From an uncultured Nitrospiraceae bacterium (lineage in GTDB: Bacteria > Nitrospirota > Thermodesulfovibrionia > Thermodesulfovibrionales > Dissulfurispiraceae), in the NCBI GenBank assembly GCA_963727805.1, contig CAVSHF010000005.1, positions 576,001 through 640,000 on the forward strand: a stretch of DNA of 64,000 nt. Direction: 5' to 3'. The translations under genes were made by a program, and so were the position numbers. The notes beneath the pieces are model-generated. The model was not told the DNA's origin. It worked only from the letters and a program-made list of their open reading frames with translations, and searched no databases. Numbering within the stretch: the stretch's first letter is position 1; the number at the start of each line of letters is the position of its first letter. Shown here piece by piece: positions 1-64,000 of the stretch.

Positions 1-354
1 GCAGTAACGGAAGAGGGGAGCGTTTTCATACGAGCAGAAAGGCAGCTTCCCGAAGGCATGGAGAATGCTGAATCCTACATCCAGATGCTGGATAACAGCC
101 GATGCAAGTCTTTCGGAGACGACGTTTACATCACTATCAGGGACACGGGAAGCGGTATACCGCTCGATATCCTGCCCCGAATAATGGACCCATTCTTTAC
201 GACAAAGGATGTTGGGAAAGGATCGGGTCTCGGCCTCTCAATTGTTCATGAAATCATTGACGAGCACGATGGCTGCATCAGGGTCCATAGCGAGGAAGGC
301 AAAGGCACGACCTTCATACTACGTCTGCCTGCAAAGGACGTCCGCTTTGAATAA
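1..354 (+). CDS. Sensor histidine kinase, C-terminal HATPase fragment (gene starts before the window)
   Basis: Frame is open from base 1; G1/F/G2 boxes [23 protein letters not shown]. Confidence 0.9.
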
Positions 355-1705
355 CTCCATTAGAATACTCATTGTTGATGACGAAAGAATAGCGCTCAAG
401 AACCTCGAACATGTCATGAAAAAAGAAGAATACGACGTGGTCAGCACACAGAGCGGACAGAATGCCCTCAAGCTTCTCGAAGAGCAGCAATTTGACGTAA
501 TCCTCACGGATCTCAAGATGGAGAAGGTTGATGGAATGCAGGTGCTTAAAAAGAGCAAAGAGCTATACCCCGATTCCGAAGTAATCATAATAACCGGGTT
601 TGCAACGCTCGATTCTGCGGTAAAAGGAATGAAGCATGGGGCTTTTTATTATATCGCAAAGCCTTTCAAGCTCGATGAGGTGCGCCAAGTCGTTAAAGAG
701 GCCGTCGAAAAAATACATCTGAAAAATGAGAACCGGCAGTTACGGGAGCAGCTCGAATCCTACAAGGGGAAGGTCAAAATCATAACCCAAAATACTGCTA
801 TGATGAGGCTTCTCGATACTGCGAGGCAGATCGCTCCCACCGATTGCAATGTCCTACTGAGCGGCGAAAGCGGCACCGGCAAAGAACTCTTCGCACGGCT
901 AATCCACATAGAAAGCAAGCGTTCAGAAGGGACCTTCTTCGCCATTAACTGCGGTGCCTTTACAGAAGAGTTGCTGGCAAACGAGCTTTTCGGCCATGAA
1001 AAGGGTGCTTTCACCAACGCATCAGCCATGAAGAACGGATTGATCGAGATGGCATCGGGAGGTACTCTGTTCCTCGACGAGGTAACTGAAATGACGCCCT
1101 CTATGCAGGTGAAACTGCTTCGGGTCATCCAGGAAAGAGAGGTCCTTCGGGTTGGCGCTACAAAGCCTATCAAGGTGGACGTCAGGTTTATCGCCGCTAC
1201 AAACAGGGACATCCATGACGTCATCAAATCAGGCAGTTTCAGACAAGACCTCTATTTTAGACTGAATGTCGTATCGCTGCATATCCCGCCTCTGTCGGAG
1301 CGCAAGGACGATATCCCCCTGCTCTGCTACTACTTCCTGACAAAATACTCGACTCTCATGAAAAAGGATGTTTCTGACATATCGGCGGATGTAATGGAAC
1401 TCCTTTCTAACTATGATTTTCCAGGAAATGTCCGGGAGCTCGAAAATATAATAGAGCGGGGCGTCGCCCTCGCCGGTAGTAACACCATAGAAATATCAGG
1501 TCTCCCTGATGACCTGAAAGAACTTAACATCAAGATATTCAGGAAGAAGGGAGGTAAGATCCCATCACTCGAAGATCAGGAAAGGGATTATATCACATGG
1601 GTGCTGACCGAGTTTGGGGGCAACAGGACTCTTGCCGCCCAGACGCTCGGCATCGACCGCGTATCTCTCTGGCGGAAGCTGAAGAAATACGGACTTGAGG
1701 AATAA
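347..1705 (+). CDS. Sigma54-dependent response regulator (REC-AAA+-Fis HTH, NtrC/AtoC type)
   Basis: REC ILIVDDE..TDLKM, Walker A GESGTGKE, GAFTNA loop, LFLDEV, C-terminal HTH. Start placed at TTG 347 after AAGGA, overlapping the kinase stop. Confidence 0.92.
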   Translation: MNNSIRILIVDDERIALKNLEHVMKKEEYDVVSTQSGQNALKLLEEQQFDVILTDLKMEKVDGMQVLKKSKELYPDSEVIIITGFATLDSAVKGMKHGAFYYIAKPFKLDEVRQVVKEAVEKIHLKNENRQLREQLESYKGKVKIITQNTAMMRLLDTARQIAPTDCNVLLSGESGTGKELFARLIHIESKRSEGTFFAINCGAFTEELLANELFGHEKGAFTNASAMKNGLIEMASGGTLFLDEVTEMTPSMQVKLLRVIQEREVLRVGATKPIKVDVRFIAATNRDIHDVIKSGSFRQDLYFRLNVVSLHIPPLSERKDDIPLLCYYFLTKYSTLMKKDVSDISADVMELLSNYDFPGNVRELENIIERGVALAGSNTIEISGLPDDLKELNIKIFRKKGGKIPSLEDQERDYITWVLTEFGGNRTLAAQTLGIDRVSLWRKLKKYGLEE

Positions 1706-1859
1706 CAGTTTCCCGACAATACAATACGGATGAATTGACTAAGGTTGCAAATACTTTTTTAAACATTAATGACAAAACATCCATGCTATGCAATTATATC
1801 AATACATAGATGGTCCGAAATGAGTATTCCGGGAATAAATAGAGAATTCGGGGGGTAGC

Positions 1860-2342
1860 ATGAAAGCAATGATTTTCAGAAGCGTTTTATTTGTGATTGC
1901 GATTATTTTTTCTGTCTCGCTGCTGTTGGGATGCTCAACTGAACCACCGAAAGCTACAGACAACCAGCCGCCAAGAGTCATAGACAAGATGACCCTGAGA
2001 GTGCTTTTCGACTACAACAAAGCAACACTTACAAAAAGTGATATTGTTGAGCTCGAGAAAGCAATAGATTTTGTAAAAAAATACCCCGGCTCCCGCATCA
2101 TACTTGAAGGACATACTGACAACCTTGGCCCGGATAAATATAATCTGGAACTTTCTCAAAAAAGGGCGGAAGCGGTGAGGCAACACCTCATTCAGGCAGG
2201 CGCCGTTGCCGAAGCACGGATTGTGGCAACGGGGTTCGGCCAGACGAAACCTATCGCACCCAACAAGACAAAAGAAGGCAAGGATAATCCCGAGGGAAGG
2301 GCCCAGAATAGAAGAGTCGAGATTATTATAATGTCCGATTAA
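1860..2342 (+). CDS. OmpA/Pal-family peptidoglycan-binding lipoprotein
   Basis: Lipobox LLGC; FDYNKA, EGHTDNLG..YNLELSQKRA, NRRVEI motifs. Confidence 0.9.
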   Translation: MKAMIFRSVLFVIAIIFSVSLLLGCSTEPPKATDNQPPRVIDKMTLRVLFDYNKATLTKSDIVELEKAIDFVKKYPGSRIILEGHTDNLGPDKYNLELSQKRAEAVRQHLIQAGAVAEARIVATGFGQTKPIAPNKTKEGKDNPEGRAQNRRVEIIIMSD

Positions 2343-2677
2343 ACTTTTTCCGACGATACATTCTTATTGATCAGCGGCGCATAAGCTTCAAATCCCGCTA
2401 TGCCCAACTGCTTCAACCTGCTCAGTTCTGGCGTACGATGCGCAGGAAGGTGATAGCGGCGATTTTTGCCGTTCAGCATCTTCATAGGTTGGTCTTTTCT
2501 CTTTCATTTTTTGTTATCACAACAAATTAAGCTTTCTACACACCGCGCAAGATTACTATACCAAACCACGTCAAGCACATTATTATGCATTTAATATTGA
2601 CTTTACTATATTTTATATCGTATTATTATATTAATACTGTATTTTATGCTGTTAATATGGCTAAGGAGGTGTTTGTC

Positions 2678-3151
2678 GTGTCATTTGATTTTGATAATTT
2701 TGACAAAGAAATAATCAGTATTCTTCAAAACAATGCATCAATATCTAATATAGAATTGTCAAAAAAAATAGGATTGTCGCCTTCTGCATGTCTCAGCCGG
2801 ACGAAGAGGCTTGAAGAACTAGGGGTAATAAAACAATATGCTGCAATAATTGACAACCAAAAAGTCGGCCTAGAAATAGTTGCGTTTACTTTTGTGAATT
2901 TATCTCCGCACAACAGGCGTACTTCAACCGCCTTTCAGTCAAAAGTAAAGGAAACGCCACAAATCTTGGAGTGTTATAACATTACCGGGACGTGGGATTA
3001 TTTGTTGAAGGTAGTATCCCGCGATATAGCTTCTTATCGTGACTTTATCATCGATTCACTTCTGGAATTCCCAGGGGTAAATAAGATCGAAACAAACATC
3101 GTTTTAAGTACCGACAAGCAAAGTTTCAGTTTGCCTATTGCGCTGGATTGA
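2678..3151 (+). CDS. Lrp/AsnC family transcriptional regulator
   Basis: DKEIISILQNNASISNIELSKKIGLSPSACLSRTKRLEELGVI HTH, ECYNITGTWDYLLKV; GTG start after AGGAGG. Confidence 0.9.
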   Translation: MSFDFDNFDKEIISILQNNASISNIELSKKIGLSPSACLSRTKRLEELGVIKQYAAIIDNQKVGLEIVAFTFVNLSPHNRRTSTAFQSKVKETPQILECYNITGTWDYLLKVVSRDIASYRDFIIDSLLEFPGVNKIETNIVLSTDKQSFSLPIALD

Positions 3152-3165
3152 TTATCAAGTGATGA

Positions 3166-4506
<1,341 letters not shown>

Positions 4507-4528
4507 AACTGCTATAATAGGAGGCACT

Positions 4529-5461
4529 ATGAACATATTGCAGGACATAACGAAAACAGTGGGCGGAACACCGTTGGTGAAGATAAATCGTCTCTCCACA
4601 GGATTGCCGGGGACCATTGTCGCAAAACTTGAGTCCTTCAACCCTCTGTCGAGCGTAAAAGATCGCATCGGGGTTGCGATGATCGAGGCTGCCGAAAAAG
4701 AAGGCTTAATTGACAAGGATACGGTAATCGTCGAACCGACAAGCGGCAACACCGGCATTGCCCTCGCCTTCGTCTGCGCGGCCAAAGGATATCGGCTCAT
4801 CCTGACAATGCCCGAGACAATGAGCCTCGAAAGGCGGCAGTTGCTTAAGATCTTTGGGGCAGAACTCATTCTGACCGAAGGCGCAAAAGGCATGCGCGGC
4901 GCTATCTCAAAGGCGGAAGAAATACTGAAAGAGCATCCGAAGAGCTACATGCCGCAACAGTTTAATAATCCCTCTAATCCTGATATCCATCGCAGGACTA
5001 CCGCCGAGGAGATTTGGCGTGCCACGGATGGCAAGGTGGATATCTTTGTGGCAGGCGTCGGCACAGGAGGCACTATCACAGGCGTCGGGGAAGTCCTGAA
5101 AGGGAAAAAGCCTTCATTGAAAATCGTCGCCGTTGAGCCGGCCGATTCAGCCGTACTTTCGGGCGGCCAGCCTGGACCGCATAAGATCCAGGGCATCGGC
5201 GCGGGCTTTATACCGTCGGTGCTGAACACTAACGTTTACGATGAAATAATAAAAGTGGCTAATGACGATGCTGGAGATGTGGCGCGCAAACTGGCTCGAC
5301 TGGAAGGAATTTTCGCCGGCATATCGAGTGGTGCAGCCATGTGGGCGGCCCTTGAGGTAGCTAAACGCAGAGAATCTGAAGGCAAGACTATTGTGGTCCT
5401 GCTCCCCGACACTGGGGAACGCTATCTCTCCACCTGGCTCTTTCAGGAGTTTCTAGGTTGA
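4529..5461 (+). CDS. cysK: Cysteine synthase A
   Basis: [52 protein letters not shown]. Confidence 0.96.
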
Positions 5462-6606
5462 AGAAAAAAGGCGTAGGGATTGTCGAGACGCTGTCTTTCA
5501 CGTTCGCGCAGCCGCCGGATGAGATCGTCCTCGAATCCGGGCAGAAGCTCGGTCCCATAACGCTTGCCTACGAAACGTATGGCACTCTCGACAAAAACCA
5601 CAGTAATGCCATCCTTGTACTCCACGCCTTTTCAGGGGACGCCCATGCCGCGGGCTATCACACGGGCGATGAAAAGCCGGGGTGGTGGGACGATATGATC
5701 GGGCCGGGAAAAGCCCTTGACACCGACAAGTTTTTTATCATCTGCCCCAATGTCATCGGCGGGTGCAAGGGCAGCACAGGGCCTTCGTCGATCAATCCCG
5801 ATACCGGAGAACCCTACGCCCTCGATTTCCCCGGTATCACCATCGCCGATATGGTCAATACTCAGACACACCTTATTAACCATCTCGGTATCCGGAAATT
5901 ACTCTGTGTGATCGGCGGATCAATGGGGGGGATGCAGGTCCTGCAATGGGTAGCAGCCTATCCCGATCGCATATGCTCAGCTATTCCCATTGCAACGACC
6001 CTGAAGCATTCACCTCAACAGATCGCTTTCAACGAGGTGGGGCGTCAATCAGTCATGGCAGACCCCGCCTGGAACCACGGCAACTATTATGGAAAGTCAC
6101 GGCCTGAACGTGGCCTCGCCATTGCGCGCATGATTGGGCATATCACATTCATGAGCGATAAATCTATGGAGGAAAAATTCTCCAGAAGGCTGAAGGACAA
6201 GGACTACAGTTACCGCTTCCAAACCGATTTCGAGGTCGAGGGATATCTGAAATACAAGGGCGACAGCTTCGTGCGTCGCTTTGACGCGAACTCCTATCTC
6301 TACATAACGAAGGCCATCGATTATTTCGACCTTCCGGGCCCGAAACTCATCCCGACCTGCAAGCCTATCGATGTCCGTTTTCTCGTTATTGCCTTCCAGT
6401 CAGACTGGCTTTATCCGCCCTATCAGTCACAGGAAATAGTCAGGCAGCTGAAGATGCGACACATCGATGCCACGTACATGGAGATTAAATCGACGTATGG
6501 TCATGACGCATTCCTCCTGGAAATCGAAGAAGAGACGATGCTGATACGCCATTTTCTGAACAGGATCACCTGCGAAAACGAAGAAACAAACCTCTATGAA
6601 ATCTGA
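5458..6606 (+). CDS. metX: Homoserine O-acetyltransferase
   Basis: [14 protein letters not shown], nucleophile GGSMGG, YGHDAFL; TTG start overlaps the cysK stop. Confidence 0.94.
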
Positions 6607-7189
6607 CAGCGTCCGCCTTGACCATATAGTCATCCTGGACATCGTTGAACCCGATTCAAGGGTGCTTGACCTCGGCTGCGGTGATGGCTCGCTCCTTCAA
6701 CTGCTGGTGACAGAAAAAAATGCCCGCGCTCAGGGGATCGAATTCGCCGACTCGCAAATCTACAAATGTGTCGCCAGAGGAGTGAGTGTGTTCCATGGAG
6801 ACATCGACACGGGCCTGTCCGAATACCCTGATCAATCTTTTGATTACATTATCCTGAACCAGAGCATGCAGGAGGTGGTCAAGGTCGATTTTGTCCTCAG
6901 CGAAGCCCTCCGTGTCGGACAAAAAGTTATCGTCGGGTTCTCTAACTTCGCTTATTACAAGGCCCGCATGGATCTCTTTTTTAAAGGGAGAGTACCGGTT
7001 ACTGAGTCTCTGCCTAATCAATGGTACGCCACTCCGAACCTGCACTTTCTGAGTATCCGGGACTTCGAGGATTACTGTGCCCACAAGAACGTCAGGATAC
7101 TGGCCAAATACTGTCTTGGAGAGCACACGCTTATCCACTTACTGCCCAATCTCCGCGCCCTCAATGCCATCTTCGTTATTTCAAAATGA
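6596..7189 (+). CDS. metW: Methionine biosynthesis protein MetW
   Basis: [13 protein letters not shown] motif, [15 protein letters not shown]; overlaps metX. Confidence 0.92.
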
Positions 7190-7191
7190 CT

Positions 7192-9165
7192 TCAGTCCGC
7201 ATTCACAGACTCACCTGTCGGAACGGTCACAGTAATTTTAGTACCCTTATTCGGGCCGCTGCTCACCTGGACATTTCCTCCCCATGGATAGACACGCTCG
7301 CGCATCCCCAGAAGTCCGAAGGAATTGGATCCTAAAATCTCTTCTTCTGCGATCCCTTTGCCGTTATCGCTGACTTCCAGTATTACCTTACCATCTTCTT
7401 CAGTCAGGTTGACCATAACTCTACTCGCATTGGCGTGGTGATGTATATTTGTCAGTGCTTCCTGAAAAATTCTGAAAATGGCCATTGTGCGGTCGCGGTC
7501 CAACTTAATGTCATCCTGCACGGCAACTTCGCATGGAACGCCTGTCCTGTTCTGAAATTCTCCCGCCTGCCATTTGATTGCTGCACTAATCCCCAGCATG
7601 TCAGGTATCCCAGGCCTGAGTTCCGTGCATATCTTCTTCACCGATTTAATTGATGCCTCTATGTGATTCAAGGTCGCCGCTGTCTTTTTAAGAATCACTT
7701 CGTCATCAGAATATTTGCTATTTAACCAAGCAATGTCTATCTTTATGACTGCCATAATCTGACCAATTTCATCATGTATTTCACGGGCGATGTTTGCCCG
7801 TTCTTCCTCTCTCACGTACTGCAGATTCATATAAAGATTTCGCAAACTCTCCTGATTCTGCATCAATTCACTCTGTACCTTAGCCAATTCAGAAGTTCGT
7901 TCCCGAACTCTTGTTTCAAATTTCTCGTGGGATTGTTGAAGTGCATCTTCCACTCTTTTACGGATCTTCACTTCTGTTATCAAGTGATCATTAAGCTTTG
8001 ATAGCTCTATAGTACGCTCCTCTACTCGGTGTTCCAACTCATCGTACGCTTTCTGCAGCGACTCTTTCGCCTGTTTGCGATCATCGATATCCTGTGCCAA
8101 TGCCGTGGCCATCAGATCGAAACTCTTCCCCAATAGGCCTATTTCATCCTGTTCGCCAGCCATATCAACCCTGGCACTCAGATTCCCATTCGCGAGTTCA
8201 TGAGTCGCTTCAACAAGTTTTTCCATTCGTCGCTTTATGAGGAAATCACCGAAAAACCAAGCCGCTGCCCCTGAGATAATCGCTGTAATCAATAGCCATA
8301 TTAGGCCTTGAAGCAGTATTCGATTAACCTTGGAATAAGCTACCTTGGGGGAAATACCACAACAAATAAACATGCCATTGTCAGTTCCTTTAATTGGAAT
8401 AAATGAGAATATTCGTTGCGTTCCAGACAAACCGATTGTTTCAAATGTTCCTTCCTTTCGTTCCAGGATAGTTTTTACAATAGGTGACTCTGACAGATTT
8501 CTGCCTATCCCCTGTTCCGCATCTGGATAACGGGACAAGATGGTTCCCTCACTATCAATCAGAAAGATCTCTGCTTCCTTAGGTACTTGTTTTTTTGTAA
8601 GTTGTTCGCTCAACCATTGCAGGTCGATGGTTATACTGACAACCGCTTTAAGCCGCCCTTCCCTATCCTTTACCGGCAGGGCCGCACTAATCAAGGGGTT
8701 ACCTGTAATCTTTCCTATTTGATATATTCCAAAGTAATATTCTCCAGTTTCAACTACCCGCTGAAACCAGAGACGATCCACAACATTTATTCCCTTTTCA
8801 AAAGGAAGCGGACTACAGAATATTTTACCATCAGGTTTTACTGCCATGACATTGCCATACATCGGCAAACGTTTTTTCAATAGTGAGAAGTATTCATTGC
8901 AGGCAGTTGAATCATGATTACGGACTGAACGAAGTTCCGAAATGACCGAGAGGACTTGTCGAGATCCCTCAGCCAACTGCTCAATATTACTAGCGGCAAT
9001 CTTAACCGTGTCCAGGGTGTCTACCCTTATTTCAACTTCGCTGTTCTTCTTTTGCTCGGAGGCTATGAACAACACAAGCATAAATGCTGGAATTACTGAG
9101 ATAAAAACAAGGATGAGAAGACGGACTCGCAGACTCAATAAAGACAGACGGCTGATCATTATCAA
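7192..9165 (-). CDS. Membrane sensor histidine kinase (Cache-HAMP-HisKA_3-HATPase; NarX/UhpB-type kinase core)
   Basis: Two TM segments, EERANIAREIHDEIGQ, FRIFQEALTN, DNGKG, FGLLGMRER. Confidence 0.9.
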   Translation of the reverse strand: MIMISRLSLLSLRVRLLILVFISVIPAFMLVLFIASEQKKNSEVEIRVDTLDTVKIAASNIEQLAEGSRQVLSVISELRSVRNHDSTACNEYFSLLKKRLPMYGNVMAVKPDGKIFCSPLPFEKGINVVDRLWFQRVVETGEYYFGIYQIGKITGNPLISAALPVKDREGRLKAVVSITIDLQWLSEQLTKKQVPKEAEIFLIDSEGTILSRYPDAEQGIGRNLSESPIVKTILERKEGTFETIGLSGTQRIFSFIPIKGTDNGMFICCGISPKVAYSKVNRILLQGLIWLLITAIISGAAAWFFGDFLIKRRMEKLVEATHELANGNLSARVDMAGEQDEIGLLGKSFDLMATALAQDIDDRKQAKESLQKAYDELEHRVEERTIELSKLNDHLITEVKIRKRVEDALQQSHEKFETRVRERTSELAKVQSELMQNQESLRNLYMNLQYVREEERANIAREIHDEIGQIMAVIKIDIAWLNSKYSDDEVILKKTAATLNHIEASIKSVKKICTELRPGIPDMLGISAAIKWQAGEFQNRTGVPCEVAVQDDIKLDRDRTMAIFRIFQEALTNIHHHANASRVMVNLTEEDGKVILEVSDNGKGIAEEEILGSNSFGLLGMRERVYPWGGNVQVSSGPNKGTKITVTVPTGESVNAD

Positions 9166-9184
9166 ACCCCGGAAGAAGACCTCT

Positions 9185-9346
9185 CTACTGGTCTCGACTA
9201 AGTATTTTGATTTCTTCGATCAATTCTGAGGGGGTAATAATCCCTTTTTTTAACAGCAGGTTAATCAACGCCTCTTGTTCAAGGACGCTGCTTATTATCA
9301 ATTCCTCCAAGGTTTCGGTTTCATTTCGCTTGTTTTCATCGCTCAT
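9185..9346 (-). CDS. Small hypothetical protein (53 aa), absent from the ORF track
   Basis: GAGGAG SD, then MSDENKRNETETLEELIISSVLEQEALINLLLKKGIITPSELIEEIKILSRDQ; ends 19 bp before the kinase. Confidence 0.65.
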   Translation of the reverse strand: MSDENKRNETETLEELIISSVLEQEALINLLLKKGIITPSELIEEIKILSRDQ

Positions 9347-9510
9347 GATCAGCACTCCTCAAATGTAATCACTCTCAAATATTAATCTGCATTAAACGAA
9401 CGTATGATTATAACAGATTTAGTAAAATGTAGAGACCGGAAGAAAGACTGAGCATCATTCAGCGATGCTGTTTAATCAGACTTCCCCCTCTGCTATTTGT
9501 TATAGAACAT

Positions 9511-10835
9511 CACTAGTGTCCGGTTAAGAATCATATAGATTCAATTGGTTACGATTTACCATAGCATTTAATGCTGTGCCATTTTCCTGAAACGCTTGCT
9601 GCAAGGGCATTTTCTCGAAGATGGTGACCGATAGGATCTGTAACAACGTATAGAGCGAAACATCGAGATTGAGCCTTTTCTTGATGATAGCGATAAGAAC
9701 ATAAACGGAAACAGCGATCCAGATTTGGGATTTGACGGCATTTTCTGAAATGCCGTAGAAACGCTTTATGCGAAGATGTTGCTTGATCCATTTGAAGAAC
9801 AGTTCGATCTGCCAGCGGCTCTTGTATAGTGAGCATATGGTCAATGCTGGCAAGGTATGGTGATTGGTGAGAAACAGCAATGTTTTGCCGGACTCCGCGT
9901 CTTTGAAACGGATGCGGCGCAGATGGCCCGGAAAGTGTCTGCTGCTGTAATAACCATTCATGGCGATGGTCTGATCGCAGATCACGCCTGTAGTTCGATC
10001 TGCAGAGGCGGAATAAAGTCTTCTGGCATTCAGATTGGATTTGGCTCGGGTAACAAAAAAGCTGCCGGCCTGATGCAGGACATACAGACGCTCGAAGTCG
10101 AGATATGCTCGATCCATCACATAGAAGGCCCCGGCTTCTGGAATAAGCAGGTCCAGAACATTGATATCGTGAAGCTTGCCATCGGAGATATGAATAAAGC
10201 TTGGGATAGAACCCCTGAGGTCCATCAGCGTATGAACTTTTACGGCAGCCTTGGCAGTCCGAAAAGGAGCCCAAGGAAACATCGACAGGCAGAGGTCTAT
10301 GGTCGTAGAATCCAGAGCGTAGGCGGTATTGGAGATATCCACACCGAAGCTCTCTCCGGCATAGAGCTTTCTTGCTTGACCGATCAGCCGTTGAGCGAAG
10401 TCTGCGTAAATGCGCCAATCGCGAGATTCGTTGGCATCGGCCAGGGTCGAGCGACTGACTGGTCCTCGAAGGCCCATGTGATAAAGTTTTGCAGCTTGAG
10501 CCGACAAACAGGCTTCGATATCGCGGAGACTCTCCCGATAAGTAAGTTGCGCAAAAGCCATTATTCGAAATTGCTCGGCACAACGAAGACAGCGCACACG
10601 ATGGTCGCCGCTGTATTTCTGAACAATACGATGAAAAGTGCTCCACGGGAGAACGTCCATAATCTGAGCAAAAAGGGTCTTGCCTGTATTCATTGGTGCC
10701 TCCGGAACAACATGTTCCGAAACCATCACTGATATGCAGATGCAATTTCAAATCGACACCACCTTTTTTGCTCAGATTGCGATTGTTAATCATATGCTTA
10801 TGGGCTGCTTATTCATTTTTAACCGGACACTAATG
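9511..10835 (-). mobile_element. IS4-family insertion sequence, complete (1325 bp)
   Basis: Imperfect terminal IRs CACTAGTGTCCGGTTAA / TTAACCGGACACTAATG; 9-bp target duplication ATAGAACAT at 9502-9510 and 10836-10844. Confidence 0.93.
9524..10693 (-). CDS. IS4-family DDE transposase (DUF4372-like N-terminus)
   Basis: QLTYRESLRDIE, DSTTIDL, DRAY, YKSRWQIELFFKWIKQ (YREK motif); ATG after GGAGG. Confidence 0.93.
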   Translation of the reverse strand: MNTGKTLFAQIMDVLPWSTFHRIVQKYSGDHRVRCLRCAEQFRIMAFAQLTYRESLRDIEACLSAQAAKLYHMGLRGPVSRSTLADANESRDWRIYADFAQRLIGQARKLYAGESFGVDISNTAYALDSTTIDLCLSMFPWAPFRTAKAAVKVHTLMDLRGSIPSFIHISDGKLHDINVLDLLIPEAGAFYVMDRAYLDFERLYVLHQAGSFFVTRAKSNLNARRLYSASADRTTGVICDQTIAMNGYYSSRHFPGHLRRIRFKDAESGKTLLFLTNHHTLPALTICSLYKSRWQIELFFKWIKQHLRIKRFYGISENAVKSQIWIAVSVYVLIAIIKKRLNLDVSLYTLLQILSVTIFEKMPLQQAFQENGTALNAMVNRNQLNLYDS

Positions 10836-11038
10836 ATAGAACATATTGCTTTAGCATGGAAGTGAGTAAGATGTCATTGCCGAGCGATAAGATGAAAACA
10901 AGTGGAGTTAAAGTCCCCGCTATAAGGAGACGGTTAACTGCGTGCTAAAACAAAAATAGACGATCTGTTAAAAAAGCTTCCATTTCCGAAGCTCCATGGT
11001 CGGCCGGCTCATCATGTGAGAACAGTGAGAAAGGTGAT

Positions 11039-11447
11039 GTGGCAAGGCTGAATCTCGATACCGGGGTACTGACCCTCCAACAGGTCAACCTGATACTTAC
11101 ACATTTACCGGTCGATGTCACTTTTGTTAATGAGAGCTATGAGGTTGTATACTACTCTCAAACTAAAGAAAGGATATTCCCGAGAAGTCCCGGTGTTATC
11201 GGCAGAAAAGTCCAGAATTGTCATCCCCAGAAAAGTGTGGATACGGTCCAGAAAATCCTCGATGAATTTCCGGCGGGTAAAAAGGAAGGTGCTGATTTCT
11301 GGGTTCAGATGTGAGGACAGTTTTTCCGCATCAGGCCCTTCGCTCTGCGAGACAATTCTGGTAGTTAGGGGAACGCTTGAAGTATCCCGGGATGTCACCG
11401 ACATAAAGAAATTAGATGGCCAAAAAAGATTGCTGGATTGGGAATAA
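11039..11447 (+). pseudogene. Decayed PAS_10 (DUF438-type) domain fragment
   Basis: LPVDVTFV..IFPRSPGVIGRKVQNCHP is interrupted by TGA 11312 and a later TAG; the typical tail RGTLEVSRDVT..KRLLDWE continues in another frame. Confidence 0.75.
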
Positions 11448-11464
11448 AAGTAGGTGCGACTGTA

Positions 11465-12496
11465 ATGAAAGCAATGGTGTTAAACAGGATCTGCAACCTT
11501 ACTGAAGAAAGGGAGCCGCTCAAGCTGACAGAGGTGCCGGTGCCGGTGCCCGCTGAAAACGGTATCCTGGTAAAAGTATCTTCCTGCGGAGTCTGCCATA
11601 CCGAACTTGATGAGATAGAGGGGAGGACCCCGCCGCCACTGTTGCCGGTTATCATTGGACATCAGATCGTGGGAAAGATCGAAGCATTGGGCAAGAGTGC
11701 TTGCAAATTCGGCGTCGGCGATCGGGTCGGTATAGCCTGGATACATTCCGCTTGCGGGACATGCAGCTTCTGTCTTGATGGCAGGGAAAACCTCTGTGCG
11801 GATTTTGCCGCGACAGGCAGGGATGCAAATGGCGGCTACGCTGAATATACGACTGTTTCTGAAGATTTCGCGTACAATATCCCTGATATTTTTACGGATA
11901 CAGAGGCGGCCCCTCTTTTATGCGCCGGGGCAGTGGGCTTCCGCTCGCTCAGACTGACGGGCTTGATAAATGGGCAGAACCTTGGACTTATCGGATTCGG
12001 TGCATCGGCGCATATCGTTTTGCAAATGGTTAGACATAGGTATCCGGACTCGAAGGTCTTCGTCTTTTCCAGGACAATGGGCGAAAGAGCGTTTGCCAGA
12101 GAACTCGGCGCTTTCTGGTCCGGAGGTCTCGACGATCCGCTACCCCATAAACTCCATTGCGCGATCGATACTACACCCGTATGGAAGCCCGTAGTCGATA
12201 CATTAAAAAACCTTGAGCGTGGCGGCAGGCTTGTTGTCAACGCGATAAGAAAAGAAGAAGACGACAAAGATTATCTCCTTAAGCTTGACTACTCCAGGGA
12301 CGTCTGGATGGAAAAAGAGATTAAGAGTGTGACGAATGTTACAAGAAGAGATGTCAATGAATTTCTTCAAATCGCGTCAGGGATCCCGATCAGGCCCGAG
12401 ATACAGGAGTTTAAACTTCATGAAGCGAACAGGGCGTTAATGGAATTAAAACAACGAAAGATTCGTGGGGCGAAAGTCTTAAGAATAGGGGGATAA
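11465..12496 (+). CDS. Zinc-dependent alcohol dehydrogenase (AdhP-like)
   Basis: CGVCHTE, GHQIVG, structural Zn CGTCSFC..ENLC, APLLCAG, GFGASA. Confidence 0.9.
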   Translation: MKAMVLNRICNLTEEREPLKLTEVPVPVPAENGILVKVSSCGVCHTELDEIEGRTPPPLLPVIIGHQIVGKIEALGKSACKFGVGDRVGIAWIHSACGTCSFCLDGRENLCADFAATGRDANGGYAEYTTVSEDFAYNIPDIFTDTEAAPLLCAGAVGFRSLRLTGLINGQNLGLIGFGASAHIVLQMVRHRYPDSKVFVFSRTMGERAFARELGAFWSGGLDDPLPHKLHCAIDTTPVWKPVVDTLKNLERGGRLVVNAIRKEEDDKDYLLKLDYSRDVWMEKEIKSVTNVTRRDVNEFLQIASGIPIRPEIQEFKLHEANRALMELKQRKIRGAKVLRIGG

Positions 12497-12513
12497 GCAT
12501 CGCACGTCTACGT

Positions 12514-14055
12514 CTATGTCTCAGGCGCAGCAGCTTCCACCCTGTTTCTTCCTCCTTTTTTTGCGACATAGAGTGCCTCGTCAGCTTTCGTTATTAAGGC
12601 AGCTCCGGAGTCCTTATCCAACAATTCGGCAACACCGGCACTTATCGTTACGTTACCGACAGCAGGATAGGAGTATTGCCCGACTGCCACGCGTATCTTC
12701 TCCGCAAGCACTAAAGCTCCTTCAATGCTTGTTTCCGGTGAGAGGACTATAAACTCTTCTCCGCCGTACCGTGCAAAGATATCGACTTGTCGGATGACAC
12801 TACCAACAATATTCGTAATTGTCTTCAGAACGATGTCTCCACTAGTATGCCCGTAATTATCGTTAACTTTTTTAAAATGGTCGATGTCCAACATAATGAT
12901 CGAGAGTGGGCGTGAATACCTTTTCGCCTTTTCGACTTCGGTCCCAAGCAGTTCTAGAAGCTTTCTCCTGTTATAGATCATCGTCAGAGGATCTCTTTCT
13001 GAAAGCTCGCGCAGCTTTTCCTCAACGCGTTTGCGCTCCGCAATCTCGCCCAGCAGCAACTCGTTGGTTTCAGCAAGATCAATGGTCCGTTCCCGGATCC
13101 TCATCTCGAGCTCAGCATACGCTTTTTGAAGCTTTTCTCCCGCCTGTTTTCGCTCGGTAATATCCTCTATCACCCCGTCCATCCATTTGATGTCGCCGTT
13201 TTCGTCATATTGCGCAGTCGCCGTAACTGAACACCAGATGGGCGTCCCATCTTTTTTTCGCACAGCCAGTTCCCTGTCTTTTACAAAGCCGGTCTGTTTT
13301 AGCTCAATAATGAAATTTATCCTGTCCTCAGGATTCTGGTATGTGCTTGATACTGTATTTTCCATAAATTCCTCTACCGAATCATACCCAAACATCTTCG
13401 CCATGGCCGGGTTTGCCTGAATAAAACGTCCTTCTCCAGAAGTATTCCTATAAATGCCAATATTGATATTGTTAATAACCGAACGATATTTATCCTCGCT
13501 CTCGCTCAGGGACTTTTGAGTTTCGATTATCTTGAGAGAACGTTCCGCCAGATCGGAGATGAAACGCACGAGTGCCCTATCATAGGCGAGGATATAGTTA
13601 ACCTTTTCTTCACTAAAGACCGGCATCTGGTCGAGTGCCTCAAGATAGCTGTCGAGATTATATCCGAATTCATGCGCCTGTCGGATGAAAAATTCCCGAT
13701 CGGGACCTTCTCCTTCAAAATTAAACTGCGTCAGAAACATAGTTGCAAGGTGCCGTCCCGCTACCACAATAGGCATGGCGATATGCCAAAGTCCATTCTT
13801 GCATTTATATTGACAGGTTTCCCCCTCAATGAGCTGATCCCTGACATATGCGTCGCTTTCAAGACAACGTGCATGCGAAAGGGGGTTTGCGCGGTGAAAC
13901 TTTGTGCAGATATCCTGCCATCCTGCCGAAACAAGGATTGATGTGTCAAAAGCATCGATAATGCTCATCGGCAAGCCACTAGCGCGGAAGTTCGATTCGG
14001 CGAGTGTTTGAATGATAGTCATGTCAAGTAATTCAGGAAGCCGGTAATCAGTCAT
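12514..14055 (-). CDS. Diguanylate cyclase with PocR sensor and PAS domains
   Basis: PocR-like WQDICTKFHR..YKCKNGL, PAS/PAC, DPLT..DIDHFKKVNDNYGH..RYGGEEF. Confidence 0.9.
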   Translation of the reverse strand: MTDYRLPELLDMTIIQTLAESNFRASGLPMSIIDAFDTSILVSAGWQDICTKFHRANPLSHARCLESDAYVRDQLIEGETCQYKCKNGLWHIAMPIVVAGRHLATMFLTQFNFEGEGPDREFFIRQAHEFGYNLDSYLEALDQMPVFSEEKVNYILAYDRALVRFISDLAERSLKIIETQKSLSESEDKYRSVINNINIGIYRNTSGEGRFIQANPAMAKMFGYDSVEEFMENTVSSTYQNPEDRINFIIELKQTGFVKDRELAVRKKDGTPIWCSVTATAQYDENGDIKWMDGVIEDITERKQAGEKLQKAYAELEMRIRERTIDLAETNELLLGEIAERKRVEEKLRELSERDPLTMIYNRRKLLELLGTEVEKAKRYSRPLSIIMLDIDHFKKVNDNYGHTSGDIVLKTITNIVGSVIRQVDIFARYGGEEFIVLSPETSIEGALVLAEKIRVAVGQYSYPAVGNVTISAGVAELLDKDSGAALITKADEALYVAKKGGRNRVEAAAPET

Positions 14056-14324
14056 CTACTCCCTCTCAACTGTTCGCCCGTGTTTCAGAGATATAACGTT
14101 TTATTATTGCTTAAATTCATCTCAATAATAAAGCCAGCGATGAGGTATTTGTCAACTTAACGACAAATGTTGTCAAAGGACATTGTGGCAGGTGGTTATT
14201 AAAGATGTCACCTCTGACTCTGGATAGCATGCGAGGATCGCAGGAATCTATCGTCAAATATGTCCGGATTTAAAGAAATCACCCAAGAATGCTATGCTAT
14301 CATTTATGTATAGCGGAGACTCAC

Positions 14325-16988
14325 ATGATTGAAAGAACATACAAATACCGCAGGGAAGACTTTGGCGAACTTCCTATCAAGCTCGACCATATGACCATGT
14401 ACATCAATTTTCTTGAAGATAGGGTGACGGCGACAAACTGCCTTGAAATAACTGCACGGATTGATGTTGATGAAGTCGCTCTTGACGCACGTGAACTGCA
14501 GATCCATCTGGTTGAATGGTGCTGGCGCCCTGATAAACTTAAGGAGGAATCAAGGCAGCTGGCCTACCACTTTATCCCGGAGAAGAATCAACTCATCGTA
14601 AAACTCCCAAAGACCGTGAAAACCGGCGAATGCTTCATATTACGCACCACAACATCCTGCCTCCCCTCTGATCATCTTTTTGAGGGAATTTACAAAGACA
14701 CTACTCCGCCCGGAGCTCCGCAACAGTACATGTCACAGTGCCAGCAGTGGGGTTTTCAGCGCATTATGCCAGTATTTGACGATTGCAGGGCTAAGTGCAC
14801 AATGACAACTACCATAGAAGCGGATAGCCGGTATACACACCTAATCAGCAACGGCGATGTCAGCCGCAAAACCAATCCCAACGGCAAGTCTCTGTTGAAG
14901 CCAGGAGATCCGTCGCGGCAGATTATCACTTACGAAAACCTGCTGCCCATGGCGCCTTATCTGTTCCTCATCTGCGTCGGAACATGGGACACCCTCGTTG
15001 ATGAGGTGATATATCCGTCAGGTCGCACGGTGCGGATGGAATATTTAGTGCCGCCTGGCATGACTGAATATGTCCGCATGCCGATGGAAATCCTCAAGGA
15101 GTCTGCCCTGTGGATTGAAAAGACACAAGGATACGAATACACAGGAGAGATCTACCGGACCATATGCATGAACAAATCCAACTTTGGCGGGATGGAAAAT
15201 GTAGGCAACACCACGATAGTCACCGATGCAGCGATAATCACTGACCATACGCTCGATTCAGGGCTTCTGTACGCCCATGCTGTCATCGTGCACGAGTTCG
15301 AGCACAACCAGTGCGGAAGCGAGACGACCATGGAAACGCCCTTTGACGTATGGCTCAATGAAGCCTATACAGTCGATGTAGAACGGCAATTTATGGCGGA
15401 TCTGTTCAATCCTGCTTTTATCAGGCTCAACCAAGTCGAAAGCATAAGGAATCCTCTGCTCGGCCCGCTTGCGATCGAGGATGCCGGCTACGGCGGACGT
15501 ATCGTCCGCGAAGGCTTCAATGACCCGGAGGAACTGATCGATGGCGTCACCTATGTAAAAGCCGCTGAGGTTATAAGGATGCTCCGCCTGATTCTCGGCA
15601 ATGACAGGTTTCTTGCAGGTAAAAGGCTCTACTTCAGCCGTTATTATAACAGCAATGCCGATACCGAACAGTTTCTCGCCTGCTTCGAAGAGGTTTCAGG
15701 TATTTCCCTTAAACAGTTCAGTCAGGGATGGCTATATCAAGCAGGGTATCCAAAGGTTACTGCGGAGACCTGGTATGAAGCCTCTTCAAAGCATTATACA
15801 ATTCGCTTAGCGCAGGAACTTGCGACGGACCACATACCGTTTCACATGCCGATAGAACTCGCACTCGTAGACACAATGGGGAAAGACATACCGGGGACCG
15901 CAACAACGTATCAGTTAAAAGATGTTTCGGCAGAATTGACCTTCGAAGGCATTGAAGAGCCACCGGCATTTGCCTCGCTAAATCGTGACTATTCCTTTTA
16001 TGGAACCTTCGTTGATAAGAGCTCAACTAAAGAGAGCCTTGCGATCCAGGCGCAATTCGATTCAAATCCTTACAACAAAGTCGATGCCTTTCGCAGACTC
16101 ACGGATGCTGAACGGACCAAATTTCTCGAGGACCCAAATGCAGCTATCGACACCCATTGGCTTGAACTCTATGGCAAAATGCTGCGAGATACGACAATCC
16201 ATCCTTCACTTAAGGCATATAGCCTGAAAATTGAGGAGCAGCCGCTCGATAGGGCTTATCTCACTTGGTATCAGGAGCAGGTGATCGCCAGAGAAAAATT
16301 AATGACGGCAGTCAATAGCACATACCAAGACACGCTCGTCGCTCAGTTTCACGCGATCGATACCCATTCAAAAGCAAAAAGGCGATCGCCAAACGATGGT
16401 ATCGAGGAGCGAATGCTCAAAAATGTACTACTAGACCTGATTGCGATCGATGATAGCGCTATGAGCCATTCCATCATTCTTGAGCATTACCGGCTTGCAA
16501 CCACGGCGACTGACAGAGTAGTTGCCCTCTCCGCTCTCAACAGGAGTTCAGAACAATCACGCCTCGGTATCCTTGAAGAAATCTATAGACAATGGCACCC
16601 CCACCTGAGCGGTTATGCCAATTATCTACGCATAGTTTCAGGCGGTACTTGCAATGATGTCTTTGAAATGATCGAGGTTGAGAGACGGCGGCCGACCTTC
16701 GATATTACCCAGCCGACCTGGGCGAGAGCGCTCTTCCTGACCATGGCGATGAACAATAAGATGGTCTGGACGGAAACAGGGATTGGATGGCTCACTAATA
16801 CGATCATTGAGTTGGCGCCAATCAACATGACGACCGCAAGCCGGCTGCTCAATACCTTCCAGCACGCCCGCAATCTGAAGTCTGCTCTCAGGGAAAGGGT
16901 TCTGGGATCCCTAGAGCTAATTATCGACAAGCTTACCGAAAGTAAACATCCGGCAATCCATCAGCAGGCAACGGCATATCTCGGATAA
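14325..16988 (+). CDS. pepN: Aminopeptidase N (M1 family)
   Basis: GGMEN, HEFEH-x18-E zinc motif, VTYVKAAEVIRML; ATG after GGAG. Confidence 0.85.
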   Translation: MIERTYKYRREDFGELPIKLDHMTMYINFLEDRVTATNCLEITARIDVDEVALDARELQIHLVEWCWRPDKLKEESRQLAYHFIPEKNQLIVKLPKTVKTGECFILRTTTSCLPSDHLFEGIYKDTTPPGAPQQYMSQCQQWGFQRIMPVFDDCRAKCTMTTTIEADSRYTHLISNGDVSRKTNPNGKSLLKPGDPSRQIITYENLLPMAPYLFLICVGTWDTLVDEVIYPSGRTVRMEYLVPPGMTEYVRMPMEILKESALWIEKTQGYEYTGEIYRTICMNKSNFGGMENVGNTTIVTDAAIITDHTLDSGLLYAHAVIVHEFEHNQCGSETTMETPFDVWLNEAYTVDVERQFMADLFNPAFIRLNQVESIRNPLLGPLAIEDAGYGGRIVREGFNDPEELIDGVTYVKAAEVIRMLRLILGNDRFLAGKRLYFSRYYNSNADTEQFLACFEEVSGISLKQFSQGWLYQAGYPKVTAETWYEASSKHYTIRLAQELATDHIPFHMPIELALVDTMGKDIPGTATTYQLKDVSAELTFEGIEEPPAFASLNRDYSFYGTFVDKSSTKESLAIQAQFDSNPYNKVDAFRRLTDAERTKFLEDPNAAIDTHWLELYGKMLRDTTIHPSLKAYSLKIEEQPLDRAYLTWYQEQVIAREKLMTAVNSTYQDTLVAQFHAIDTHSKAKRRSPNDGIEERMLKNVLLDLIAIDDSAMSHSIILEHYRLATTATDRVVALSALNRSSEQSRLGILEEIYRQWHPHLSGYANYLRIVSGGTCNDVFEMIEVERRRPTFDITQPTWARALFLTMAMNNKMVWTETGIGWLTNTIIELAPINMTTASRLLNTFQHARNLKSALRERVLGSLELIIDKLTESKHPAIHQQATAYLG

Positions 16989-17067
16989 CTCTCTCACAAG
17001 AGGCGTACACTTCTTGGATGGTAAACAAAGGGGAGCGAAGTCAGAAGCATTATAGCAAACAGCGCTA

Positions 17068-19071
17068 TCAGAGGAGAACCTTGTCTGCCATCTCCTGAAC
17101 GCTTTCTGCAAAAAAGAAACTCACGTCTTTTTTTATCTTCGCAGGAAGGTTGTCAATATCCACCCTATTCTTAACAGGCAGAATTACTTCCTTGATCCCT
17201 GCTCTCCGTGCAGCAAGAATCTTTTCCCTTATGCCCCCGACAGGCAATATTCTGCCGCTGAGCGTAAGCTCGCCTGACACCGCTACATCTCGTCTGGCAG
17301 GCCTTCCCATAAGAAGGGAGATAAGCGCCATAGCGATCGTGACCCCGGCCGACGGGCCATCCTTTGGTATGGCTCCTGCGGGCACATGGATATGGATATC
17401 ATGATTTTCGAAGAAATCTTCAGGCAACTTGAATGTCCCCGCATTACTTCTTACATAACTCAGAGCGGCTTGAGCAGACTCGCGCATTACTGTACCAAGA
17501 GAGCCGGTGAGGATAAGCTCTTTGCTGCCCCACATCTTCGCTGCCTCCACAAATATAATATCACCACCTGTTTCAGTCCAAACCAAGCCAGTGGTGACTC
17601 CTATGCGGTTCTTGGCAGTCGCTGCCTCGAAATCATATTTTCTCGGGCCGAGGAATGATTCGACCACTTCCGGCGTGATCCGAAGAACTTCTGCAGGACA
17701 CTTTTTCAGGACTGTTTCTTTGGCTATCTTGCGGCACACGGTTGCGATCTGCCGTTCAAGACCCCTCAGTCCCGCTTCCTTTGTGTATCCCTGTATGATT
17801 TTCGCAACTGCTTCTGTATTAAATTTAGGTGGGCATTGAGACAGGCCTTGCTCGCGGACCTGTCTTGGAATGAGATACCGTTGGGCGATCATTTCCTTGT
17901 CCTCCTCGGTATATCCGGAGAACTCGATGACCTCGAGCCTGTCAAGAAGGGGTTCATAGATATTATCAGCTACATTAGCCGTCACAATAAACATCACACT
18001 TGAAAGATCAAAGGGGACATCGAGGTAGTGATCTATAAATGCGCAGTGTTGTTCGGGGTCAAGCACCTCCAGAAGAGCTGAAGCAGTGTCAACCCTGGAC
18101 TCGTTATGCATCTTGTCTATCTCATCGAGCATAAGGACAGGATTCGCAGACTGAGCACGTCGTATTTCTTCGATGATTCTTCCCGGCATGGCGCCAGCAT
18201 AAGTCCTGCGGTGACCCCTGATTTCCGCTTCATCGCGCACACCACCAAGAGATATCCTGGAGAACTGTCTTCCAAGGGCATCGGCGATACCGTGGCCCAA
18301 TGATGTCTTGCCCGTGCCCGGAGGGCCAGAAAAGCACAGGACAGACCCTTTCACAGACGTTTTTGAAGCGCTCGCTACAGCCTTCTTTACTGAAGCCCTG
18401 ACTTCGTCGAGATTAAAAGGTTTAGTGATGTAGTCGAATGCACCCTTCTTAGTGGCTTCCAGGGCTGACTCAATGGAAGCATAAGCTGTTATAATAATCA
18501 CTCTCGTATCCGGATAGCTGATCCTGATCTTTTCGAGCAATTCCATACCACCCATTTTGGCCATTCTCAGGTCCGTTAGAACGATATCAAAGCTGGACAC
18601 ATCAGCTTTCCTTATGGCCTCAGTGCCACTTGCAGCGGTTTCGACGGCATAATTCTCCCGCTTCAGGATGTGCTCAAGATTTTTGACCGCGACCTCTTCG
18701 TCGTCTACAATCAGGATGTTGGGCTGCTTGCCCTGGGACTTCAGCAGTGTTTTTACAGCGAGATGTTCGAGAATCCGTTCTTTGACATTACCGAGCCCGA
18801 AATGCCTTTCACTGAGAATCATTTCCGCCCGGCGCAGGTCGAGGTTGTCTTCGGTCTTTTTGTTCCAAGGTAGACTGACAAGGTATTCAATATAGGTAAG
18901 GCCTATTGAATATTCCGCCATCAGGGGGCTAATCCTGGAGATAGTCAGAAGTTCATTCTGAGCTATCTCCAGGACTTCGGTAGGCATACTCGCGGAGAAG
19001 ATCTTCTGTTTCAGGTCTTCTATTGCATCTATCTGGAGTTTATCGTCACCTTTCTTAAAAAAGCTCATCAA
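17068..19071 (-). CDS. Lon (S16) protease lacking the N-terminal substrate domain, with an inserted receiver domain
   Basis: YIEYLVSLPW, HFGLGNVKERILE, REC (ILIVDDE..TDLRM..KPF), GPPGTGKT, RGHRRTY, LDEIDK, PKDGPSAG. Confidence 0.9.
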   Translation of the reverse strand: MMSFFKKGDDKLQIDAIEDLKQKIFSASMPTEVLEIAQNELLTISRISPLMAEYSIGLTYIEYLVSLPWNKKTEDNLDLRRAEMILSERHFGLGNVKERILEHLAVKTLLKSQGKQPNILIVDDEEVAVKNLEHILKRENYAVETAASGTEAIRKADVSSFDIVLTDLRMAKMGGMELLEKIRISYPDTRVIIITAYASIESALEATKKGAFDYITKPFNLDEVRASVKKAVASASKTSVKGSVLCFSGPPGTGKTSLGHGIADALGRQFSRISLGGVRDEAEIRGHRRTYAGAMPGRIIEEIRRAQSANPVLMLDEIDKMHNESRVDTASALLEVLDPEQHCAFIDHYLDVPFDLSSVMFIVTANVADNIYEPLLDRLEVIEFSGYTEEDKEMIAQRYLIPRQVREQGLSQCPPKFNTEAVAKIIQGYTKEAGLRGLERQIATVCRKIAKETVLKKCPAEVLRITPEVVESFLGPRKYDFEAATAKNRIGVTTGLVWTETGGDIIFVEAAKMWGSKELILTGSLGTVMRESAQAALSYVRSNAGTFKLPEDFFENHDIHIHVPAGAIPKDGPSAGVTIAMALISLLMGRPARRDVAVSGELTLSGRILPVGGIREKILAARRAGIKEVILPVKNRVDIDNLPAKIKKDVSFFFAESVQEMADKVLL

Positions 19072-19131
19072 TTACATTATTACATAAATGATGTCTTCAT
19101 GCCAGTGTCTTGCATCCTAATTATTTCTTAA

Positions 19132-19311
19132 TTATTTCCTCAAGCCTGGGGCCTTAAGTTCTTTCCTCGGCCTTAACGAGGGAACGACACGCTCAAACTG
19201 CCGCGGCCTGTCTTCCTCGCGCATATATTCTCTTGCAGTCTCAAATTCACCTGCTTCGGCAAAAGTGATGGCGACGAATAAATTCTCGATCTTTTTGGTC
19301 AGCCCTTTCAT
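19132..19311 (-). CDS. Small protein (59 aa) with an AITFAEAGEFETAR motif
   Basis: Strong SD AAGGAGG before ATG 19311; same motif ends the receiver protein at 27679-28137. Confidence 0.75.
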   Translation of the reverse strand: MKGLTKKIENLFVAITFAEAGEFETAREYMREEDRPRQFERVVPSLRPRKELKAPGLRK

Positions 19312-19392
19312 AATGATCCTCCTTTTTACTCCTCTTAGTAAGGCCGGAGAGTTCTCTCCAGCTCCCAATTCCGTACTCGTTATTATATTTAA

Positions 19393-19408
19393 TGCATTTC
19401 TCATGCCA
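19393..19408 (-). promoter_or_regulatory. Sigma54 -24/-12 promoter for the small protein and REC-Lon genes
   Basis: TGGCATGAGAAATGCA on the minus strand, with correct GG-N10-GC spacing. Confidence 0.7.
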
Positions 19409-19877
19409 GATCGTATCTCATTGAAAAACTAAGGCCACAGCTGACTCGCTAGATTGTAAGTACTTTCCTGATGATTCAAAATGAAACGCCGAAGGAACAC
19501 TGTAGTATTTTCAGCCCCCAACGCCGCCTAGTAACAACAGACCTATTAACCGGAGATAAACTGTTGCGTTTAAAATAGCTCTATTGCATTTTGCAATGCA
19601 TATGGTAAAACAGGCAATTATCTTGAGAATTCACAAAGATTCGCCTTGAAAATCCCTACATCTCATGGTATGCTCAGAAAAGCGAATGCATTGCATTGCA
19701 TTGCAATGATTCGGGCGTTCCATCGTCAATCATGGCATCGAAAAAGTCCGGCGTGATACTGATCTTAAAGGGACAGAGCGAACAATCAGGACACTGCACC
19801 ATCTAATGTCGTATTCTCACAAGTTGTATCATGGGCAGTCCTGTCGCTTCATCATGACTGAGGAAAGGGGTCTATTT

Positions 19878-22031
19878 ATGCGTCCGCGCATCGATGAAGA
19901 GTTGGATACCGTTAAACGGCTTGACAAAGTAGTGGATCTGATCGAAATCGCTGGAGGGTTGCCGGCTTCTACAGTTTTGGTAGTCGGCGGGCACCGCGTC
20001 GAGGACCTTCGACTTGTCGAGTCTGCGAGGGACCACGGGATAGTCGACAGAATAATCCTCGTGGGCGTGAAAAATCGAATCACAAAATCCATAGACGAAG
20101 TTGGGATTGAAATTGATCAAAAAGATATCGTACCGGCTGACAATGACGAGCAGATCGCCAGAGCGACTGTCGAGTTCATCAAGACCGGCGGAGTCGACAT
20201 AGTGCTGAAAGGGGCCATCTCTACCCCCATTATCAACCGCAATATGCTCCCGTTGGCCATCCGTTCCACTGTGAGCCTGGCTACTGTCTTTGACGCCGCA
20301 TCCATAGCTGGTGGTCGACCCATCCTTCTCACCGACGCAGGTGTCACAACTGTATGCAACTTTGGTAGAATACAGGACCTGGTCCGCAATGCTGTTGATG
20401 TGGCGCGGACAGTAATGGGTATCGATCGACCACGGGTGGCAATGCTTTCTGCCAACGAAAAACAGATACCCTCTCTCCCATCAACCTGGATTGGGTTAGA
20501 GACTGCAAAAAGATCCTGGCCGGATGCCATTGTCTGCGGGCCGCTCTCATTTGATCTGGCAACCGATCCCGAATCGGTCTCTATCAAGGGTCTGCCGGAC
20601 GTGCCCAATGCTGCTGAGGTGGCTGGACGTGCCGATATTCTCGTCTGCCCCGGTATCGACACCGCAAATACGCTGTATAAGACAATATCAGCCATGAATA
20701 AATACGGTGAGGCTTCTCTGGCCAGCATCACAGTTGGCTTCCCCATGCCGTATATCATCCTTTCACGCTCGGACAGCCTGGAGACACGGCTGGTTTCGGT
20801 TGCCTTGTCTGCAGTCTACGTCCAGCGCAGCTTGCAGAAACATATCATCTCACAGCCTGACACAGTAGCGACCCCTGTTTCGAAAGCCTATCGTGTGCTG
20901 GCGGTCAACCCAGGATCAACGTCGATGAAAGTTGCGCTCTACGAGGGCGATCGTTGTCTGCAGCAGGAGGAAGTTGCCTGTGAGATTGTCCTTGGCGGTA
21001 CTGCTGCCCAGCGCAATATCCAAGCAGAGCAATTGACTCAGCAGGCAATCGACTTGCTTGATAACTGGAAAGAAACAAAAATAGATGCAGTCGCCGCCCG
21101 CGGAGGGTTTCTGTCGCGTCCGGCAGAAAAACTGGCTGGGGGCTCATATCTTGTCGCGGAAAAGTGCGATGGGAAAATCATCGTAGACGACGCCATTGTT
21201 TCAGCGGTGCGGGACTACCCTGAGAGGGAACATGCCAGTAATTATGGGGCCCCTGTTGCTGCCGCGCTGGCTGAGAAGCTAGGCGTTCCGGCACTAGTCG
21301 TAGACCCGGTGGTGGTAGATGAATTCAGCCTGGAAGCTGAACTGTCGGGATACGAACCGATAGTTCGCCGCAGCACCTCGCATGCCCTAAGTATTCGCGC
21401 AGCAGCTCGAAGGACGGCTCAGGATATCGGCCGTTCAATTGAGGATATCAATCTTGTAGTCGCGCACTTGGGCGGCGGAATTACAGTAGCGGCTGTTCGC
21501 GGAGGCAAGATCGTCGATAACAACATAGCCCTGCTTGGCGGCGGGCCATTCACGCCTCAAAGGGCCGGGGAATTACCCACCGGAGAACTAATCGATTTAT
21601 GCTATTCGGGGCGGTTCACACGGGATGAACTGATCGCGGAACTCACCAAAAAAGGGGGGCTCCAGTCTTATCTTGGTACCCACCGAATGGAAGAGATCGA
21701 GCAGCAGATCGCTACCGGCGACAAGCGTGCGAGTCTCGCTGTCGATGCGATGTGCTACCAGATAGCCAAAGAGATCGGCAAAGCATTCGTTGCAGTAGGA
21801 TGCGACGTGGAGGCGATCGTACTGACCGGCGGGCTGACTCACAGTAAGTTGGTGCGCGACAACCTTCGTCGACGGGTAATCCGGTTGGCGCCGGTCATCG
21901 TTTACGCGGGTTCACTAGAGATGGCAGCACTTGCCGCTGGTGCGATGGACATGCTATCAGGCCGTCGCACTCCAACTCGCTACAAGGCTTCCGTAACCAT
22001 TGACATATCCCGAAATATCGGAGGGACTTAA
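19878..22031 (+). CDS. Phosphate butyryltransferase-butyrate kinase fusion
   Basis: N-half PTA/PTB (LLTDAG, GPLSFDLA, ADIL, SRSDS); C-half Buk (NPGSTSMK, HASNYG, VDPVVVDE, HAL, HLGGG, GPFTPQRAG). Start uncertain (19806-19878). Confidence 0.88.
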   Translation: MRPRIDEELDTVKRLDKVVDLIEIAGGLPASTVLVVGGHRVEDLRLVESARDHGIVDRIILVGVKNRITKSIDEVGIEIDQKDIVPADNDEQIARATVEFIKTGGVDIVLKGAISTPIINRNMLPLAIRSTVSLATVFDAASIAGGRPILLTDAGVTTVCNFGRIQDLVRNAVDVARTVMGIDRPRVAMLSANEKQIPSLPSTWIGLETAKRSWPDAIVCGPLSFDLATDPESVSIKGLPDVPNAAEVAGRADILVCPGIDTANTLYKTISAMNKYGEASLASITVGFPMPYIILSRSDSLETRLVSVALSAVYVQRSLQKHIISQPDTVATPVSKAYRVLAVNPGSTSMKVALYEGDRCLQQEEVACEIVLGGTAAQRNIQAEQLTQQAIDLLDNWKETKIDAVAARGGFLSRPAEKLAGGSYLVAEKCDGKIIVDDAIVSAVRDYPEREHASNYGAPVAAALAEKLGVPALVVDPVVVDEFSLEAELSGYEPIVRRSTSHALSIRAAARRTAQDIGRSIEDINLVVAHLGGGITVAAVRGGKIVDNNIALLGGGPFTPQRAGELPTGELIDLCYSGRFTRDELIAELTKKGGLQSYLGTHRMEEIEQQIATGDKRASLAVDAMCYQIAKEIGKAFVAVGCDVEAIVLTGGLTHSKLVRDNLRRRVIRLAPVIVYAGSLEMAALAAGAMDMLSGRRTPTRYKASVTIDISRNIGGT

Positions 22032-22033
22032 AA

Positions 22034-22519
22034 ATGAATCAGACAGAAAAAAACCATTGGGTCTTCAGAGCCCACGTACTTGATCGTTCCGGTGCGCTGA
22101 CCAGCATCGCCTCCGCTTTCAGCAATGAGGGCGTAAGCATCGACACTGTCGTGGGGCACGGCTCCGAGGTCTTAGCGGGTACAGATGGCAGCGTTGTGCT
22201 GACCTTCTGTTGTAGCGAAGAGGAAAAAGACAGGATGGTCCGCAAGGTAAGACGTCTCAGCAAGGTGACTCGTCTGCAGGAGCATCCTTATGAGTCGCAG
22301 AGCCTGCGAAAGTCGGCTATCATTCTGGCAAACCGAGAGCTAAAGCCGATTGACGTGGTGGGAGAAATAGCCTTTCTGACAAGCGAGCTAGTGAAAGCCG
22401 ATGCTAACGGCTGGACTTATCTGCTGGCGGGCTCACCCAGTGACCTTGACCCTGTGCTGGAACGCCTCGAAACCGGAGGGGTTGTTAAGGACATCATCTA
22501 CTCGGTGCTGAGTCTCTAA
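22034..22519 (+). CDS. ACT-domain protein (IlvH/IlvN-like)
   Basis: VLDRSGALTSIASAFSNEGVSIDTV ACT signature; begins 2 bp after ptb-buk. Confidence 0.7.
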   Translation: MNQTEKNHWVFRAHVLDRSGALTSIASAFSNEGVSIDTVVGHGSEVLAGTDGSVVLTFCCSEEEKDRMVRKVRRLSKVTRLQEHPYESQSLRKSAIILANRELKPIDVVGEIAFLTSELVKADANGWTYLLAGSPSDLDPVLERLETGGVVKDIIYSVLSL

Positions 22520-22564
22520 AATTCACGGCCGCAACAACTTGCTTGCTTTGAGCACTTGCGAACG

Positions 22565-23209
22565 TCATTTGACTTTTGTTACGGCCGGCATCTTAATTAC
22601 CGTTTCACAGCCATTATTTAAGATAACTGCGCCGAGTTCCATGGCTATACCCTCTATCTCCCCAGCATTGCTTGTTTCTGCAATATCGGACGACGGCACA
22701 GTCCCTCCCTCGGAAGCCAGTGTTATGCAAAAGCATCCATCCGAAAAGTGCGTACCGATAGATATAACACCGTTGCTGTTAAGGGATAACATCTTTGCTT
22801 CAATCAGGCAGAACAAAAGATAATGGAAATGTATCGGATTGAGCATAGTCGAGGGCAGTCCGCCCCTTAATTGTTTATTAAAGGAGATACGGTTTCGGTA
22901 AGCCAGTCGGGTCATCAGTGCAACCAGTTCGTCAATAAGATCATTAATATGCACAGCCACATGGTCAGCTTCCATGCGGTGGGCAAACCGAGTGAGGTAA
23001 TCGGTGATCGCCGTAGCCCGCCCTACTTGTTCGTCAACGCATCCTATAAAGCCCAAAAAATGCTTTTCGTCCAGTGCTTTGGACTTCTTTATTTCTATGA
23101 CATCTTTCATCAACCCATTGGTTTCCTTGATGATGGCGAGGTAATTCTTTACCTCATGAGTATAGCAGGATATGATCCTGCCGACAAAGGACATCCGAAG
23201 GTCTTTCAT
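22565..23209 (-). CDS. HisKA-like protein with a degenerate ATPase domain
   Basis: H-box THEVKNYLAIIKE present; N/G1/F/G2 boxes not recognisable. Confidence 0.7.
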   Translation of the reverse strand: MKDLRMSFVGRIISCYTHEVKNYLAIIKETNGLMKDVIEIKKSKALDEKHFLGFIGCVDEQVGRATAITDYLTRFAHRMEADHVAVHINDLIDELVALMTRLAYRNRISFNKQLRGGLPSTMLNPIHFHYLLFCLIEAKMLSLNSNGVISIGTHFSDGCFCITLASEGGTVPSSDIAETSNAGEIEGIAMELGAVILNNGCETVIKMPAVTKVK

Positions 23210-23580
23210 TTCAGCCTTTTCTCATACGCGCTGTCGATTTTGGCTACAAGCGTTTCTATTTCCGAAGGTTTAATGGCGTAATCCGCTGCACCATCCGCCG
23301 CCCATTCAGCAGCGCACTGCTCTGAGCCGTGCCCCGTCAGCAGGATCACCTCAGAGGAGGGGCTGATCTTTTTGATCTTTTTGAGCACCTCGACACCATT
23401 CATGCCGGGCATCTTGAGGTCGAGAAGGACAACGTCGGGCGGTTCATTCCTCACCTTGTCAAGAGCGTCCTCGGCGCAAAACACCGCATTCGCTTCATAG
23501 CCTCTTATCTGAAGCCGTTCTGCGAGAGTCGATGCAAATTCGACCTCATCGTCTACAAGGAGCACTTTTACTTTTGACAT
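23206..23580 (-). CDS. Single-domain response regulator
   Basis: VLLVDDE, LLDLKMPG, LTGHGS, KP. Confidence 0.92.
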   Translation of the reverse strand: MSKVKVLLVDDEVEFASTLAERLQIRGYEANAVFCAEDALDKVRNEPPDVVLLDLKMPGMNGVEVLKKIKKISPSSEVILLTGHGSEQCAAEWAADGAADYAIKPSEIETLVAKIDSAYEKRLK

Positions 23581-23589
23581 CGTTTCCTC

Positions 23590-25356
23590 TCACTGCGCCT
23601 CTGCGCGTACCGGTAATTCTACATGGAACGTCGTACCCACACTTACTTCACTCTCGACACGTATAGAGCCTCCCAGCCTGTCAACTATTCCATACGTGAT
23701 CGAGAGGCCAAGTCCGGTTCCCTTACCCTTTTCCTTAGTCGTATAGAAAGGCTCGAATATATGCTTGATCTTTTCTTTAGCGATACCTTGGCCATTGTCC
23801 TTGATTGAGACCCTTATCCTTTCAGGATTGTGCAATTCCGTAGAAATGATTATCAAGCCCCCATCCTCTACGGCATCGATGGCGTTGTTGATGATATTAA
23901 GAAAAACCTGCTGGAGCTGTCCCTTGTCAGATATGATCCTGGGCAAGTCTTCCTTTAAGCGTGTTTCGAGGCGAATGTTCCTGTAAAGAATCTCCTTGTC
24001 CAGAAATTCAATGACTTCTCTTATCGTATCGTTCAGATCGATCTCCTCATGCCTTACGTCCATCCGACGCGCAAACCCCAAAAGTCGCTGTGTAATAGCT
24101 TTGCACCGGGTTACACTGTCTGATATGGCCTGAATGAGACCAATAAATTTCTCCTTGTCGATATGAGAACCTTTGGACATGAGAAGGAGATCCTTCATCA
24201 AGCCAGCCTTCTCGTTGATTATTGCAAGTGGATTATTAATCTCATGGGCGACACCTGCACCTAAACGGCCGATGGAGGCAAGCCTCCCCGAATGCTGGGT
24301 CTGGGCTATGGCCTCCTCCCGTTCCAACTCCGCCTCTCTAATCCAATTCACTAACGCAATTGAAATCTTGATATTCGCAATGATACCCAAAAAGATGAGA
24401 AAAACCGCAAGATATACTGAAGCCATGTCTCTTGTCAACAAATCAAGAAGTTTTGATTGTGCTGTAGAAGCAACAGTCATGCCCAGTATCCATGGAGATT
24501 TTTTGATAGACGTGTAGCCAAAGATCAGCGGCGTGCCACCGTTCTGCCGGACGTCAGATAGTATCACATCTTCCGTTGGACGAGGGACCTCGATGGCAAT
24601 TTTTTCAAGCACATTGCCGTGATATCTCGACCGGGTCTGCAAAATGCCCTGATAGTTTATGATAAAGGCGTCGTCCCTACTCTTTAGGTTTACTATCGAT
24701 ACGTAACGATTGAGGGTCACCATATCAATAGTCGCCCTGAGTATACAGAATGTACCCTTTTCCGGCAACTCCTTCTTCACCGCAATTGCAAAATGGGGTA
24801 TTTTCCTGTAGCCCATAAAAACATCACTCACGTAGACACCTCTTACAGCCACCTCGTTGAACCAGTCCTGATTAGAGTAATTTTTGCCTTGCAGGGAATA
24901 TGGACCTGAGTAGCTTAGCTGCATGCCTTTGGAATCGATCAAGCCGAGATCGACTAGTTCCCCAAACTCTCTCTTGAATTTTATGAAAATATCATTAAGA
25001 TATTTTTCATCGGACAATTGCACAAAAGAATTAGCAGCAGCAAGAAACCTCAGGGCCGATATGCGCTCGTCTATAAAAAACTCAACAGACTGCCGGGTGC
25101 TTTCTATATTCCCTCTCATCTGGTTGTTGAAGTCCTCTTTAAAAGCCCCTTGAAGCGAGAGATAACTAAGGATCGTTATCATTATGAGAGGGACGCCAGC
25201 CAAAGTACCTATAAGGAGAAAAATCCTAATTTTAAGAGTTGTATAGCGGTCTTTCGAAAGAGAGGGAACAGACGTAGACGACGGATCTGTATGCAGCAGC
25301 TTCCTGTAGCGGGTTATCATCTTCTGAACCAGCCCATTAGGTCGTTCATCTGTCAT
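23590..25356 (-). CDS. Membrane sensor histidine kinase (Cache-HisKA-HATPase)
   Basis: Two TMs, GVAHEINNPL, QQVFLNIINNAIDA, DNGQG, FEPFYTTK..GTGLGL. Confidence 0.92.
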   Translation of the reverse strand: MTDERPNGLVQKMITRYRKLLHTDPSSTSVPSLSKDRYTTLKIRIFLLIGTLAGVPLIMITILSYLSLQGAFKEDFNNQMRGNIESTRQSVEFFIDERISALRFLAAANSFVQLSDEKYLNDIFIKFKREFGELVDLGLIDSKGMQLSYSGPYSLQGKNYSNQDWFNEVAVRGVYVSDVFMGYRKIPHFAIAVKKELPEKGTFCILRATIDMVTLNRYVSIVNLKSRDDAFIINYQGILQTRSRYHGNVLEKIAIEVPRPTEDVILSDVRQNGGTPLIFGYTSIKKSPWILGMTVASTAQSKLLDLLTRDMASVYLAVFLIFLGIIANIKISIALVNWIREAELEREEAIAQTQHSGRLASIGRLGAGVAHEINNPLAIINEKAGLMKDLLLMSKGSHIDKEKFIGLIQAISDSVTRCKAITQRLLGFARRMDVRHEEIDLNDTIREVIEFLDKEILYRNIRLETRLKEDLPRIISDKGQLQQVFLNIINNAIDAVEDGGLIIISTELHNPERIRVSIKDNGQGIAKEKIKHIFEPFYTTKEKGKGTGLGLSITYGIVDRLGGSIRVESEVSVGTTFHVELPVRAEAQ

Positions 25357-25559
25357 CGTAGTAAGATTACCCTCAACTTACACAAATCCCTTTGCATGCG
25401 CCTCAATTAAAATCACCTTGTCGCATTATAATACTTTAAAGTTAATCAATCGCACAACAGTAATACACAAATAATAACGATGTTAATTTCTTCTTAGTGC
25501 CATTATCGTTGTTGGAATATTTTATTAAAATGCTGGGTTAGGCTATCATACACTAGACA

Positions 25560-25960
25560 GTAGGATTATTATACGGATGCGACCAGAAAACCGTCGAACT
25601 TTCGTGTGGAGAGCAGCAGCGCGTAACTGTAGCGAGGAAGTTGCTGTTGTAACTCCACGTTGTTCTTGCCAACTAACCGACGTGCAATGTCGATACAGCA
25701 ACGGGTGAACCCCTTTTCAGAGAACTCATCGACATCAACTAAAAGCAAGGTGTTACATTTGTCATCTTAACGCACAACGAATCGCTCTCCAAGAGGTGCT
25801 ATCGCGTCATCAAGATGATTGATGTGATATTATTGAATCGTCAGGGGGTAATGGGCTATGATATACCTTAACTTTTCCGTTAAGGAGGGATTGCCATAAA
25901 ACTTTTGTTGTCAGATGTTTCCACCAAAGAGATAGAACCTTCAAAACTGAATAAAACAGC
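25560..25960 (+). pseudogene. Decayed copy of the lolD 3' end, intergenic region and thrS 5' end
   Basis: Aligns by eye to the reverse complement of ~54590-54990 (e.g. GGGGGTAATGGGCTATGATATACCTTA identical), with stop codons and substitutions; ends approximate. Confidence 0.85.
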
Positions 25961-26066
25961 GAGCATCATCCTTGATAAAATCAAGTGGGTACATGTACCT
26001 ATTTTGTATGTTCCTGTTTAACACAATTATAGTGTTTTAAATACTAAAGGAGGTCTTATTGTAGTT

Positions 26067-27107
26067 ATGGCAAAAAATACTTTCCCATCTCTGCCCAAAC
26101 AACGGATTCCGGACATATTCAACCGTGTCCGAAAGCTTCGAGTCTCTCGTACCGTCATAGTTTGTTTGATCGCGCTGGCATTAACAGTGCTGCTATGCCT
26201 GTCTATTGCACTAGCCTCACCTGAAGCAACGCAGGCAGTTCAGGAGGGCGTTAAGTCATCCATGCCCTGGTGGGCATGGCCTCTGATACTTTTTGTAGTT
26301 ACCTTTTTTCTCGGCATAGTGGCCGTACTCGGAGGAGTAGGAGGCGGGGTTCTTTACGTGCCGATCATCGGTGGTTTCTTCCCGTTCCATCTTGATTTTG
26401 TAAGGGGCGCGGGACTCCTTGTGGCACTCGCCGGTGCACTCGCTGCAGGTCCCGGTCTTCTGAAGAAGGGCATGGCAGACCTGAGGCTTTCCCTTCCTAT
26501 CGGCATCATCGCTTCGGCCTGCGCCATCGTCGGCGCGATGATCGGACTTGCGCTTCCGACGAATGTCGTCCAGACTGCTTTAGGAGCGACAATACTTGGC
26601 ATAGTTTTTATAATGCTCCTAGCCAAGAAATCGGAATATCCCGAGGTAAAGCAGGCTGACGCACTCTCCACGGCACTCAGGATTAACGGCATATATCATG
26701 AACCGTCAAGCGGGCACGATGTCAACTGGAAGGTCCACCGGACCCCTCAGGCGCTTGCAACATTTATCCTGATCGGCATAATGGCAGGCATGTTCGGAAT
26801 GGGCGCAGGATGGGCGAATGTGCCGGTACTCAATATGATGATGGGCGCGCCTCTGAAGGTCTCCGTTGCGACGAGCAAGTTTCTGCTCTCCATCACCGAC
26901 ACCTCAGCAGCATGGATTTATGTGAACAACGGGGCCGTGCTTCCGATGATCGTCGTCCCGTCTATAATCGGGATAATGCTCGGCTCGCTTGTGGGCGTGA
27001 GGATTCTCTCAAGAACAAAGCCAGCCGCCATCAGGTATATCGTTATTACCATGCTGCTTTTCGCAGGCCTTAGGGCGTTGCTTAAAGGTCTTGGCATATG
27101 GACTTAG
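26067..27107 (+). CDS. TSUP (TauE/SafE) family transporter
   Basis: Multiple TMs, GVGGGVLYVP and GMGAGWANVP repeats; SD AAGGAGG. Confidence 0.88.
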   Translation: MAKNTFPSLPKQRIPDIFNRVRKLRVSRTVIVCLIALALTVLLCLSIALASPEATQAVQEGVKSSMPWWAWPLILFVVTFFLGIVAVLGGVGGGVLYVPIIGGFFPFHLDFVRGAGLLVALAGALAAGPGLLKKGMADLRLSLPIGIIASACAIVGAMIGLALPTNVVQTALGATILGIVFIMLLAKKSEYPEVKQADALSTALRINGIYHEPSSGHDVNWKVHRTPQALATFILIGIMAGMFGMGAGWANVPVLNMMMGAPLKVSVATSKFLLSITDTSAAWIYVNNGAVLPMIVVPSIIGIMLGSLVGVRILSRTKPAAIRYIVITMLLFAGLRALLKGLGIWT

Positions 27108-27121
27108 ATAAGGAGGATTAA

Positions 27122-27538
27122 ATGTCAAACAAATTGAAAGCTACCGAAGAACAACTCGCTTACGCAGCACTCCTCGATAAGGGGATGAAAATCGGGCTTC
27201 TCATGCTGATAATCACCTTTATTATCTACTTGACCGGCATCCTGTCGCCGTATGTGCCGGTCAACGACCTTCCCAAATACTGGATCATGCCGGTGCATTC
27301 CTATCTTGAACAGACAGGGATACATCCCGGCTGGGCATGGCTCTACCTGCTTGATAAAGGGGATTTTCTTAACTTTACCGGGATTGCCTTCCTTGCTGCT
27401 GTGACCCTTATCTGCTTTGTCAGGATTATCCCAATACTGTTCAGGAAAAAGGATACGATCTACGGTATTATCGCCATTCTAGAACTTCTGGTGCTTTCAC
27501 TTGCGGCATCCGGAGTATTGAAAACAGGAGGTCATTGA
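27122..27538 (+). CDS. Membrane protein, DUF1634-like TSUP partner
   Basis: 3 TMs, GDFLNFTGIAFLA; directly follows the TSUP gene. Confidence 0.7.
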   Translation: MSNKLKATEEQLAYAALLDKGMKIGLLMLIITFIIYLTGILSPYVPVNDLPKYWIMPVHSYLEQTGIHPGWAWLYLLDKGDFLNFTGIAFLAAVTLICFVRIIPILFRKKDTIYGIIAILELLVLSLAASGVLKTGGH

Positions 27539-27678
27539 ACCAGAACAGTATTGTATAGAGCCCCCGGCATTCACTCTATTTGAAATGAAACCGACGGACT
27601 GTTCATGGTTGAATGGAAATAAAGTTTAACATTTAGCCAAAAATATCTTAATATATAGTATAAGGTAAGGAGGTTTTG

Positions 27679-28137
27679 GTGAAAAGAAATAAAGACATAA
27701 AAGTACTGCTGGTCGACGACGAGGAAGCATTTGTCAATACCCTCGCACAACGTTTGAAAATGAGGGAACTTAACGTAGAAACCGTCTATGACGGAGAGCA
27801 GGCACTCGCACAGGTTAAATCAAAGGAGCCCGATGTCATGGTGCTCGACCTGAAAATGCCCGGGCTTCACGGGATGGATGTGCTCAGAGAAATTCGAAAA
27901 TCGTACCCCAATATGCAGGTCATAATCCTTACCGGACACGGGACTGAGAAAGACGAGGAGGAGGCAAGACGGCTGGGGGGATTCGACTTCCTGAGAAAAC
28001 CCGCCGATATCGATAAACTCATCGGGAAAATTAAGGAAGCATATGCTGAAAAGCTCGAAAGAGCGATGACAGCAATCGCTTTTGCCGAAGAAGGTGAGTT
28101 CGACACTGCGAGAAAAATCATAAGAGAAGAAGAATAA
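27679..28137 (+). CDS. Response regulator receiver with a C-terminal AIAFAEEGEFDTAR tail
   Basis: VLLVDDE, VLDLKMPG, LTGHG, KP; SD AGGAGG. Confidence 0.9.
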   Translation: MKRNKDIKVLLVDDEEAFVNTLAQRLKMRELNVETVYDGEQALAQVKSKEPDVMVLDLKMPGLHGMDVLREIRKSYPNMQVIILTGHGTEKDEEEARRLGGFDFLRKPADIDKLIGKIKEAYAEKLERAMTAIAFAEEGEFDTARKIIREEE

Positions 28138-28163
28138 TTTTCCTTTGAAAACTGCAAGGCACC

Positions 28164-28544
28164 ATGACTAACGAGTTGCTAGCGAACATCCTTCTGGTCG
28201 ATGACGAGGAAAGGTTTGTCGAGATTCTGGCTCAGCGTCTTCAGGCTCGTGGCCTAATCATAGATGTAGCCACGACAGGCGAAAAAGCAATCGCCCTGAC
28301 AAAAGCAAAAGATTTCGACGCGGTCCTTCTGGACCTCTCGATGCCTGGGATGGACGGGATTGAGGTATTGAGAGCTATGAAAAAGACGAATCCGCTGCTC
28401 CAGGTTATCATCCTTACAGGCCAGGGCTCAATTCAGGCAACCGTCGAGGTCATGAAAGAAGGCGCCATGGACTTCATGGAAAAGCCAGTAGATATCAATA
28501 AGCTCCTTGAAAAGATAACAGAGGCTAAACTTAGAAGATCGTAG
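28164..28544 (+). CDS. Single-domain response regulator
   Basis: ILLVDDE, LLDLSMPG, LTGQG, KP. Confidence 0.9.
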   Translation: MTNELLANILLVDDEERFVEILAQRLQARGLIIDVATTGEKAIALTKAKDFDAVLLDLSMPGMDGIEVLRAMKKTNPLLQVIILTGQGSIQATVEVMKEGAMDFMEKPVDINKLLEKITEAKLRRS

Positions 28545-29376
28545 AAGCAGCGAAGCTTTTCATTCCCGACGCCAGCAGCAATTTTTATGCTTACTGTAGT
28601 AAACGGATTCATCAGCCTCCGGAAAACAAACCATGGTCTCGGAGGCCGATTCGTTATCAGAGGACATCCTCCACTGCAGAACTATCGTCTAGCATGGATG
28701 CTTCAATTGCACAATAAAAATATCTGTTGCGTAAAGCATTTCCCTTGTGTTGAGCTCTGTGCTGAAGCCGGATCATCAAATCACCTGCCTTCATATCGGT
28801 CCACTGTTAGCCTGCGGATCTCGCCGCGGCTATCGACGAACAAAGTATCTGAGTCAAACACATAGCGTACCGATTCGGTGTAGATAAGTCCTCTGCATCG
28901 CTTTTAAAGAAGACGACCGGGATTCACTTTATTTCTAAAAAGGTCTCTTGATAATTATGGTCTTAACAAAGGAAAGACTAAAGGCTGGCTTTTCCCCTCC
29001 AGACAGCCGCTCTCAATGGATGCTGCTGTAAATCATTCCTTCAGGTATGTGGTTATATCCCTTGAGTATAAATATTAATCATTCCCTCAAGTCTACGACA
29101 CATGACTCAGATACCAAAAACTATTGATGGATATGCTGAAATGAAGTCTTGCAGATTTGCGACTGAAAGCCCGATAGGCTCCAATTCAAAGCGAAAGCAG
29201 GTATGCTCGGATTGGCGGAATTTTAAGACAATTAAGATAAATCTAAGAGTTAGGAAATTTTAATTCACAATTTTTCATAATTTCTTCGCTACAATTTCAC
29301 ATTTATGTGTTAATGTTGTGATGAGTGCGAGGTACGTTCCTGAACAAAAAAGAAATTCATTGATAAAATATATTTA

Positions 29377-30193
29377 GAACCTATCTCAAAATCGTTTGAG
29401 TAGCATGCATATAGACGCAAGCTGCACAAGACCGAGGAAATTCTCGGGGTAGTAGTCCCAGCGAACAAGGAGAGGACGATGCCATTGAAGCCAGGCCCAG
29501 AAACGTTCAACTATCCAGCGTCTCTTATATCGACGAAGTTTTCTTCCGTCCTGCGTCGGGTCTTTAACACGATTGGATTTGTGAGGAGCTATCATATCAA
29601 TACCTCGTTTGCCAAGATCAGCATCCAGGTCGTCGCTGTCATACGCCTTGTCGCCAATAAGCTTCTCGGGCTTCGCTTCTATCATATAAAAATCAAATGT
29701 CAGCTGAACCAATGTCACTTCATGATGATTCGCCGCATGAGTACAAACGGCAAGCGGAAGTCCATGCCTGTCAACGATTCCCATGATCTTTACGCCCTTG
29801 CCGCGCTTCGTTTTGCCGATGTCGGCACCACCGCCTTTGGCAGAGGCAAAGGTAGCATCTATAAAGCTTTCCCGTTCATCTATTTCTCCTTGCTCTCTCA
29901 GCGCATTGGCGAGGCTTGTCAGGACATTGCGAAGCACTTCGCTTCTACACCACTGCTGAAAACGACGATGAACTGTTTTGTAATTCGGAAAGCTCTGTGG
30001 CAACATGTGCCATTGCGCTCCAGTATTCAATATCCACAGAACAGCTTCCAAAACTTTGCGCGTAGGAACAGGTTTTCGACCAGCACGGCCATCTGGAATG
30101 TTCTCCTCAGGAAAGTGCTCTCGTATCAATTCCCATTGTGCATCACTCAAACGCATCCTTTATGATACATCATTTTAATTTTGAGATAGGTTC
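29377..30193 (-). mobile_element. IS5-family insertion sequence (~817 bp)
   Basis: Perfect IR GAACCTATCTCAAAAT / ATTTTGAGATAGGTTC, flanked by TA on both sides (probable 2-bp duplication; ends +/-2 bp). Confidence 0.9.
29386..30156 (-). CDS. IS5-family transposase
   Basis: LSDAQWE, TGAQW..LP, IDAT, GDKAYD, RRWIVERFWAW. Confidence 0.92.
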   Translation of the reverse strand: MRLSDAQWELIREHFPEENIPDGRAGRKPVPTRKVLEAVLWILNTGAQWHMLPQSFPNYKTVHRRFQQWCRSEVLRNVLTSLANALREQGEIDERESFIDATFASAKGGGADIGKTKRGKGVKIMGIVDRHGLPLAVCTHAANHHEVTLVQLTFDFYMIEAKPEKLIGDKAYDSDDLDADLGKRGIDMIAPHKSNRVKDPTQDGRKLRRYKRRWIVERFWAWLQWHRPLLVRWDYYPENFLGLVQLASICMLLKRF

Positions 30194-30271
30194 TAATAAC
30201 AAGTTGTTGAGATCCAATACGATGGGGCGGTACATATACAAACGAAACGTTCCACGCAAAGGAGGTTGGAA

Positions 30272-30754
30272 ATGAAGAAAAGCTTGTCTGTTTTTGTCCT
30301 TATTGTCTTGGTGCTGTTTTCAGTAAGCATGCTACCTGGAAATGCCATCGCAGCAGACGGTCATGGCGGGGGAGGTCATGGATGGGGTCATGGGGGAGGT
30401 CATGGATGGGGTCATGGCGGAGGTCATGGATGGGGTCTTGGATGGGGTCTTGGATGGGGTCCGTGGTGGGGTTATGGATGGGGTTATCCCTATTATCCCT
30501 ATTATCCCTACTATCCTTATTATCCTTACTATGATGCTCCTGCCGCTGTCTACCAGCAGCAGCCGGCATATGAGGAGGCAACACCACGACGAGAGGAGCA
30601 GAGTTACTGGTATTTCTGCACGAAACCCCAAGGCTACTATCCATACGTGAAAAAATGCCCTAGCGGTTGGCTGAAGGTTGTACCTTCTTCAGCTCCACCT
30701 GATCAGGAGATGAATAGTGCACCTTATCCGGATTTGCCGGATCAGAGGCGGTGA
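30272..30754 (+). CDS. Secreted Gly/His/Trp/Tyr/Pro low-complexity protein
   Basis: Signal peptide, GHGWGHGGG and PYY repeats, C-terminal YWYFCxxPxGYYPYVxxCPxGW. Confidence 0.8.
   Translation: MKKSLSVFVLIVLVLFSVSMLPGNAIAADGHGGGGHGWGHGGGHGWGHGGGHGWGLGWGLGWGPWWGYGWGYPYYPYYPYYPYYPYYDAPAAVYQQQPAYEEATPRREEQSYWYFCTKPQGYYPYVKKCPSGWLKVVPSSAPPDQEMNSAPYPDLPDQRR
30359..30532 (+). repeat. Intragenic tandem repeats (27-, 12- and 9-bp units)
   Basis: GGTCATGGATGGGGTCATGGNGGA-type units, GGTCTTGGATGG x2, CCNTANTAT x5. Confidence 0.85.
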
Positions 30755-30758
30755 GGAT

Positions 30759-31322
30759 ATGATGAAAGGCAGAGAAAGTGTCTTTCCATTTTTTATGGTC
30801 TTACTTGTGCTGCTGACGATGGGCGGGTGTGCGACCGTCCCTACTGGTCCTAGCGTAATGTCATTACCAGCCCCGGGGAAACCGTTTGAGGAATTCCAGG
30901 CCGATGACGCCACTTGCAGGCAGTGGGCGGCACAACAGATTGGACAGAGTCCGCAGGAGACGGTCACCCAGAATACCGCCACAGGGGCAGTTGTTGGTAC
31001 GGCCATCGGCGCTGGTCTCGGTGCCGCCATCGGGGCTGCGTCGGGACATATGGGGACTGGCGCAGCCATCGGAGCTGGAAGTGGACTTCTCGTTGGGACG
31101 GCGTCAGGCGCCAATGCGGGGCAAGTATACGGCTGGCAAGCGCAACGGCGATATGATAACGCATATATCCAATGCATGTATGCCAAGGGGAACCAGGTGC
31201 CCGGAGCGGGACCGACTTATCAGTCTCACCGCGTCCGGAGAATTCCGCCACCTCCACCCCCAGATCTCGGCTCTGAGCCTCCAATCTATGAGGCTCCTCC
31301 TGCGCTGCCTCCAGTGCAATAG
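30759..31322 (+). CDS. Glycine-zipper lipoprotein
   Basis: Lipobox MGGC, GAVVGTAIGAGLGAAIG zipper, YIQCMYAKGN, Pro-rich tail. Confidence 0.82.
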   Translation: MMKGRESVFPFFMVLLVLLTMGGCATVPTGPSVMSLPAPGKPFEEFQADDATCRQWAAQQIGQSPQETVTQNTATGAVVGTAIGAGLGAAIGAASGHMGTGAAIGAGSGLLVGTASGANAGQVYGWQAQRRYDNAYIQCMYAKGNQVPGAGPTYQSHRVRRIPPPPPPDLGSEPPIYEAPPALPPVQ

Positions 31323-31563
31323 CGGGGCTCGACGAGCGGAGTTTGTGGATTATTGCATGATAAGGAAGGGCAGGGCGAATGTCGTGTGCTGCACCGGCTG
31401 GATTGCTATCGAATAGAAGAAAGCGATTTGAGCGGGTTCACTGTAATTTTCAATCCAACGATTGTGACTGAAGGTTCGGCGAATTTGGCAATTTCGTGAG
31501 ATGCAATCACTCACGGACGCAGCCGCCGGTTTGTTTTGGTATATTTTACCATGTATATCTGCC

Positions 31564-31600
31564 GAAAAAGGGCCAGTCCATTGAAGGACGGCCCTTTTTC
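31564..31600. terminator. Probable bidirectional intrinsic terminator
   Basis: GAAAAAGGGCC..GGCCCTTTTTC hairpin between convergent genes. Confidence 0.7.
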
Positions 31601-31671
31601 TGTTTCAGTTGACTCCCGCCCGGTTATCTGATGTTGCAATCCGACGGATTCGATATTTTCTGCAGGGTAGG

Positions 31672-32112
31672 TTATTCCACCTTTTCCAATTCGTTGCCAC
31701 ACCTGCATTTCCCCGGTCTATCCGAGATAGTATTGCAATCGCATCCCGGACCGCAGTTACAAACATACAATCCCTTTAGGCTCACTCTCTTTACATTTTT
31801 GCCGCAGCCGCATTTTGTGGGATCGGCTTCGTTAATTTTGCAATCACATTCTTTCCCGCATGTACAAAGTATCGCCACTCCTTTTTCTATCTTAAGAACA
31901 TGCATCGGCACAAGATCCTGTCCGCAACTGCATTTCCCTGGCTTTGTCGACACAGTATTGCACTTGCATTGATCACCGCAATTGCAGACGTAGAGCAGGC
32001 TGCCTTCAGTGACAATAGTCTTCGTCTCCTCATTCTTCTGTGCGGCAAACGAGATAACGACGCATGTCGCTACTGCTAACAGAGTTACCAGGAACGTTAA
32101 TTTAAGCTTCAT
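31672..32112 (-). CDS. Secreted cysteine-rich protein with three CxCGxxCxC-x9-CxCG repeats
   Basis: Signal peptide (..SFA-AQ); 18 Cys in three regular units. Confidence 0.8.
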   Translation of the reverse strand: MKLKLTFLVTLLAVATCVVISFAAQKNEETKTIVTEGSLLYVCNCGDQCKCNTVSTKPGKCSCGQDLVPMHVLKIEKGVAILCTCGKECDCKINEADPTKCGCGKNVKRVSLKGLYVCNCGPGCDCNTISDRPGKCRCGNELEKVE

Positions 32113-32381
32113 AAAACACCCCCATGCACAAATTTATTTAGACCGATTGTTTGAAGTCTAATATATATGCCCGACCGTATCAAGCGATAACCGAACAACA
32201 TCTTTCTGGTCCTTTTTCTTACTTTTTTTAGACACGAATATGGTCTTTGATGAGCCGGATTTGTAAGCCTCCCTTAAGTGTGATTCAAGAGATTCTTTCT
32301 TTTTTAGCTATATTCCATCGAAAATGCAAAGTAATCGTCTTCGTAGCTCGGTAAGTTAATGAAAGTAGTGACAGCTGCAGA

Positions 32382-33428
32382 TCAGTTTTCTATGAAACAT
32401 TGCGGATCGTCAGCGAGGTAATTTTCTTGTCCTTTTGCCTTTGAATATGCGTACGCGATTGCCCTGCAGCCGCGGCAATTAGCCCATCTTTTACACGCTC
32501 CGCATTTGCCTTGATACTTGTTTCTGTCTCTTAAGTGCTCCAAGACAGGTGAGGTCGCCCAAACTTCGCGCAAGGAATCAGTTTTGACGTTGCCTATAGG
32601 TACGTTAAGCCGTCTGCACGGAGTAATCGTCCCATCCGACAGAATGGTTAGTCCAGAGACGCCCGCTGCGCAGCCTCCTGCGGCTACATTGCCCATGTCT
32701 TCATCGTTTTCAAGTGACGTTAATTGAGATGCGACAGGATCACCGGTTATGATCTTGAGAGGCGCTGCATCGAGAGCGAATATTTTCCCGTACAGGTTTT
32801 TGATCGCTTCCATTTCGATCATTTTATCGAGCATCGCCTCCCCCCTCCCATACGGGACAAGCCTCGAAAACCCAAGCCTCTGGACGCCGAGTGATTTGGA
32901 CAGGCCTATCATCTCCATAAAATGTCCGGCGTTCAACGACGAAAGTGTAGCGTTCAATGTAACCGGGACACCGGCATCGACGAGATTTTTCACCCCCCCG
33001 ACGGCCGCCAAGAAGCTGCCTTCGCCCCTGATTTCTTCATGTATCGCCTCAGGCCCTTCCACACTAACCTGCACTCCTTTGATCCCTATCCCGGCGAGTC
33101 TTTGCGCCAAATCTTTATCTATAACTGTCCCGTTGGAAAGTATATATATATCGGCCCCTTTCCACGCAATTTCTTCGAGTATCTCAAAAATGTCCCGACG
33201 AAGAAAAGGTTCGCCTCCAGATATGTTATAGCTCATAGACAGTTTAATACCGTAGGCATCTTCCCAATCCCATATCATCCCGGAGGCTTCTTCGATAATG
33301 TCCATAATAGAATCTAGCGGCAATTCGGCAGGCTTTCTTTCCTGCTGATAGCAGTGGCGGCAACGGAGATTGCACCGCTCGGTAATATGCCATTGAATAA
33401 AAAAATCGTGTGTGTCGTTGACTGACAT
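32382..33428 (-). CDS. Radical SAM/SPASM enzyme, putative peptide maturase
   Basis: QWHITERCNLRCRHC (CxxxCxxC), SGGEP, SPASM CAAG..DGTITPC..CGAC..CRGCR..DDPQC; ATG after AGAGGA. Confidence 0.92.
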   Translation of the reverse strand: MSVNDTHDFFIQWHITERCNLRCRHCYQQERKPAELPLDSIMDIIEEASGMIWDWEDAYGIKLSMSYNISGGEPFLRRDIFEILEEIAWKGADIYILSNGTVIDKDLAQRLAGIGIKGVQVSVEGPEAIHEEIRGEGSFLAAVGGVKNLVDAGVPVTLNATLSSLNAGHFMEMIGLSKSLGVQRLGFSRLVPYGRGEAMLDKMIEMEAIKNLYGKIFALDAAPLKIITGDPVASQLTSLENDEDMGNVAAGGCAAGVSGLTILSDGTITPCRRLNVPIGNVKTDSLREVWATSPVLEHLRDRNKYQGKCGACKRWANCRGCRAIAYAYSKAKGQENYLADDPQCFIEN

Positions 33429-33469
33429 AAGCAATCCTCTTATAAGGATACAATTAAAAGCATTCGGTT

Positions 33470-33517
33470 AAAAAAGTAAAGCAGATACGCATCGTCCCTA
33501 TTTTGCGTATCTGCTTT
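33470..33517 (-). terminator. Intrinsic terminator/attenuator between the peptide gene and the rSAM gene
   Basis: Perfect 14-bp stem AAAGCAGATACGCA/TGCGTATCTGCTTT, 12-nt loop, then ACTTTTTT. Confidence 0.8.
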
Positions 33518-33526
33518 CATGATGTG

Positions 33527-33543
33527 GCTGCCGACCTGGCAGC
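33527..33543 (-). promoter_or_regulatory. Candidate bacterial SECIS element
   Basis: GCUGCC-AGGUC-GGCAGC hairpin beginning 11 nt after UGA 33555-33557; AGGUC loop at +18 to +22, as in the E. coli fdhF SECIS. Confidence 0.72.
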
Positions 33544-33545
33544 GT

Positions 33546-33659
33546 TTAACTCTTTCAACTGCTTCACTTGCGGCATGCCTTGCCAGGAGAGGTTTTCTTG
33601 AGTCTGTCCCAGAGGACCGCCTCTTTCGCTAGTGCTGCCTTGCTTAGCTCTTTCTTCAT
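33546..33659 (-). CDS. Putative selenocysteine-containing RiPP precursor, MKKELSKAALAKEAVLWDRLKKTSPGKACRKUSSUKS (31 aa if UGA is a stop)
   Basis: Very strong SD GAAAGGAGGTG; in-frame TGA at codons 32 and 35, then TAA; SECIS-like hairpin; upstream of rSAM/SPASM. Confidence 0.75.
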
Positions 33660-33684
33660 CCTGTTGTCACCTCCTTTCGTGTTA

Positions 33685-33758
33685 ATAGTTATAAGCTATG
33701 CATGACATTAAATAGATAGCTTATAACTATAGTTTATCACTTCTGTAAAAATAGTCAA
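33685..33758 (-). promoter_or_regulatory. Sigma70-type promoter and 15-bp inverted repeat upstream of the peptide gene
   Basis: TTGACT-N16-TAAACT with extended TG; ATAGTTATAAGCTAT-N16-ATAGCTTATAACTAT at 33685-33730. Confidence 0.6.
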
Positions 33759-33770
33759 TTCCCAAAAAAT

Positions 33771-35215
33771 CTGGAGTTTCCTGAGTTTTTATCCGAACTC
33801 GAAGAGGAGTTGGAAGTCATCGCTACCGGCGGCTGATAATCCCCGTAGTGCCGTTTTGTCTGGGAACAGTAGATTGTAGATTCCATCAGCTATAGCGTAA
33901 TTGAAAAAACTCGGCACTCCAAAGAATCGTTTGGACACCAGAAAGACTCGTTCCACCAGCAATCGCAGCTTTATGTTCTGCCCAAGATACACCGCTGCAA
34001 AGTAAGAAACCGCAAGGACCAGTACGACGATATTTCGTATGCTGATATAGCTTCTCACCCGTATATCCTCAAGGTTATAGCACTGTTTGATGTACCGGTA
34101 CGACTCATCGCATTTCCACCGAGTCAGATAGTATTCAACAATCTTCCAGATGCTTTGCTTCTTGCGCATATTGACCGCACAGTTTGTTAACAGCATCATT
34201 GGCTTCATCCCGAATCCTTTTACCACAACCATGTGGAGGGGACGGTCATAGCCTGGAAGTTTAACCGCCACAGCATTGTACTGAACGGCCCGCCGCTTTT
34301 CCCTGCCGTCATCATAGACTATCAGAATACTTTCATGAGGCGTCGGCATCGTCATCGCCATATCAACACAGTGTTTGCGCTTTCCCCTATGCATCAAGTC
34401 CCGCTCCTTCAGCCGAATTACAAATCGTTGAGGCTTATCTCTTGTGAAGTAGTACTTATAGACGACCCCTCGGTCGCCACCGCGATCTATCGCATGGATT
34501 CCCTTATCTCCTATATGGCCGCGTACTGTTTCTATAGACTTCAACAGCTCAGAGTTCTCGCTTTTGACGTCCGCAGCCTCATAGGAATAGGCTTTGCAAT
34601 AAAGAGGTATTACCCGTGTGGTCTCCATATCCGCTGCCACTATTTTGCACAGATGATAGCCGTCACCTATTTCATGTTCACTGCCATCGTATATCTTGCT
34701 TAGCAGTTCCATCTTCTTGGCATATTTCTTCCGTATGTCGCCGGGATCGATCGCAATAACCATATCGTCACTAACCTTTGATGCTCCAAGCCGACAGATC
34801 TCTTCATTAATTGCAGTGGTAAAATCTTCATCGTCAAGGTTGCGAGACAGGCGGTCTTCGGTTTTTATCAATGCCTGCTCCTCTTTCAGTGTTCGAGCAA
34901 TGTTGCTTAGCTTTACGTCTTTAGCTGCCTGGATCCCATATAGCATTTCCTTGATGAGTTTCTGCTTTGGCTTCTTGCAGTTCTTTGAGATGATTCCTGA
35001 GAATTTCGAGAGTTGTCCCTTTAGATTGGCTACTGTCTTAGAGTTCTCGCTCATGGCACCTCCATCTTAGCCACAGATAAGGCTTTCACTATAATAGAGC
35101 ATTCGAAACTCAGGAATCTCCCTCAAAAACAGTCCCCGCCAGATGTTTATCATCAGATACCTTGCTACTTCAATAGGTTAGCTTATTTCTGACCGAAAAA
35201 CTCAGGAAACTCCAG
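33771..35215 (-). mobile_element. IS4-like insertion sequence, complete (1445 bp)
   Basis: Perfect 20-bp IR CTGGAGTTTCCTGAGTTTTT / AAAAACTCAGGAAACTCCAG; 9-bp duplication CCAAAAAAT (33762-33770, 35216-35224). Confidence 0.94.
33789..35054 (-). CDS. DDE transposase (IS4-like)
   Basis: AIDPGD, AIDRGGD, LLTN, YLTRWKCDESYRYIKQ; SD GGAGG. Confidence 0.9.
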   Translation of the reverse strand: MSENSKTVANLKGQLSKFSGIISKNCKKPKQKLIKEMLYGIQAAKDVKLSNIARTLKEEQALIKTEDRLSRNLDDEDFTTAINEEICRLGASKVSDDMVIAIDPGDIRKKYAKKMELLSKIYDGSEHEIGDGYHLCKIVAADMETTRVIPLYCKAYSYEAADVKSENSELLKSIETVRGHIGDKGIHAIDRGGDRGVVYKYYFTRDKPQRFVIRLKERDLMHRGKRKHCVDMAMTMPTPHESILIVYDDGREKRRAVQYNAVAVKLPGYDRPLHMVVVKGFGMKPMMLLTNCAVNMRKKQSIWKIVEYYLTRWKCDESYRYIKQCYNLEDIRVRSYISIRNIVVLVLAVSYFAAVYLGQNIKLRLLVERVFLVSKRFFGVPSFFNYAIADGIYNLLFPDKTALRGLSAAGSDDFQLLFEFG

Positions 35216-35803
35216 CCAAAAAATACATTGTCAAAAAATACATTCCCGAAAATACCCAAAAAATAGCCTATGGCCGACCACAATGGAAGGGAGGAATGAT
35301 TAATCGCTGACTAGAATACGGTACATTCCCCGTCCTCGTCAACGCTCTTTGAGGGGCGCTTTGGTGAAACGCACAGCCCGCAGGATCAGCCTATTTCCCA
35401 ATGTCACCTGGTGAAGGCTTCCATATCGGGCATGCGAATCCCCCAAGGTGGAAAGGGCCGTAAGTGTGTTCCAGATTTTCTTTAGAATCTTTACCTTGAC
35501 TGAAGCACAACCGTCAAAGAGGCTGAAGCAGGTGCCTAAGATGAGTACAATTTGGTTCAGTGCAGCGTCTGCGGGAATACACATTAATCCTGTTACTTCG
35601 GGTCCGAGAATTGTGCCGGCTACCAAGCAATATAGTCACGTCGGGAAGGTTGATCTTGTACGATTACTATAACACTCTTACACTGCCATGCAAATGCAGC
35701 AGCCTATCAAAAATGTGTCCCCATTGCTGGATGGGCTGCTGAAACAGCTGCATCATGTTTTATATTTCACCACTCGGTATAAACACGTGTCGGCGAGTAT
35801 TAT

Positions 35804-36313
35804 TCAGTCAGCCACTCCGGACAGATTGTCGAACACATCGGCCATCCTCATAATACCGACAAATTTCTTTTTCCCTTCCAGTACGGGCAATAAAAGAAGA
35901 TCGTGGCGGACCATCAGGAAGGCAGCCCGTGTCAAAAGATCGTCGGGCTCCACAAAATATCTGACCGGCACCATGACCTCGCTCACAGGCCTTTCTACCT
36001 TTTGCTTCGCTTCAGAAATGAAATCACCGGGGAGACTATCGTCGGATTCATTCGTCTGCTGATCCAATGCCTCCGGAGTTAATCTCCAAAATTCAGGACC
36101 CAGCCCCCTCAACAGATCAAGTCTACCCAAGGTGCCCACAAGGTTATACTTCTCGTCAAAAACAAGTATCGCTACAGGGTCCGGTCGATCGCCATGGCCA
36201 GCAAAAGACATTTTCACCAGCTGGATAGCCTGTCCGATTGAAAACCAGTATGGAACATGGGGATAATCGAAAATGTTGACCATCAACTCTTTTACTTGTT
36301 TCTCTCCTGTCAT
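35804..36313 (-). CDS. CBS-domain protein
   Basis: Tandem CBS: VKELMV..LVGTL and VSEVMVP..LPVLE..VGIMRMADV. Confidence 0.85.
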   Translation of the reverse strand: MTGEKQVKELMVNIFDYPHVPYWFSIGQAIQLVKMSFAGHGDRPDPVAILVFDEKYNLVGTLGRLDLLRGLGPEFWRLTPEALDQQTNESDDSLPGDFISEAKQKVERPVSEVMVPVRYFVEPDDLLTRAAFLMVRHDLLLLPVLEGKKKFVGIMRMADVFDNLSGVAD

Positions 36314-36413
36314 TCATGCGCCTCCACCATGTAAAATTCATGTGCCCGGTGTCCCCTATTATCAGCAATAATATTGGCTTCGTCAATCAATATCTTCATG
36401 GTATAATAAACGG

Positions 36414-38993
36414 ATGCTTTTCTCAAATAAATTTAAAAAGAAAAATGATGCTGACCTTCGCGACACAACCCTTAGCGAGGCCTTTAAGACCAAATATTCC
36501 TCCTTCCACCGGCTCCTTGCCAAGAATAATGAAGTCCTTGAATTGATGGCCGATATGGAGGAGAAACGGTCGGGTGATTTTCTCTTTGACCGTCGGTATA
36601 TTGAAAATAATGCAGGTATGATTGCCAGCTGCCTGCGGGAGATTATTGAGCTGCTTAATAAGATTTCGGGGGACAGATACAAACTACTCTCTGAGCGGTT
36701 CATTGGTATTGAATCTCAAATCGAGGACATACTTATTAGAAAAAATGAGATTCCTGTGTGCAATTATACCATTCCCTTCGATCTGATCTCTGGTGATATG
36801 ACCGACCGGTTGGGTGGCAAAAACGCCAATCTTGGCGAGGTGCGAAACGTCATTCACTTACCCACCCCGCAGGGGTTTGCCATAAGCACTTATGCGTTCA
36901 AGAAATTTATGGAGCATAATGACTTCATCGGCAAGTTCAGCCAGCAGTTGTCCAGTCTTTCGCTTGAAGACCTCGATGAGCTCAATAATGTTACTGCCGG
37001 CATACAGAAGATGATCGCCTCGGCGGAAATTCCTATTGATATCAAGGAGGCCATCGAAAGAGAAATAGAATCCGTAACTCGAGGCATAACGGCTTCCGGC
37101 CATCCGGCCATGTTCTCCGTGCGGAGCAGCGCACTCCAAGAGGATAGCGAATTCAGTTTTGCGGGCCAATACGCCACCTATTTGAATGTACATGCGGAGC
37201 AAATACTGCAGAAATACAAGGAGGTCCTTGCAAGCCTCTTCACGCCCAGAGCAATTTTTTATTTTAAAACCAAGGGACTCAATGACTTTGATATGGTTAT
37301 GTCTGTAGGTGTCCTGAAAATGATCAATGCAAGGGCGGCAGGCGTAATCTATTCTAGAGACCCTAATAATTCAAAAAGCACCGACCTTATGGTCAGCTCT
37401 GTTCGGGGTCTGGGCAAATGCGTTGTCGATGGGTCGATGACCCCGGAGACCTATATGGTGTCGAGAAGCGGTCTGGAGATCATCCGAAGGGACATCCCGG
37501 TCCAGAAGACTATGTGTGTATGTTCAGCGAACGGATCCGTCCAAGAGGTCCCTGTGCCCGAAGTGCCTTCAGGCGGACAGAGTCTCAGCGATAGTGAAAT
37601 AAAGATTCTTGCCAAGTACACCCTCGATATCGAAAATCACTATGCGTGCCCACAGGACATTGAATGGGCCATCGATGGAAGTAACAACTTCTATATCCTA
37701 CAAGCAAGACCACTGAGGATTGTCGAAAAAGAGACGCCAAGATCCATTCCTACGCGGGTATCCGGTCATACCATTCTGATTGATAAAGGAATCATCGCCT
37801 CCAAGGGGATAGGATATGGAAAAGTACATATGATAAGAACCGACGAGGATCTTAAAAACTTTCCCGAAGGGGCAGTCCTTGTCGCTCGCCGCACGTCACC
37901 AAAGTATGTTGCGGTCATGAATCGTACGAGCGCGATTATTACCGACTTCGGGGGTGCTACTGGCCATATGGCATCCTTGACAAGGGAGTTTCAGGTCCCC
38001 GCAATCCTCGACACCGAGTCGGCGACCGAAAAGTTATCGGAGGGCCAGGAAATAACCGTTGATGCTTACAACTGTAATGTGTATGATGGTAGGGTTGCCG
38101 AACTCATCGAGATGGCAGGTAAAAGGGAAGACCCCTTTAAAGACACCCTCATCTTCAAGACTCTCCAGAAGGTACTAAAGTGGATAGTTCCGCTCAACCT
38201 GATCGATCCCGAGGGCGATAATTTCAGGCCTGAATCATGCCGGACTTTTCACGACATAACCCGCTTCTGCCATGAAATGGCGATGCACGAGATGTTCAAG
38301 ATAACCTCTACCCCTTCTGACGATATCGGCGAGACGAGAAAGCTTATTGCCGGGATTCCGCTTGTATCGTATCTCATTGACCTTGGAGGAGGAATAATGA
38401 TGGGTGCCCCGAAGGTACTCAATCCCGAACATCTCACCTCGGAGCCTCTCAGAGCCTTCTTCCGCGGTCTCGTTGCTTCTAACTGGCCCCAGGCCAAGCC
38501 TGTTGATGCGGGGGGCTTCCTCGGGATGCTCGCCCACACGGCCAGTATCCCCGAGGAGGAACTGCAGCGGACTGGGGAAAAGAGCTTCTCCTTCATCTCT
38601 GAGAATTATATGAACTTTCTCCTGCGGCTCGGCTATCATTTATCGACGGTCGAAGCCTTTGCCGGCAATAACATAAACGACAACTATATACGCTTTTTCT
38701 TTAAAGGTGGAGGTGCAGCGGCTGATAGGAGGCTCAGAAGGGTCAGACTGATCTCCGAGATATTGAAGACCATGGACTTTAAGGTCAAGATTGTTGATGA
38801 TGTTGTAGACGCCATCATCACGAAATATAAGAAGCACTACATCGAAGACAAGCTAGAAATACTCGGACGCTTTACAGCCTTTACGAAGCAACTCGATATG
38901 GTTTTGTACAATGATACGATCACCGATTTTTACACTCAAGATTTCATTAAAAAACATATCATTAAAAATGCCGGACAGGACAAAAAGTCTTAA
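36414..38993 (+). CDS. PEP-synthase-like dikinase (ATP-grasp plus phospho-His swivel domain; atypical C-terminus)
   Basis: GGKNANLGE, VRSSALQED..SFAGQY, QDIEWA..ILQARP, GGATGHMASLTREFQVPA. Confidence 0.85.
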   Translation: MLFSNKFKKKNDADLRDTTLSEAFKTKYSSFHRLLAKNNEVLELMADMEEKRSGDFLFDRRYIENNAGMIASCLREIIELLNKISGDRYKLLSERFIGIESQIEDILIRKNEIPVCNYTIPFDLISGDMTDRLGGKNANLGEVRNVIHLPTPQGFAISTYAFKKFMEHNDFIGKFSQQLSSLSLEDLDELNNVTAGIQKMIASAEIPIDIKEAIEREIESVTRGITASGHPAMFSVRSSALQEDSEFSFAGQYATYLNVHAEQILQKYKEVLASLFTPRAIFYFKTKGLNDFDMVMSVGVLKMINARAAGVIYSRDPNNSKSTDLMVSSVRGLGKCVVDGSMTPETYMVSRSGLEIIRRDIPVQKTMCVCSANGSVQEVPVPEVPSGGQSLSDSEIKILAKYTLDIENHYACPQDIEWAIDGSNNFYILQARPLRIVEKETPRSIPTRVSGHTILIDKGIIASKGIGYGKVHMIRTDEDLKNFPEGAVLVARRTSPKYVAVMNRTSAIITDFGGATGHMASLTREFQVPAILDTESATEKLSEGQEITVDAYNCNVYDGRVAELIEMAGKREDPFKDTLIFKTLQKVLKWIVPLNLIDPEGDNFRPESCRTFHDITRFCHEMAMHEMFKITSTPSDDIGETRKLIAGIPLVSYLIDLGGGIMMGAPKVLNPEHLTSEPLRAFFRGLVASNWPQAKPVDAGGFLGMLAHTASIPEEELQRTGEKSFSFISENYMNFLLRLGYHLSTVEAFAGNNINDNYIRFFFKGGGAAADRRLRRVRLISEILKTMDFKVKIVDDVVDAIITKYKKHYIEDKLEILGRFTAFTKQLDMVLYNDTITDFYTQDFIKKHIIKNAGQDKKS

Positions 38994-39104
38994 TATCCCA
39001 TTTGATACCCCAACCTTCGGTCATCCCTTGAACAAATCCATCAGCTATTAATCGGAATATCCCGGCGCCATTCAGCCTATACCTCAATTTTTTATTCTCG
39101 GCAA

Positions 39105-39518
39105 TCAGCTTTTGAGCTGCTCTTTCAGCTTCTTATTTTCTCTCTGTAGCCTGAGCCAATTTAGCGCTTTTTCAATAGTAAAAAGTATTTGTTCCTTTCT
39201 GAAGGGCTTTGTGATGAAGTCAAATGCCCCCTTGCTCAGCGACTCCTCGGCGGTCTCAACGGTACCGTAAGCGGTCATAATTATGACCGGTATATCCGCA
39301 TCGTATTTTTTGACCGCTTCAAGCATCTCAACGCCGTCAAGGCCGGGCATCTTCAGGTCAGTTATGACAAGATCATAGCCCCCTTTCGTTACCAGATCAA
39401 GGGCCTCCGTCGGGTTGTTGGTGGTTATTGTTTCATAAGGTGTCTTGTCCCTGATAATCATGCCAAGTAGCTTAAGCATATCAGGTTCGTCATCAACTAT
39501 CAGCAGCTTTTCAGCCAT
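39105..39518 (-). CDS. Single-domain response regulator
   Basis: LLIVDDE, ITDLKMPG, MTAYG, KPF; ATG after GGAGG. Confidence 0.9.
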   Translation of the reverse strand: MAEKLLIVDDEPDMLKLLGMIIRDKTPYETITTNNPTEALDLVTKGGYDLVITDLKMPGLDGVEMLEAVKKYDADIPVIIMTAYGTVETAEESLSKGAFDFITKPFRKEQILFTIEKALNWLRLQRENKKLKEQLKS

Positions 39519-39693
39519 GGTGGCCTCCCAGTTCGCAAATCTGTATCGCAACAAATCAGCATATAGAACACGGATAAGATTTTACTATATATCAGCACAT
39601 GGAATCCACACGTCGCCAAGGGTATCGACGGATAACTCTCTTCCATGAGTAGGTTGAGCGTTTCTTATCCCGCACCTCTTTTATTCGCATCTG

Positions 39694-41046
39694 TCACTTC
39701 CTTACCGCCGGCAGAGTAAGAATAAACGTTGTTCCGGGGCTCTCGGACTCTTCCCTTGTTTTTGTCTCAAAGGTTATTGAACCCCCATGATGAGTGACGA
39801 TGCCGTAAACTACCGAAAGTCCCAGGCCGGTGCCTTCGCCGACCTTTTTTGTCGTAAAAAGCGGGTCGAATATCTTAGTCCTGTGCTCCCGTTTTATACC
39901 GTGTCCGGTGTCGGAAATGCGTACCTCTAGGGCCCTTCCCTGATCGACAGCAGCCGTCGATACGGTAAGAACACCCCCGCCTTTCATGGCAGCTATGGCA
40001 TTGCTAATAAGATTGAAGAAGACCTGCTGAAACTCCCCCGGATCTCCGTGAACTAAAGGCAAAGAAGTTGTAAAGTCCTTAATTGTCGTGATCTTTTTCA
40101 GAGAGATGGTACGTCCTATGACATCCAGGACCTCGTCGATGTTCTGGTTAATATCTATGTCCTTCTCATCATGCTCCGCATGCCGGGCAAAACTGAGAAG
40201 TTTCTCAACAACCCGCTTGGCGTTTAATGCCTGTTTTTCTATTGTCTTGAGTATATCATATGCTTCAGGGTCTTCAAATCTTTTTTCCAGAAGCATGTCT
40301 GTGAACCCAAGTATGATAGCGAGCGGATTATTAATCTCGTGGGCAACTCCTGCGGCAAGTGTGCCCATCGAGGCCAGTTTTTCGGTATAGATCATTTGCT
40401 CTTCGTTCTTTCGCCTCTGAGTGACGTCCCTGCCGATACCCAGGACCTTATATACATTCCCCCACTCATCCACAAGACCGCTCAAACTTATGTTAACCCA
40501 CTTCTCCGAATCATCAACAGCAGCCTTGCAATTGATGCGCCTACTGACTTGCGTTTCAAGAATTTCGGTGTTGGCCTGCAGTAGGACTTCAGCGCTGCCC
40601 GGTGGCAGCAACTCCCCTATGTCTCTCCCTACCACTTGAGCCGGGGGTTTGCAGAAGAACTCGCTGCCATAACGGTTCATCGAGAGTATCTTTCCCTCGG
40701 GGCTTATAGTAAATATAATATCGTTTGCGTTCTCGACGAGCGATCTGTACAGATGCTCCGACCTGTTGAGCTGTCTTGTCTTCGCTTCGACTTCTTCGGA
40801 AACGGTGCGTGACCACCGCTGCAGCAGGTTGACAAGAAAAAGCCCTGCAACGATGGTTATAGCGATCGCAAAACCTTCGAGCAGGACCTTTCTTTCCGAA
40901 ACCCATCCAAGAACCAAAATGATGCTGAGAAGGACAATCGTGACAACTGCCGTCACCATCCTGTAGTGTTTTATATAGTAATCAAAACACCACAAATGGA
41001 AACGAGAAATCCGACCCGACAGTTCGTTGCCTTTTTGAACTTCCAT
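39694..41046 (-). CDS. PAS-domain sensor histidine kinase
   Basis: Two TMs, PAS, GVAHEINNPL, DTGHG, FDPLFTTK..GTGLGL. Confidence 0.92.
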   Translation of the reverse strand: MEVQKGNELSGRISRFHLWCFDYYIKHYRMVTAVVTIVLLSIILVLGWVSERKVLLEGFAIAITIVAGLFLVNLLQRWSRTVSEEVEAKTRQLNRSEHLYRSLVENANDIIFTISPEGKILSMNRYGSEFFCKPPAQVVGRDIGELLPPGSAEVLLQANTEILETQVSRRINCKAAVDDSEKWVNISLSGLVDEWGNVYKVLGIGRDVTQRRKNEEQMIYTEKLASMGTLAAGVAHEINNPLAIILGFTDMLLEKRFEDPEAYDILKTIEKQALNAKRVVEKLLSFARHAEHDEKDIDINQNIDEVLDVIGRTISLKKITTIKDFTTSLPLVHGDPGEFQQVFFNLISNAIAAMKGGGVLTVSTAAVDQGRALEVRISDTGHGIKREHRTKIFDPLFTTKKVGEGTGLGLSVVYGIVTHHGGSITFETKTREESESPGTTFILTLPAVRK

Positions 41047-41060
41047 ATCCCCCTTTCAAG

Positions 41061-41504
41061 TTACTCCGATAGTTTCACTACATACACTGAACAGTCGCTA
41101 TATTTTACCACTTGAGACGCAACACTTCCCATTTTGAATCTCGATGACGGACTTAGGCCCCGACTTCCCATGATGATCAAATCGACTTTGTCCTTCTCAG
41201 CCGTGCTAAGAATGGAATCGGCAATGGATGAGAAGGTCGTGACCACCTTGCAATCCGCCTTTATGCTCTCTTTCGCGATGACATCGCATGCCTCCTTGAT
41301 AACAGAAGCAGCCTGCTGCTCCAGGCGTTCATTGATCCTCGCACGCTCGCCGGCTGAGATCTCAAGATCTACGCCTTCACCTCCAGTATTGGAGGCAACA
41401 CTGATCACGGCCATCTCAGCCTTTTTATACTTCGCGCAATCAATGGCGACCTTCAGCGCCTCAAGGGAATATTTAGAACCGTCGACTGGCACCAATATTT
41501 TCAT
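41061..41504 (-). CDS. Universal stress protein
   Basis: KILVPVDGS, DLIIMGSRG, MGSVA. Confidence 0.92.
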   Translation of the reverse strand: MKILVPVDGSKYSLEALKVAIDCAKYKKAEMAVISVASNTGGEGVDLEISAGERARINERLEQQAASVIKEACDVIAKESIKADCKVVTTFSSIADSILSTAEKDKVDLIIMGSRGLSPSSRFKMGSVASQVVKYSDCSVYVVKLSE

Positions 41505-41514
41505 TATGTCCCTC

Positions 41515-42267
41515 CTATACCTCTTTCTTTACTTTCGCCTTTGTCATCGAAAGCCCGATTCCATTAAACATGTTGTAGATCGCAAAGCCCCACCACATGG
41601 TATACACTACATAGAAGACAAGCAGAAAGGTCATCAGGCCGACCTTGTCCTTAACCTGCAACGCTTCAACCCCATAGTAATTGTATGCCGTCTCTATGCA
41701 CCTTTTGGAAACTTCGGCGATGATGTTGGCTTCTTCAATCTTGCCCTGCTTTTTCAAAACCGTGTCCATCTTTACAAAAGCGTTGTACCATTGCCTGAAC
41801 ATTTTCTTCTCGTCGTCTGTCCCGTATTTGGCCTTGATCGCATTTCCGTCGTCCTTATACATGGCATCTGAATCCTGAACAGCAGCCATAAGGATATTTC
41901 CAAGGTCTCCCTCGATCTTCAAATCAGGCCCTGTTACCTCTGCTTTCGCCCCTGCGGCGATAAATACTTTAGATGCGTTTACAGCCCTTTTTTCAGCATC
42001 GCCAGCCTTATCATCCGGTTTATCCATCTTAATAGTGACCGCTAACATCCTGCCTTGATACTTCTCGACACTCTTTGCTACCTTCGGAATAAAATACGAT
42101 GAGCCCTTGGACAGCCTGTTGAACGTCTCATCGGCCCACTCCAGTCCGTTCTGGGCCTTCCCATCGGCTGTTTTAGGAAAAATCGGGGAAAAAGTCAGGA
42201 TCAATATTCCGATAAAGCCGACGGCCATTGCCAGGCCAAGGCTAAATTGCTTTTTTGATGTTACCAT
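41515..42267 (-). CDS. Membrane protein associated with the TSUP gene
   Basis: N- and C-terminal TMs, FNRLSKGSSYFIP; SD AGGAGG. Confidence 0.75.
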   Translation of the reverse strand: MVTSKKQFSLGLAMAVGFIGILILTFSPIFPKTADGKAQNGLEWADETFNRLSKGSSYFIPKVAKSVEKYQGRMLAVTIKMDKPDDKAGDAEKRAVNASKVFIAAGAKAEVTGPDLKIEGDLGNILMAAVQDSDAMYKDDGNAIKAKYGTDDEKKMFRQWYNAFVKMDTVLKKQGKIEEANIIAEVSKRCIETAYNYYGVEALQVKDKVGLMTFLLVFYVVYTMWWGFAIYNMFNGIGLSMTKAKVKKEV

Positions 42268-42269
42268 TT

Positions 42270-43529
42270 TTATCCCTCCTCTCTCAGCTTTCCGATGTTT
42301 ACAATGAACTTGCTGATGACCCAAAAGCCGAAGAACCCGACGACAACCCAGAATACGATATTGCCTACCATTTCTATCACGTCGACCGCCGATTTGGACA
42401 TTTGCAGATATTCAAGCTCGACCATTTTCTTCGGCAATGTTGTCGCCCTGTTTATAAAACCCGCGATGATCGACATTGCGTAAAATCCCCTGATATGAAT
42501 ACCTTTGACGACCTTTGTGGTGAGTGCGCCGACCTGGATACCGATCAGTGAGCCGATGAGCATACCCATTGCAAGGGTGTAAAACACATAACCGTAAATA
42601 GCGTATTGAAAGATAGAGGCAAGCCCTGCAGTAAAGATGATCTGGAGGATATCTGTTCCGACTGTAGTTGCAGTGGAAACTCCAAAAATATAGACGAACA
42701 TCGGGAAGGTGACAAACCCTCCACCGACACCCATGATTGCCGCAAGCATCCCCACAATAACTCCGCCTATGGCCACCCAGAGCCAGGAGATTTGCCTTCC
42801 GCCGAAATCTTCATCGAATGTTATCATGGGTGGGATATGGATCTTCTGCAGGCTTATCGAAAGAGATGTCATCCCCGCGGAACCGCCATGTGCGTCATGA
42901 GCGCCAGCATCGCCTCCCGCCGTCTTCTTCCTCGTCGACTTCCAGAAATCCAGCATGGCGTAACTACCGAGGAACCCGAGCAATACGGCATAAACGAGGC
43001 TTATGAATCCATCGCTCAGGAGGGGATCGTAATTATAAAGAGTTTTATTTATCCAGCCGCCTATAACGGTGCCGCCCCCTGATCCGACAACAAAAGCAAC
43101 TGCCAGTTTAAGCGAAACGTTGCCGAGCTTTCTATGAACGGTCGTTCCCATAATTGCCTTTGCGAAGATATGGAAGACATCCGTACCGACCGCGAGGATT
43201 CCCTTCACCCCCACTGCCATCAGAGCCGGTGTGATGATAAAGCCTCCTCCTGCGCCGATGCATCCCGTAATGAGACCGGCTGCAAGACCAACTGCTATCG
43301 ATGCAAAAAATATTAGGTCAGTATAGTGCGCAGGCGCATAAGCGTGTTTGCCGCCGATCATGTCTGCCGCATCCACCAGAGTTAATCCCAGGATTGGCAG
43401 TGCCAGCAGCAACAGAATCAGAAGCTTTTTCTTGCTCTTGATGATGGACATCGAAACGTCATAGTCCCACCTGGCGTGGGCCATTGAAGCCGCCTTTAGA
43501 AATTCATATGCCTGTCTTGGACCGCTCAT
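42270..43529 (-). CDS. TSUP (TauE/SafE) family transporter
   Basis: GCIGAGGGFIITP and GVGGGFVTFP repeats, AVGTD/TVGTD. Confidence 0.9.
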   Translation of the reverse strand: MSGPRQAYEFLKAASMAHARWDYDVSMSIIKSKKKLLILLLLALPILGLTLVDAADMIGGKHAYAPAHYTDLIFFASIAVGLAAGLITGCIGAGGGFIITPALMAVGVKGILAVGTDVFHIFAKAIMGTTVHRKLGNVSLKLAVAFVVGSGGGTVIGGWINKTLYNYDPLLSDGFISLVYAVLLGFLGSYAMLDFWKSTRKKTAGGDAGAHDAHGGSAGMTSLSISLQKIHIPPMITFDEDFGGRQISWLWVAIGGVIVGMLAAIMGVGGGFVTFPMFVYIFGVSTATTVGTDILQIIFTAGLASIFQYAIYGYVFYTLAMGMLIGSLIGIQVGALTTKVVKGIHIRGFYAMSIIAGFINRATTLPKKMVELEYLQMSKSAVDVIEMVGNIVFWVVVGFFGFWVISKFIVNIGKLREEG

Positions 43530-43687
43530 TTAGCAACCCTCCTTGATGTCAGTTCAGTATAAGATTTATTGCAGCATCTTTTTATTGCACTTTACCCTTT
43601 GAGAAAAGCAACTAATCGTAATTAGATGGTGAATACAAAATATATGTTGACCACTTCTCACCCCCCCTTTTCCCCAATGTAAGAACA

Positions 43688-44320
43688 TTATTTTTTCAGA
43701 GTCTCTGCCCTGCTAATGTTCATAAACCTCAGCGCCTTGCCGTCTTCCTTGTAGTAGACACGGACTTCGTCGCCCGCCTCCCAGGTTTTGTCGGGCAGCG
43801 CAATGTACTCACCCGGCACAGTAAAGGTCGCCAGTATCTTCTGCCTTGGGGAGTATGTTGTTATCGTCCCCTTCTCCTTATCTACGATGGGGAACTGTTT
43901 TTCCTTTTTTGTCGCCTGATCCAATAGGAGAGGACTATCCCTGTCAACCAGCTCCTGCTGGTTGATAAGCTTGTAATCGATCGCCTTGAAGTTCTTAGCA
44001 GCAGCATCATAGATGATTACCTGGTTCTTCTTCGTGTCAAGTTTCATACGATATCCAGCCTTCGGCTCTGCACCCACAATCTCATTAAGGTCCTTCGGCA
44101 TTTCATATGTAAGCGGCGGCAGATGATTGTAGTCGGGGTTCCCCGGATCTGCCTTGACATCACGGATAAAGGTCACTGTCCGCTTATCCTTGTCGAATTC
44201 GATCACCCTTCCCTGGTCGACCTTGCCGAAATCCTTGCCGCAGCCCGCAATGAAGATCAACGGGGAGACACAAAGTAGTAAAATCAGGACGCATTTCTTA
44301 ATCATCAGATTCCTCCTCAT
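43688..44320 (-). CDS. Lipoprotein, DUF4881-like
   Basis: Lipobox IAGC, FGKVDQGRVI; family assignment from recollection, unverified. Confidence 0.7.
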   Translation of the reverse strand: MRRNLMIKKCVLILLLCVSPLIFIAGCGKDFGKVDQGRVIEFDKDKRTVTFIRDVKADPGNPDYNHLPPLTYEMPKDLNEIVGAEPKAGYRMKLDTKKNQVIIYDAAAKNFKAIDYKLINQQELVDRDSPLLLDQATKKEKQFPIVDKEKGTITTYSPRQKILATFTVPGEYIALPDKTWEAGDEVRVYYKEDGKALRFMNISRAETLKK

Positions 44321-44463
44321 AGTAGGCCTGCTATACCCTTACGGTACCTTCTCCTTTGGCCATTTTAGTTTTAATACGACTTGCTCCTTTTTCCTCTTTG
44401 GCCCCCTGCCACCAGTTCCCGGTTGTCGGCACTTTTAAATCTATCTCATGCTGAAAGTCCATG

Positions 44464-45204
44464 CTATCTGATACCCTCGAATTCCATCTGCATCTTATAT
44501 TTCATGCCGCTCCCGATAAGTCTCGTATACGCCATAGGCTTCCCATCAGAACCGATCAGTATGCGGTGGACCTGCAACGCTGGTGAGCCTTCTTCTGTAT
44601 CGAGTATGGCTGCTTTCTCTGCTGCCATCAGGGCGACTTCTATCGTCTGAACCACCTTGACAATCTTCCTCCCTGCCTTGCCGTCCACAAGATCGTAAAT
44701 TGACTTATGGACGATGTCGTCCACACTAAGATCCAGGAAAAGGGAGCATGGGAAAAAGGATTCATCAATGAAAACAGCTTTATCCTCTACGAGCCTTTTC
44801 GTAAAAATATATTGAATGTCTTCTTCCATCTGTAGACAAATTCTGATGTCATCCGTCGGTGTCATTACCCCCATGGCAATTACTTCTATTTTAAAACTCG
44901 CCTCACTTCCTGAGATATCTTCAGTTATTCTGGTCCTCATCGCCAGCCCACGGTGGGGCTCCGCACAAATGACAAACGTTCCCTTGCCCTGTTGCCTCCT
45001 GATATATCCATCACGGACCAGTTCGGCGATTGCCTCTCTTATGGTAGCCTTGCTTACATCATAGGTCTTGCAAAGGTCATCTTCCGTGGGAATCATGCTC
45101 CCCACTAACCACTCCCCCTGCTCAATATTCGCTTTGAGAATGTCATATACCTGTACATATAACTTCTGTTTACCATCTCTCTCTATCGGTTTTCCCATTA
45201 TCAT
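44464..45204 (-). CDS. GntR-family regulator (HutC/UTRA type)
   Basis: LYVQVY, IPTEDDLCKTYDVSKATIREAI..RRQQGKGTFV; C-terminal UTRA-like domain. Confidence 0.9.
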   Translation of the reverse strand: MIMGKPIERDGKQKLYVQVYDILKANIEQGEWLVGSMIPTEDDLCKTYDVSKATIREAIAELVRDGYIRRQQGKGTFVICAEPHRGLAMRTRITEDISGSEASFKIEVIAMGVMTPTDDIRICLQMEEDIQYIFTKRLVEDKAVFIDESFFPCSLFLDLSVDDIVHKSIYDLVDGKAGRKIVKVVQTIEVALMAAEKAAILDTEEGSPALQVHRILIGSDGKPMAYTRLIGSGMKYKMQMEFEGIR

Positions 45205-45246
45205 AAGTTTACCTTTTTATGTCTTTATAATCTTATGATATTTTGA

Positions 45247-45262
45247 AGCAATGAGTATGCCA
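45247..45262 (-). promoter_or_regulatory. Sigma54 -24/-12 promoter
   Basis: TGGCATACTCATTGCT, near-consensus, 42 bp upstream of the gntR ORF. Confidence 0.85.
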
Positions 45263-45315
45263 AATACGTTAATCATTTTATTTCAGTGAGTTAATAAAAC
45301 GGGGGTTTGAGTGAT

Positions 45316-45385
45316 TGAAACAAAAAGTTGCACCATTCAGATAAAAATCCGACTATTCGACCAATATGTGCAACTTATTGTTTCA
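45316..45385. promoter_or_regulatory. Paired enhancer (UAS) sites
   Basis: TGAAACAAAAAGTTGCAC (45316-45333) and an inverted 17/18 copy GTGCAACTTATTGTTTCA (45368-45385). Confidence 0.65.
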
Positions 45386-45393
45386 TGATAGTA

Positions 45394-46689
45394 TTATGTT
45401 GCTATTTTGAGTTGTTTGATCTTTCTTTGGAGTTGCTGCCGATAGATACCGAGGATTGTAGCCGCCCGGGAAATGTTGCCGCGGGCCTCCTGAAGGGCTG
45501 CCCAGATCAGTTCCCTCTCATAGGACGAAAGCGCCTCTTTCATTCTTGGTGTGGCTGTTCTCCTTTTTATACTGATCTGAAGAAGCGACGCCGGTAGGTC
45601 GGAGGGGAGTATCTGGGAATAAGTCGCAAAAGAAATGGCATGCTCGATAATATTTTCAAGTTCACGAACATTCCCCGGATAGGCGTAATGCAAGAGTATT
45701 TGCATGGCCTCATCAGTAATATTCCGGATCACAATATCCTTTCTCTTCGGTGCATATTTCCGGATGAAGTAGATCGCAAGAAGCGGAATGTCCTCCATCC
45801 TCTGGCGCAGGGGGGGCAGGTGAATGTTTATAACGTTCAGCCGGTAATAAAGATCCTCCCGGAATACTCCCTTCTTGCAGGCGAGCTTGAGATCTTTGTT
45901 TGTTGCAGCAATGATGCGCACATCGACCTTTTTATAGCGGCTCCCTCCAACCCGCATAATCTCGCCCTCCTGGATTACACGCAGCACCTTGGTCTGGAAC
46001 AGGGTCGAAACATCCCCTATCTCGTCGAGAAAGACAGTGCCGCCATCGGTGAGTTCAAGAATTCCCTTTTTTGTATAATTTGCTCCTGTAAAGGCACCCT
46101 TTTCAAAGCCGAAGAGTTCCGACTCGAGAAGAGTATCGGGGATGGCACTGCAGTTGAGGGTCATAAAAGACTTGTCTTTTCGGGGGCTCCAGCGGTGAAT
46201 AGCACGCGCCGTCGGCTCCTTTCCGGTGCCGCTCTCCCCGGTGATGAGCACGTTGCTTTCGCTGGCAGCAGCTCTCTTGATCAGGTTGAAGACCTCTTGC
46301 ATTATCAGGCTCTTACCGACAATGTCATCAAAGATTCCTTCAAGCTCCTTTGTACGCTCCTTATGGCTGTCGATGATGCTCTGGACCATCTCCCTAGTCA
46401 CTGCCTTTTCGATAACGTCGGCAGCCCCCAGGCGCATCGCCTCAACAGCGGTCCCTATGTCTGCGGCAGAAAAACATACGATCGGCATCTCGTGACGCAA
46501 TTCTTCAATCCACTCCCTCCACCCATCGGCAGAGAGGTCGAGAAAAGCCAGCTGAAACATGTCCGCTGGTAAGCGTATACCGGACAGAACGGTAAAGTCT
46601 TTAGTGCCGCAAAAAGAGCAGGGGATGCCCGATGATTCGAATATTTGCTCGATTTCCGTGGAGTCGGTGATCACCCAGATATCTGACAT
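45394..46689 (-). CDS. Sigma54-dependent activator with a degenerate receiver domain
   Basis: GESGTGKE, GAFTGA, FLDEIG, PGNVRELEN, Fis HTH. Confidence 0.92.
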   Translation of the reverse strand: MSDIWVITDSTEIEQIFESSGIPCSFCGTKDFTVLSGIRLPADMFQLAFLDLSADGWREWIEELRHEMPIVCFSAADIGTAVEAMRLGAADVIEKAVTREMVQSIIDSHKERTKELEGIFDDIVGKSLIMQEVFNLIKRAAASESNVLITGESGTGKEPTARAIHRWSPRKDKSFMTLNCSAIPDTLLESELFGFEKGAFTGANYTKKGILELTDGGTVFLDEIGDVSTLFQTKVLRVIQEGEIMRVGGSRYKKVDVRIIAATNKDLKLACKKGVFREDLYYRLNVINIHLPPLRQRMEDIPLLAIYFIRKYAPKRKDIVIRNITDEAMQILLHYAYPGNVRELENIIEHAISFATYSQILPSDLPASLLQISIKRRTATPRMKEALSSYERELIWAALQEARGNISRAATILGIYRQQLQRKIKQLKIAT

Positions 46690-46751
46690 TGCGGTATTTT
46701 AGAATAGATTTGATAAAAAAACAAAGAGATGGTTACTATATATAGATTGCC

Positions 46752-47561
46752 ATGCAAAAAATATATATACTGTCAGATGCCACCGGCCAGAGCGGGCTCG
46801 ATATATTGAAGGCTGCTCTTGTTCAGTTCGAAAACCCGAACATAAAACTTACGGTATTTCCACGAGTCGAATCAAAGGCGAGCATCACGAAGATACTTCA
46901 GCAAGCGAAGATCGAGAAAGCATTCGTCGCTTATACTCTCGTCAAGAAGGCGAACAGAGAATTTATTGATGAATACTGCAAAAAAAACAGTGTCCATCAT
47001 CTCGACATTCTCGGACCTCTCATCAGCACGCTCTTTTCCTACCTGAAGATCGAACCCTTCGAGAACCCCAGACTGCTTCGACAGATCGACGAACGATACT
47101 TTAAGCGAATTGAAGCGATCGAATTTACAGCAAACCATGATGATGGTCAGCGGGCACAAAGACTTGAAGAAGCCGATATTGTCATTCTTGGACTCTCAAG
47201 GACATCCAAGACACCGACTTCTTTTTTCCTCGCTCAGCAGGGCTTTAAGGTCGCCAACGTACCAATTGTCCCGGAAGTCTCTTTGCCCGATGAGATATTC
47301 ACGATCGATCAGAATAAAATTACCTGTCTTGTCATGGAACCCGACGTGTTGCAGAAAATAAGACTTTCCCGATTGAGCCACTACAAGACCGACAGCAGTT
47401 ACACCGACCTCAAAAAAATATATGAAGAGACAGAGTTCGTCGAAGGCCTGCTCAGAAAGCATAAGCAATGGAGAGTGATCGATACGACAAACAGGTCAGT
47501 CGAAGAGACTTCTCGTGAGATCATACAGACGGTTTTCGGAAGGGACGTTGAGTATCATTAA
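46752..47561 (+). CDS. ppsR: PEP synthase/PPDK regulatory kinase-pyrophosphorylase (DUF299)
   Basis: ILSDATGQS, YFKRIEAIEF..HDDG, GLSRTSKTP. Confidence 0.9.
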   Translation: MQKIYILSDATGQSGLDILKAALVQFENPNIKLTVFPRVESKASITKILQQAKIEKAFVAYTLVKKANREFIDEYCKKNSVHHLDILGPLISTLFSYLKIEPFENPRLLRQIDERYFKRIEAIEFTANHDDGQRAQRLEEADIVILGLSRTSKTPTSFFLAQQGFKVANVPIVPEVSLPDEIFTIDQNKITCLVMEPDVLQKIRLSRLSHYKTDSSYTDLKKIYEETEFVEGLLRKHKQWRVIDTTNRSVEETSREIIQTVFGRDVEYH

Positions 47562-47585
47562 TCAGGTTAAAAGAAAGGAAGAATT

Positions 47586-47792
47586 ATGACTGAATTGACA
47601 TTAACAATTGAAGGAATGAGCTGTCAGCATTGCGTCATGAGGGTCAAAAAGGCGATCGATGCGCTTCAGGGAGTCACAAAGTCCGATGTCTCCATCGGCC
47701 GTGCAGTTGTGTCTGTGGATGAAGCAAAGGTCAAAAAAGAACAGATCATCGCGTCCGTGGAAAAAGCCGGATATAAGATCGTAAATCGGTAA
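47586..47792 (+). CDS. copZ: Copper chaperone (HMA domain)
   Basis: EGMSCQHCV..AGY. Confidence 0.85.
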   Translation: MTELTLTIEGMSCQHCVMRVKKAIDALQGVTKSDVSIGRAVVSVDEAKVKKEQIIASVEKAGYKIVNR

Positions 47793-48126
47793 GCTGCCTT
47801 TTCTCCTCAAAAAACGAAATGAGAGGCCGGATCATTCCGCCCTACATTCCTGCGATCAAACTCAGGGAAAAGATATTTCTCGATGTCGGAACCTATATTT
47901 TTCTCGCCGCCATAATAGACGTTTTTGCTCATCGTAAACTTTATTATTTCAACTTAAAACTCCATATCGTTGAAAAATTGGATGATATGAGCCTTAGCAT
48001 AATCGGGGCAACTCAATAATCACCGGCAACACTTCCAGCAAAAGATCAGGCTTTTAGGAATCGAGATTTCGTTGATCCATCAGTCTGGGCAGCAATTCCC
48101 TCGTATAAGCCAGGGTTAACGATTCT

Positions 48127-50211
48127 TTAAATCCTTAACTGCCCCGCCGTTTTGTCCATGATATACTCGACAAGGGATTGGTGAAGCGATTCGACTTCTT
48201 CATCAGTGAGGGTCCTATCCGGAGACCTGTACCTGACGTTAAAGGCAACGCTCTTTTTGCCCTCTCCAATGTTCGCCCCCTGATAGACATCAAAGATGGA
48301 GATGTCCTCAATAAGGTCGGAGGGATAGGATTTGAGATAAGTGATTATTTCGGCAGCCTGCAGGCCAGCATTTACAACAACCGCGGTATCTCTCTCGACA
48401 AACGGATATTTTGGCAGCGGCCTGTAGACTACCTCGCGTTTCGACGAAGAGATGGTCCTGCTCAAATCCATCTCAATGACGATAATAGACGGTTTCTGCG
48501 CCTTGATATCGAGAGCCTCGACAACAGATGGGGAAAGAGCGCCGATGAATCCTATTTTTTGTCTTCCGATGACGATATCTGCTGCACGCCCCGGATGCAA
48601 AAAGGGTTCATTAGAGCGGACGTATGAATGATCCATGATCCCAATTCCTTGAAGTATCGCATCTAGCACACCCTTGACGACATAAAAATCAGGCGTCTCT
48701 TCCCTGTAAAGCGTCTTGGCTTTCTCACCATAATAGAGGGCGGCAAGAGAGTCTTTTTCGATGGGGAGAGAGTTTGGTCCGCTGCTGATGTAGGACTTTG
48801 CAGTTTCAAAAAGTCTCAGTTCCCTGTTTCCGTGCGCCAGGTTGTGGAGAAGGTTCCTGATAAGCGCTGGCACGAGGGTCGTCCTCATGAAAGAATCCTC
48901 CTCCCTGAGAGGATTTCTGATCCTGACAAAATTCCTCCGCGCATCATCGTGCGGGAGGGTGAGAAAGTCGAGTTCAGAGGTCCCCATAAAGCTAAGGTTG
49001 ATCGCCTCCGAAAAGCCGGACTTGAGAAATGCCTCCCTAATCTCACGCTTTATTTCCTGCGCCGATATCTTCTCCTTCTGGGTATCAGCCGCCAAACTCG
49101 CCACAGGAAGTTCGGCCGGGATTTTATCAAAACCGTAAAGCCGTGCCACCTCTTCGATGATGTCAGCCTCCATAGTGATGTCCCTCCTGAAAGGCGGGAC
49201 CTTAACCTTAAATTCGGAACTGATATCTTCTGAGATGTCGAGACCAAGCCCCTTAAGGCTGCCGAGGATTTCTTGCCGGGAAAGTTTCAGTCCCAGTATT
49301 TTATTTACTCTTTCATAACGGACATTTAATTCCTTCGGATGGTAACGTTTTGGATAAATATCGATCTTCCCGTATATGGTGCCTCCGGCGACATCTCTCA
49401 TCAGCATTGCAGCCCTGTCGAGGGCTTTTTTAAGGGCCTTGATGTCCGTTCCGCGTTCAAACCGGTAAGATGACTCAGTCTTGAGCCCTAGTGCCCTAGA
49501 TGTCCTTCTAATTGACGCAGGATCGAAATAGGCGCTCTCGATAAATATGTCGACTGTCTTGTCAGTGACCTCAGTGTCCCTGCCACCCATGATTCCCGCA
49601 ACAGCAACAGGCCTTTCGGCATCCCATATCAGCAGGGATTCGCCGGGCACCTCTCGTTTAATGCCGTCAAGGGTATTCATTTCAATATGCGGCTGGCCGC
49701 TTATCGCCCTCGGTGTTCCTACTTTTATCATATTGCCCTTGAGTGTCTTGAGATCAAAGGCATGGAGCGGATGTCCGAATTCCAGGAGAACATAATTGGT
49801 AATATCCACCACATTGTTTATTGATCGTATGCCGCACTTTTCAAGCCGCTTCTTCATCCAGTCAGGAGAAGGTCCCACCTTGAGTCTGCTCACGATTCTG
49901 CCCGCGTATCGCCAGCAGAGGTCGGGCTCCGCAATCTCGACATTAAAGTCGAGTTCTTTGGAGTCGGCCACAACATTAAGATCGGGAAAGGTAAGAGGAA
50001 TGCCGTATGATGCAGACAACTCCCGTGCAATACCGATGATGCTCAGACAGTCGGGCCTGTTCGGAGTAACATTGACCTCGAAAACGACATCACCGTCGAC
50101 ACGCTCGACTGCCTCGACCTCCAGCCCCGTCATAGTGAGCTTCTCGGCGACAGCAATTGCCGATGCGTCAATCTTCACAAAATCTTTCAGCCACTCAAAA
50201 GATACTCTCAC
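48127..50211 (-). CDS. pheT: Phenylalanine-tRNA ligase beta subunit (short form)
   Basis: TPNRPDCLS, INNVVDITNY, RFERG, EEVARLYG, FDX-ACB tail; B2 OB domain apparently absent. Confidence 0.95.
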   Translation of the reverse strand: MRVSFEWLKDFVKIDASAIAVAEKLTMTGLEVEAVERVDGDVVFEVNVTPNRPDCLSIIGIARELSASYGIPLTFPDLNVVADSKELDFNVEIAEPDLCWRYAGRIVSRLKVGPSPDWMKKRLEKCGIRSINNVVDITNYVLLEFGHPLHAFDLKTLKGNMIKVGTPRAISGQPHIEMNTLDGIKREVPGESLLIWDAERPVAVAGIMGGRDTEVTDKTVDIFIESAYFDPASIRRTSRALGLKTESSYRFERGTDIKALKKALDRAAMLMRDVAGGTIYGKIDIYPKRYHPKELNVRYERVNKILGLKLSRQEILGSLKGLGLDISEDISSEFKVKVPPFRRDITMEADIIEEVARLYGFDKIPAELPVASLAADTQKEKISAQEIKREIREAFLKSGFSEAINLSFMGTSELDFLTLPHDDARRNFVRIRNPLREEDSFMRTTLVPALIRNLLHNLAHGNRELRLFETAKSYISSGPNSLPIEKDSLAALYYGEKAKTLYREETPDFYVVKGVLDAILQGIGIMDHSYVRSNEPFLHPGRAADIVIGRQKIGFIGALSPSVVEALDIKAQKPSIIVIEMDLSRTISSSKREVVYRPLPKYPFVERDTAVVVNAGLQAAEIITYLKSYPSDLIEDISIFDVYQGANIGEGKKSVAFNVRYRSPDRTLTDEEVESLHQSLVEYIMDKTAGQLRI

Positions 50212-51219
50212 TTAGAATTGCCTCAGGAATCTCATGTCATTTTCAAATAAAAGCCGTATATCGTCAATGGAGTATTTCAACAGCGTAATACGCTCTATTC
50301 CCATACCAAAAGCAAAGCCGGTGTATTCCTCAGAGTTGTAACCTACATTTTCGAACACCTTCGGATTCACCATGCCGGCGCCGAGGATTTCGAGCCACCC
50401 CGTTCCCTTGCAGACCCTGCAGCCTGCGGCTTTACAGAGAATGCAGCCCATATCGATCTCCGCCGACGGCTCGGTGAAGGGGAAAAAGCTCGGCCTGAAC
50501 CGCACAGGGATGTCGGGACCGAACATCTGATGGATGAATGCTGTGAGCACGCCTTTCAGGTGGCTGAAGGTGATATCCCTGTCGACCATTAACCCCTCGA
50601 CCTGATGGAACATCGGTGAATGAGTGACGTCGGCATCGCATCGGTATACTTTCCCGGGGGCGATAAACCTGAGTGGTGGTCTCTTCTTCTCCATCACCCT
50701 CACCTGAACAGGAGAGGTATGGGTCCGAAGTACAATATCCTCGCTGATATAAAAAGTATCCTGCATGTCCCTTGCAGGGTGGTCTTTTGGTATGTTCAGG
50801 GCCTCGAAGTTGTAGCAGTCGAGTTCCACTTCGGGGCCTTCCTCAATGCTGAAGCCCATCCTGGTGAATATGTCAATGACCTCGCGAAGGGTTCTGCTGA
50901 GCAGGTGTTCATGACCGAAACCAACGTGCTTGCCGGGCAACGTGATGTCAATCGCTTCCGCTAGAAGGCGGCTTTTAAAATCCGCACTCTTGAGGCACAC
51001 TTCCCTCTCATCACAGGCTTTCTCGATAAATTGCTTTAACTCATTGATCTGTCGTCCGGCGAGGCGTCTCTCATCCGCAGTGAGTGAGGAAAGGGATTTG
51101 ATCCTCGATGTGATGATGCCCTTTTTGCCGAGATATTTGACCCGGAGGTTAGTCGCGTCTACAAGACCCTTTATCGATGCAATTTCATCAAGAAATGTCT
51201 GTTTCAGGTCGTCGCTCAT
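50212..51219 (-). CDS. pheS: Phenylalanine-tRNA ligase alpha subunit
   Basis: HPARDMQDTF, LRTHTSPVQ, FPFTEPS, GFAFGMG. Confidence 0.97.
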   Translation of the reverse strand: MSDDLKQTFLDEIASIKGLVDATNLRVKYLGKKGIITSRIKSLSSLTADERRLAGRQINELKQFIEKACDEREVCLKSADFKSRLLAEAIDITLPGKHVGFGHEHLLSRTLREVIDIFTRMGFSIEEGPEVELDCYNFEALNIPKDHPARDMQDTFYISEDIVLRTHTSPVQVRVMEKKRPPLRFIAPGKVYRCDADVTHSPMFHQVEGLMVDRDITFSHLKGVLTAFIHQMFGPDIPVRFRPSFFPFTEPSAEIDMGCILCKAAGCRVCKGTGWLEILGAGMVNPKVFENVGYNSEEYTGFAFGMGIERITLLKYSIDDIRLLFENDMRFLRQF

Positions 51220-51302
51220 GATCGAATGATAGCGGCAGGGTTGAGTATGTGCAGCTCAGGCAGTGCAAAAGGACGCGTATACTGGACCCTGTTGCCTGTA
51301 TC

Positions 51303-51650
51303 CTATCCCTTAACCTGTTCGACAAGCTGCCCAAATGCCTTTGGATCGCTGTATGCCAGATCTGCAAGGACCCTTCTGTCAAGAATAATGTTGGCCTTCT
51401 TGAGTCCGTTCATGAACTGGCTATATGAGAGACCGAGAGATCGAACGGCAGCATTGATCCTTACAATCCATAGAGACCTGAACTCGCGTTTCTTAAGCCT
51501 TCTGTCCCTATATGCAGCAACGAGCGCCTTATCTACTGCCTGGGCGGCATTCTTGTAAAGCCTGGACCTGCCTCCTGAATATCCCTTCGCTTGATCGAGG
51601 ACCTTTTTATGGTACCTCCGTGTTGTGAATCCACCTTTCGCCCTTGGCAT
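51303..51650 (-). CDS. rplT: 50S ribosomal protein L20
   Basis: [24 protein letters not shown]. Confidence 0.97.
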
Positions 51651-51871
51651 GTTTCCTCCTTATGCTACAATGCTCCATTTTTCAATAACCCGATAGTATA
51701 TGCAGATTTTTTAGAAATTGAATTTTAATAAATTTTTCACTGTAGAGTCAAGTACATTCATTTCAATAGTCAAGAAAAGTCAGATCAGCCGCCCATGTCT
51801 CCTGGCCCCCTGCAAACAATAAGGCATGCCTTTCTCATCGTTCGGCATGCCTTCAGGTTACGCAGATTAGG

Positions 51872-52072
51872 CTAAATCTGGTAGGGAAGCATCTTCCTGA
51901 TGTTCGGAAGCAGAACATCGGGAACGGGACAACTCTTTCTGAGCGTTCTCATCTTTTTGGCGGGCTTGCCTGTCAGAAGATGTCCTTTATATGCCTTGTA
52001 TCGCATTATTTTGCCACTGCCGGTAACCTTGAACCTCTTTGCAGCACCCCTGTGCGTCTTAAGTTTCGGCAT
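51872..52072 (-). CDS. rpmI: 50S ribosomal protein L35
   Basis: [21 protein letters not shown]. Confidence 0.97.
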
Positions 52073-52221
52073 CTCTATCCTCCTCTCTATTAGATCAATT
52101 ATATAAACTAAAAAAGCGCAGGTATTTTCGGGTGATATGTATATGAGTTTTCCAATAACATCAACTCAAAAAAACTCCTCACCCCTCTAACCCCTGAACT
52201 CGTTTGCGATTATTGTCTGAA

Positions 52222-52722
52222 TTATTTACTGCTTGGGGCAATAACCATGGTAATCGACTTGCCTTCCATCCGCGGCTGCTGCTCCACGGTGAACTTGCCA
52301 GTAAGCGTCCCAAGGATCCGTTCAAACACCTTCATTCCCAGTTCAGGCCTCACAATCTCACGCCCCCTGAAGAACATAATTACCTTCGCCTTGTCCCCTT
52401 CATCGAGAAAGCGTCTTAGGTTCCTTATCTTCAGTTCCAGGTCATGTTCCGATATCTGAGGTCTTACCTTGACCTCTTTGACATCGACGGTCTTCTTTGC
52501 CGAGTGCTTCTTGCTTATCTGGTACTTGTACTTGCCGAAATCCATCACCCTGCAGACCGGAGGAACGGAAGTCGGCGACACTTCGACAAGATCAAACCCT
52601 TTTTCGCGGGCCATCTTCAACGCCTCTGCGGGTATCATAATGCCAAGCTGCCCGCCCTCTTCGTCGATGACTCTTATCTCTTTTGCCCTTATTCCTTCAT
52701 TTACCCTGATATCCTTGCTTAT
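52222..52722 (-). CDS. infC: Translation initiation factor IF-3 (AUA start)
   Basis: GGAGGTG then ATA AGC AAG GAT ATC AGG GTA AAT GAA, in frame; DLVEVSP..PPVCRVMDFGKY. Confidence 0.95.
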   Translation of the reverse strand: MSKDIRVNEGIRAKEIRVIDEEGGQLGIMIPAEALKMAREKGFDLVEVSPTSVPPVCRVMDFGKYKYQISKKHSAKKTVDVKEVKVRPQISEHDLELKIRNLRRFLDEGDKAKVIMFFRGREIVRPELGMKVFERILGTLTGKFTVEQQPRMEGKSITMVIAPSSK

Positions 52723-52753
52723 GCTCCCACCTCCATTTTTAAGTGAAGATCAT

Positions 52754-54652
52754 TCACTGTTTTTCACAGACCGCCTGCTGCACTATATCCATGAAGTCAG
52801 CGATACTGTAAGGGCCGGCGTTTTCTCCGTTTCTCTTCCGTACCGTTATCTGCTGGTCTGCAACTTCTTTATCTCCTATTATAACTAAATAGGGAATTTT
52901 TCTTAATGTTGCCTCGCGAATTTTATATCCTATCTTCTCGTTTCGAACATCCACCTCGGTTCGGATGTCGGCGGCTTTGAGCTGCCGGTGAATCTCCCGG
53001 GCGAACTCATCATGTCGCTCGGCTATCGTCAGTACCTTTGCCTGCACCGGAGTGAGCCAAAGAGGAAAGTCTCCTCCGTAATGCTCGATAAGTATTCCGA
53101 AGAACCGTTCGAGAGAACCCATCAGCGCGCGGTGAATCATGATCGGCCGGTGTTCCTTGCCGTCGCTTCCGCGATAGGTCATATCAAACCGTTCGGGGTT
53201 ATTGAAGTCGACCTGGATGGTGCTGCACTGCCAGTACCTGTTGAGAGCATCCTTTATTTTGATATCGATCTTCGGACCGTAAAACGCCCCCCCTCCAGGA
53301 TCGACATTGTATATCAGTCCCTTTTTCTCAAGCGAGAGTTTCAGCGCAGCCGTTGCCCTCTCCCAGCTCTCTATTGTCCCCACATATTTTTCAGGCCTTG
53401 TCGAAAGATAAATATCATATGCTTCAAACCCAAAGGTTTTGAGAACAAAGATCGTAAAATCGAGAATGTTCTGCATCTCTTCTTCGAGCTGCTCTTCCCG
53501 GCAGAAAATATGGGCATCATCCTGGGTAAATCCCCTCACCCTTAGCAAGCCATGTAATACGCCCGATCTCTCATAGCGGTAGACTGTGCCCAACTCGGCA
53601 TATCTGATCGGTAGATCACGATAGCTCCTGAGGTCGCTCTTATAAATCGTTATATGGAAGGGGCAGTTCATCGGTTTCAGCTCGTATGCGACCCCTTCGA
53701 TATCCATCGGGGAATACATGTTTTCACTGTAATAATCGAGATGGCCGCTCGTCTTCCAAAGGTTCAGCCTTGCTATATGCGGCGTAAAAAGTATCTTGTA
53801 ATCAGCTTTAAAATGCTCATTCCTCCAGAAGTCTTCGATGGTCTTCCTGATGAGCGCCCCATTGGGATGCCAGAGGATCAGGCCTGAGCCGATCTCGTCA
53901 CTCATGCTGAAGAGGTCGAGTTCCCTTCCCAGTTTTCTGTGATCCCTCTTTTTGACCTCTTCGAGGAAATCAAGATGGGCTTTCAGCTCATCCTTAGTCG
54001 CAAAGGCCGTGCCGTATATACGCTGCAACATCTTGTTATGTTCATTGCCCCGCCAGTAAGCGCCGGCAACACTCAACAACTTAAAGGCCTTCACTTTGCT
54101 TGTACGCACAAGATGGGGACCGCGGCAGAGATCGACAAAGCCGTCCTCTTCGTAAATGGTCACCTCTTCATCGGCAATATCGTTAAGGAGCTCGACCTTG
54201 TACCCCTCGCCTTTATCCTTGAAAAACCGCACTGCTTCATCTTTTGACATGTTTTTGCGGACAAAAGGGCTACTCTTTTTAATGATCTCGTGCATACGTT
54301 TTTCAATCTTCTGAAGGTCTTCTGCACTGAAAGGTGTTTCGAGGTCGAAGTCGTAGTAAAACCCGTCCTCAATTGCGGGACCAATGGCCAGCTTAACCTC
54401 AGGGAAGAGGTCCTTCACCGCATGGGCCATAATATGGGAAACGCTATGACGATATATCTCTTCCCCTTCCGCCGAATCAAACGCAATGGGTTCGATTATC
54501 GATGAAGGGTCAAGTTGTCCCGTGATCGTTGAGTATAAGTCTTTCAGCTCGCCGTTAACTTTAACAGCTAATGCTCTGACAGCCTCAAGCTCTTTTTTAA
54601 GATCCGATGGTGCTATCTCTTTTGTGGAGCCATCAGTCAATAACAGTTTTAT
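52754..54652 (-). CDS. thrS: Threonine-tRNA ligase (probable AUA start)
   Basis: RHSVSH, DLCRGPH, RDHRKLG, KPMNCP, FYGPKID; AGGAGG-N7-ATA in frame. Confidence 0.95.
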   Translation of the reverse strand: MKLLLTDGSTKEIAPSDLKKELEAVRALAVKVNGELKDLYSTITGQLDPSSIIEPIAFDSAEGEEIYRHSVSHIMAHAVKDLFPEVKLAIGPAIEDGFYYDFDLETPFSAEDLQKIEKRMHEIIKKSSPFVRKNMSKDEAVRFFKDKGEGYKVELLNDIADEEVTIYEEDGFVDLCRGPHLVRTSKVKAFKLLSVAGAYWRGNEHNKMLQRIYGTAFATKDELKAHLDFLEEVKKRDHRKLGRELDLFSMSDEIGSGLILWHPNGALIRKTIEDFWRNEHFKADYKILFTPHIARLNLWKTSGHLDYYSENMYSPMDIEGVAYELKPMNCPFHITIYKSDLRSYRDLPIRYAELGTVYRYERSGVLHGLLRVRGFTQDDAHIFCREEQLEEEMQNILDFTIFVLKTFGFEAYDIYLSTRPEKYVGTIESWERATAALKLSLEKKGLIYNVDPGGGAFYGPKIDIKIKDALNRYWQCSTIQVDFNNPERFDMTYRGSDGKEHRPIMIHRALMGSLERFFGILIEHYGGDFPLWLTPVQAKVLTIAERHDEFAREIHRQLKAADIRTEVDVRNEKIGYKIREATLRKIPYLVIIGDKEVADQQITVRKRNGENAGPYSIADFMDIVQQAVCEKQ

Positions 54653-54702
54653 GGCAGTCCCTCCTAACGAAAAAGGTAAGGTATATCATAGCCCATTACC
54701 CC

Positions 54703-55434
54703 CTAACGATTCAATAATATCCCGTCGATCATCTCGACGACGCGATGGCACCTCTTCGAGAGTGATTCATTGTGCGTTACGATGACAAATGTAACCCCTT
54801 GCTTTTCGTTGATCTCGATGAGCTGTCTGAATAGACTTTCCCCAGTTGCAGTATCAAGATTGCCCGTTGGTTCATCGGCAAATACGACGCGGGGCTCCAA
54901 AAGCAAAGCCCTCGCAACGGCAACGCGTTGCTGCTCCCCGCCCGAAAGTTCCCCGGGTTTATGCTCACATCTCTCATGCAATCCCAAAATATCGAGCAGA
55001 TGCATAGCTCTCTCGGTGAGTTCCTTTTTACTGCTGAATTTCTCAGGCCCGAACTTCGACGTATTAGTTCCAGAGAGACTTCGGCAAATAAGGCCTGGCA
55101 TAAGGACATTCTCGAGGGCGCTGAACTCAGGCAGAAGGTAATGGAACTGAAAGACAAAACCGATCATCCGGTTTCTGAATGCGGCAATCGCGCCGTTTCC
55201 CAGCGAAAAGGGCTCGACGGGTCCGTTCGCATTATAAACTATTTTGCCCTGTGTAGGCCTGTCGAGGGTGCCAAGTATATGGAGAAACGTGCTTTTGCCT
55301 GCGCCGGATGCCCCAACAACAGCAACCATCTCTCCTCCGCTGAAACTCATATCAATCCCCTTTATTACCTGCAACTCACCTGCCGGTGTCAGAAATGATT
55401 TATGGAGATTTTCAACTGAGATCAGCGAGCTCAT
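54703..55434 (-). CDS. lolD: Lipoprotein-releasing ABC transporter ATPase
   Basis: GASGAGKST, FVFQFHYLLPEF, LSGGEQQR, ADEPTGNLD. Confidence 0.9.
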   Translation of the reverse strand: MSSLISVENLHKSFLTPAGELQVIKGIDMSFSGGEMVAVVGASGAGKSTFLHILGTLDRPTQGKIVYNANGPVEPFSLGNGAIAAFRNRMIGFVFQFHYLLPEFSALENVLMPGLICRSLSGTNTSKFGPEKFSSKKELTERAMHLLDILGLHERCEHKPGELSGGEQQRVAVARALLLEPRVVFADEPTGNLDTATGESLFRQLIEINEKQGVTFVIVTHNESLSKRCHRVVEMIDGILLNR

Positions 55435-55766
55435 TGCGTCTCACCTGTTTTCGCCGGGGACTGCTTGACGGCAGCACCCTTCTTCTTCGTTTTCTTCCCT
55501 TGGGGGTCACTTTTGAGGGTAGACTCCTGCACTTCCTTGCCCTCGCTTTTCTTACCCATTATCTGTTCCTTCCATTCATCGGCTTGCATCTTGATCATAT
55601 CAGCCTTGGTACTTAACTTGAGCATAATAGTCTGAACACTCGATGCAATCGATTGTCCCAACTTCGTGAATGGCTCTCCACCGGCATGGGCAGAGACAAT
55701 CATAAAGATGAGCCAGGGAGTGACTATTATCACCGAGAGCCATTTTATGAGCTTAAGCGCCGTCAT
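55431..55766 (-). CDS. Hypothetical membrane-anchored protein
   Basis: N-terminal TM; 4-bp overlaps with lolE and lolD. Confidence 0.7.
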   Translation of the reverse strand: MTALKLIKWLSVIIVTPWLIFMIVSAHAGGEPFTKLGQSIASSVQTIMLKLSTKADMIKMQADEWKEQIMGKKSEGKEVQESTLKSDPQGKKTKKKGAAVKQSPAKTGETQ

Positions 55767-57004
55767 TCGTACCTTAATGATTCAACCGGATTGAGTCGGG
55801 CAGCATAATATGATGGATAAAGAGTCGAGAGGAAGCTTATGGCGATAGCTGACACAGAAACGACCGCGAAATCGATGAAATGCATCTTAACCGGCAACTT
55901 GCTGAGATAGTAGACGTCGGAAGGGAGCTTGATCAATTCGTAATTATTCAGGACATTTCCGAGGATGTATCCCCCGGCCAACCCGATGGTAGTCCCAACT
56001 ATCCCAATCACCAACCCCTGGAGCATAAAGATCAGCATGATACCCTGATTTGTCGCCCCCATCGACTTCAGTATCGCAATCTCCTTCTGCTTTTCCATCA
56101 CGTTCATCATCAGGGTGCTCACTATATTGAACGATGCAACCAGTACGATAAGTATCAATATGATAAACATGGCCAACTTTTCAAGCTTAAGCGCCGAGAA
56201 GAGGTTCTTGTTCATCTGCATCCAGTCCTTGATGAGAAAAGGCGGACCAAGCTTTTTGGTCAGTTCTTTACGCACTTCGGGAGCCGCGTAAATATCCTTC
56301 AGCTTAAGCTCAATGCCTGAGACGGCTGAGCCATAGCCATAAAATTCCTGTGCGGATTTTAGATCGGTAAGCGCCAAGTTGGCATCGTACTCGAACATAC
56401 CCATGTCGAAGATTGCTACTACCCTGAACTGCTTTATCTTAGGAAGCATTCCAAGAGGGCCAATCTCGCCAAGCGGCGATATGACATTGATCGTGTCTCC
56501 CACGAGGATGCCGAGCATGCTTGAAAGTTCCGCGCCGATTATGATCCACGGAGGACCTTCGCGCCTGATTTCACGGTCCTTTATTTCCGGCAGCTTGCCG
56601 AATTTAATACGGCCTAGGATTTCGGTTGTCTTTGCTTCGGTGGTGAGGTCAACCCCCTTCATGAAAAGGCCGTGCGCGTTTTTCCCGGTCGAGACAAGCA
56701 CCTGACCGAGCACAAAGGGAGAAACGTTCATGACAGCAGGCTCATCTTTCAGTCTATCCATCAGAGGCAGGTATTCCCTGATAGTGCCAGAATAGCTGAG
56801 CACGATAGCATGTGAGTTGGCGCCCAGGATTTTTTTCTGGAGGTCTTCCTGAAAACCGCTCATAACGGAAAGCACGACGAGAAGTGCCATTACGCCGACG
56901 GCGACGCCGCCGATCGAAATTGCCGTGTTGAAGGAAATCCCCTTATGCTTTTTTTTCGATCTCAGGTATCTCGCTGCAATGAATAATTGATAGGGAAGAT
57001 TCAT
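55763..57004 (-). CDS. lolE: Lipoprotein-releasing ABC permease LolC/E
   Basis: VLSVMSGF, DWMQMN..LFSAL, EIAILKSMGA, LNPVESLRYE. Confidence 0.9.
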   Translation of the reverse strand: MNLPYQLFIAARYLRSKKKHKGISFNTAISIGGVAVGVMALLVVLSVMSGFQEDLQKKILGANSHAIVLSYSGTIREYLPLMDRLKDEPAVMNVSPFVLGQVLVSTGKNAHGLFMKGVDLTTEAKTTEILGRIKFGKLPEIKDREIRREGPPWIIIGAELSSMLGILVGDTINVISPLGEIGPLGMLPKIKQFRVVAIFDMGMFEYDANLALTDLKSAQEFYGYGSAVSGIELKLKDIYAAPEVRKELTKKLGPPFLIKDWMQMNKNLFSALKLEKLAMFIILILIVLVASFNIVSTLMMNVMEKQKEIAILKSMGATNQGIMLIFMLQGLVIGIVGTTIGLAGGYILGNVLNNYELIKLPSDVYYLSKLPVKMHFIDFAVVSVSAIAISFLSTLYPSYYAARLNPVESLRYE

Positions 57005-57086
57005 AGAATTTCAATCAGAACACAAAAACCCAAACGGAGAATCAACCTCGGGTTTTGGGCCTTGACTTTTGGGTTTTGCATTAAGG

Positions 57087-58562
57087 TTACTGTTCCGGTT
57101 TTAGTTGGGGGAAAAGAATAACGTCGCGTATCGACGGTGAATTGGTCAGAAGCATGACGAGCCGATCGATACCGATGCCTTCTCCAGCAGCCGGCGGCAT
57201 GCCGTATTCGAGTGCCCTGACAAAGTCCTCATCCATCCAGTGTGCCTCTTCGTCACCCTTATTCTTGGCATCAACCTGCTTCAGAAATCGCTCTTTCTGA
57301 TCAGTCGGGTCGGTGAGTTCGGAGAATGCGTTCGCGATTTCGCGCGATGTAATAAAAAGTTCGAAGCGCTCAACGAGATCGGGATTGTCAGTCTTCCTCT
57401 TGGCGAGAGGTGAAAGCTCCACGGGGTAATCGATGATGAAAGTGGGTTGCACAAGCTCAGGCTCCACGAACTCCTTGAATATCTCGTCGAGTATCTTGGT
57501 AAGGGATGCATTGGTTTGAATATCAAGCTTCTTTTCTCTCGCCCATGCAAAAGCTTTGTCCCGATCGTTAATTGCCTCATCAGGAACGCCCTTCTGTTTC
57601 AAGGCTTCAAGCAGCGGAATCCTCGGCCATGGCGGCGTTAGGTCTATTATATCGTCGCCGTAAGGCACTTTTAATGTTCCGAGCGCCTTTTCTGCAATGT
57701 AAGTAAATATCTTTTCGGTAAAATCCATGAGAAAATTGTAGTCCTTATATGCCATGTAGAATTCGATCATGGTAAATTCAGGATTATGCTTCGTAGATAT
57801 TCCCTCGTTTCTAAAATTCTTGTTCAGCTCGAAAACCCTTTCGTAACCTCCAACGAGAAGGCGTTTGAGATAGAGTTCCGGTGCAATGCGCAAATAGAGA
57901 TCAATGTCGAGCGCATTGTGATGAGTCTTAAAGGGCTTTGCTGCTGCGCCTCCCGGTATCTGGTGCATCATCGGGGTCTCGACCTCGATAAAGCCGTTTG
58001 CTTCGAGGAAGTCCCTCAATGCCTTGATAATGGAGCTTCTCTTGGCGAAGATATCTTTAACCTGAGGATTGACTATGAGGTCGACGTACCTCTGCCGGTA
58101 CCTCAGTTCGACGTCCTTGAGGCCGTGCCACTTCTCGGGAAGAGGTCTCAGTGATTTACTCAAAAGCACAAAGTCCCTCACCTCTATGGTGAGTTCGTCG
58201 GTCCTTGTCCTAAAAAGCCTGCCCGAAACACCTATGATATCGCCGATGTCTAGTTTTTTTATTAATGCATACTTCTCGTTCAGAACACCCTTACTGAAAA
58301 AGATCTGTATCTTCTCCGTTGCGTCCTGTATCGTCGCGAAGCACCCTTTGCCGAAGTCGCGCATCGAGATCATCCTTCCAGCTGCGGAAACTGCAGCGGA
58401 ATTCGTCTCAAGCTCTTCCTTCGAGGCCGATGCATAGGTTGATTTGAGATATGCAGTGGTCGATTCGGGTTCGAACTTGCTACCATAAGGGTCCAGATGA
58501 AGTTCCTTAAGGTCGTTGAGCTTCTTAATACGCTGTTCTATGAGGTCGTTGATCTCTTCCAT
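57087..58562 (-). CDS. lysS: Lysine-tRNA ligase (class II)
   Basis: RYRQRYVDL, LRIAPELYLKRL, FRNEG..HNPEF, GIGIDRL. Confidence 0.97.
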   Translation of the reverse strand: MEEINDLIEQRIKKLNDLKELHLDPYGSKFEPESTTAYLKSTYASASKEELETNSAAVSAAGRMISMRDFGKGCFATIQDATEKIQIFFSKGVLNEKYALIKKLDIGDIIGVSGRLFRTRTDELTIEVRDFVLLSKSLRPLPEKWHGLKDVELRYRQRYVDLIVNPQVKDIFAKRSSIIKALRDFLEANGFIEVETPMMHQIPGGAAAKPFKTHHNALDIDLYLRIAPELYLKRLLVGGYERVFELNKNFRNEGISTKHNPEFTMIEFYMAYKDYNFLMDFTEKIFTYIAEKALGTLKVPYGDDIIDLTPPWPRIPLLEALKQKGVPDEAINDRDKAFAWAREKKLDIQTNASLTKILDEIFKEFVEPELVQPTFIIDYPVELSPLAKRKTDNPDLVERFELFITSREIANAFSELTDPTDQKERFLKQVDAKNKGDEEAHWMDEDFVRALEYGMPPAAGEGIGIDRLVMLLTNSPSIRDVILFPQLKPEQ

Positions 58563-58570
58563 GAAAGAGA

Positions 58571-58649
58571 ATTATACTGGCCGCCCCTGTTAATAGTCAA
58601 CCGCTGCATCGACGGCGGCTTGACTATTAACCGGTCATTGCAATAAATT
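58571..58649. promoter_or_regulatory. Back-to-back sigma70 promoters for lysS and tpiA
   Basis: 12-bp IR GTTAATAGTCAA/TTGACTATTAAC; TTGACT-N18-TATAAT (lysS) and TTGACT-N18-TAAATT (tpiA). Confidence 0.65.
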
Positions 58650-58657
58650 ATAGAACC

Positions 58658-59404
58658 ATGCGAATACCGGTCATAGCAGCGAACTGGAAGATGAATAAGA
58701 AGATGGACGAGGCCCAGGCCTTTCTCGACGAGTTTATTCCGCTCGTCTGGAACGAGAGAGACGTTGAGATCGTCATTGCACCGGCATACACTGCACTTTA
58801 CACTATGGCCAATTTGCTCAAGATAACTAACATCCGCCTTGCCGCCCAGAATGTCTTTTACGAAGAAAAGGGTGCTTATACCGGTGAGATATCCCCGGTG
58901 ATGCTTACCGATATCGGATGTTCCCATGTGATCATCGGCCATTCAGAGAGGCGTATCTATTTTGGGGAAACCAATGAGGTCGTGAATAAGAAAATCAGGG
59001 CGGCCCGAGAAAACGGACTGCAGGTGATCTTCTGTATTGGAGAGTCACTTGCGGAGAGGGAATCCGGTATGACCTTTGCTATCTTGAAAAAGCAGCTCGA
59101 TGAGGGACTCAGGGACATCGCCTCGAAGGGATTAGTCATCGCCTATGAGCCAGTCTGGGCCATCGGCACGGGAAAAACAGCCACTCCGGACCAGGCGCAG
59201 GAGACCCACGAGGTTATCCGCAAAACGATTGCTGGCATCTACGGCGAAATCGCAAGGGAGATACGGATTCTTTATGGCGGGAGCGTCACCCCTGAAAATG
59301 TCGATATCCTGATGGCCTGCCCTGATGTGGACGGCGCCCTCGTTGGCGGCGCGAGTCTCAAAGCTGACAGTTTTGCTAAAATCGTAAAATATAACAAAAA
59401 GTAG
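58658..59404 (+). CDS. tpiA: Triosephosphate isomerase
   Basis: ANWKMN, GHSERR, AYEPVWAIGTG, LVGGASL. Confidence 0.97.
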   Translation: MRIPVIAANWKMNKKMDEAQAFLDEFIPLVWNERDVEIVIAPAYTALYTMANLLKITNIRLAAQNVFYEEKGAYTGEISPVMLTDIGCSHVIIGHSERRIYFGETNEVVNKKIRAARENGLQVIFCIGESLAERESGMTFAILKKQLDEGLRDIASKGLVIAYEPVWAIGTGKTATPDQAQETHEVIRKTIAGIYGEIAREIRILYGGSVTPENVDILMACPDVDGALVGGASLKADSFAKIVKYNKK

Positions 59405-59461
59405 TCTCGTGCCATAAATAAATAAAATGAACTCCCCCGTTGGGGCTATCAGGAGGTTAGT

Positions 59462-59815
59462 GTGCAAGTCTTTTTGTTGATAGTGCATGTTATTGTAAGT
59501 ATCTTTCTTATCCTAATCGTTTTGCTTCAGAGTGGTAAGGGAGCTGAGATGGGAGCTGCATTCGGCGGATCGAGCCAGACCCTCTTCGGCAGCCGCGGAG
59601 CGGCCACGTTTCTGAATAAACTCACAACTGTTGCAGCAGTCCTCTTTATGGTAACCTCGCTTCTGTTAACAATAGTAACAACGAAAGGCTCTTCGGTCAT
59701 CCAGAATGTCCCGGTTGAACAGAGCAAAACGATGCCGCAGCAGTTGCCCCAGCAGCCCCTTTCACAGCCCGCTCCTCAGCAGCAACCAGCTCCTCAGGCG
59801 CCTGTCAGCAAATAA
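59462..59815 (+). CDS. secG: Preprotein translocase subunit SecG
   Basis: [18 protein letters not shown]; follows tpiA. Confidence 0.93.
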
Positions 59816-59842
59816 AAGATGATCCTATGAGTAAATGAGCGT

Positions 59843-61480
59843 ATGGTATCCTCGTTAATGGTCGCCATACGCTCATTTTTTTGTTTATTAAGCTCTTTAA
59901 CTATCTTGATTATTTGCGCTTCAAGTTTCTTTTGCATTGCCGGCTGCGCTAAAGAACCGGATATCAAATACCCGAACGCGATCACCCTGGGATCAGGCGC
60001 CGATGCTAAACGACTACTTCCCTTTTTGGCATCTGACGGCGCTTCAGGCCAAGTGAGCGGCTTTCTTTTCAACGGACTCATCAAATATGACAAAAACCTC
60101 ATTATCACCGGCGATCTCGCAGAATCGTGGGACGTAAGCGCTGACGGACTAACTATCACTTTTCACCTGAGAAAAGGCGTAAAATGGCATGACGGCGTCG
60201 AATTAACGTCAGAAGATGTAATCTTCACCTATGATGCAGTAACAAACCCGAAAATCCCGACACCTTACAGCAGCAATTACGGGCCGGTGAAATCCGTCGA
60301 GGCGCCTGACCGCTATACCATTCGGGTGCATTATAATGAACCTTTTGCCCCTGCTCTCGAATCATGGGGCATGGGCATACTTCCAAAGCATTGTCTCGAA
60401 GGGAAAGACATGGCCTCGCCTGAGATCAACCATCAGCCAGTCGGTACCGGACCATACCGTTTCAGAGAATGGATAACAGGTCAGAAAATAGTCCTTGAGG
60501 CATTCGACGGCTATTTCGAAGGACGGCCAAAAATAGACAGGATCGTCATAAGGGTCATCCCCGATCCGTCGACAATGTTCCTCGAGTTGAAGTTCGGCGG
60601 CATTGATTTTATGGGTCTCACTCCGCCCCAGTATAAACTCCAGGCGGATACAGATTTTTTCAAGCGCTATTTCCAGAAATTCCGATACCCTTCCTTCGGC
60701 TATACCTATCTGGGGTTCAATCTCCAGAATCAGATGTTTTCTGACGAAAGAGTCAGGCAGGCCATGGCACATGCGATCAATAAGAATGAAATCATCGCAG
60801 GTGTTCTGATGGGCTATGGAATTCCTTGTACGGGACCGTTCCCGCCCGAGTCATGGGCATACAACAGGGAAGTCAAGGATATCGATTTCGACCCCGGCAA
60901 GGCCATGGAGATTCTCTCGGAACTCGGCTGGAAAAGAAATGCTGAAGGATGGCTGGAAAAGGGGGGCAAGATTTTTTCATTCACTGTCATAACTAACCAG
61001 GGGAATGAGGAACGGATGAAGGCCGCCCAGATCATAAAGGAGCAACTCAAACGTGTGGGCATTGAAATGAACATTAAGGTACTTGAATGGCAGGCAATGC
61101 TCCACGAGTTTATTGATAAGAAAAAATTCGAGGCAGTCATCATGGGATGGGGACTTTCGCGTGATCCTGATCTTTACGATATCTGGCATTCGTCTAAAAC
61201 AAAGGAAGGTGAATTCAATTTCATCTCTTATAAGAATGAGGAGGTCGACCGGCTTCTGATAAAAGGAAGACAGACCTTTGACATCGGGGAAAGAAGAATA
61301 ATTTATCACCGTATTCATCAAATCCTTTCCGAAGAACAACCAACCATATTTCTCTATGTTCCGGATGCCCTTCCCGTGCTTCATAAAAGGATCAAAGGAG
61401 TAGAACAGGCGCCCATCGGTATCTGGTATGACTACATTCACTGGTATGTTCCGGCAGACCGGACCGCTTGGTATCAATAA
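59843..61480 (+). CDS. Peptide/nickel ABC transporter substrate-binding lipoprotein (family 5)
   Basis: IAGC lipobox, GDLAESW, LRKGVKWHDG, PVGTGPY. Confidence 0.9.
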   Translation: MVSSLMVAIRSFFCLLSSLTILIICASSFFCIAGCAKEPDIKYPNAITLGSGADAKRLLPFLASDGASGQVSGFLFNGLIKYDKNLIITGDLAESWDVSADGLTITFHLRKGVKWHDGVELTSEDVIFTYDAVTNPKIPTPYSSNYGPVKSVEAPDRYTIRVHYNEPFAPALESWGMGILPKHCLEGKDMASPEINHQPVGTGPYRFREWITGQKIVLEAFDGYFEGRPKIDRIVIRVIPDPSTMFLELKFGGIDFMGLTPPQYKLQADTDFFKRYFQKFRYPSFGYTYLGFNLQNQMFSDERVRQAMAHAINKNEIIAGVLMGYGIPCTGPFPPESWAYNREVKDIDFDPGKAMEILSELGWKRNAEGWLEKGGKIFSFTVITNQGNEERMKAAQIIKEQLKRVGIEMNIKVLEWQAMLHEFIDKKKFEAVIMGWGLSRDPDLYDIWHSSKTKEGEFNFISYKNEEVDRLLIKGRQTFDIGERRIIYHRIHQILSEEQPTIFLYVPDALPVLHKRIKGVEQAPIGIWYDYIHWYVPADRTAWYQ

Positions 61481-61630
61481 AACCCTTTCACACCACCGTG
61501 CCGCTTGAGATGGGGAAATATAAATTTACTCTTGACAACAAGGGGCGTCTGTGTTAATAATTGATACTAGTGTTTAGGAGAGATCCCTAATTTTGGCGTC
61601 CATATTGATTTGGAAGGAGGTGATTCAAGA

Positions 61631-61837
61631 ATGAAGAAGGTATTGGCAATCGTTCTTTCACTCATGCTGCTCGTAGTTTTCGCAGTTGGTTGCAAGAAGG
61701 CTCCGGAAGCTCCGGCTCCGGCCCCTGCTCCGGCTCCTGCGGCTCCCGCTCCGGCTCCTGCTCCGGCTCCTGAAAAGGCTGGTGAGAAGGCTCCTGAGAA
61801 GCCGATGGAAAAGCCTGCTGAGGCTCCTAAGAAATAG
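61631..61837 (+). CDS. Small Pro/Ala-rich lipoprotein
   Basis: Strong SD AAGGAGGTGA, AVGC lipobox, (AP)n and EKP repeats. Confidence 0.85.
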   Translation: MKKVLAIVLSLMLLVVFAVGCKKAPEAPAPAPAPAPAAPAPAPAPAPEKAGEKAPEKPMEKPAEAPKK

Positions 61838-61857
61838 CACCGCCTTTAACGGCAAAG

Positions 61858-61900
61858 AACACCATGAGGGACAGCAATGTCTCTCATGGTGTTGCTTTTT
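61858..61900 (+). terminator. Intrinsic terminator
   Basis: AACACCATGAGGGACA-GCAA-TGTCTCTCATGGTGTT then GCTTTTT. Confidence 0.8.
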
Positions 61901-61951
61901 CTAGGGAAATATTGCTATACTAAACCATCATTTTCTGTGATGCAAATTCTT

Positions 61952-61980
61952 AAGAGTGGGCAATCCCACTCTTTTGTTTT
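61952..61980 (+). promoter_or_regulatory. rimP leader hairpin/attenuator
   Basis: AAGAGTGGG-CAAT-CCCACTCTT followed by an interrupted T tract. Confidence 0.7.
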
Positions 61981-61994
61981 ATGGGACCAATGAT

Positions 61995-62504
61995 ATGATT
62001 CGCGCTACTGAAATAAAAGAGAAGATTTATGAGCTTGCCCAGCAGGTGGCCGAAGACGAGCAGATCGAGCTCGTCGACGTAACAATCCTCGGCGCCGGGA
62101 AAAAGATGCTGGTGAGGGTCACCATCGATAAGGAAAGCGGGGTGACGATAAGCGACTGTGAGCGCATGAGCAGAGGCCTCGAGGCGTTGCTGGATGTAGA
62201 GGACCTTATCCAGGTAGCCTATATGCTCGAAGTATCATCGCCGGGCCTTGATAGGCCTCTTACAAAAATGAGGGACTTTGAGAGAAGCAGGGGCAAACTA
62301 GCGAGAATCATCACATCGGAAAAGATCGGAAACGAATCGTTCTTTATCGGAAGGGTTATCGACACCGGTGACAACTGGATAAGACTCCGGCTTGAGGAAA
62401 AGTCCGTCAAGAGACCGTCAAAAAAGAAGGTTTCGGAAGAACCAAGAGATGTCTTCATCCCCTTTGAAAATATTTCGAAGGCCAAACTCGAAATAGAGTC
62501 TTGA
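61995..62504 (+). CDS. rimP: Ribosome maturation factor RimP
   Basis: GVTISDCE, YMLEVSSPGLDRPL. Confidence 0.93.
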   Translation: MIRATEIKEKIYELAQQVAEDEQIELVDVTILGAGKKMLVRVTIDKESGVTISDCERMSRGLEALLDVEDLIQVAYMLEVSSPGLDRPLTKMRDFERSRGKLARIITSEKIGNESFFIGRVIDTGDNWIRLRLEEKSVKRPSKKKVSEEPRDVFIPFENISKAKLEIES

Positions 62505-62530
62505 AATAGAGAATTACGAGGAGTATCGAT

Positions 62531-63652
62531 ATGTCAAAAGAACTCTGTTTTGTAATAGATCAGATAGGAAGGGACAAGGGCCTCTCCCGCGATGCCCTGC
62601 TGAAACTTCTTGAAGCTGCGCTGCTGTCGGCGGCAAAAAAGCGTTTTGTGAATAAACCTAACATAGACCTGCGGATAGACCACAAGACCTGCAATATTGC
62701 CGTCTTTGAGGTCAAAACCATTGTTGAAACTGTAACCGCTCCAAATGAGGAGATGTCCGTCAGCGAAGCACAGACGCTCCATCCCGGCAAGACCATCGGT
62801 GATACGGTTGAAATACCGGTACTCTTGCAGGATTTCGGAAGGATAGCTGCCCAGACCGCAAAACAGGTCCTCTTTCAGAAGGTGCGAGAGGCAGAACGCG
62901 ACATTATCTTCGAAGAATACAAAGATAAGATCGGACAGATCATCAGCGGTACGGTTATCAGGAAAGAGAAAGGTTTTTACTTTGTCGCCGTTGGCAAAGC
63001 AGAGGCGGTCCTGCCCCAGAGGGAAACACTTCCCAGCGAGACTCTAAAGAGGGGCGATATCGTAAAGGCCTACCTTGCAGATGTGAAGCAAACTGCCAAG
63101 GGGCCGGCGATCGTCCTTTCCAGAACCGATGCCAATTTTATTGCCGGCCTTTTCAAGATGGAAGTCCCAGAAATACATGATGGGATTGTCCTAATCAGAG
63201 GTATGGCAAGAGAACCCGGAGAGCGAACGAAGATAGCGGTTGCTTCGAAAGACAGCTCTGTCGATGCCGTCGGAGCCTGTGTTGGTATGAAGGGTACGCG
63301 GGTCCAGTCCATTGTACGAGAAGTTAAAGGCGAGCGTATCGATATAATTCCCTGGAGCGATGACCCGCGCATCTTCATCGCTAGGGCACTGACACCCGCG
63401 AACGTCGACAGGGTCGGCATCGACGAGGCCGGCACCGATAAGAGAGCTATGGTCATTGCGGATGACCAGCAACTGTCCCTTGCCATCGGTAAACGAGGTG
63501 TGAACATTAAGCTCGCTTCGAAGTTAACGGGATGGGAAATCGATATCCTGAGCGAATCGGAATACTCCAAACTCAAGCTCGAAGAGGCGGATAAAGCGCT
63601 TGACGAGTCGTTAAAAAAAGATTCTCAAGAGAAGGCGGAAGAATCGCAGTAG
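62531..63652 (+). CDS. nusA: Transcription factor NusA
   Basis: FGRIAAQTAKQV, EVPEI, AREPGERTKIAV, SLAIGKRG. Confidence 0.96.
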   Translation: MSKELCFVIDQIGRDKGLSRDALLKLLEAALLSAAKKRFVNKPNIDLRIDHKTCNIAVFEVKTIVETVTAPNEEMSVSEAQTLHPGKTIGDTVEIPVLLQDFGRIAAQTAKQVLFQKVREAERDIIFEEYKDKIGQIISGTVIRKEKGFYFVAVGKAEAVLPQRETLPSETLKRGDIVKAYLADVKQTAKGPAIVLSRTDANFIAGLFKMEVPEIHDGIVLIRGMAREPGERTKIAVASKDSSVDAVGACVGMKGTRVQSIVREVKGERIDIIPWSDDPRIFIARALTPANVDRVGIDEAGTDKRAMVIADDQQLSLAIGKRGVNIKLASKLTGWEIDILSESEYSKLKLEEADKALDESLKKDSQEKAEESQ

Positions 63653-63684
63653 GGGCAATCCATGAATTACCCTTACTACCTTGA

Positions 63685-64000
63685 ATGGATATCCTCTCCC
63701 CCATCCAGTATGTAAAAGGTGTCGGTCCCCGGCGCGCAGCACTACTGGCGCGGCTGGGGATAGTGAGTGTAAGGGATGCCCTCTTCCACCTGCCCTCCCG
63801 ATACGAAGACCGCAGTTCCATAAAGAAGATCGTACAACTCTCATATGGAGAGATTCATACGGTCACCGGCAAGGTAATCAAGTCGGAGGTCGTACCCGCG
63901 AGCCCCCGAAAGCCACGTCTCAAGATATTTTCCGTTGTCATAACCGACGGGAGCGGCGCTCTGACCGCTAAATGGTTCAATCAAACCTACCTCAACAGGA
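63685..64000 (+). CDS. recG: ATP-dependent DNA helicase RecG, N-terminal part (runs off the window)
   Basis: IQYVKGVGPRRA..LARLGI..DALFHLPSRYEDR..KWFNQTY. Confidence 0.88.
   Translation, partial: MDILSPIQYVKGVGPRRAALLARLGIVSVRDALFHLPSRYEDRSSIKKIVQLSYGEIHTVTGKVIKSEVVPASPRKPRLKIFSVVITDGSGALTAKWFNQTYLNR

Follow-up and report, generated by a model that had tools for sequence, protein, structure and literature searches.

A candidate second family of selenocysteine-containing RiPPs: a short precursor with two in-frame UGA codons beside a radical SAM/SPASM enzyme in Nitrospirota and Desulfobacterota

Could a short open reading frame that contains two UGA codons and lies in front of a radical SAM/SPASM enzyme gene be the precursor of a selenium-containing peptide, and if so, what would the enzyme make of it? 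The question is raised by a locus on the minus strand of a 64,000-nucleotide stretch of DNA (the window) from an uncultured Nitrospiraceae bacterium of the Dissulfurispiraceae. A first, sequence-only reading had proposed a hidden 37-codon frame ending in C-RK-UGA-SS-UGA-KS-UAA, with a strong Shine-Dalgarno sequence before it and a SECIS-like hairpin after it, in the gene order promoter, peptide, strong hairpin, radical SAM/SPASM enzyme. Translation with TGA read as selenocysteine (U) reproduced this frame exactly, giving 37 residues with the C-terminus C29-R-K-U32-S-S-U35-K-S followed by TAA, and the remaining elements were found in the order proposed, the promoter by consensus match only (Table 1).

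Table 1. Features of the locus, in coordinates of the window.
Feature	Position	Strand	Remarks
Radical SAM/SPASM enzyme, 348 aa, predicted maturase	32382..33428	minus	Pfam PF04055 and PF13186
Strong hairpin, 14-bp perfect, U-rich tail	33470..33517 (hairpin 33478-33517)	minus	between peptide and enzyme genes
SECIS-like hairpin, 6-bp stem, AGGUC loop	33527..33543	minus	3' untranslated region
Precursor gene	33546..33659	minus	37 codons, TGA read as U (U32, 33564-33566; U35, 33555-33557); TAA stop 33546-33548
Shine-Dalgarno sequence AAAGGAGGTGA	33667-33677	minus	seen in sequence; strong
Two ATAG-N7-CTAT palindromes	33716-33730, 33685-33699 (region 33685..33730)		just downstream of -10
Putative sigma-70-like promoter, -35 TTGACT, extended -10 TG-N-TAAACT	33731-33758	minus	consensus match

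The precursor gene and its UGA codons

The window itself contains a promoter-like site, a strong Shine-Dalgarno sequence and the open reading frame, and the genome contains a selenocysteine machinery. The encoded peptide is composed of a basic leader and a 9-residue core, C29-x-K-U32-x-x-U35-K-S. Among homologues the leader residues E13, W17 and P25, the core and the GGAGG(TGA) ribosome-binding site are conserved, and the predicted structure of one family member has a helix across residues 7-31, in agreement with the helical leader and 9-residue core proposed at first. The search for sigma-70-like promoters found 5 sites where 2.9 were expected, the one in front of the peptide being a consensus match, and TTGACA/extended -10 pairs of a similar type lie upstream of many homologues. 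Each ATAG-N7-CTAT element is a 15-bp perfect inverted repeat that presumably resembles LysR/OxyR boxes. Perfect boxes occur in 15 of 64 homologue promoter regions versus 0.18 in shuffles, which suggests that they form a putative repressor operator, with repression by a dedicated regulator; a weight-matrix scan of the genome for the box gave no clear regulon. An IS4/IS701-like transposase gene terminates 30 nt above the promoter.

As for the decoding machinery, tRNA-Sec (selC), selA, selB and two selD genes were found in the genome, all over the cut-off, and each selD carries an in-frame TGA itself. These genes are located elsewhere in the genome; no sel gene is adjacent to the cassette, nor is an RRE, protease or exporter gene, as had been noted from the window. 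Among genomes of the order that have the peptide, selA is present in 100 of 101; it is common in the order anyway (273/301), so that this co-occurrence lends weak support. One peptide-positive genome (G148, 77% complete) yielded no selA, and in another (G784) selA is present and the search for selB gave no match.

Homologous loci were gathered from named contigs, from the order and the phylum, and from the Syntrophorhabdaceae-containing class and its phylum. The codon counts rest on the 102 distinct cores that remained once 7 duplicates and 5 loci judged decayed or false (L017, L044, L047, L085, L086) had been removed; kin are not independent in this or the other family counts (cores, loci, genomes). 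TGA stands at both positions in 102/102 cores, in searches that had allowed cysteine. The last residue is followed by TAA in 47 cores, TGA in 38, TAG in 15 and another codon in 2. A third selenocysteine after K-S, which the TGA in 38/102 cores might indicate, was thus rejected, because TAA or TAG occupies this position in 62/102 and a codon that varies among the three stops is a real stop. Furthermore, synonymous variation was found between and after the UGAs, including changes of serine codons from AGY to TCN, and such swaps past the first UGA point to selection on the protein. Conservation of the peptide with its two UGAs and of the hairpin extends over more than 100 loci in Nitrospirota and Desulfobacterota, so the feature is more than chance, although the small hairpin alone would be ordinary.

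The sequence-only reading had named orthologs in which cysteine aligns with UGA as decisive, and this was observed once. A metagenome pattern scan with cysteine at the first position returned 15 loci, of which one is genuine (L112); the other 14 are unrelated chance matches. L112, the sole Cys homologue, comes from a fragmentary metagenomic contig and ends in C-R-K-C-N-G-C-K-S; both positions in question read TGT, and the stop codon is TGA. The hairpin stem is retained, with CGUC as the loop, and the C-terminal part of an enzyme of the same clade (62%) lies about 1 kb away. A protein search with L112 gave no match, and the ESM Atlas no usable one. The 120 protein homologues listed, out of 258, all end in C-x-K/T, the first UGA having been taken for the stop by gene callers. 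The only full-length match in a 1.84-billion library (P0242) proved to be a gene call with TGA read as tryptophan and is not a Cys homologue. In four wetland metatranscriptomes there are contigs that extend over the peptide region of relatives, with identities of about 85-95%; since they may include DNA and are not of this strain, they do not show expression.

Bacterial SECIS elements are hairpins with a G-containing loop about 16-37 nt after the UGA. In the window the loop starts 27 nt past the first and 18 nt past the second UGA, and among 67 regex-matched loci it starts at +26/+17 in 47 and lies within +25 to +36 in 66, the common spacing of +26/+17 thus falling inside the bacterial range. 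By itself, a small hairpin of this kind is not unusual (z -0.5 to -1.5). A regex that demanded a GGU-type loop, accompanied by a shuffle control that ignores relatedness, detected it in all but one of the 71 loci of the first set. Each of stem positions 1-6 is paired in 68-70 of the 70 hairpins, and pair 6 shows compensatory changes (C-G 42, U-A 25, U-G 2, A-U 1), so that the SECIS-like hairpin suspected from the window is conserved with compensatory pairs and appears to be placed to serve both UGAs. Rfam returned two sub-threshold matches only. The 14-bp hairpin that follows stands out far more (z -5.7); the terminator scan did not call it, and it is likely a partial terminator or stabiliser that would yield an excess of peptide mRNA. 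Taken as a whole, the comparison of homologous sequences indicates that both in-frame UGAs most likely encode selenocysteine, and SelB acting on the single hairpin downstream of the stop would almost certainly recode the two of them.

The partnership of peptide and enzyme

Using a threshold of E<=1e-90 for the enzyme clade, we screened 301 genomes of the order and found the clade in 97 and the peptide in 101 genomes, with both in 95, the peptide only in 6 and the enzyme only in 2. The peptide gene is located 27-677 nt upstream of the enzyme gene on the same strand in 74 of the 95 genomes with both, and most enzyme homologues thus have the upstream peptide whose lack the sequence-only reading had regarded as damaging. 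In wider samples the peptide was found in 74 of 401 genomes of the phylum, in 49 of 96 genomes of the Syntrophorhabdaceae-containing class and in 10 of 231 genomes of the phylum of that class; within the class the enzyme is present at 29 of 30 loci, and the remaining locus ends at a contig break. Two further copies occur in the host genome: at C3:991293-991409 the peptide gene is intact and a stub of the enzyme gene comes after it, and at C3:1337112 the peptide gene is broken, with a remnant of the enzyme gene and yceI behind it. Among the copies, only the cassette in the window carries a whole enzyme. A fourth match to the core pattern (C5, about 455804) has neither leader nor hairpin and was dismissed as chance. 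The co-occurrence of a short precursor, made up of leader and core, with the enzyme is what is seen in radical SAM/SPASM maturase systems in the broad sense, and the neighbouring enzyme is likely the dedicated maturase of the peptide.

The same arrangement might be read as a selenium-sensing leader acting in cis, or as a frame that ends at the first UGA, with the conserved 3' part serving as RNA that controls the enzyme gene. The upstream position in 74/95 genomes would suit such control, as would the ability of the UGA region in the window to pair with sequence downstream of the strong hairpin and a decayed copy (L017) with TAA at the first UGA position, the codon by which the initial reading would have had homologous peptides end if it were wrong; the genome of L017 also has an intact copy (L078), and all 102 intact cores have TGA there. 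However, the peptide and enzyme genes are unlinked in 21 of the 95 genomes, some of them possibly through assembly breaks, and at 11 of 14 unlinked peptide sites examined the next gene lies on the opposite strand, leaving nothing to attenuate. The peptide gene is therefore kept as a stand-alone unit at these sites, which argues against a cis-acting leader, as do the Cys homologue, the synonymous swaps past the first UGA and the freely varying terminal stop, and we consider this explanation very improbable. At 3 of the 14 sites the peptide gene lies beside selD-yedF-cysteine desulfurase genes or a selenium-associated LysR gene.

Another explanation leaves the peptide unmodified: C-x2-U-x2-U would bind an Fe-S cluster or a soft metal, so that the peptide serves as accessory subunit, electron relay or selenium donor, and the enzyme acts on another substrate. 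CxxCxxC spacing is typical of ferredoxin cluster ligands, and the spacing of the core recalls it. Moreover, no conserved third gene, protease, exporter or second tailoring gene was found among the homologous loci, no MNIO or PqqD family gene is present in the genome (PF05402 gave no match), and YceI is a neighbour of the cassette at 13 of 123 loci, a number that includes duplicates from a single genome. Against it, the leader-plus-core architecture, the strong Shine-Dalgarno sequence and the hairpin in between are as in genes for RiPP precursors, SbtM, which is the nearest characterised enzyme among those sampled, modifies a selenocysteine peptide, and no other conserved neighbour offers a substrate. 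An unmodified partner is in our judgement improbable, and the reading of the peptide as precursor and the enzyme as its maturase is followed below.

The enzyme and its possible chemistry

The enzyme has the hallmarks of the broad class, that is, a radical SAM CX3CX2C motif (C19/23/26) and a SPASM domain with two auxiliary clusters (C253, C271, C309, C312, C318, C321, C344), and none of these cysteines, three in the radical SAM motif and seven in the SPASM domain, varies among 87 homologues. Neither the domain search nor the predicted model revealed an RRE in it. The predicted structure (pLDDT 89) matches SkfB and SuiB best, and also PqqE; the closest named homologue (72%) is from a Dissulfurispiraceae genome of the phylum Nitrospirota, and the ESM Atlas returned generic radical SAM clusters only. 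None of the NCBIfam cut-offs was passed: the scores were 176 of 500 bits for NirJ2, 168 of 500 for AhbD, 157 of 400 for ACGX, 150 of 400 for GeoRSP, 134 of 350 for SbtM, 100 of 625 for StsB and 68 of 340 for PapB. The SbtM model (TIGR04082) was matched over positions 199-515 of 516 only, and true SbtMs score 605-796 bits on it.

In an unrooted tree of 80 sequences with SH-aLRT support only, SbtM on a long branch, and true ACGX, MftC and thioether-forming (ranthipeptide) maturases left out of the sample, the enzyme clade forms one branch of 26 rows (SH-aLRT 99). It groups with SbtM and an ACGX-like row (L160), opposite AhbD, AhbC, GeoRSP and ScmE/F-like rows; the branch between these two sides has an SH-aLRT of 99, and of 98 with a mixture model on 47 rows. 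Forcing the clade together with AhbD was rejected (p-AU 0.006), so that the grouping with heme-biosynthesis enzymes that the sequence-only reading had feared did not appear. A QWH motif is present in 21 of 26 rows of the clade and in 8 of 8 SbtM rows versus 0 of 45 AhbD, AhbC, GeoRSP and other rows, and the clade shares with SbtM the SPASM spacing C-x17-C, where AhbD has C-x6-C-x10-C.

What would such an enzyme do to the core? Two chemistries have to be weighed. In the first, the SbtM-like one, a hydrogen is taken from C-beta of Cys/Sec and the residue is oxidised twice to a thio- or selenooxazole, as described for SbtM in passages of PMC9204691. In the second, whose selenoether crosslinks the sequence-only reading had listed first, the enzyme would join Cys29, Sec32 and Sec35 by thio- or selenoether bonds to residues close by, e.g. 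the invariant lysines, as in ranthi- or sactipeptides, and the outcome would be a compact seleno-macrocycle. Possible acceptors are at hand, namely the lysine two residues after the cysteine (100/102 cores) and that after the second selenocysteine (102/102); the best structural matches are SkfB and SuiB, and the seven SPASM cysteines with a likely open site are as in CteB/PapB. PapB and Tte1186 make selenoethers on synthetic selenocysteine peptides in vitro (passages of PMC10177961), where Se binds at a three-Cys auxiliary cluster, and such a cluster is equally typical of thioether-forming enzymes in the same source. The present enzyme, however, is without an RRE, unlike CteB/PapB, and scores 100 bits for StsB and 68 for PapB, and both the QWH motif and the tree of the sampled families link the clade with SbtM. 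We regard crosslink formation as unlikely, though it carries more weight than the two explanations set out above, and on the tree and the QWH motif we lean to SbtM-like oxazole chemistry. The case for the latter is weakened by an identity of 27% between the enzyme and SbtM and by the scores for NirJ2, AhbD, ACGX and GeoRSP (149-176), which exceed that for SbtM (134).

Under the SbtM-like scheme the basic, conserved helical leader probably docks on the enzyme and is recognised without an RRE while the core is modified, and the peptide could act in trans. By analogy with CteB, auxiliary cluster I would be ligated by C253, C271 and C321 only, with one iron open, and these three protein cysteines would leave it free to bind a selenolate. 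The 5'-deoxyadenosyl radical would take H from C-beta of Cys/Sec, and two rounds of oxidation would give an oxazole carrying SH/SeH. The residue before the second selenocysteine is glycine or serine in 101 of 102 cores, and this selenocysteine would be the most SbtA-like site. That the Cys/Sec of the C-x-K-U-x-x-U core are oxidised by their own maturase in the manner of SbtM, to thio/selenooxazoles, is in our estimate evenly poised. The product is probably intracellular, because signal peptide, conserved protease and exporter are all missing, and it is a matter of speculation that, as a selenium peptide, it might remain cytoplasmic and bind soft metals or be redox-active.

Significance and comparison with known systems

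No NCBIfam model of the peptide family was found, and literature searches, which covered mostly open literature, found no description of it. Table 1 of PMC13188914 (2026) lists 119 selenoprotein families; within that table TIGR04081 is the only RiPP precursor, SbtA/SbtM thus being the only selenocysteine-containing RiPP system there, and the present motif is absent from it. An excerpt of PMC13692751 concerns an unrelated archaeal system. Gene callers truncate the peptide at the first UGA and so miss the family, and yet 101 of 301 genomes in the order and 49 of 96 in the class contain it. The system is small and soluble, has two genes and offers a natural all-Cys variant as control, and it might therefore tell what selenium changes in radical SAM peptide chemistry; it also bears on whether selenoether or selenooxazole products occur naturally outside SbtA and on how one hairpin behind the stop would recode two close UGAs. 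The boldest form of the proposal remains tentative, and our confidence in it falls somewhat short of even: a second, independent and more widespread natural selenium-RiPP lineage, in which one 3'-UTR SECIS would decode two UGAs at a distance of three codons and a radical SAM clade lacking an RRE would make a new C-Se chemotype, either selenoether macrocycles of natural origin or selenooxazoles in a cluster. Inside the cell and under regulation, the product would chelate soft metals or store selenium, in roughly one third of the genomes of a Nitrospirota order and one half of those of the Syntrophorhabdaceae-containing class.

AhbD and NirJ2 (TIGR04545, TIGR04055) are similar to the enzyme in size, share the SPASM motif CX2CX5CX2C and give the highest raw HMM scores (168-176 bits), but AhbD has AWE in place of QWH and an extra auxiliary-cluster cysteine. 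An identity as AhbD heme b synthase was rejected, the scores being far under 500 bits, the constrained tree having a p-AU of 0.006 and the host possessing an AhbD-like gene of its own elsewhere in the genome (434.8 bits versus 164.6 for the enzyme). JGI labels some homologues 'AdoMet-dependent heme synthase', and the analysis corrects the annotation of many clade enzymes labelled as haem synthases. ACGX (TIGR04340) and GeoRSP (TIGR04303) are uncharacterised peptide-associated SPASM enzymes of similar size; L160, the nearest outside row in the tree, scores best on the ACGX model, whereas GeoRSP forms a separate branch. The peptide contains no ACGX repeat and gave no match to the ACGX peptide model.

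CteB, PapB, Tte1186 and SkfB resemble the present system in that they are SPASM enzymes whose auxiliary cluster has three Cys ligands and whose neighbour is a short Cys-rich precursor. They differ in that their natural substrates have cysteine and not selenocysteine, CteB and PapB carry an RRE, and the scores of the present enzyme on these models are far below cut-off.

The closest likeness is to SbtA/SbtM (TIGR04081, the 'Selenobacteriocin' precursor, and TIGR04082, the maturase), where a precursor with at least two selenocysteines is likewise encoded beside a radical SAM/SPASM gene, in hosts of a similar type (Desulfobacterota-type anaerobes); SbtM furthermore shares the QWH motif, the C-x17-C SPASM spacing and the grouping among the sampled families. 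The precursors are different, as the sequence-only reading had said of the peptide. SbtA-like frames upstream of SbtM are about 100 aa long, hydrophobic at the N-terminus and equipped with SGUG motifs, whereas the present peptides have 36-40 aa, are basic and end in C-x-K-U-x-x-U-K-S. The TIGR04081 search (E<=10) gave no match for the peptide or its 28 homologues, 29 aligned members in all, and SGUG/GGUG, the SbtA precursor motif (PMC13188914, Table 1; passages of PMC9204691), is absent from the core C-x-K-U-x-[GS]-U-K-S, with its register of i/i+3. On the side of the enzymes, the N-terminal part of SbtM is missing here, and the SPASM cysteines are usually 7 versus 8 in SbtM. The best reading of these likenesses and differences is that peptide and enzyme constitute a second seleno-RiPP family, probably with SbtM-like oxidation.

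Promoter palindromes and selenium-related neighbours of the peptide genes

The promoter of the cassette carries ATAG-N7-CTAT palindromes that overlap the likely transcription start, both in the window and in homologue promoters (e.g. loci L013, L080, L091, L093, L094), and among the homologues the motif is enriched approximately 80-fold over shuffled sequences. Two selenium-associated LysR genes of the window's genome score above the family-model cut-off, one of them convergent with selD. Among the peptide genes not adjacent to an enzyme gene, at loci L078, L096 and L080, a selD-yedF-cysteine desulfurase cluster adjoins in genomes G201 and G300 and the peptide gene of G129 is divergent from a LysR_Sec_metab gene. 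At three other loci (L084, L091, L097) the unlinked peptide gene lies beside a gene for a molybdopterin oxidoreductase of Fdh/PhsA-like type, which scores below the model cut-offs. A gene of similar appearance, with an ATAG-N7-CTAT box upstream, is present in the window's genome (G000, contig C3, G000:C3:167203).

Positions of the palindromes, of genes flanking the cassette and of further peptide copies
Feature	Position	Strand	Remarks
ATAG-N7-CTAT palindromes	window 33685-33730		two perfect copies forming a 15-bp inverted repeat
IS4/IS701-like transposase	window 33789-35054	(-)	every match scores under its cut-off; gene end lies 30 nt upstream of the promoter
146-aa protein	window 31672-32112	(-)	directly downstream of the enzyme gene
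Second peptide copy (L045)	G000:C3:991293-991409		peptide intact, both hairpins; decayed enzyme piece after the peptide
Third peptide copy (L047)	G000:C3:1337112-1337475		the same enzyme gene, reduced to a decayed piece, comes after the peptide

Genes accompanying the cassette

A YceI-family gene recurs directly 3' of the enzyme gene or, at L161, between the peptide and enzyme genes. It was found at 13 of 123 loci, a lower bound given the short flanks (L027, L028, L040, L047, L057, L059, L072, L073, L112, L136, L137 and L161 among them), with no obvious signal peptide in its products there, and is possibly an accessory gene of the cassette. The 146-aa protein of the window had no match in NCBIfam or Pfam, and its gene was not seen to be conserved beside the cassette at homologous loci. 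It has a signal-peptide-like start and approximately 18 cysteines in C-x-C repeats, and may be a secreted metal-binding protein. Elsewhere in the window's genome the transposase has a single relative, which is partial.

Further copies and variants

The layout of a peptide followed by an enzyme stub was also observed in RNA-run contigs from relatives, and genome G114 holds two complete peptide-enzyme cassettes (L090 and C143). At three Desulfobacterota loci (L233, L234, L235) the hairpin loop reads UGGAU, not GGUC, and the last Ser of the peptide is encoded by TCN codons; this loop is a lineage-specific SECIS variant. No peptide was detectable upstream of the enzyme at L160 (G684), a sister enzyme that obtains its best score with the ACGX model.
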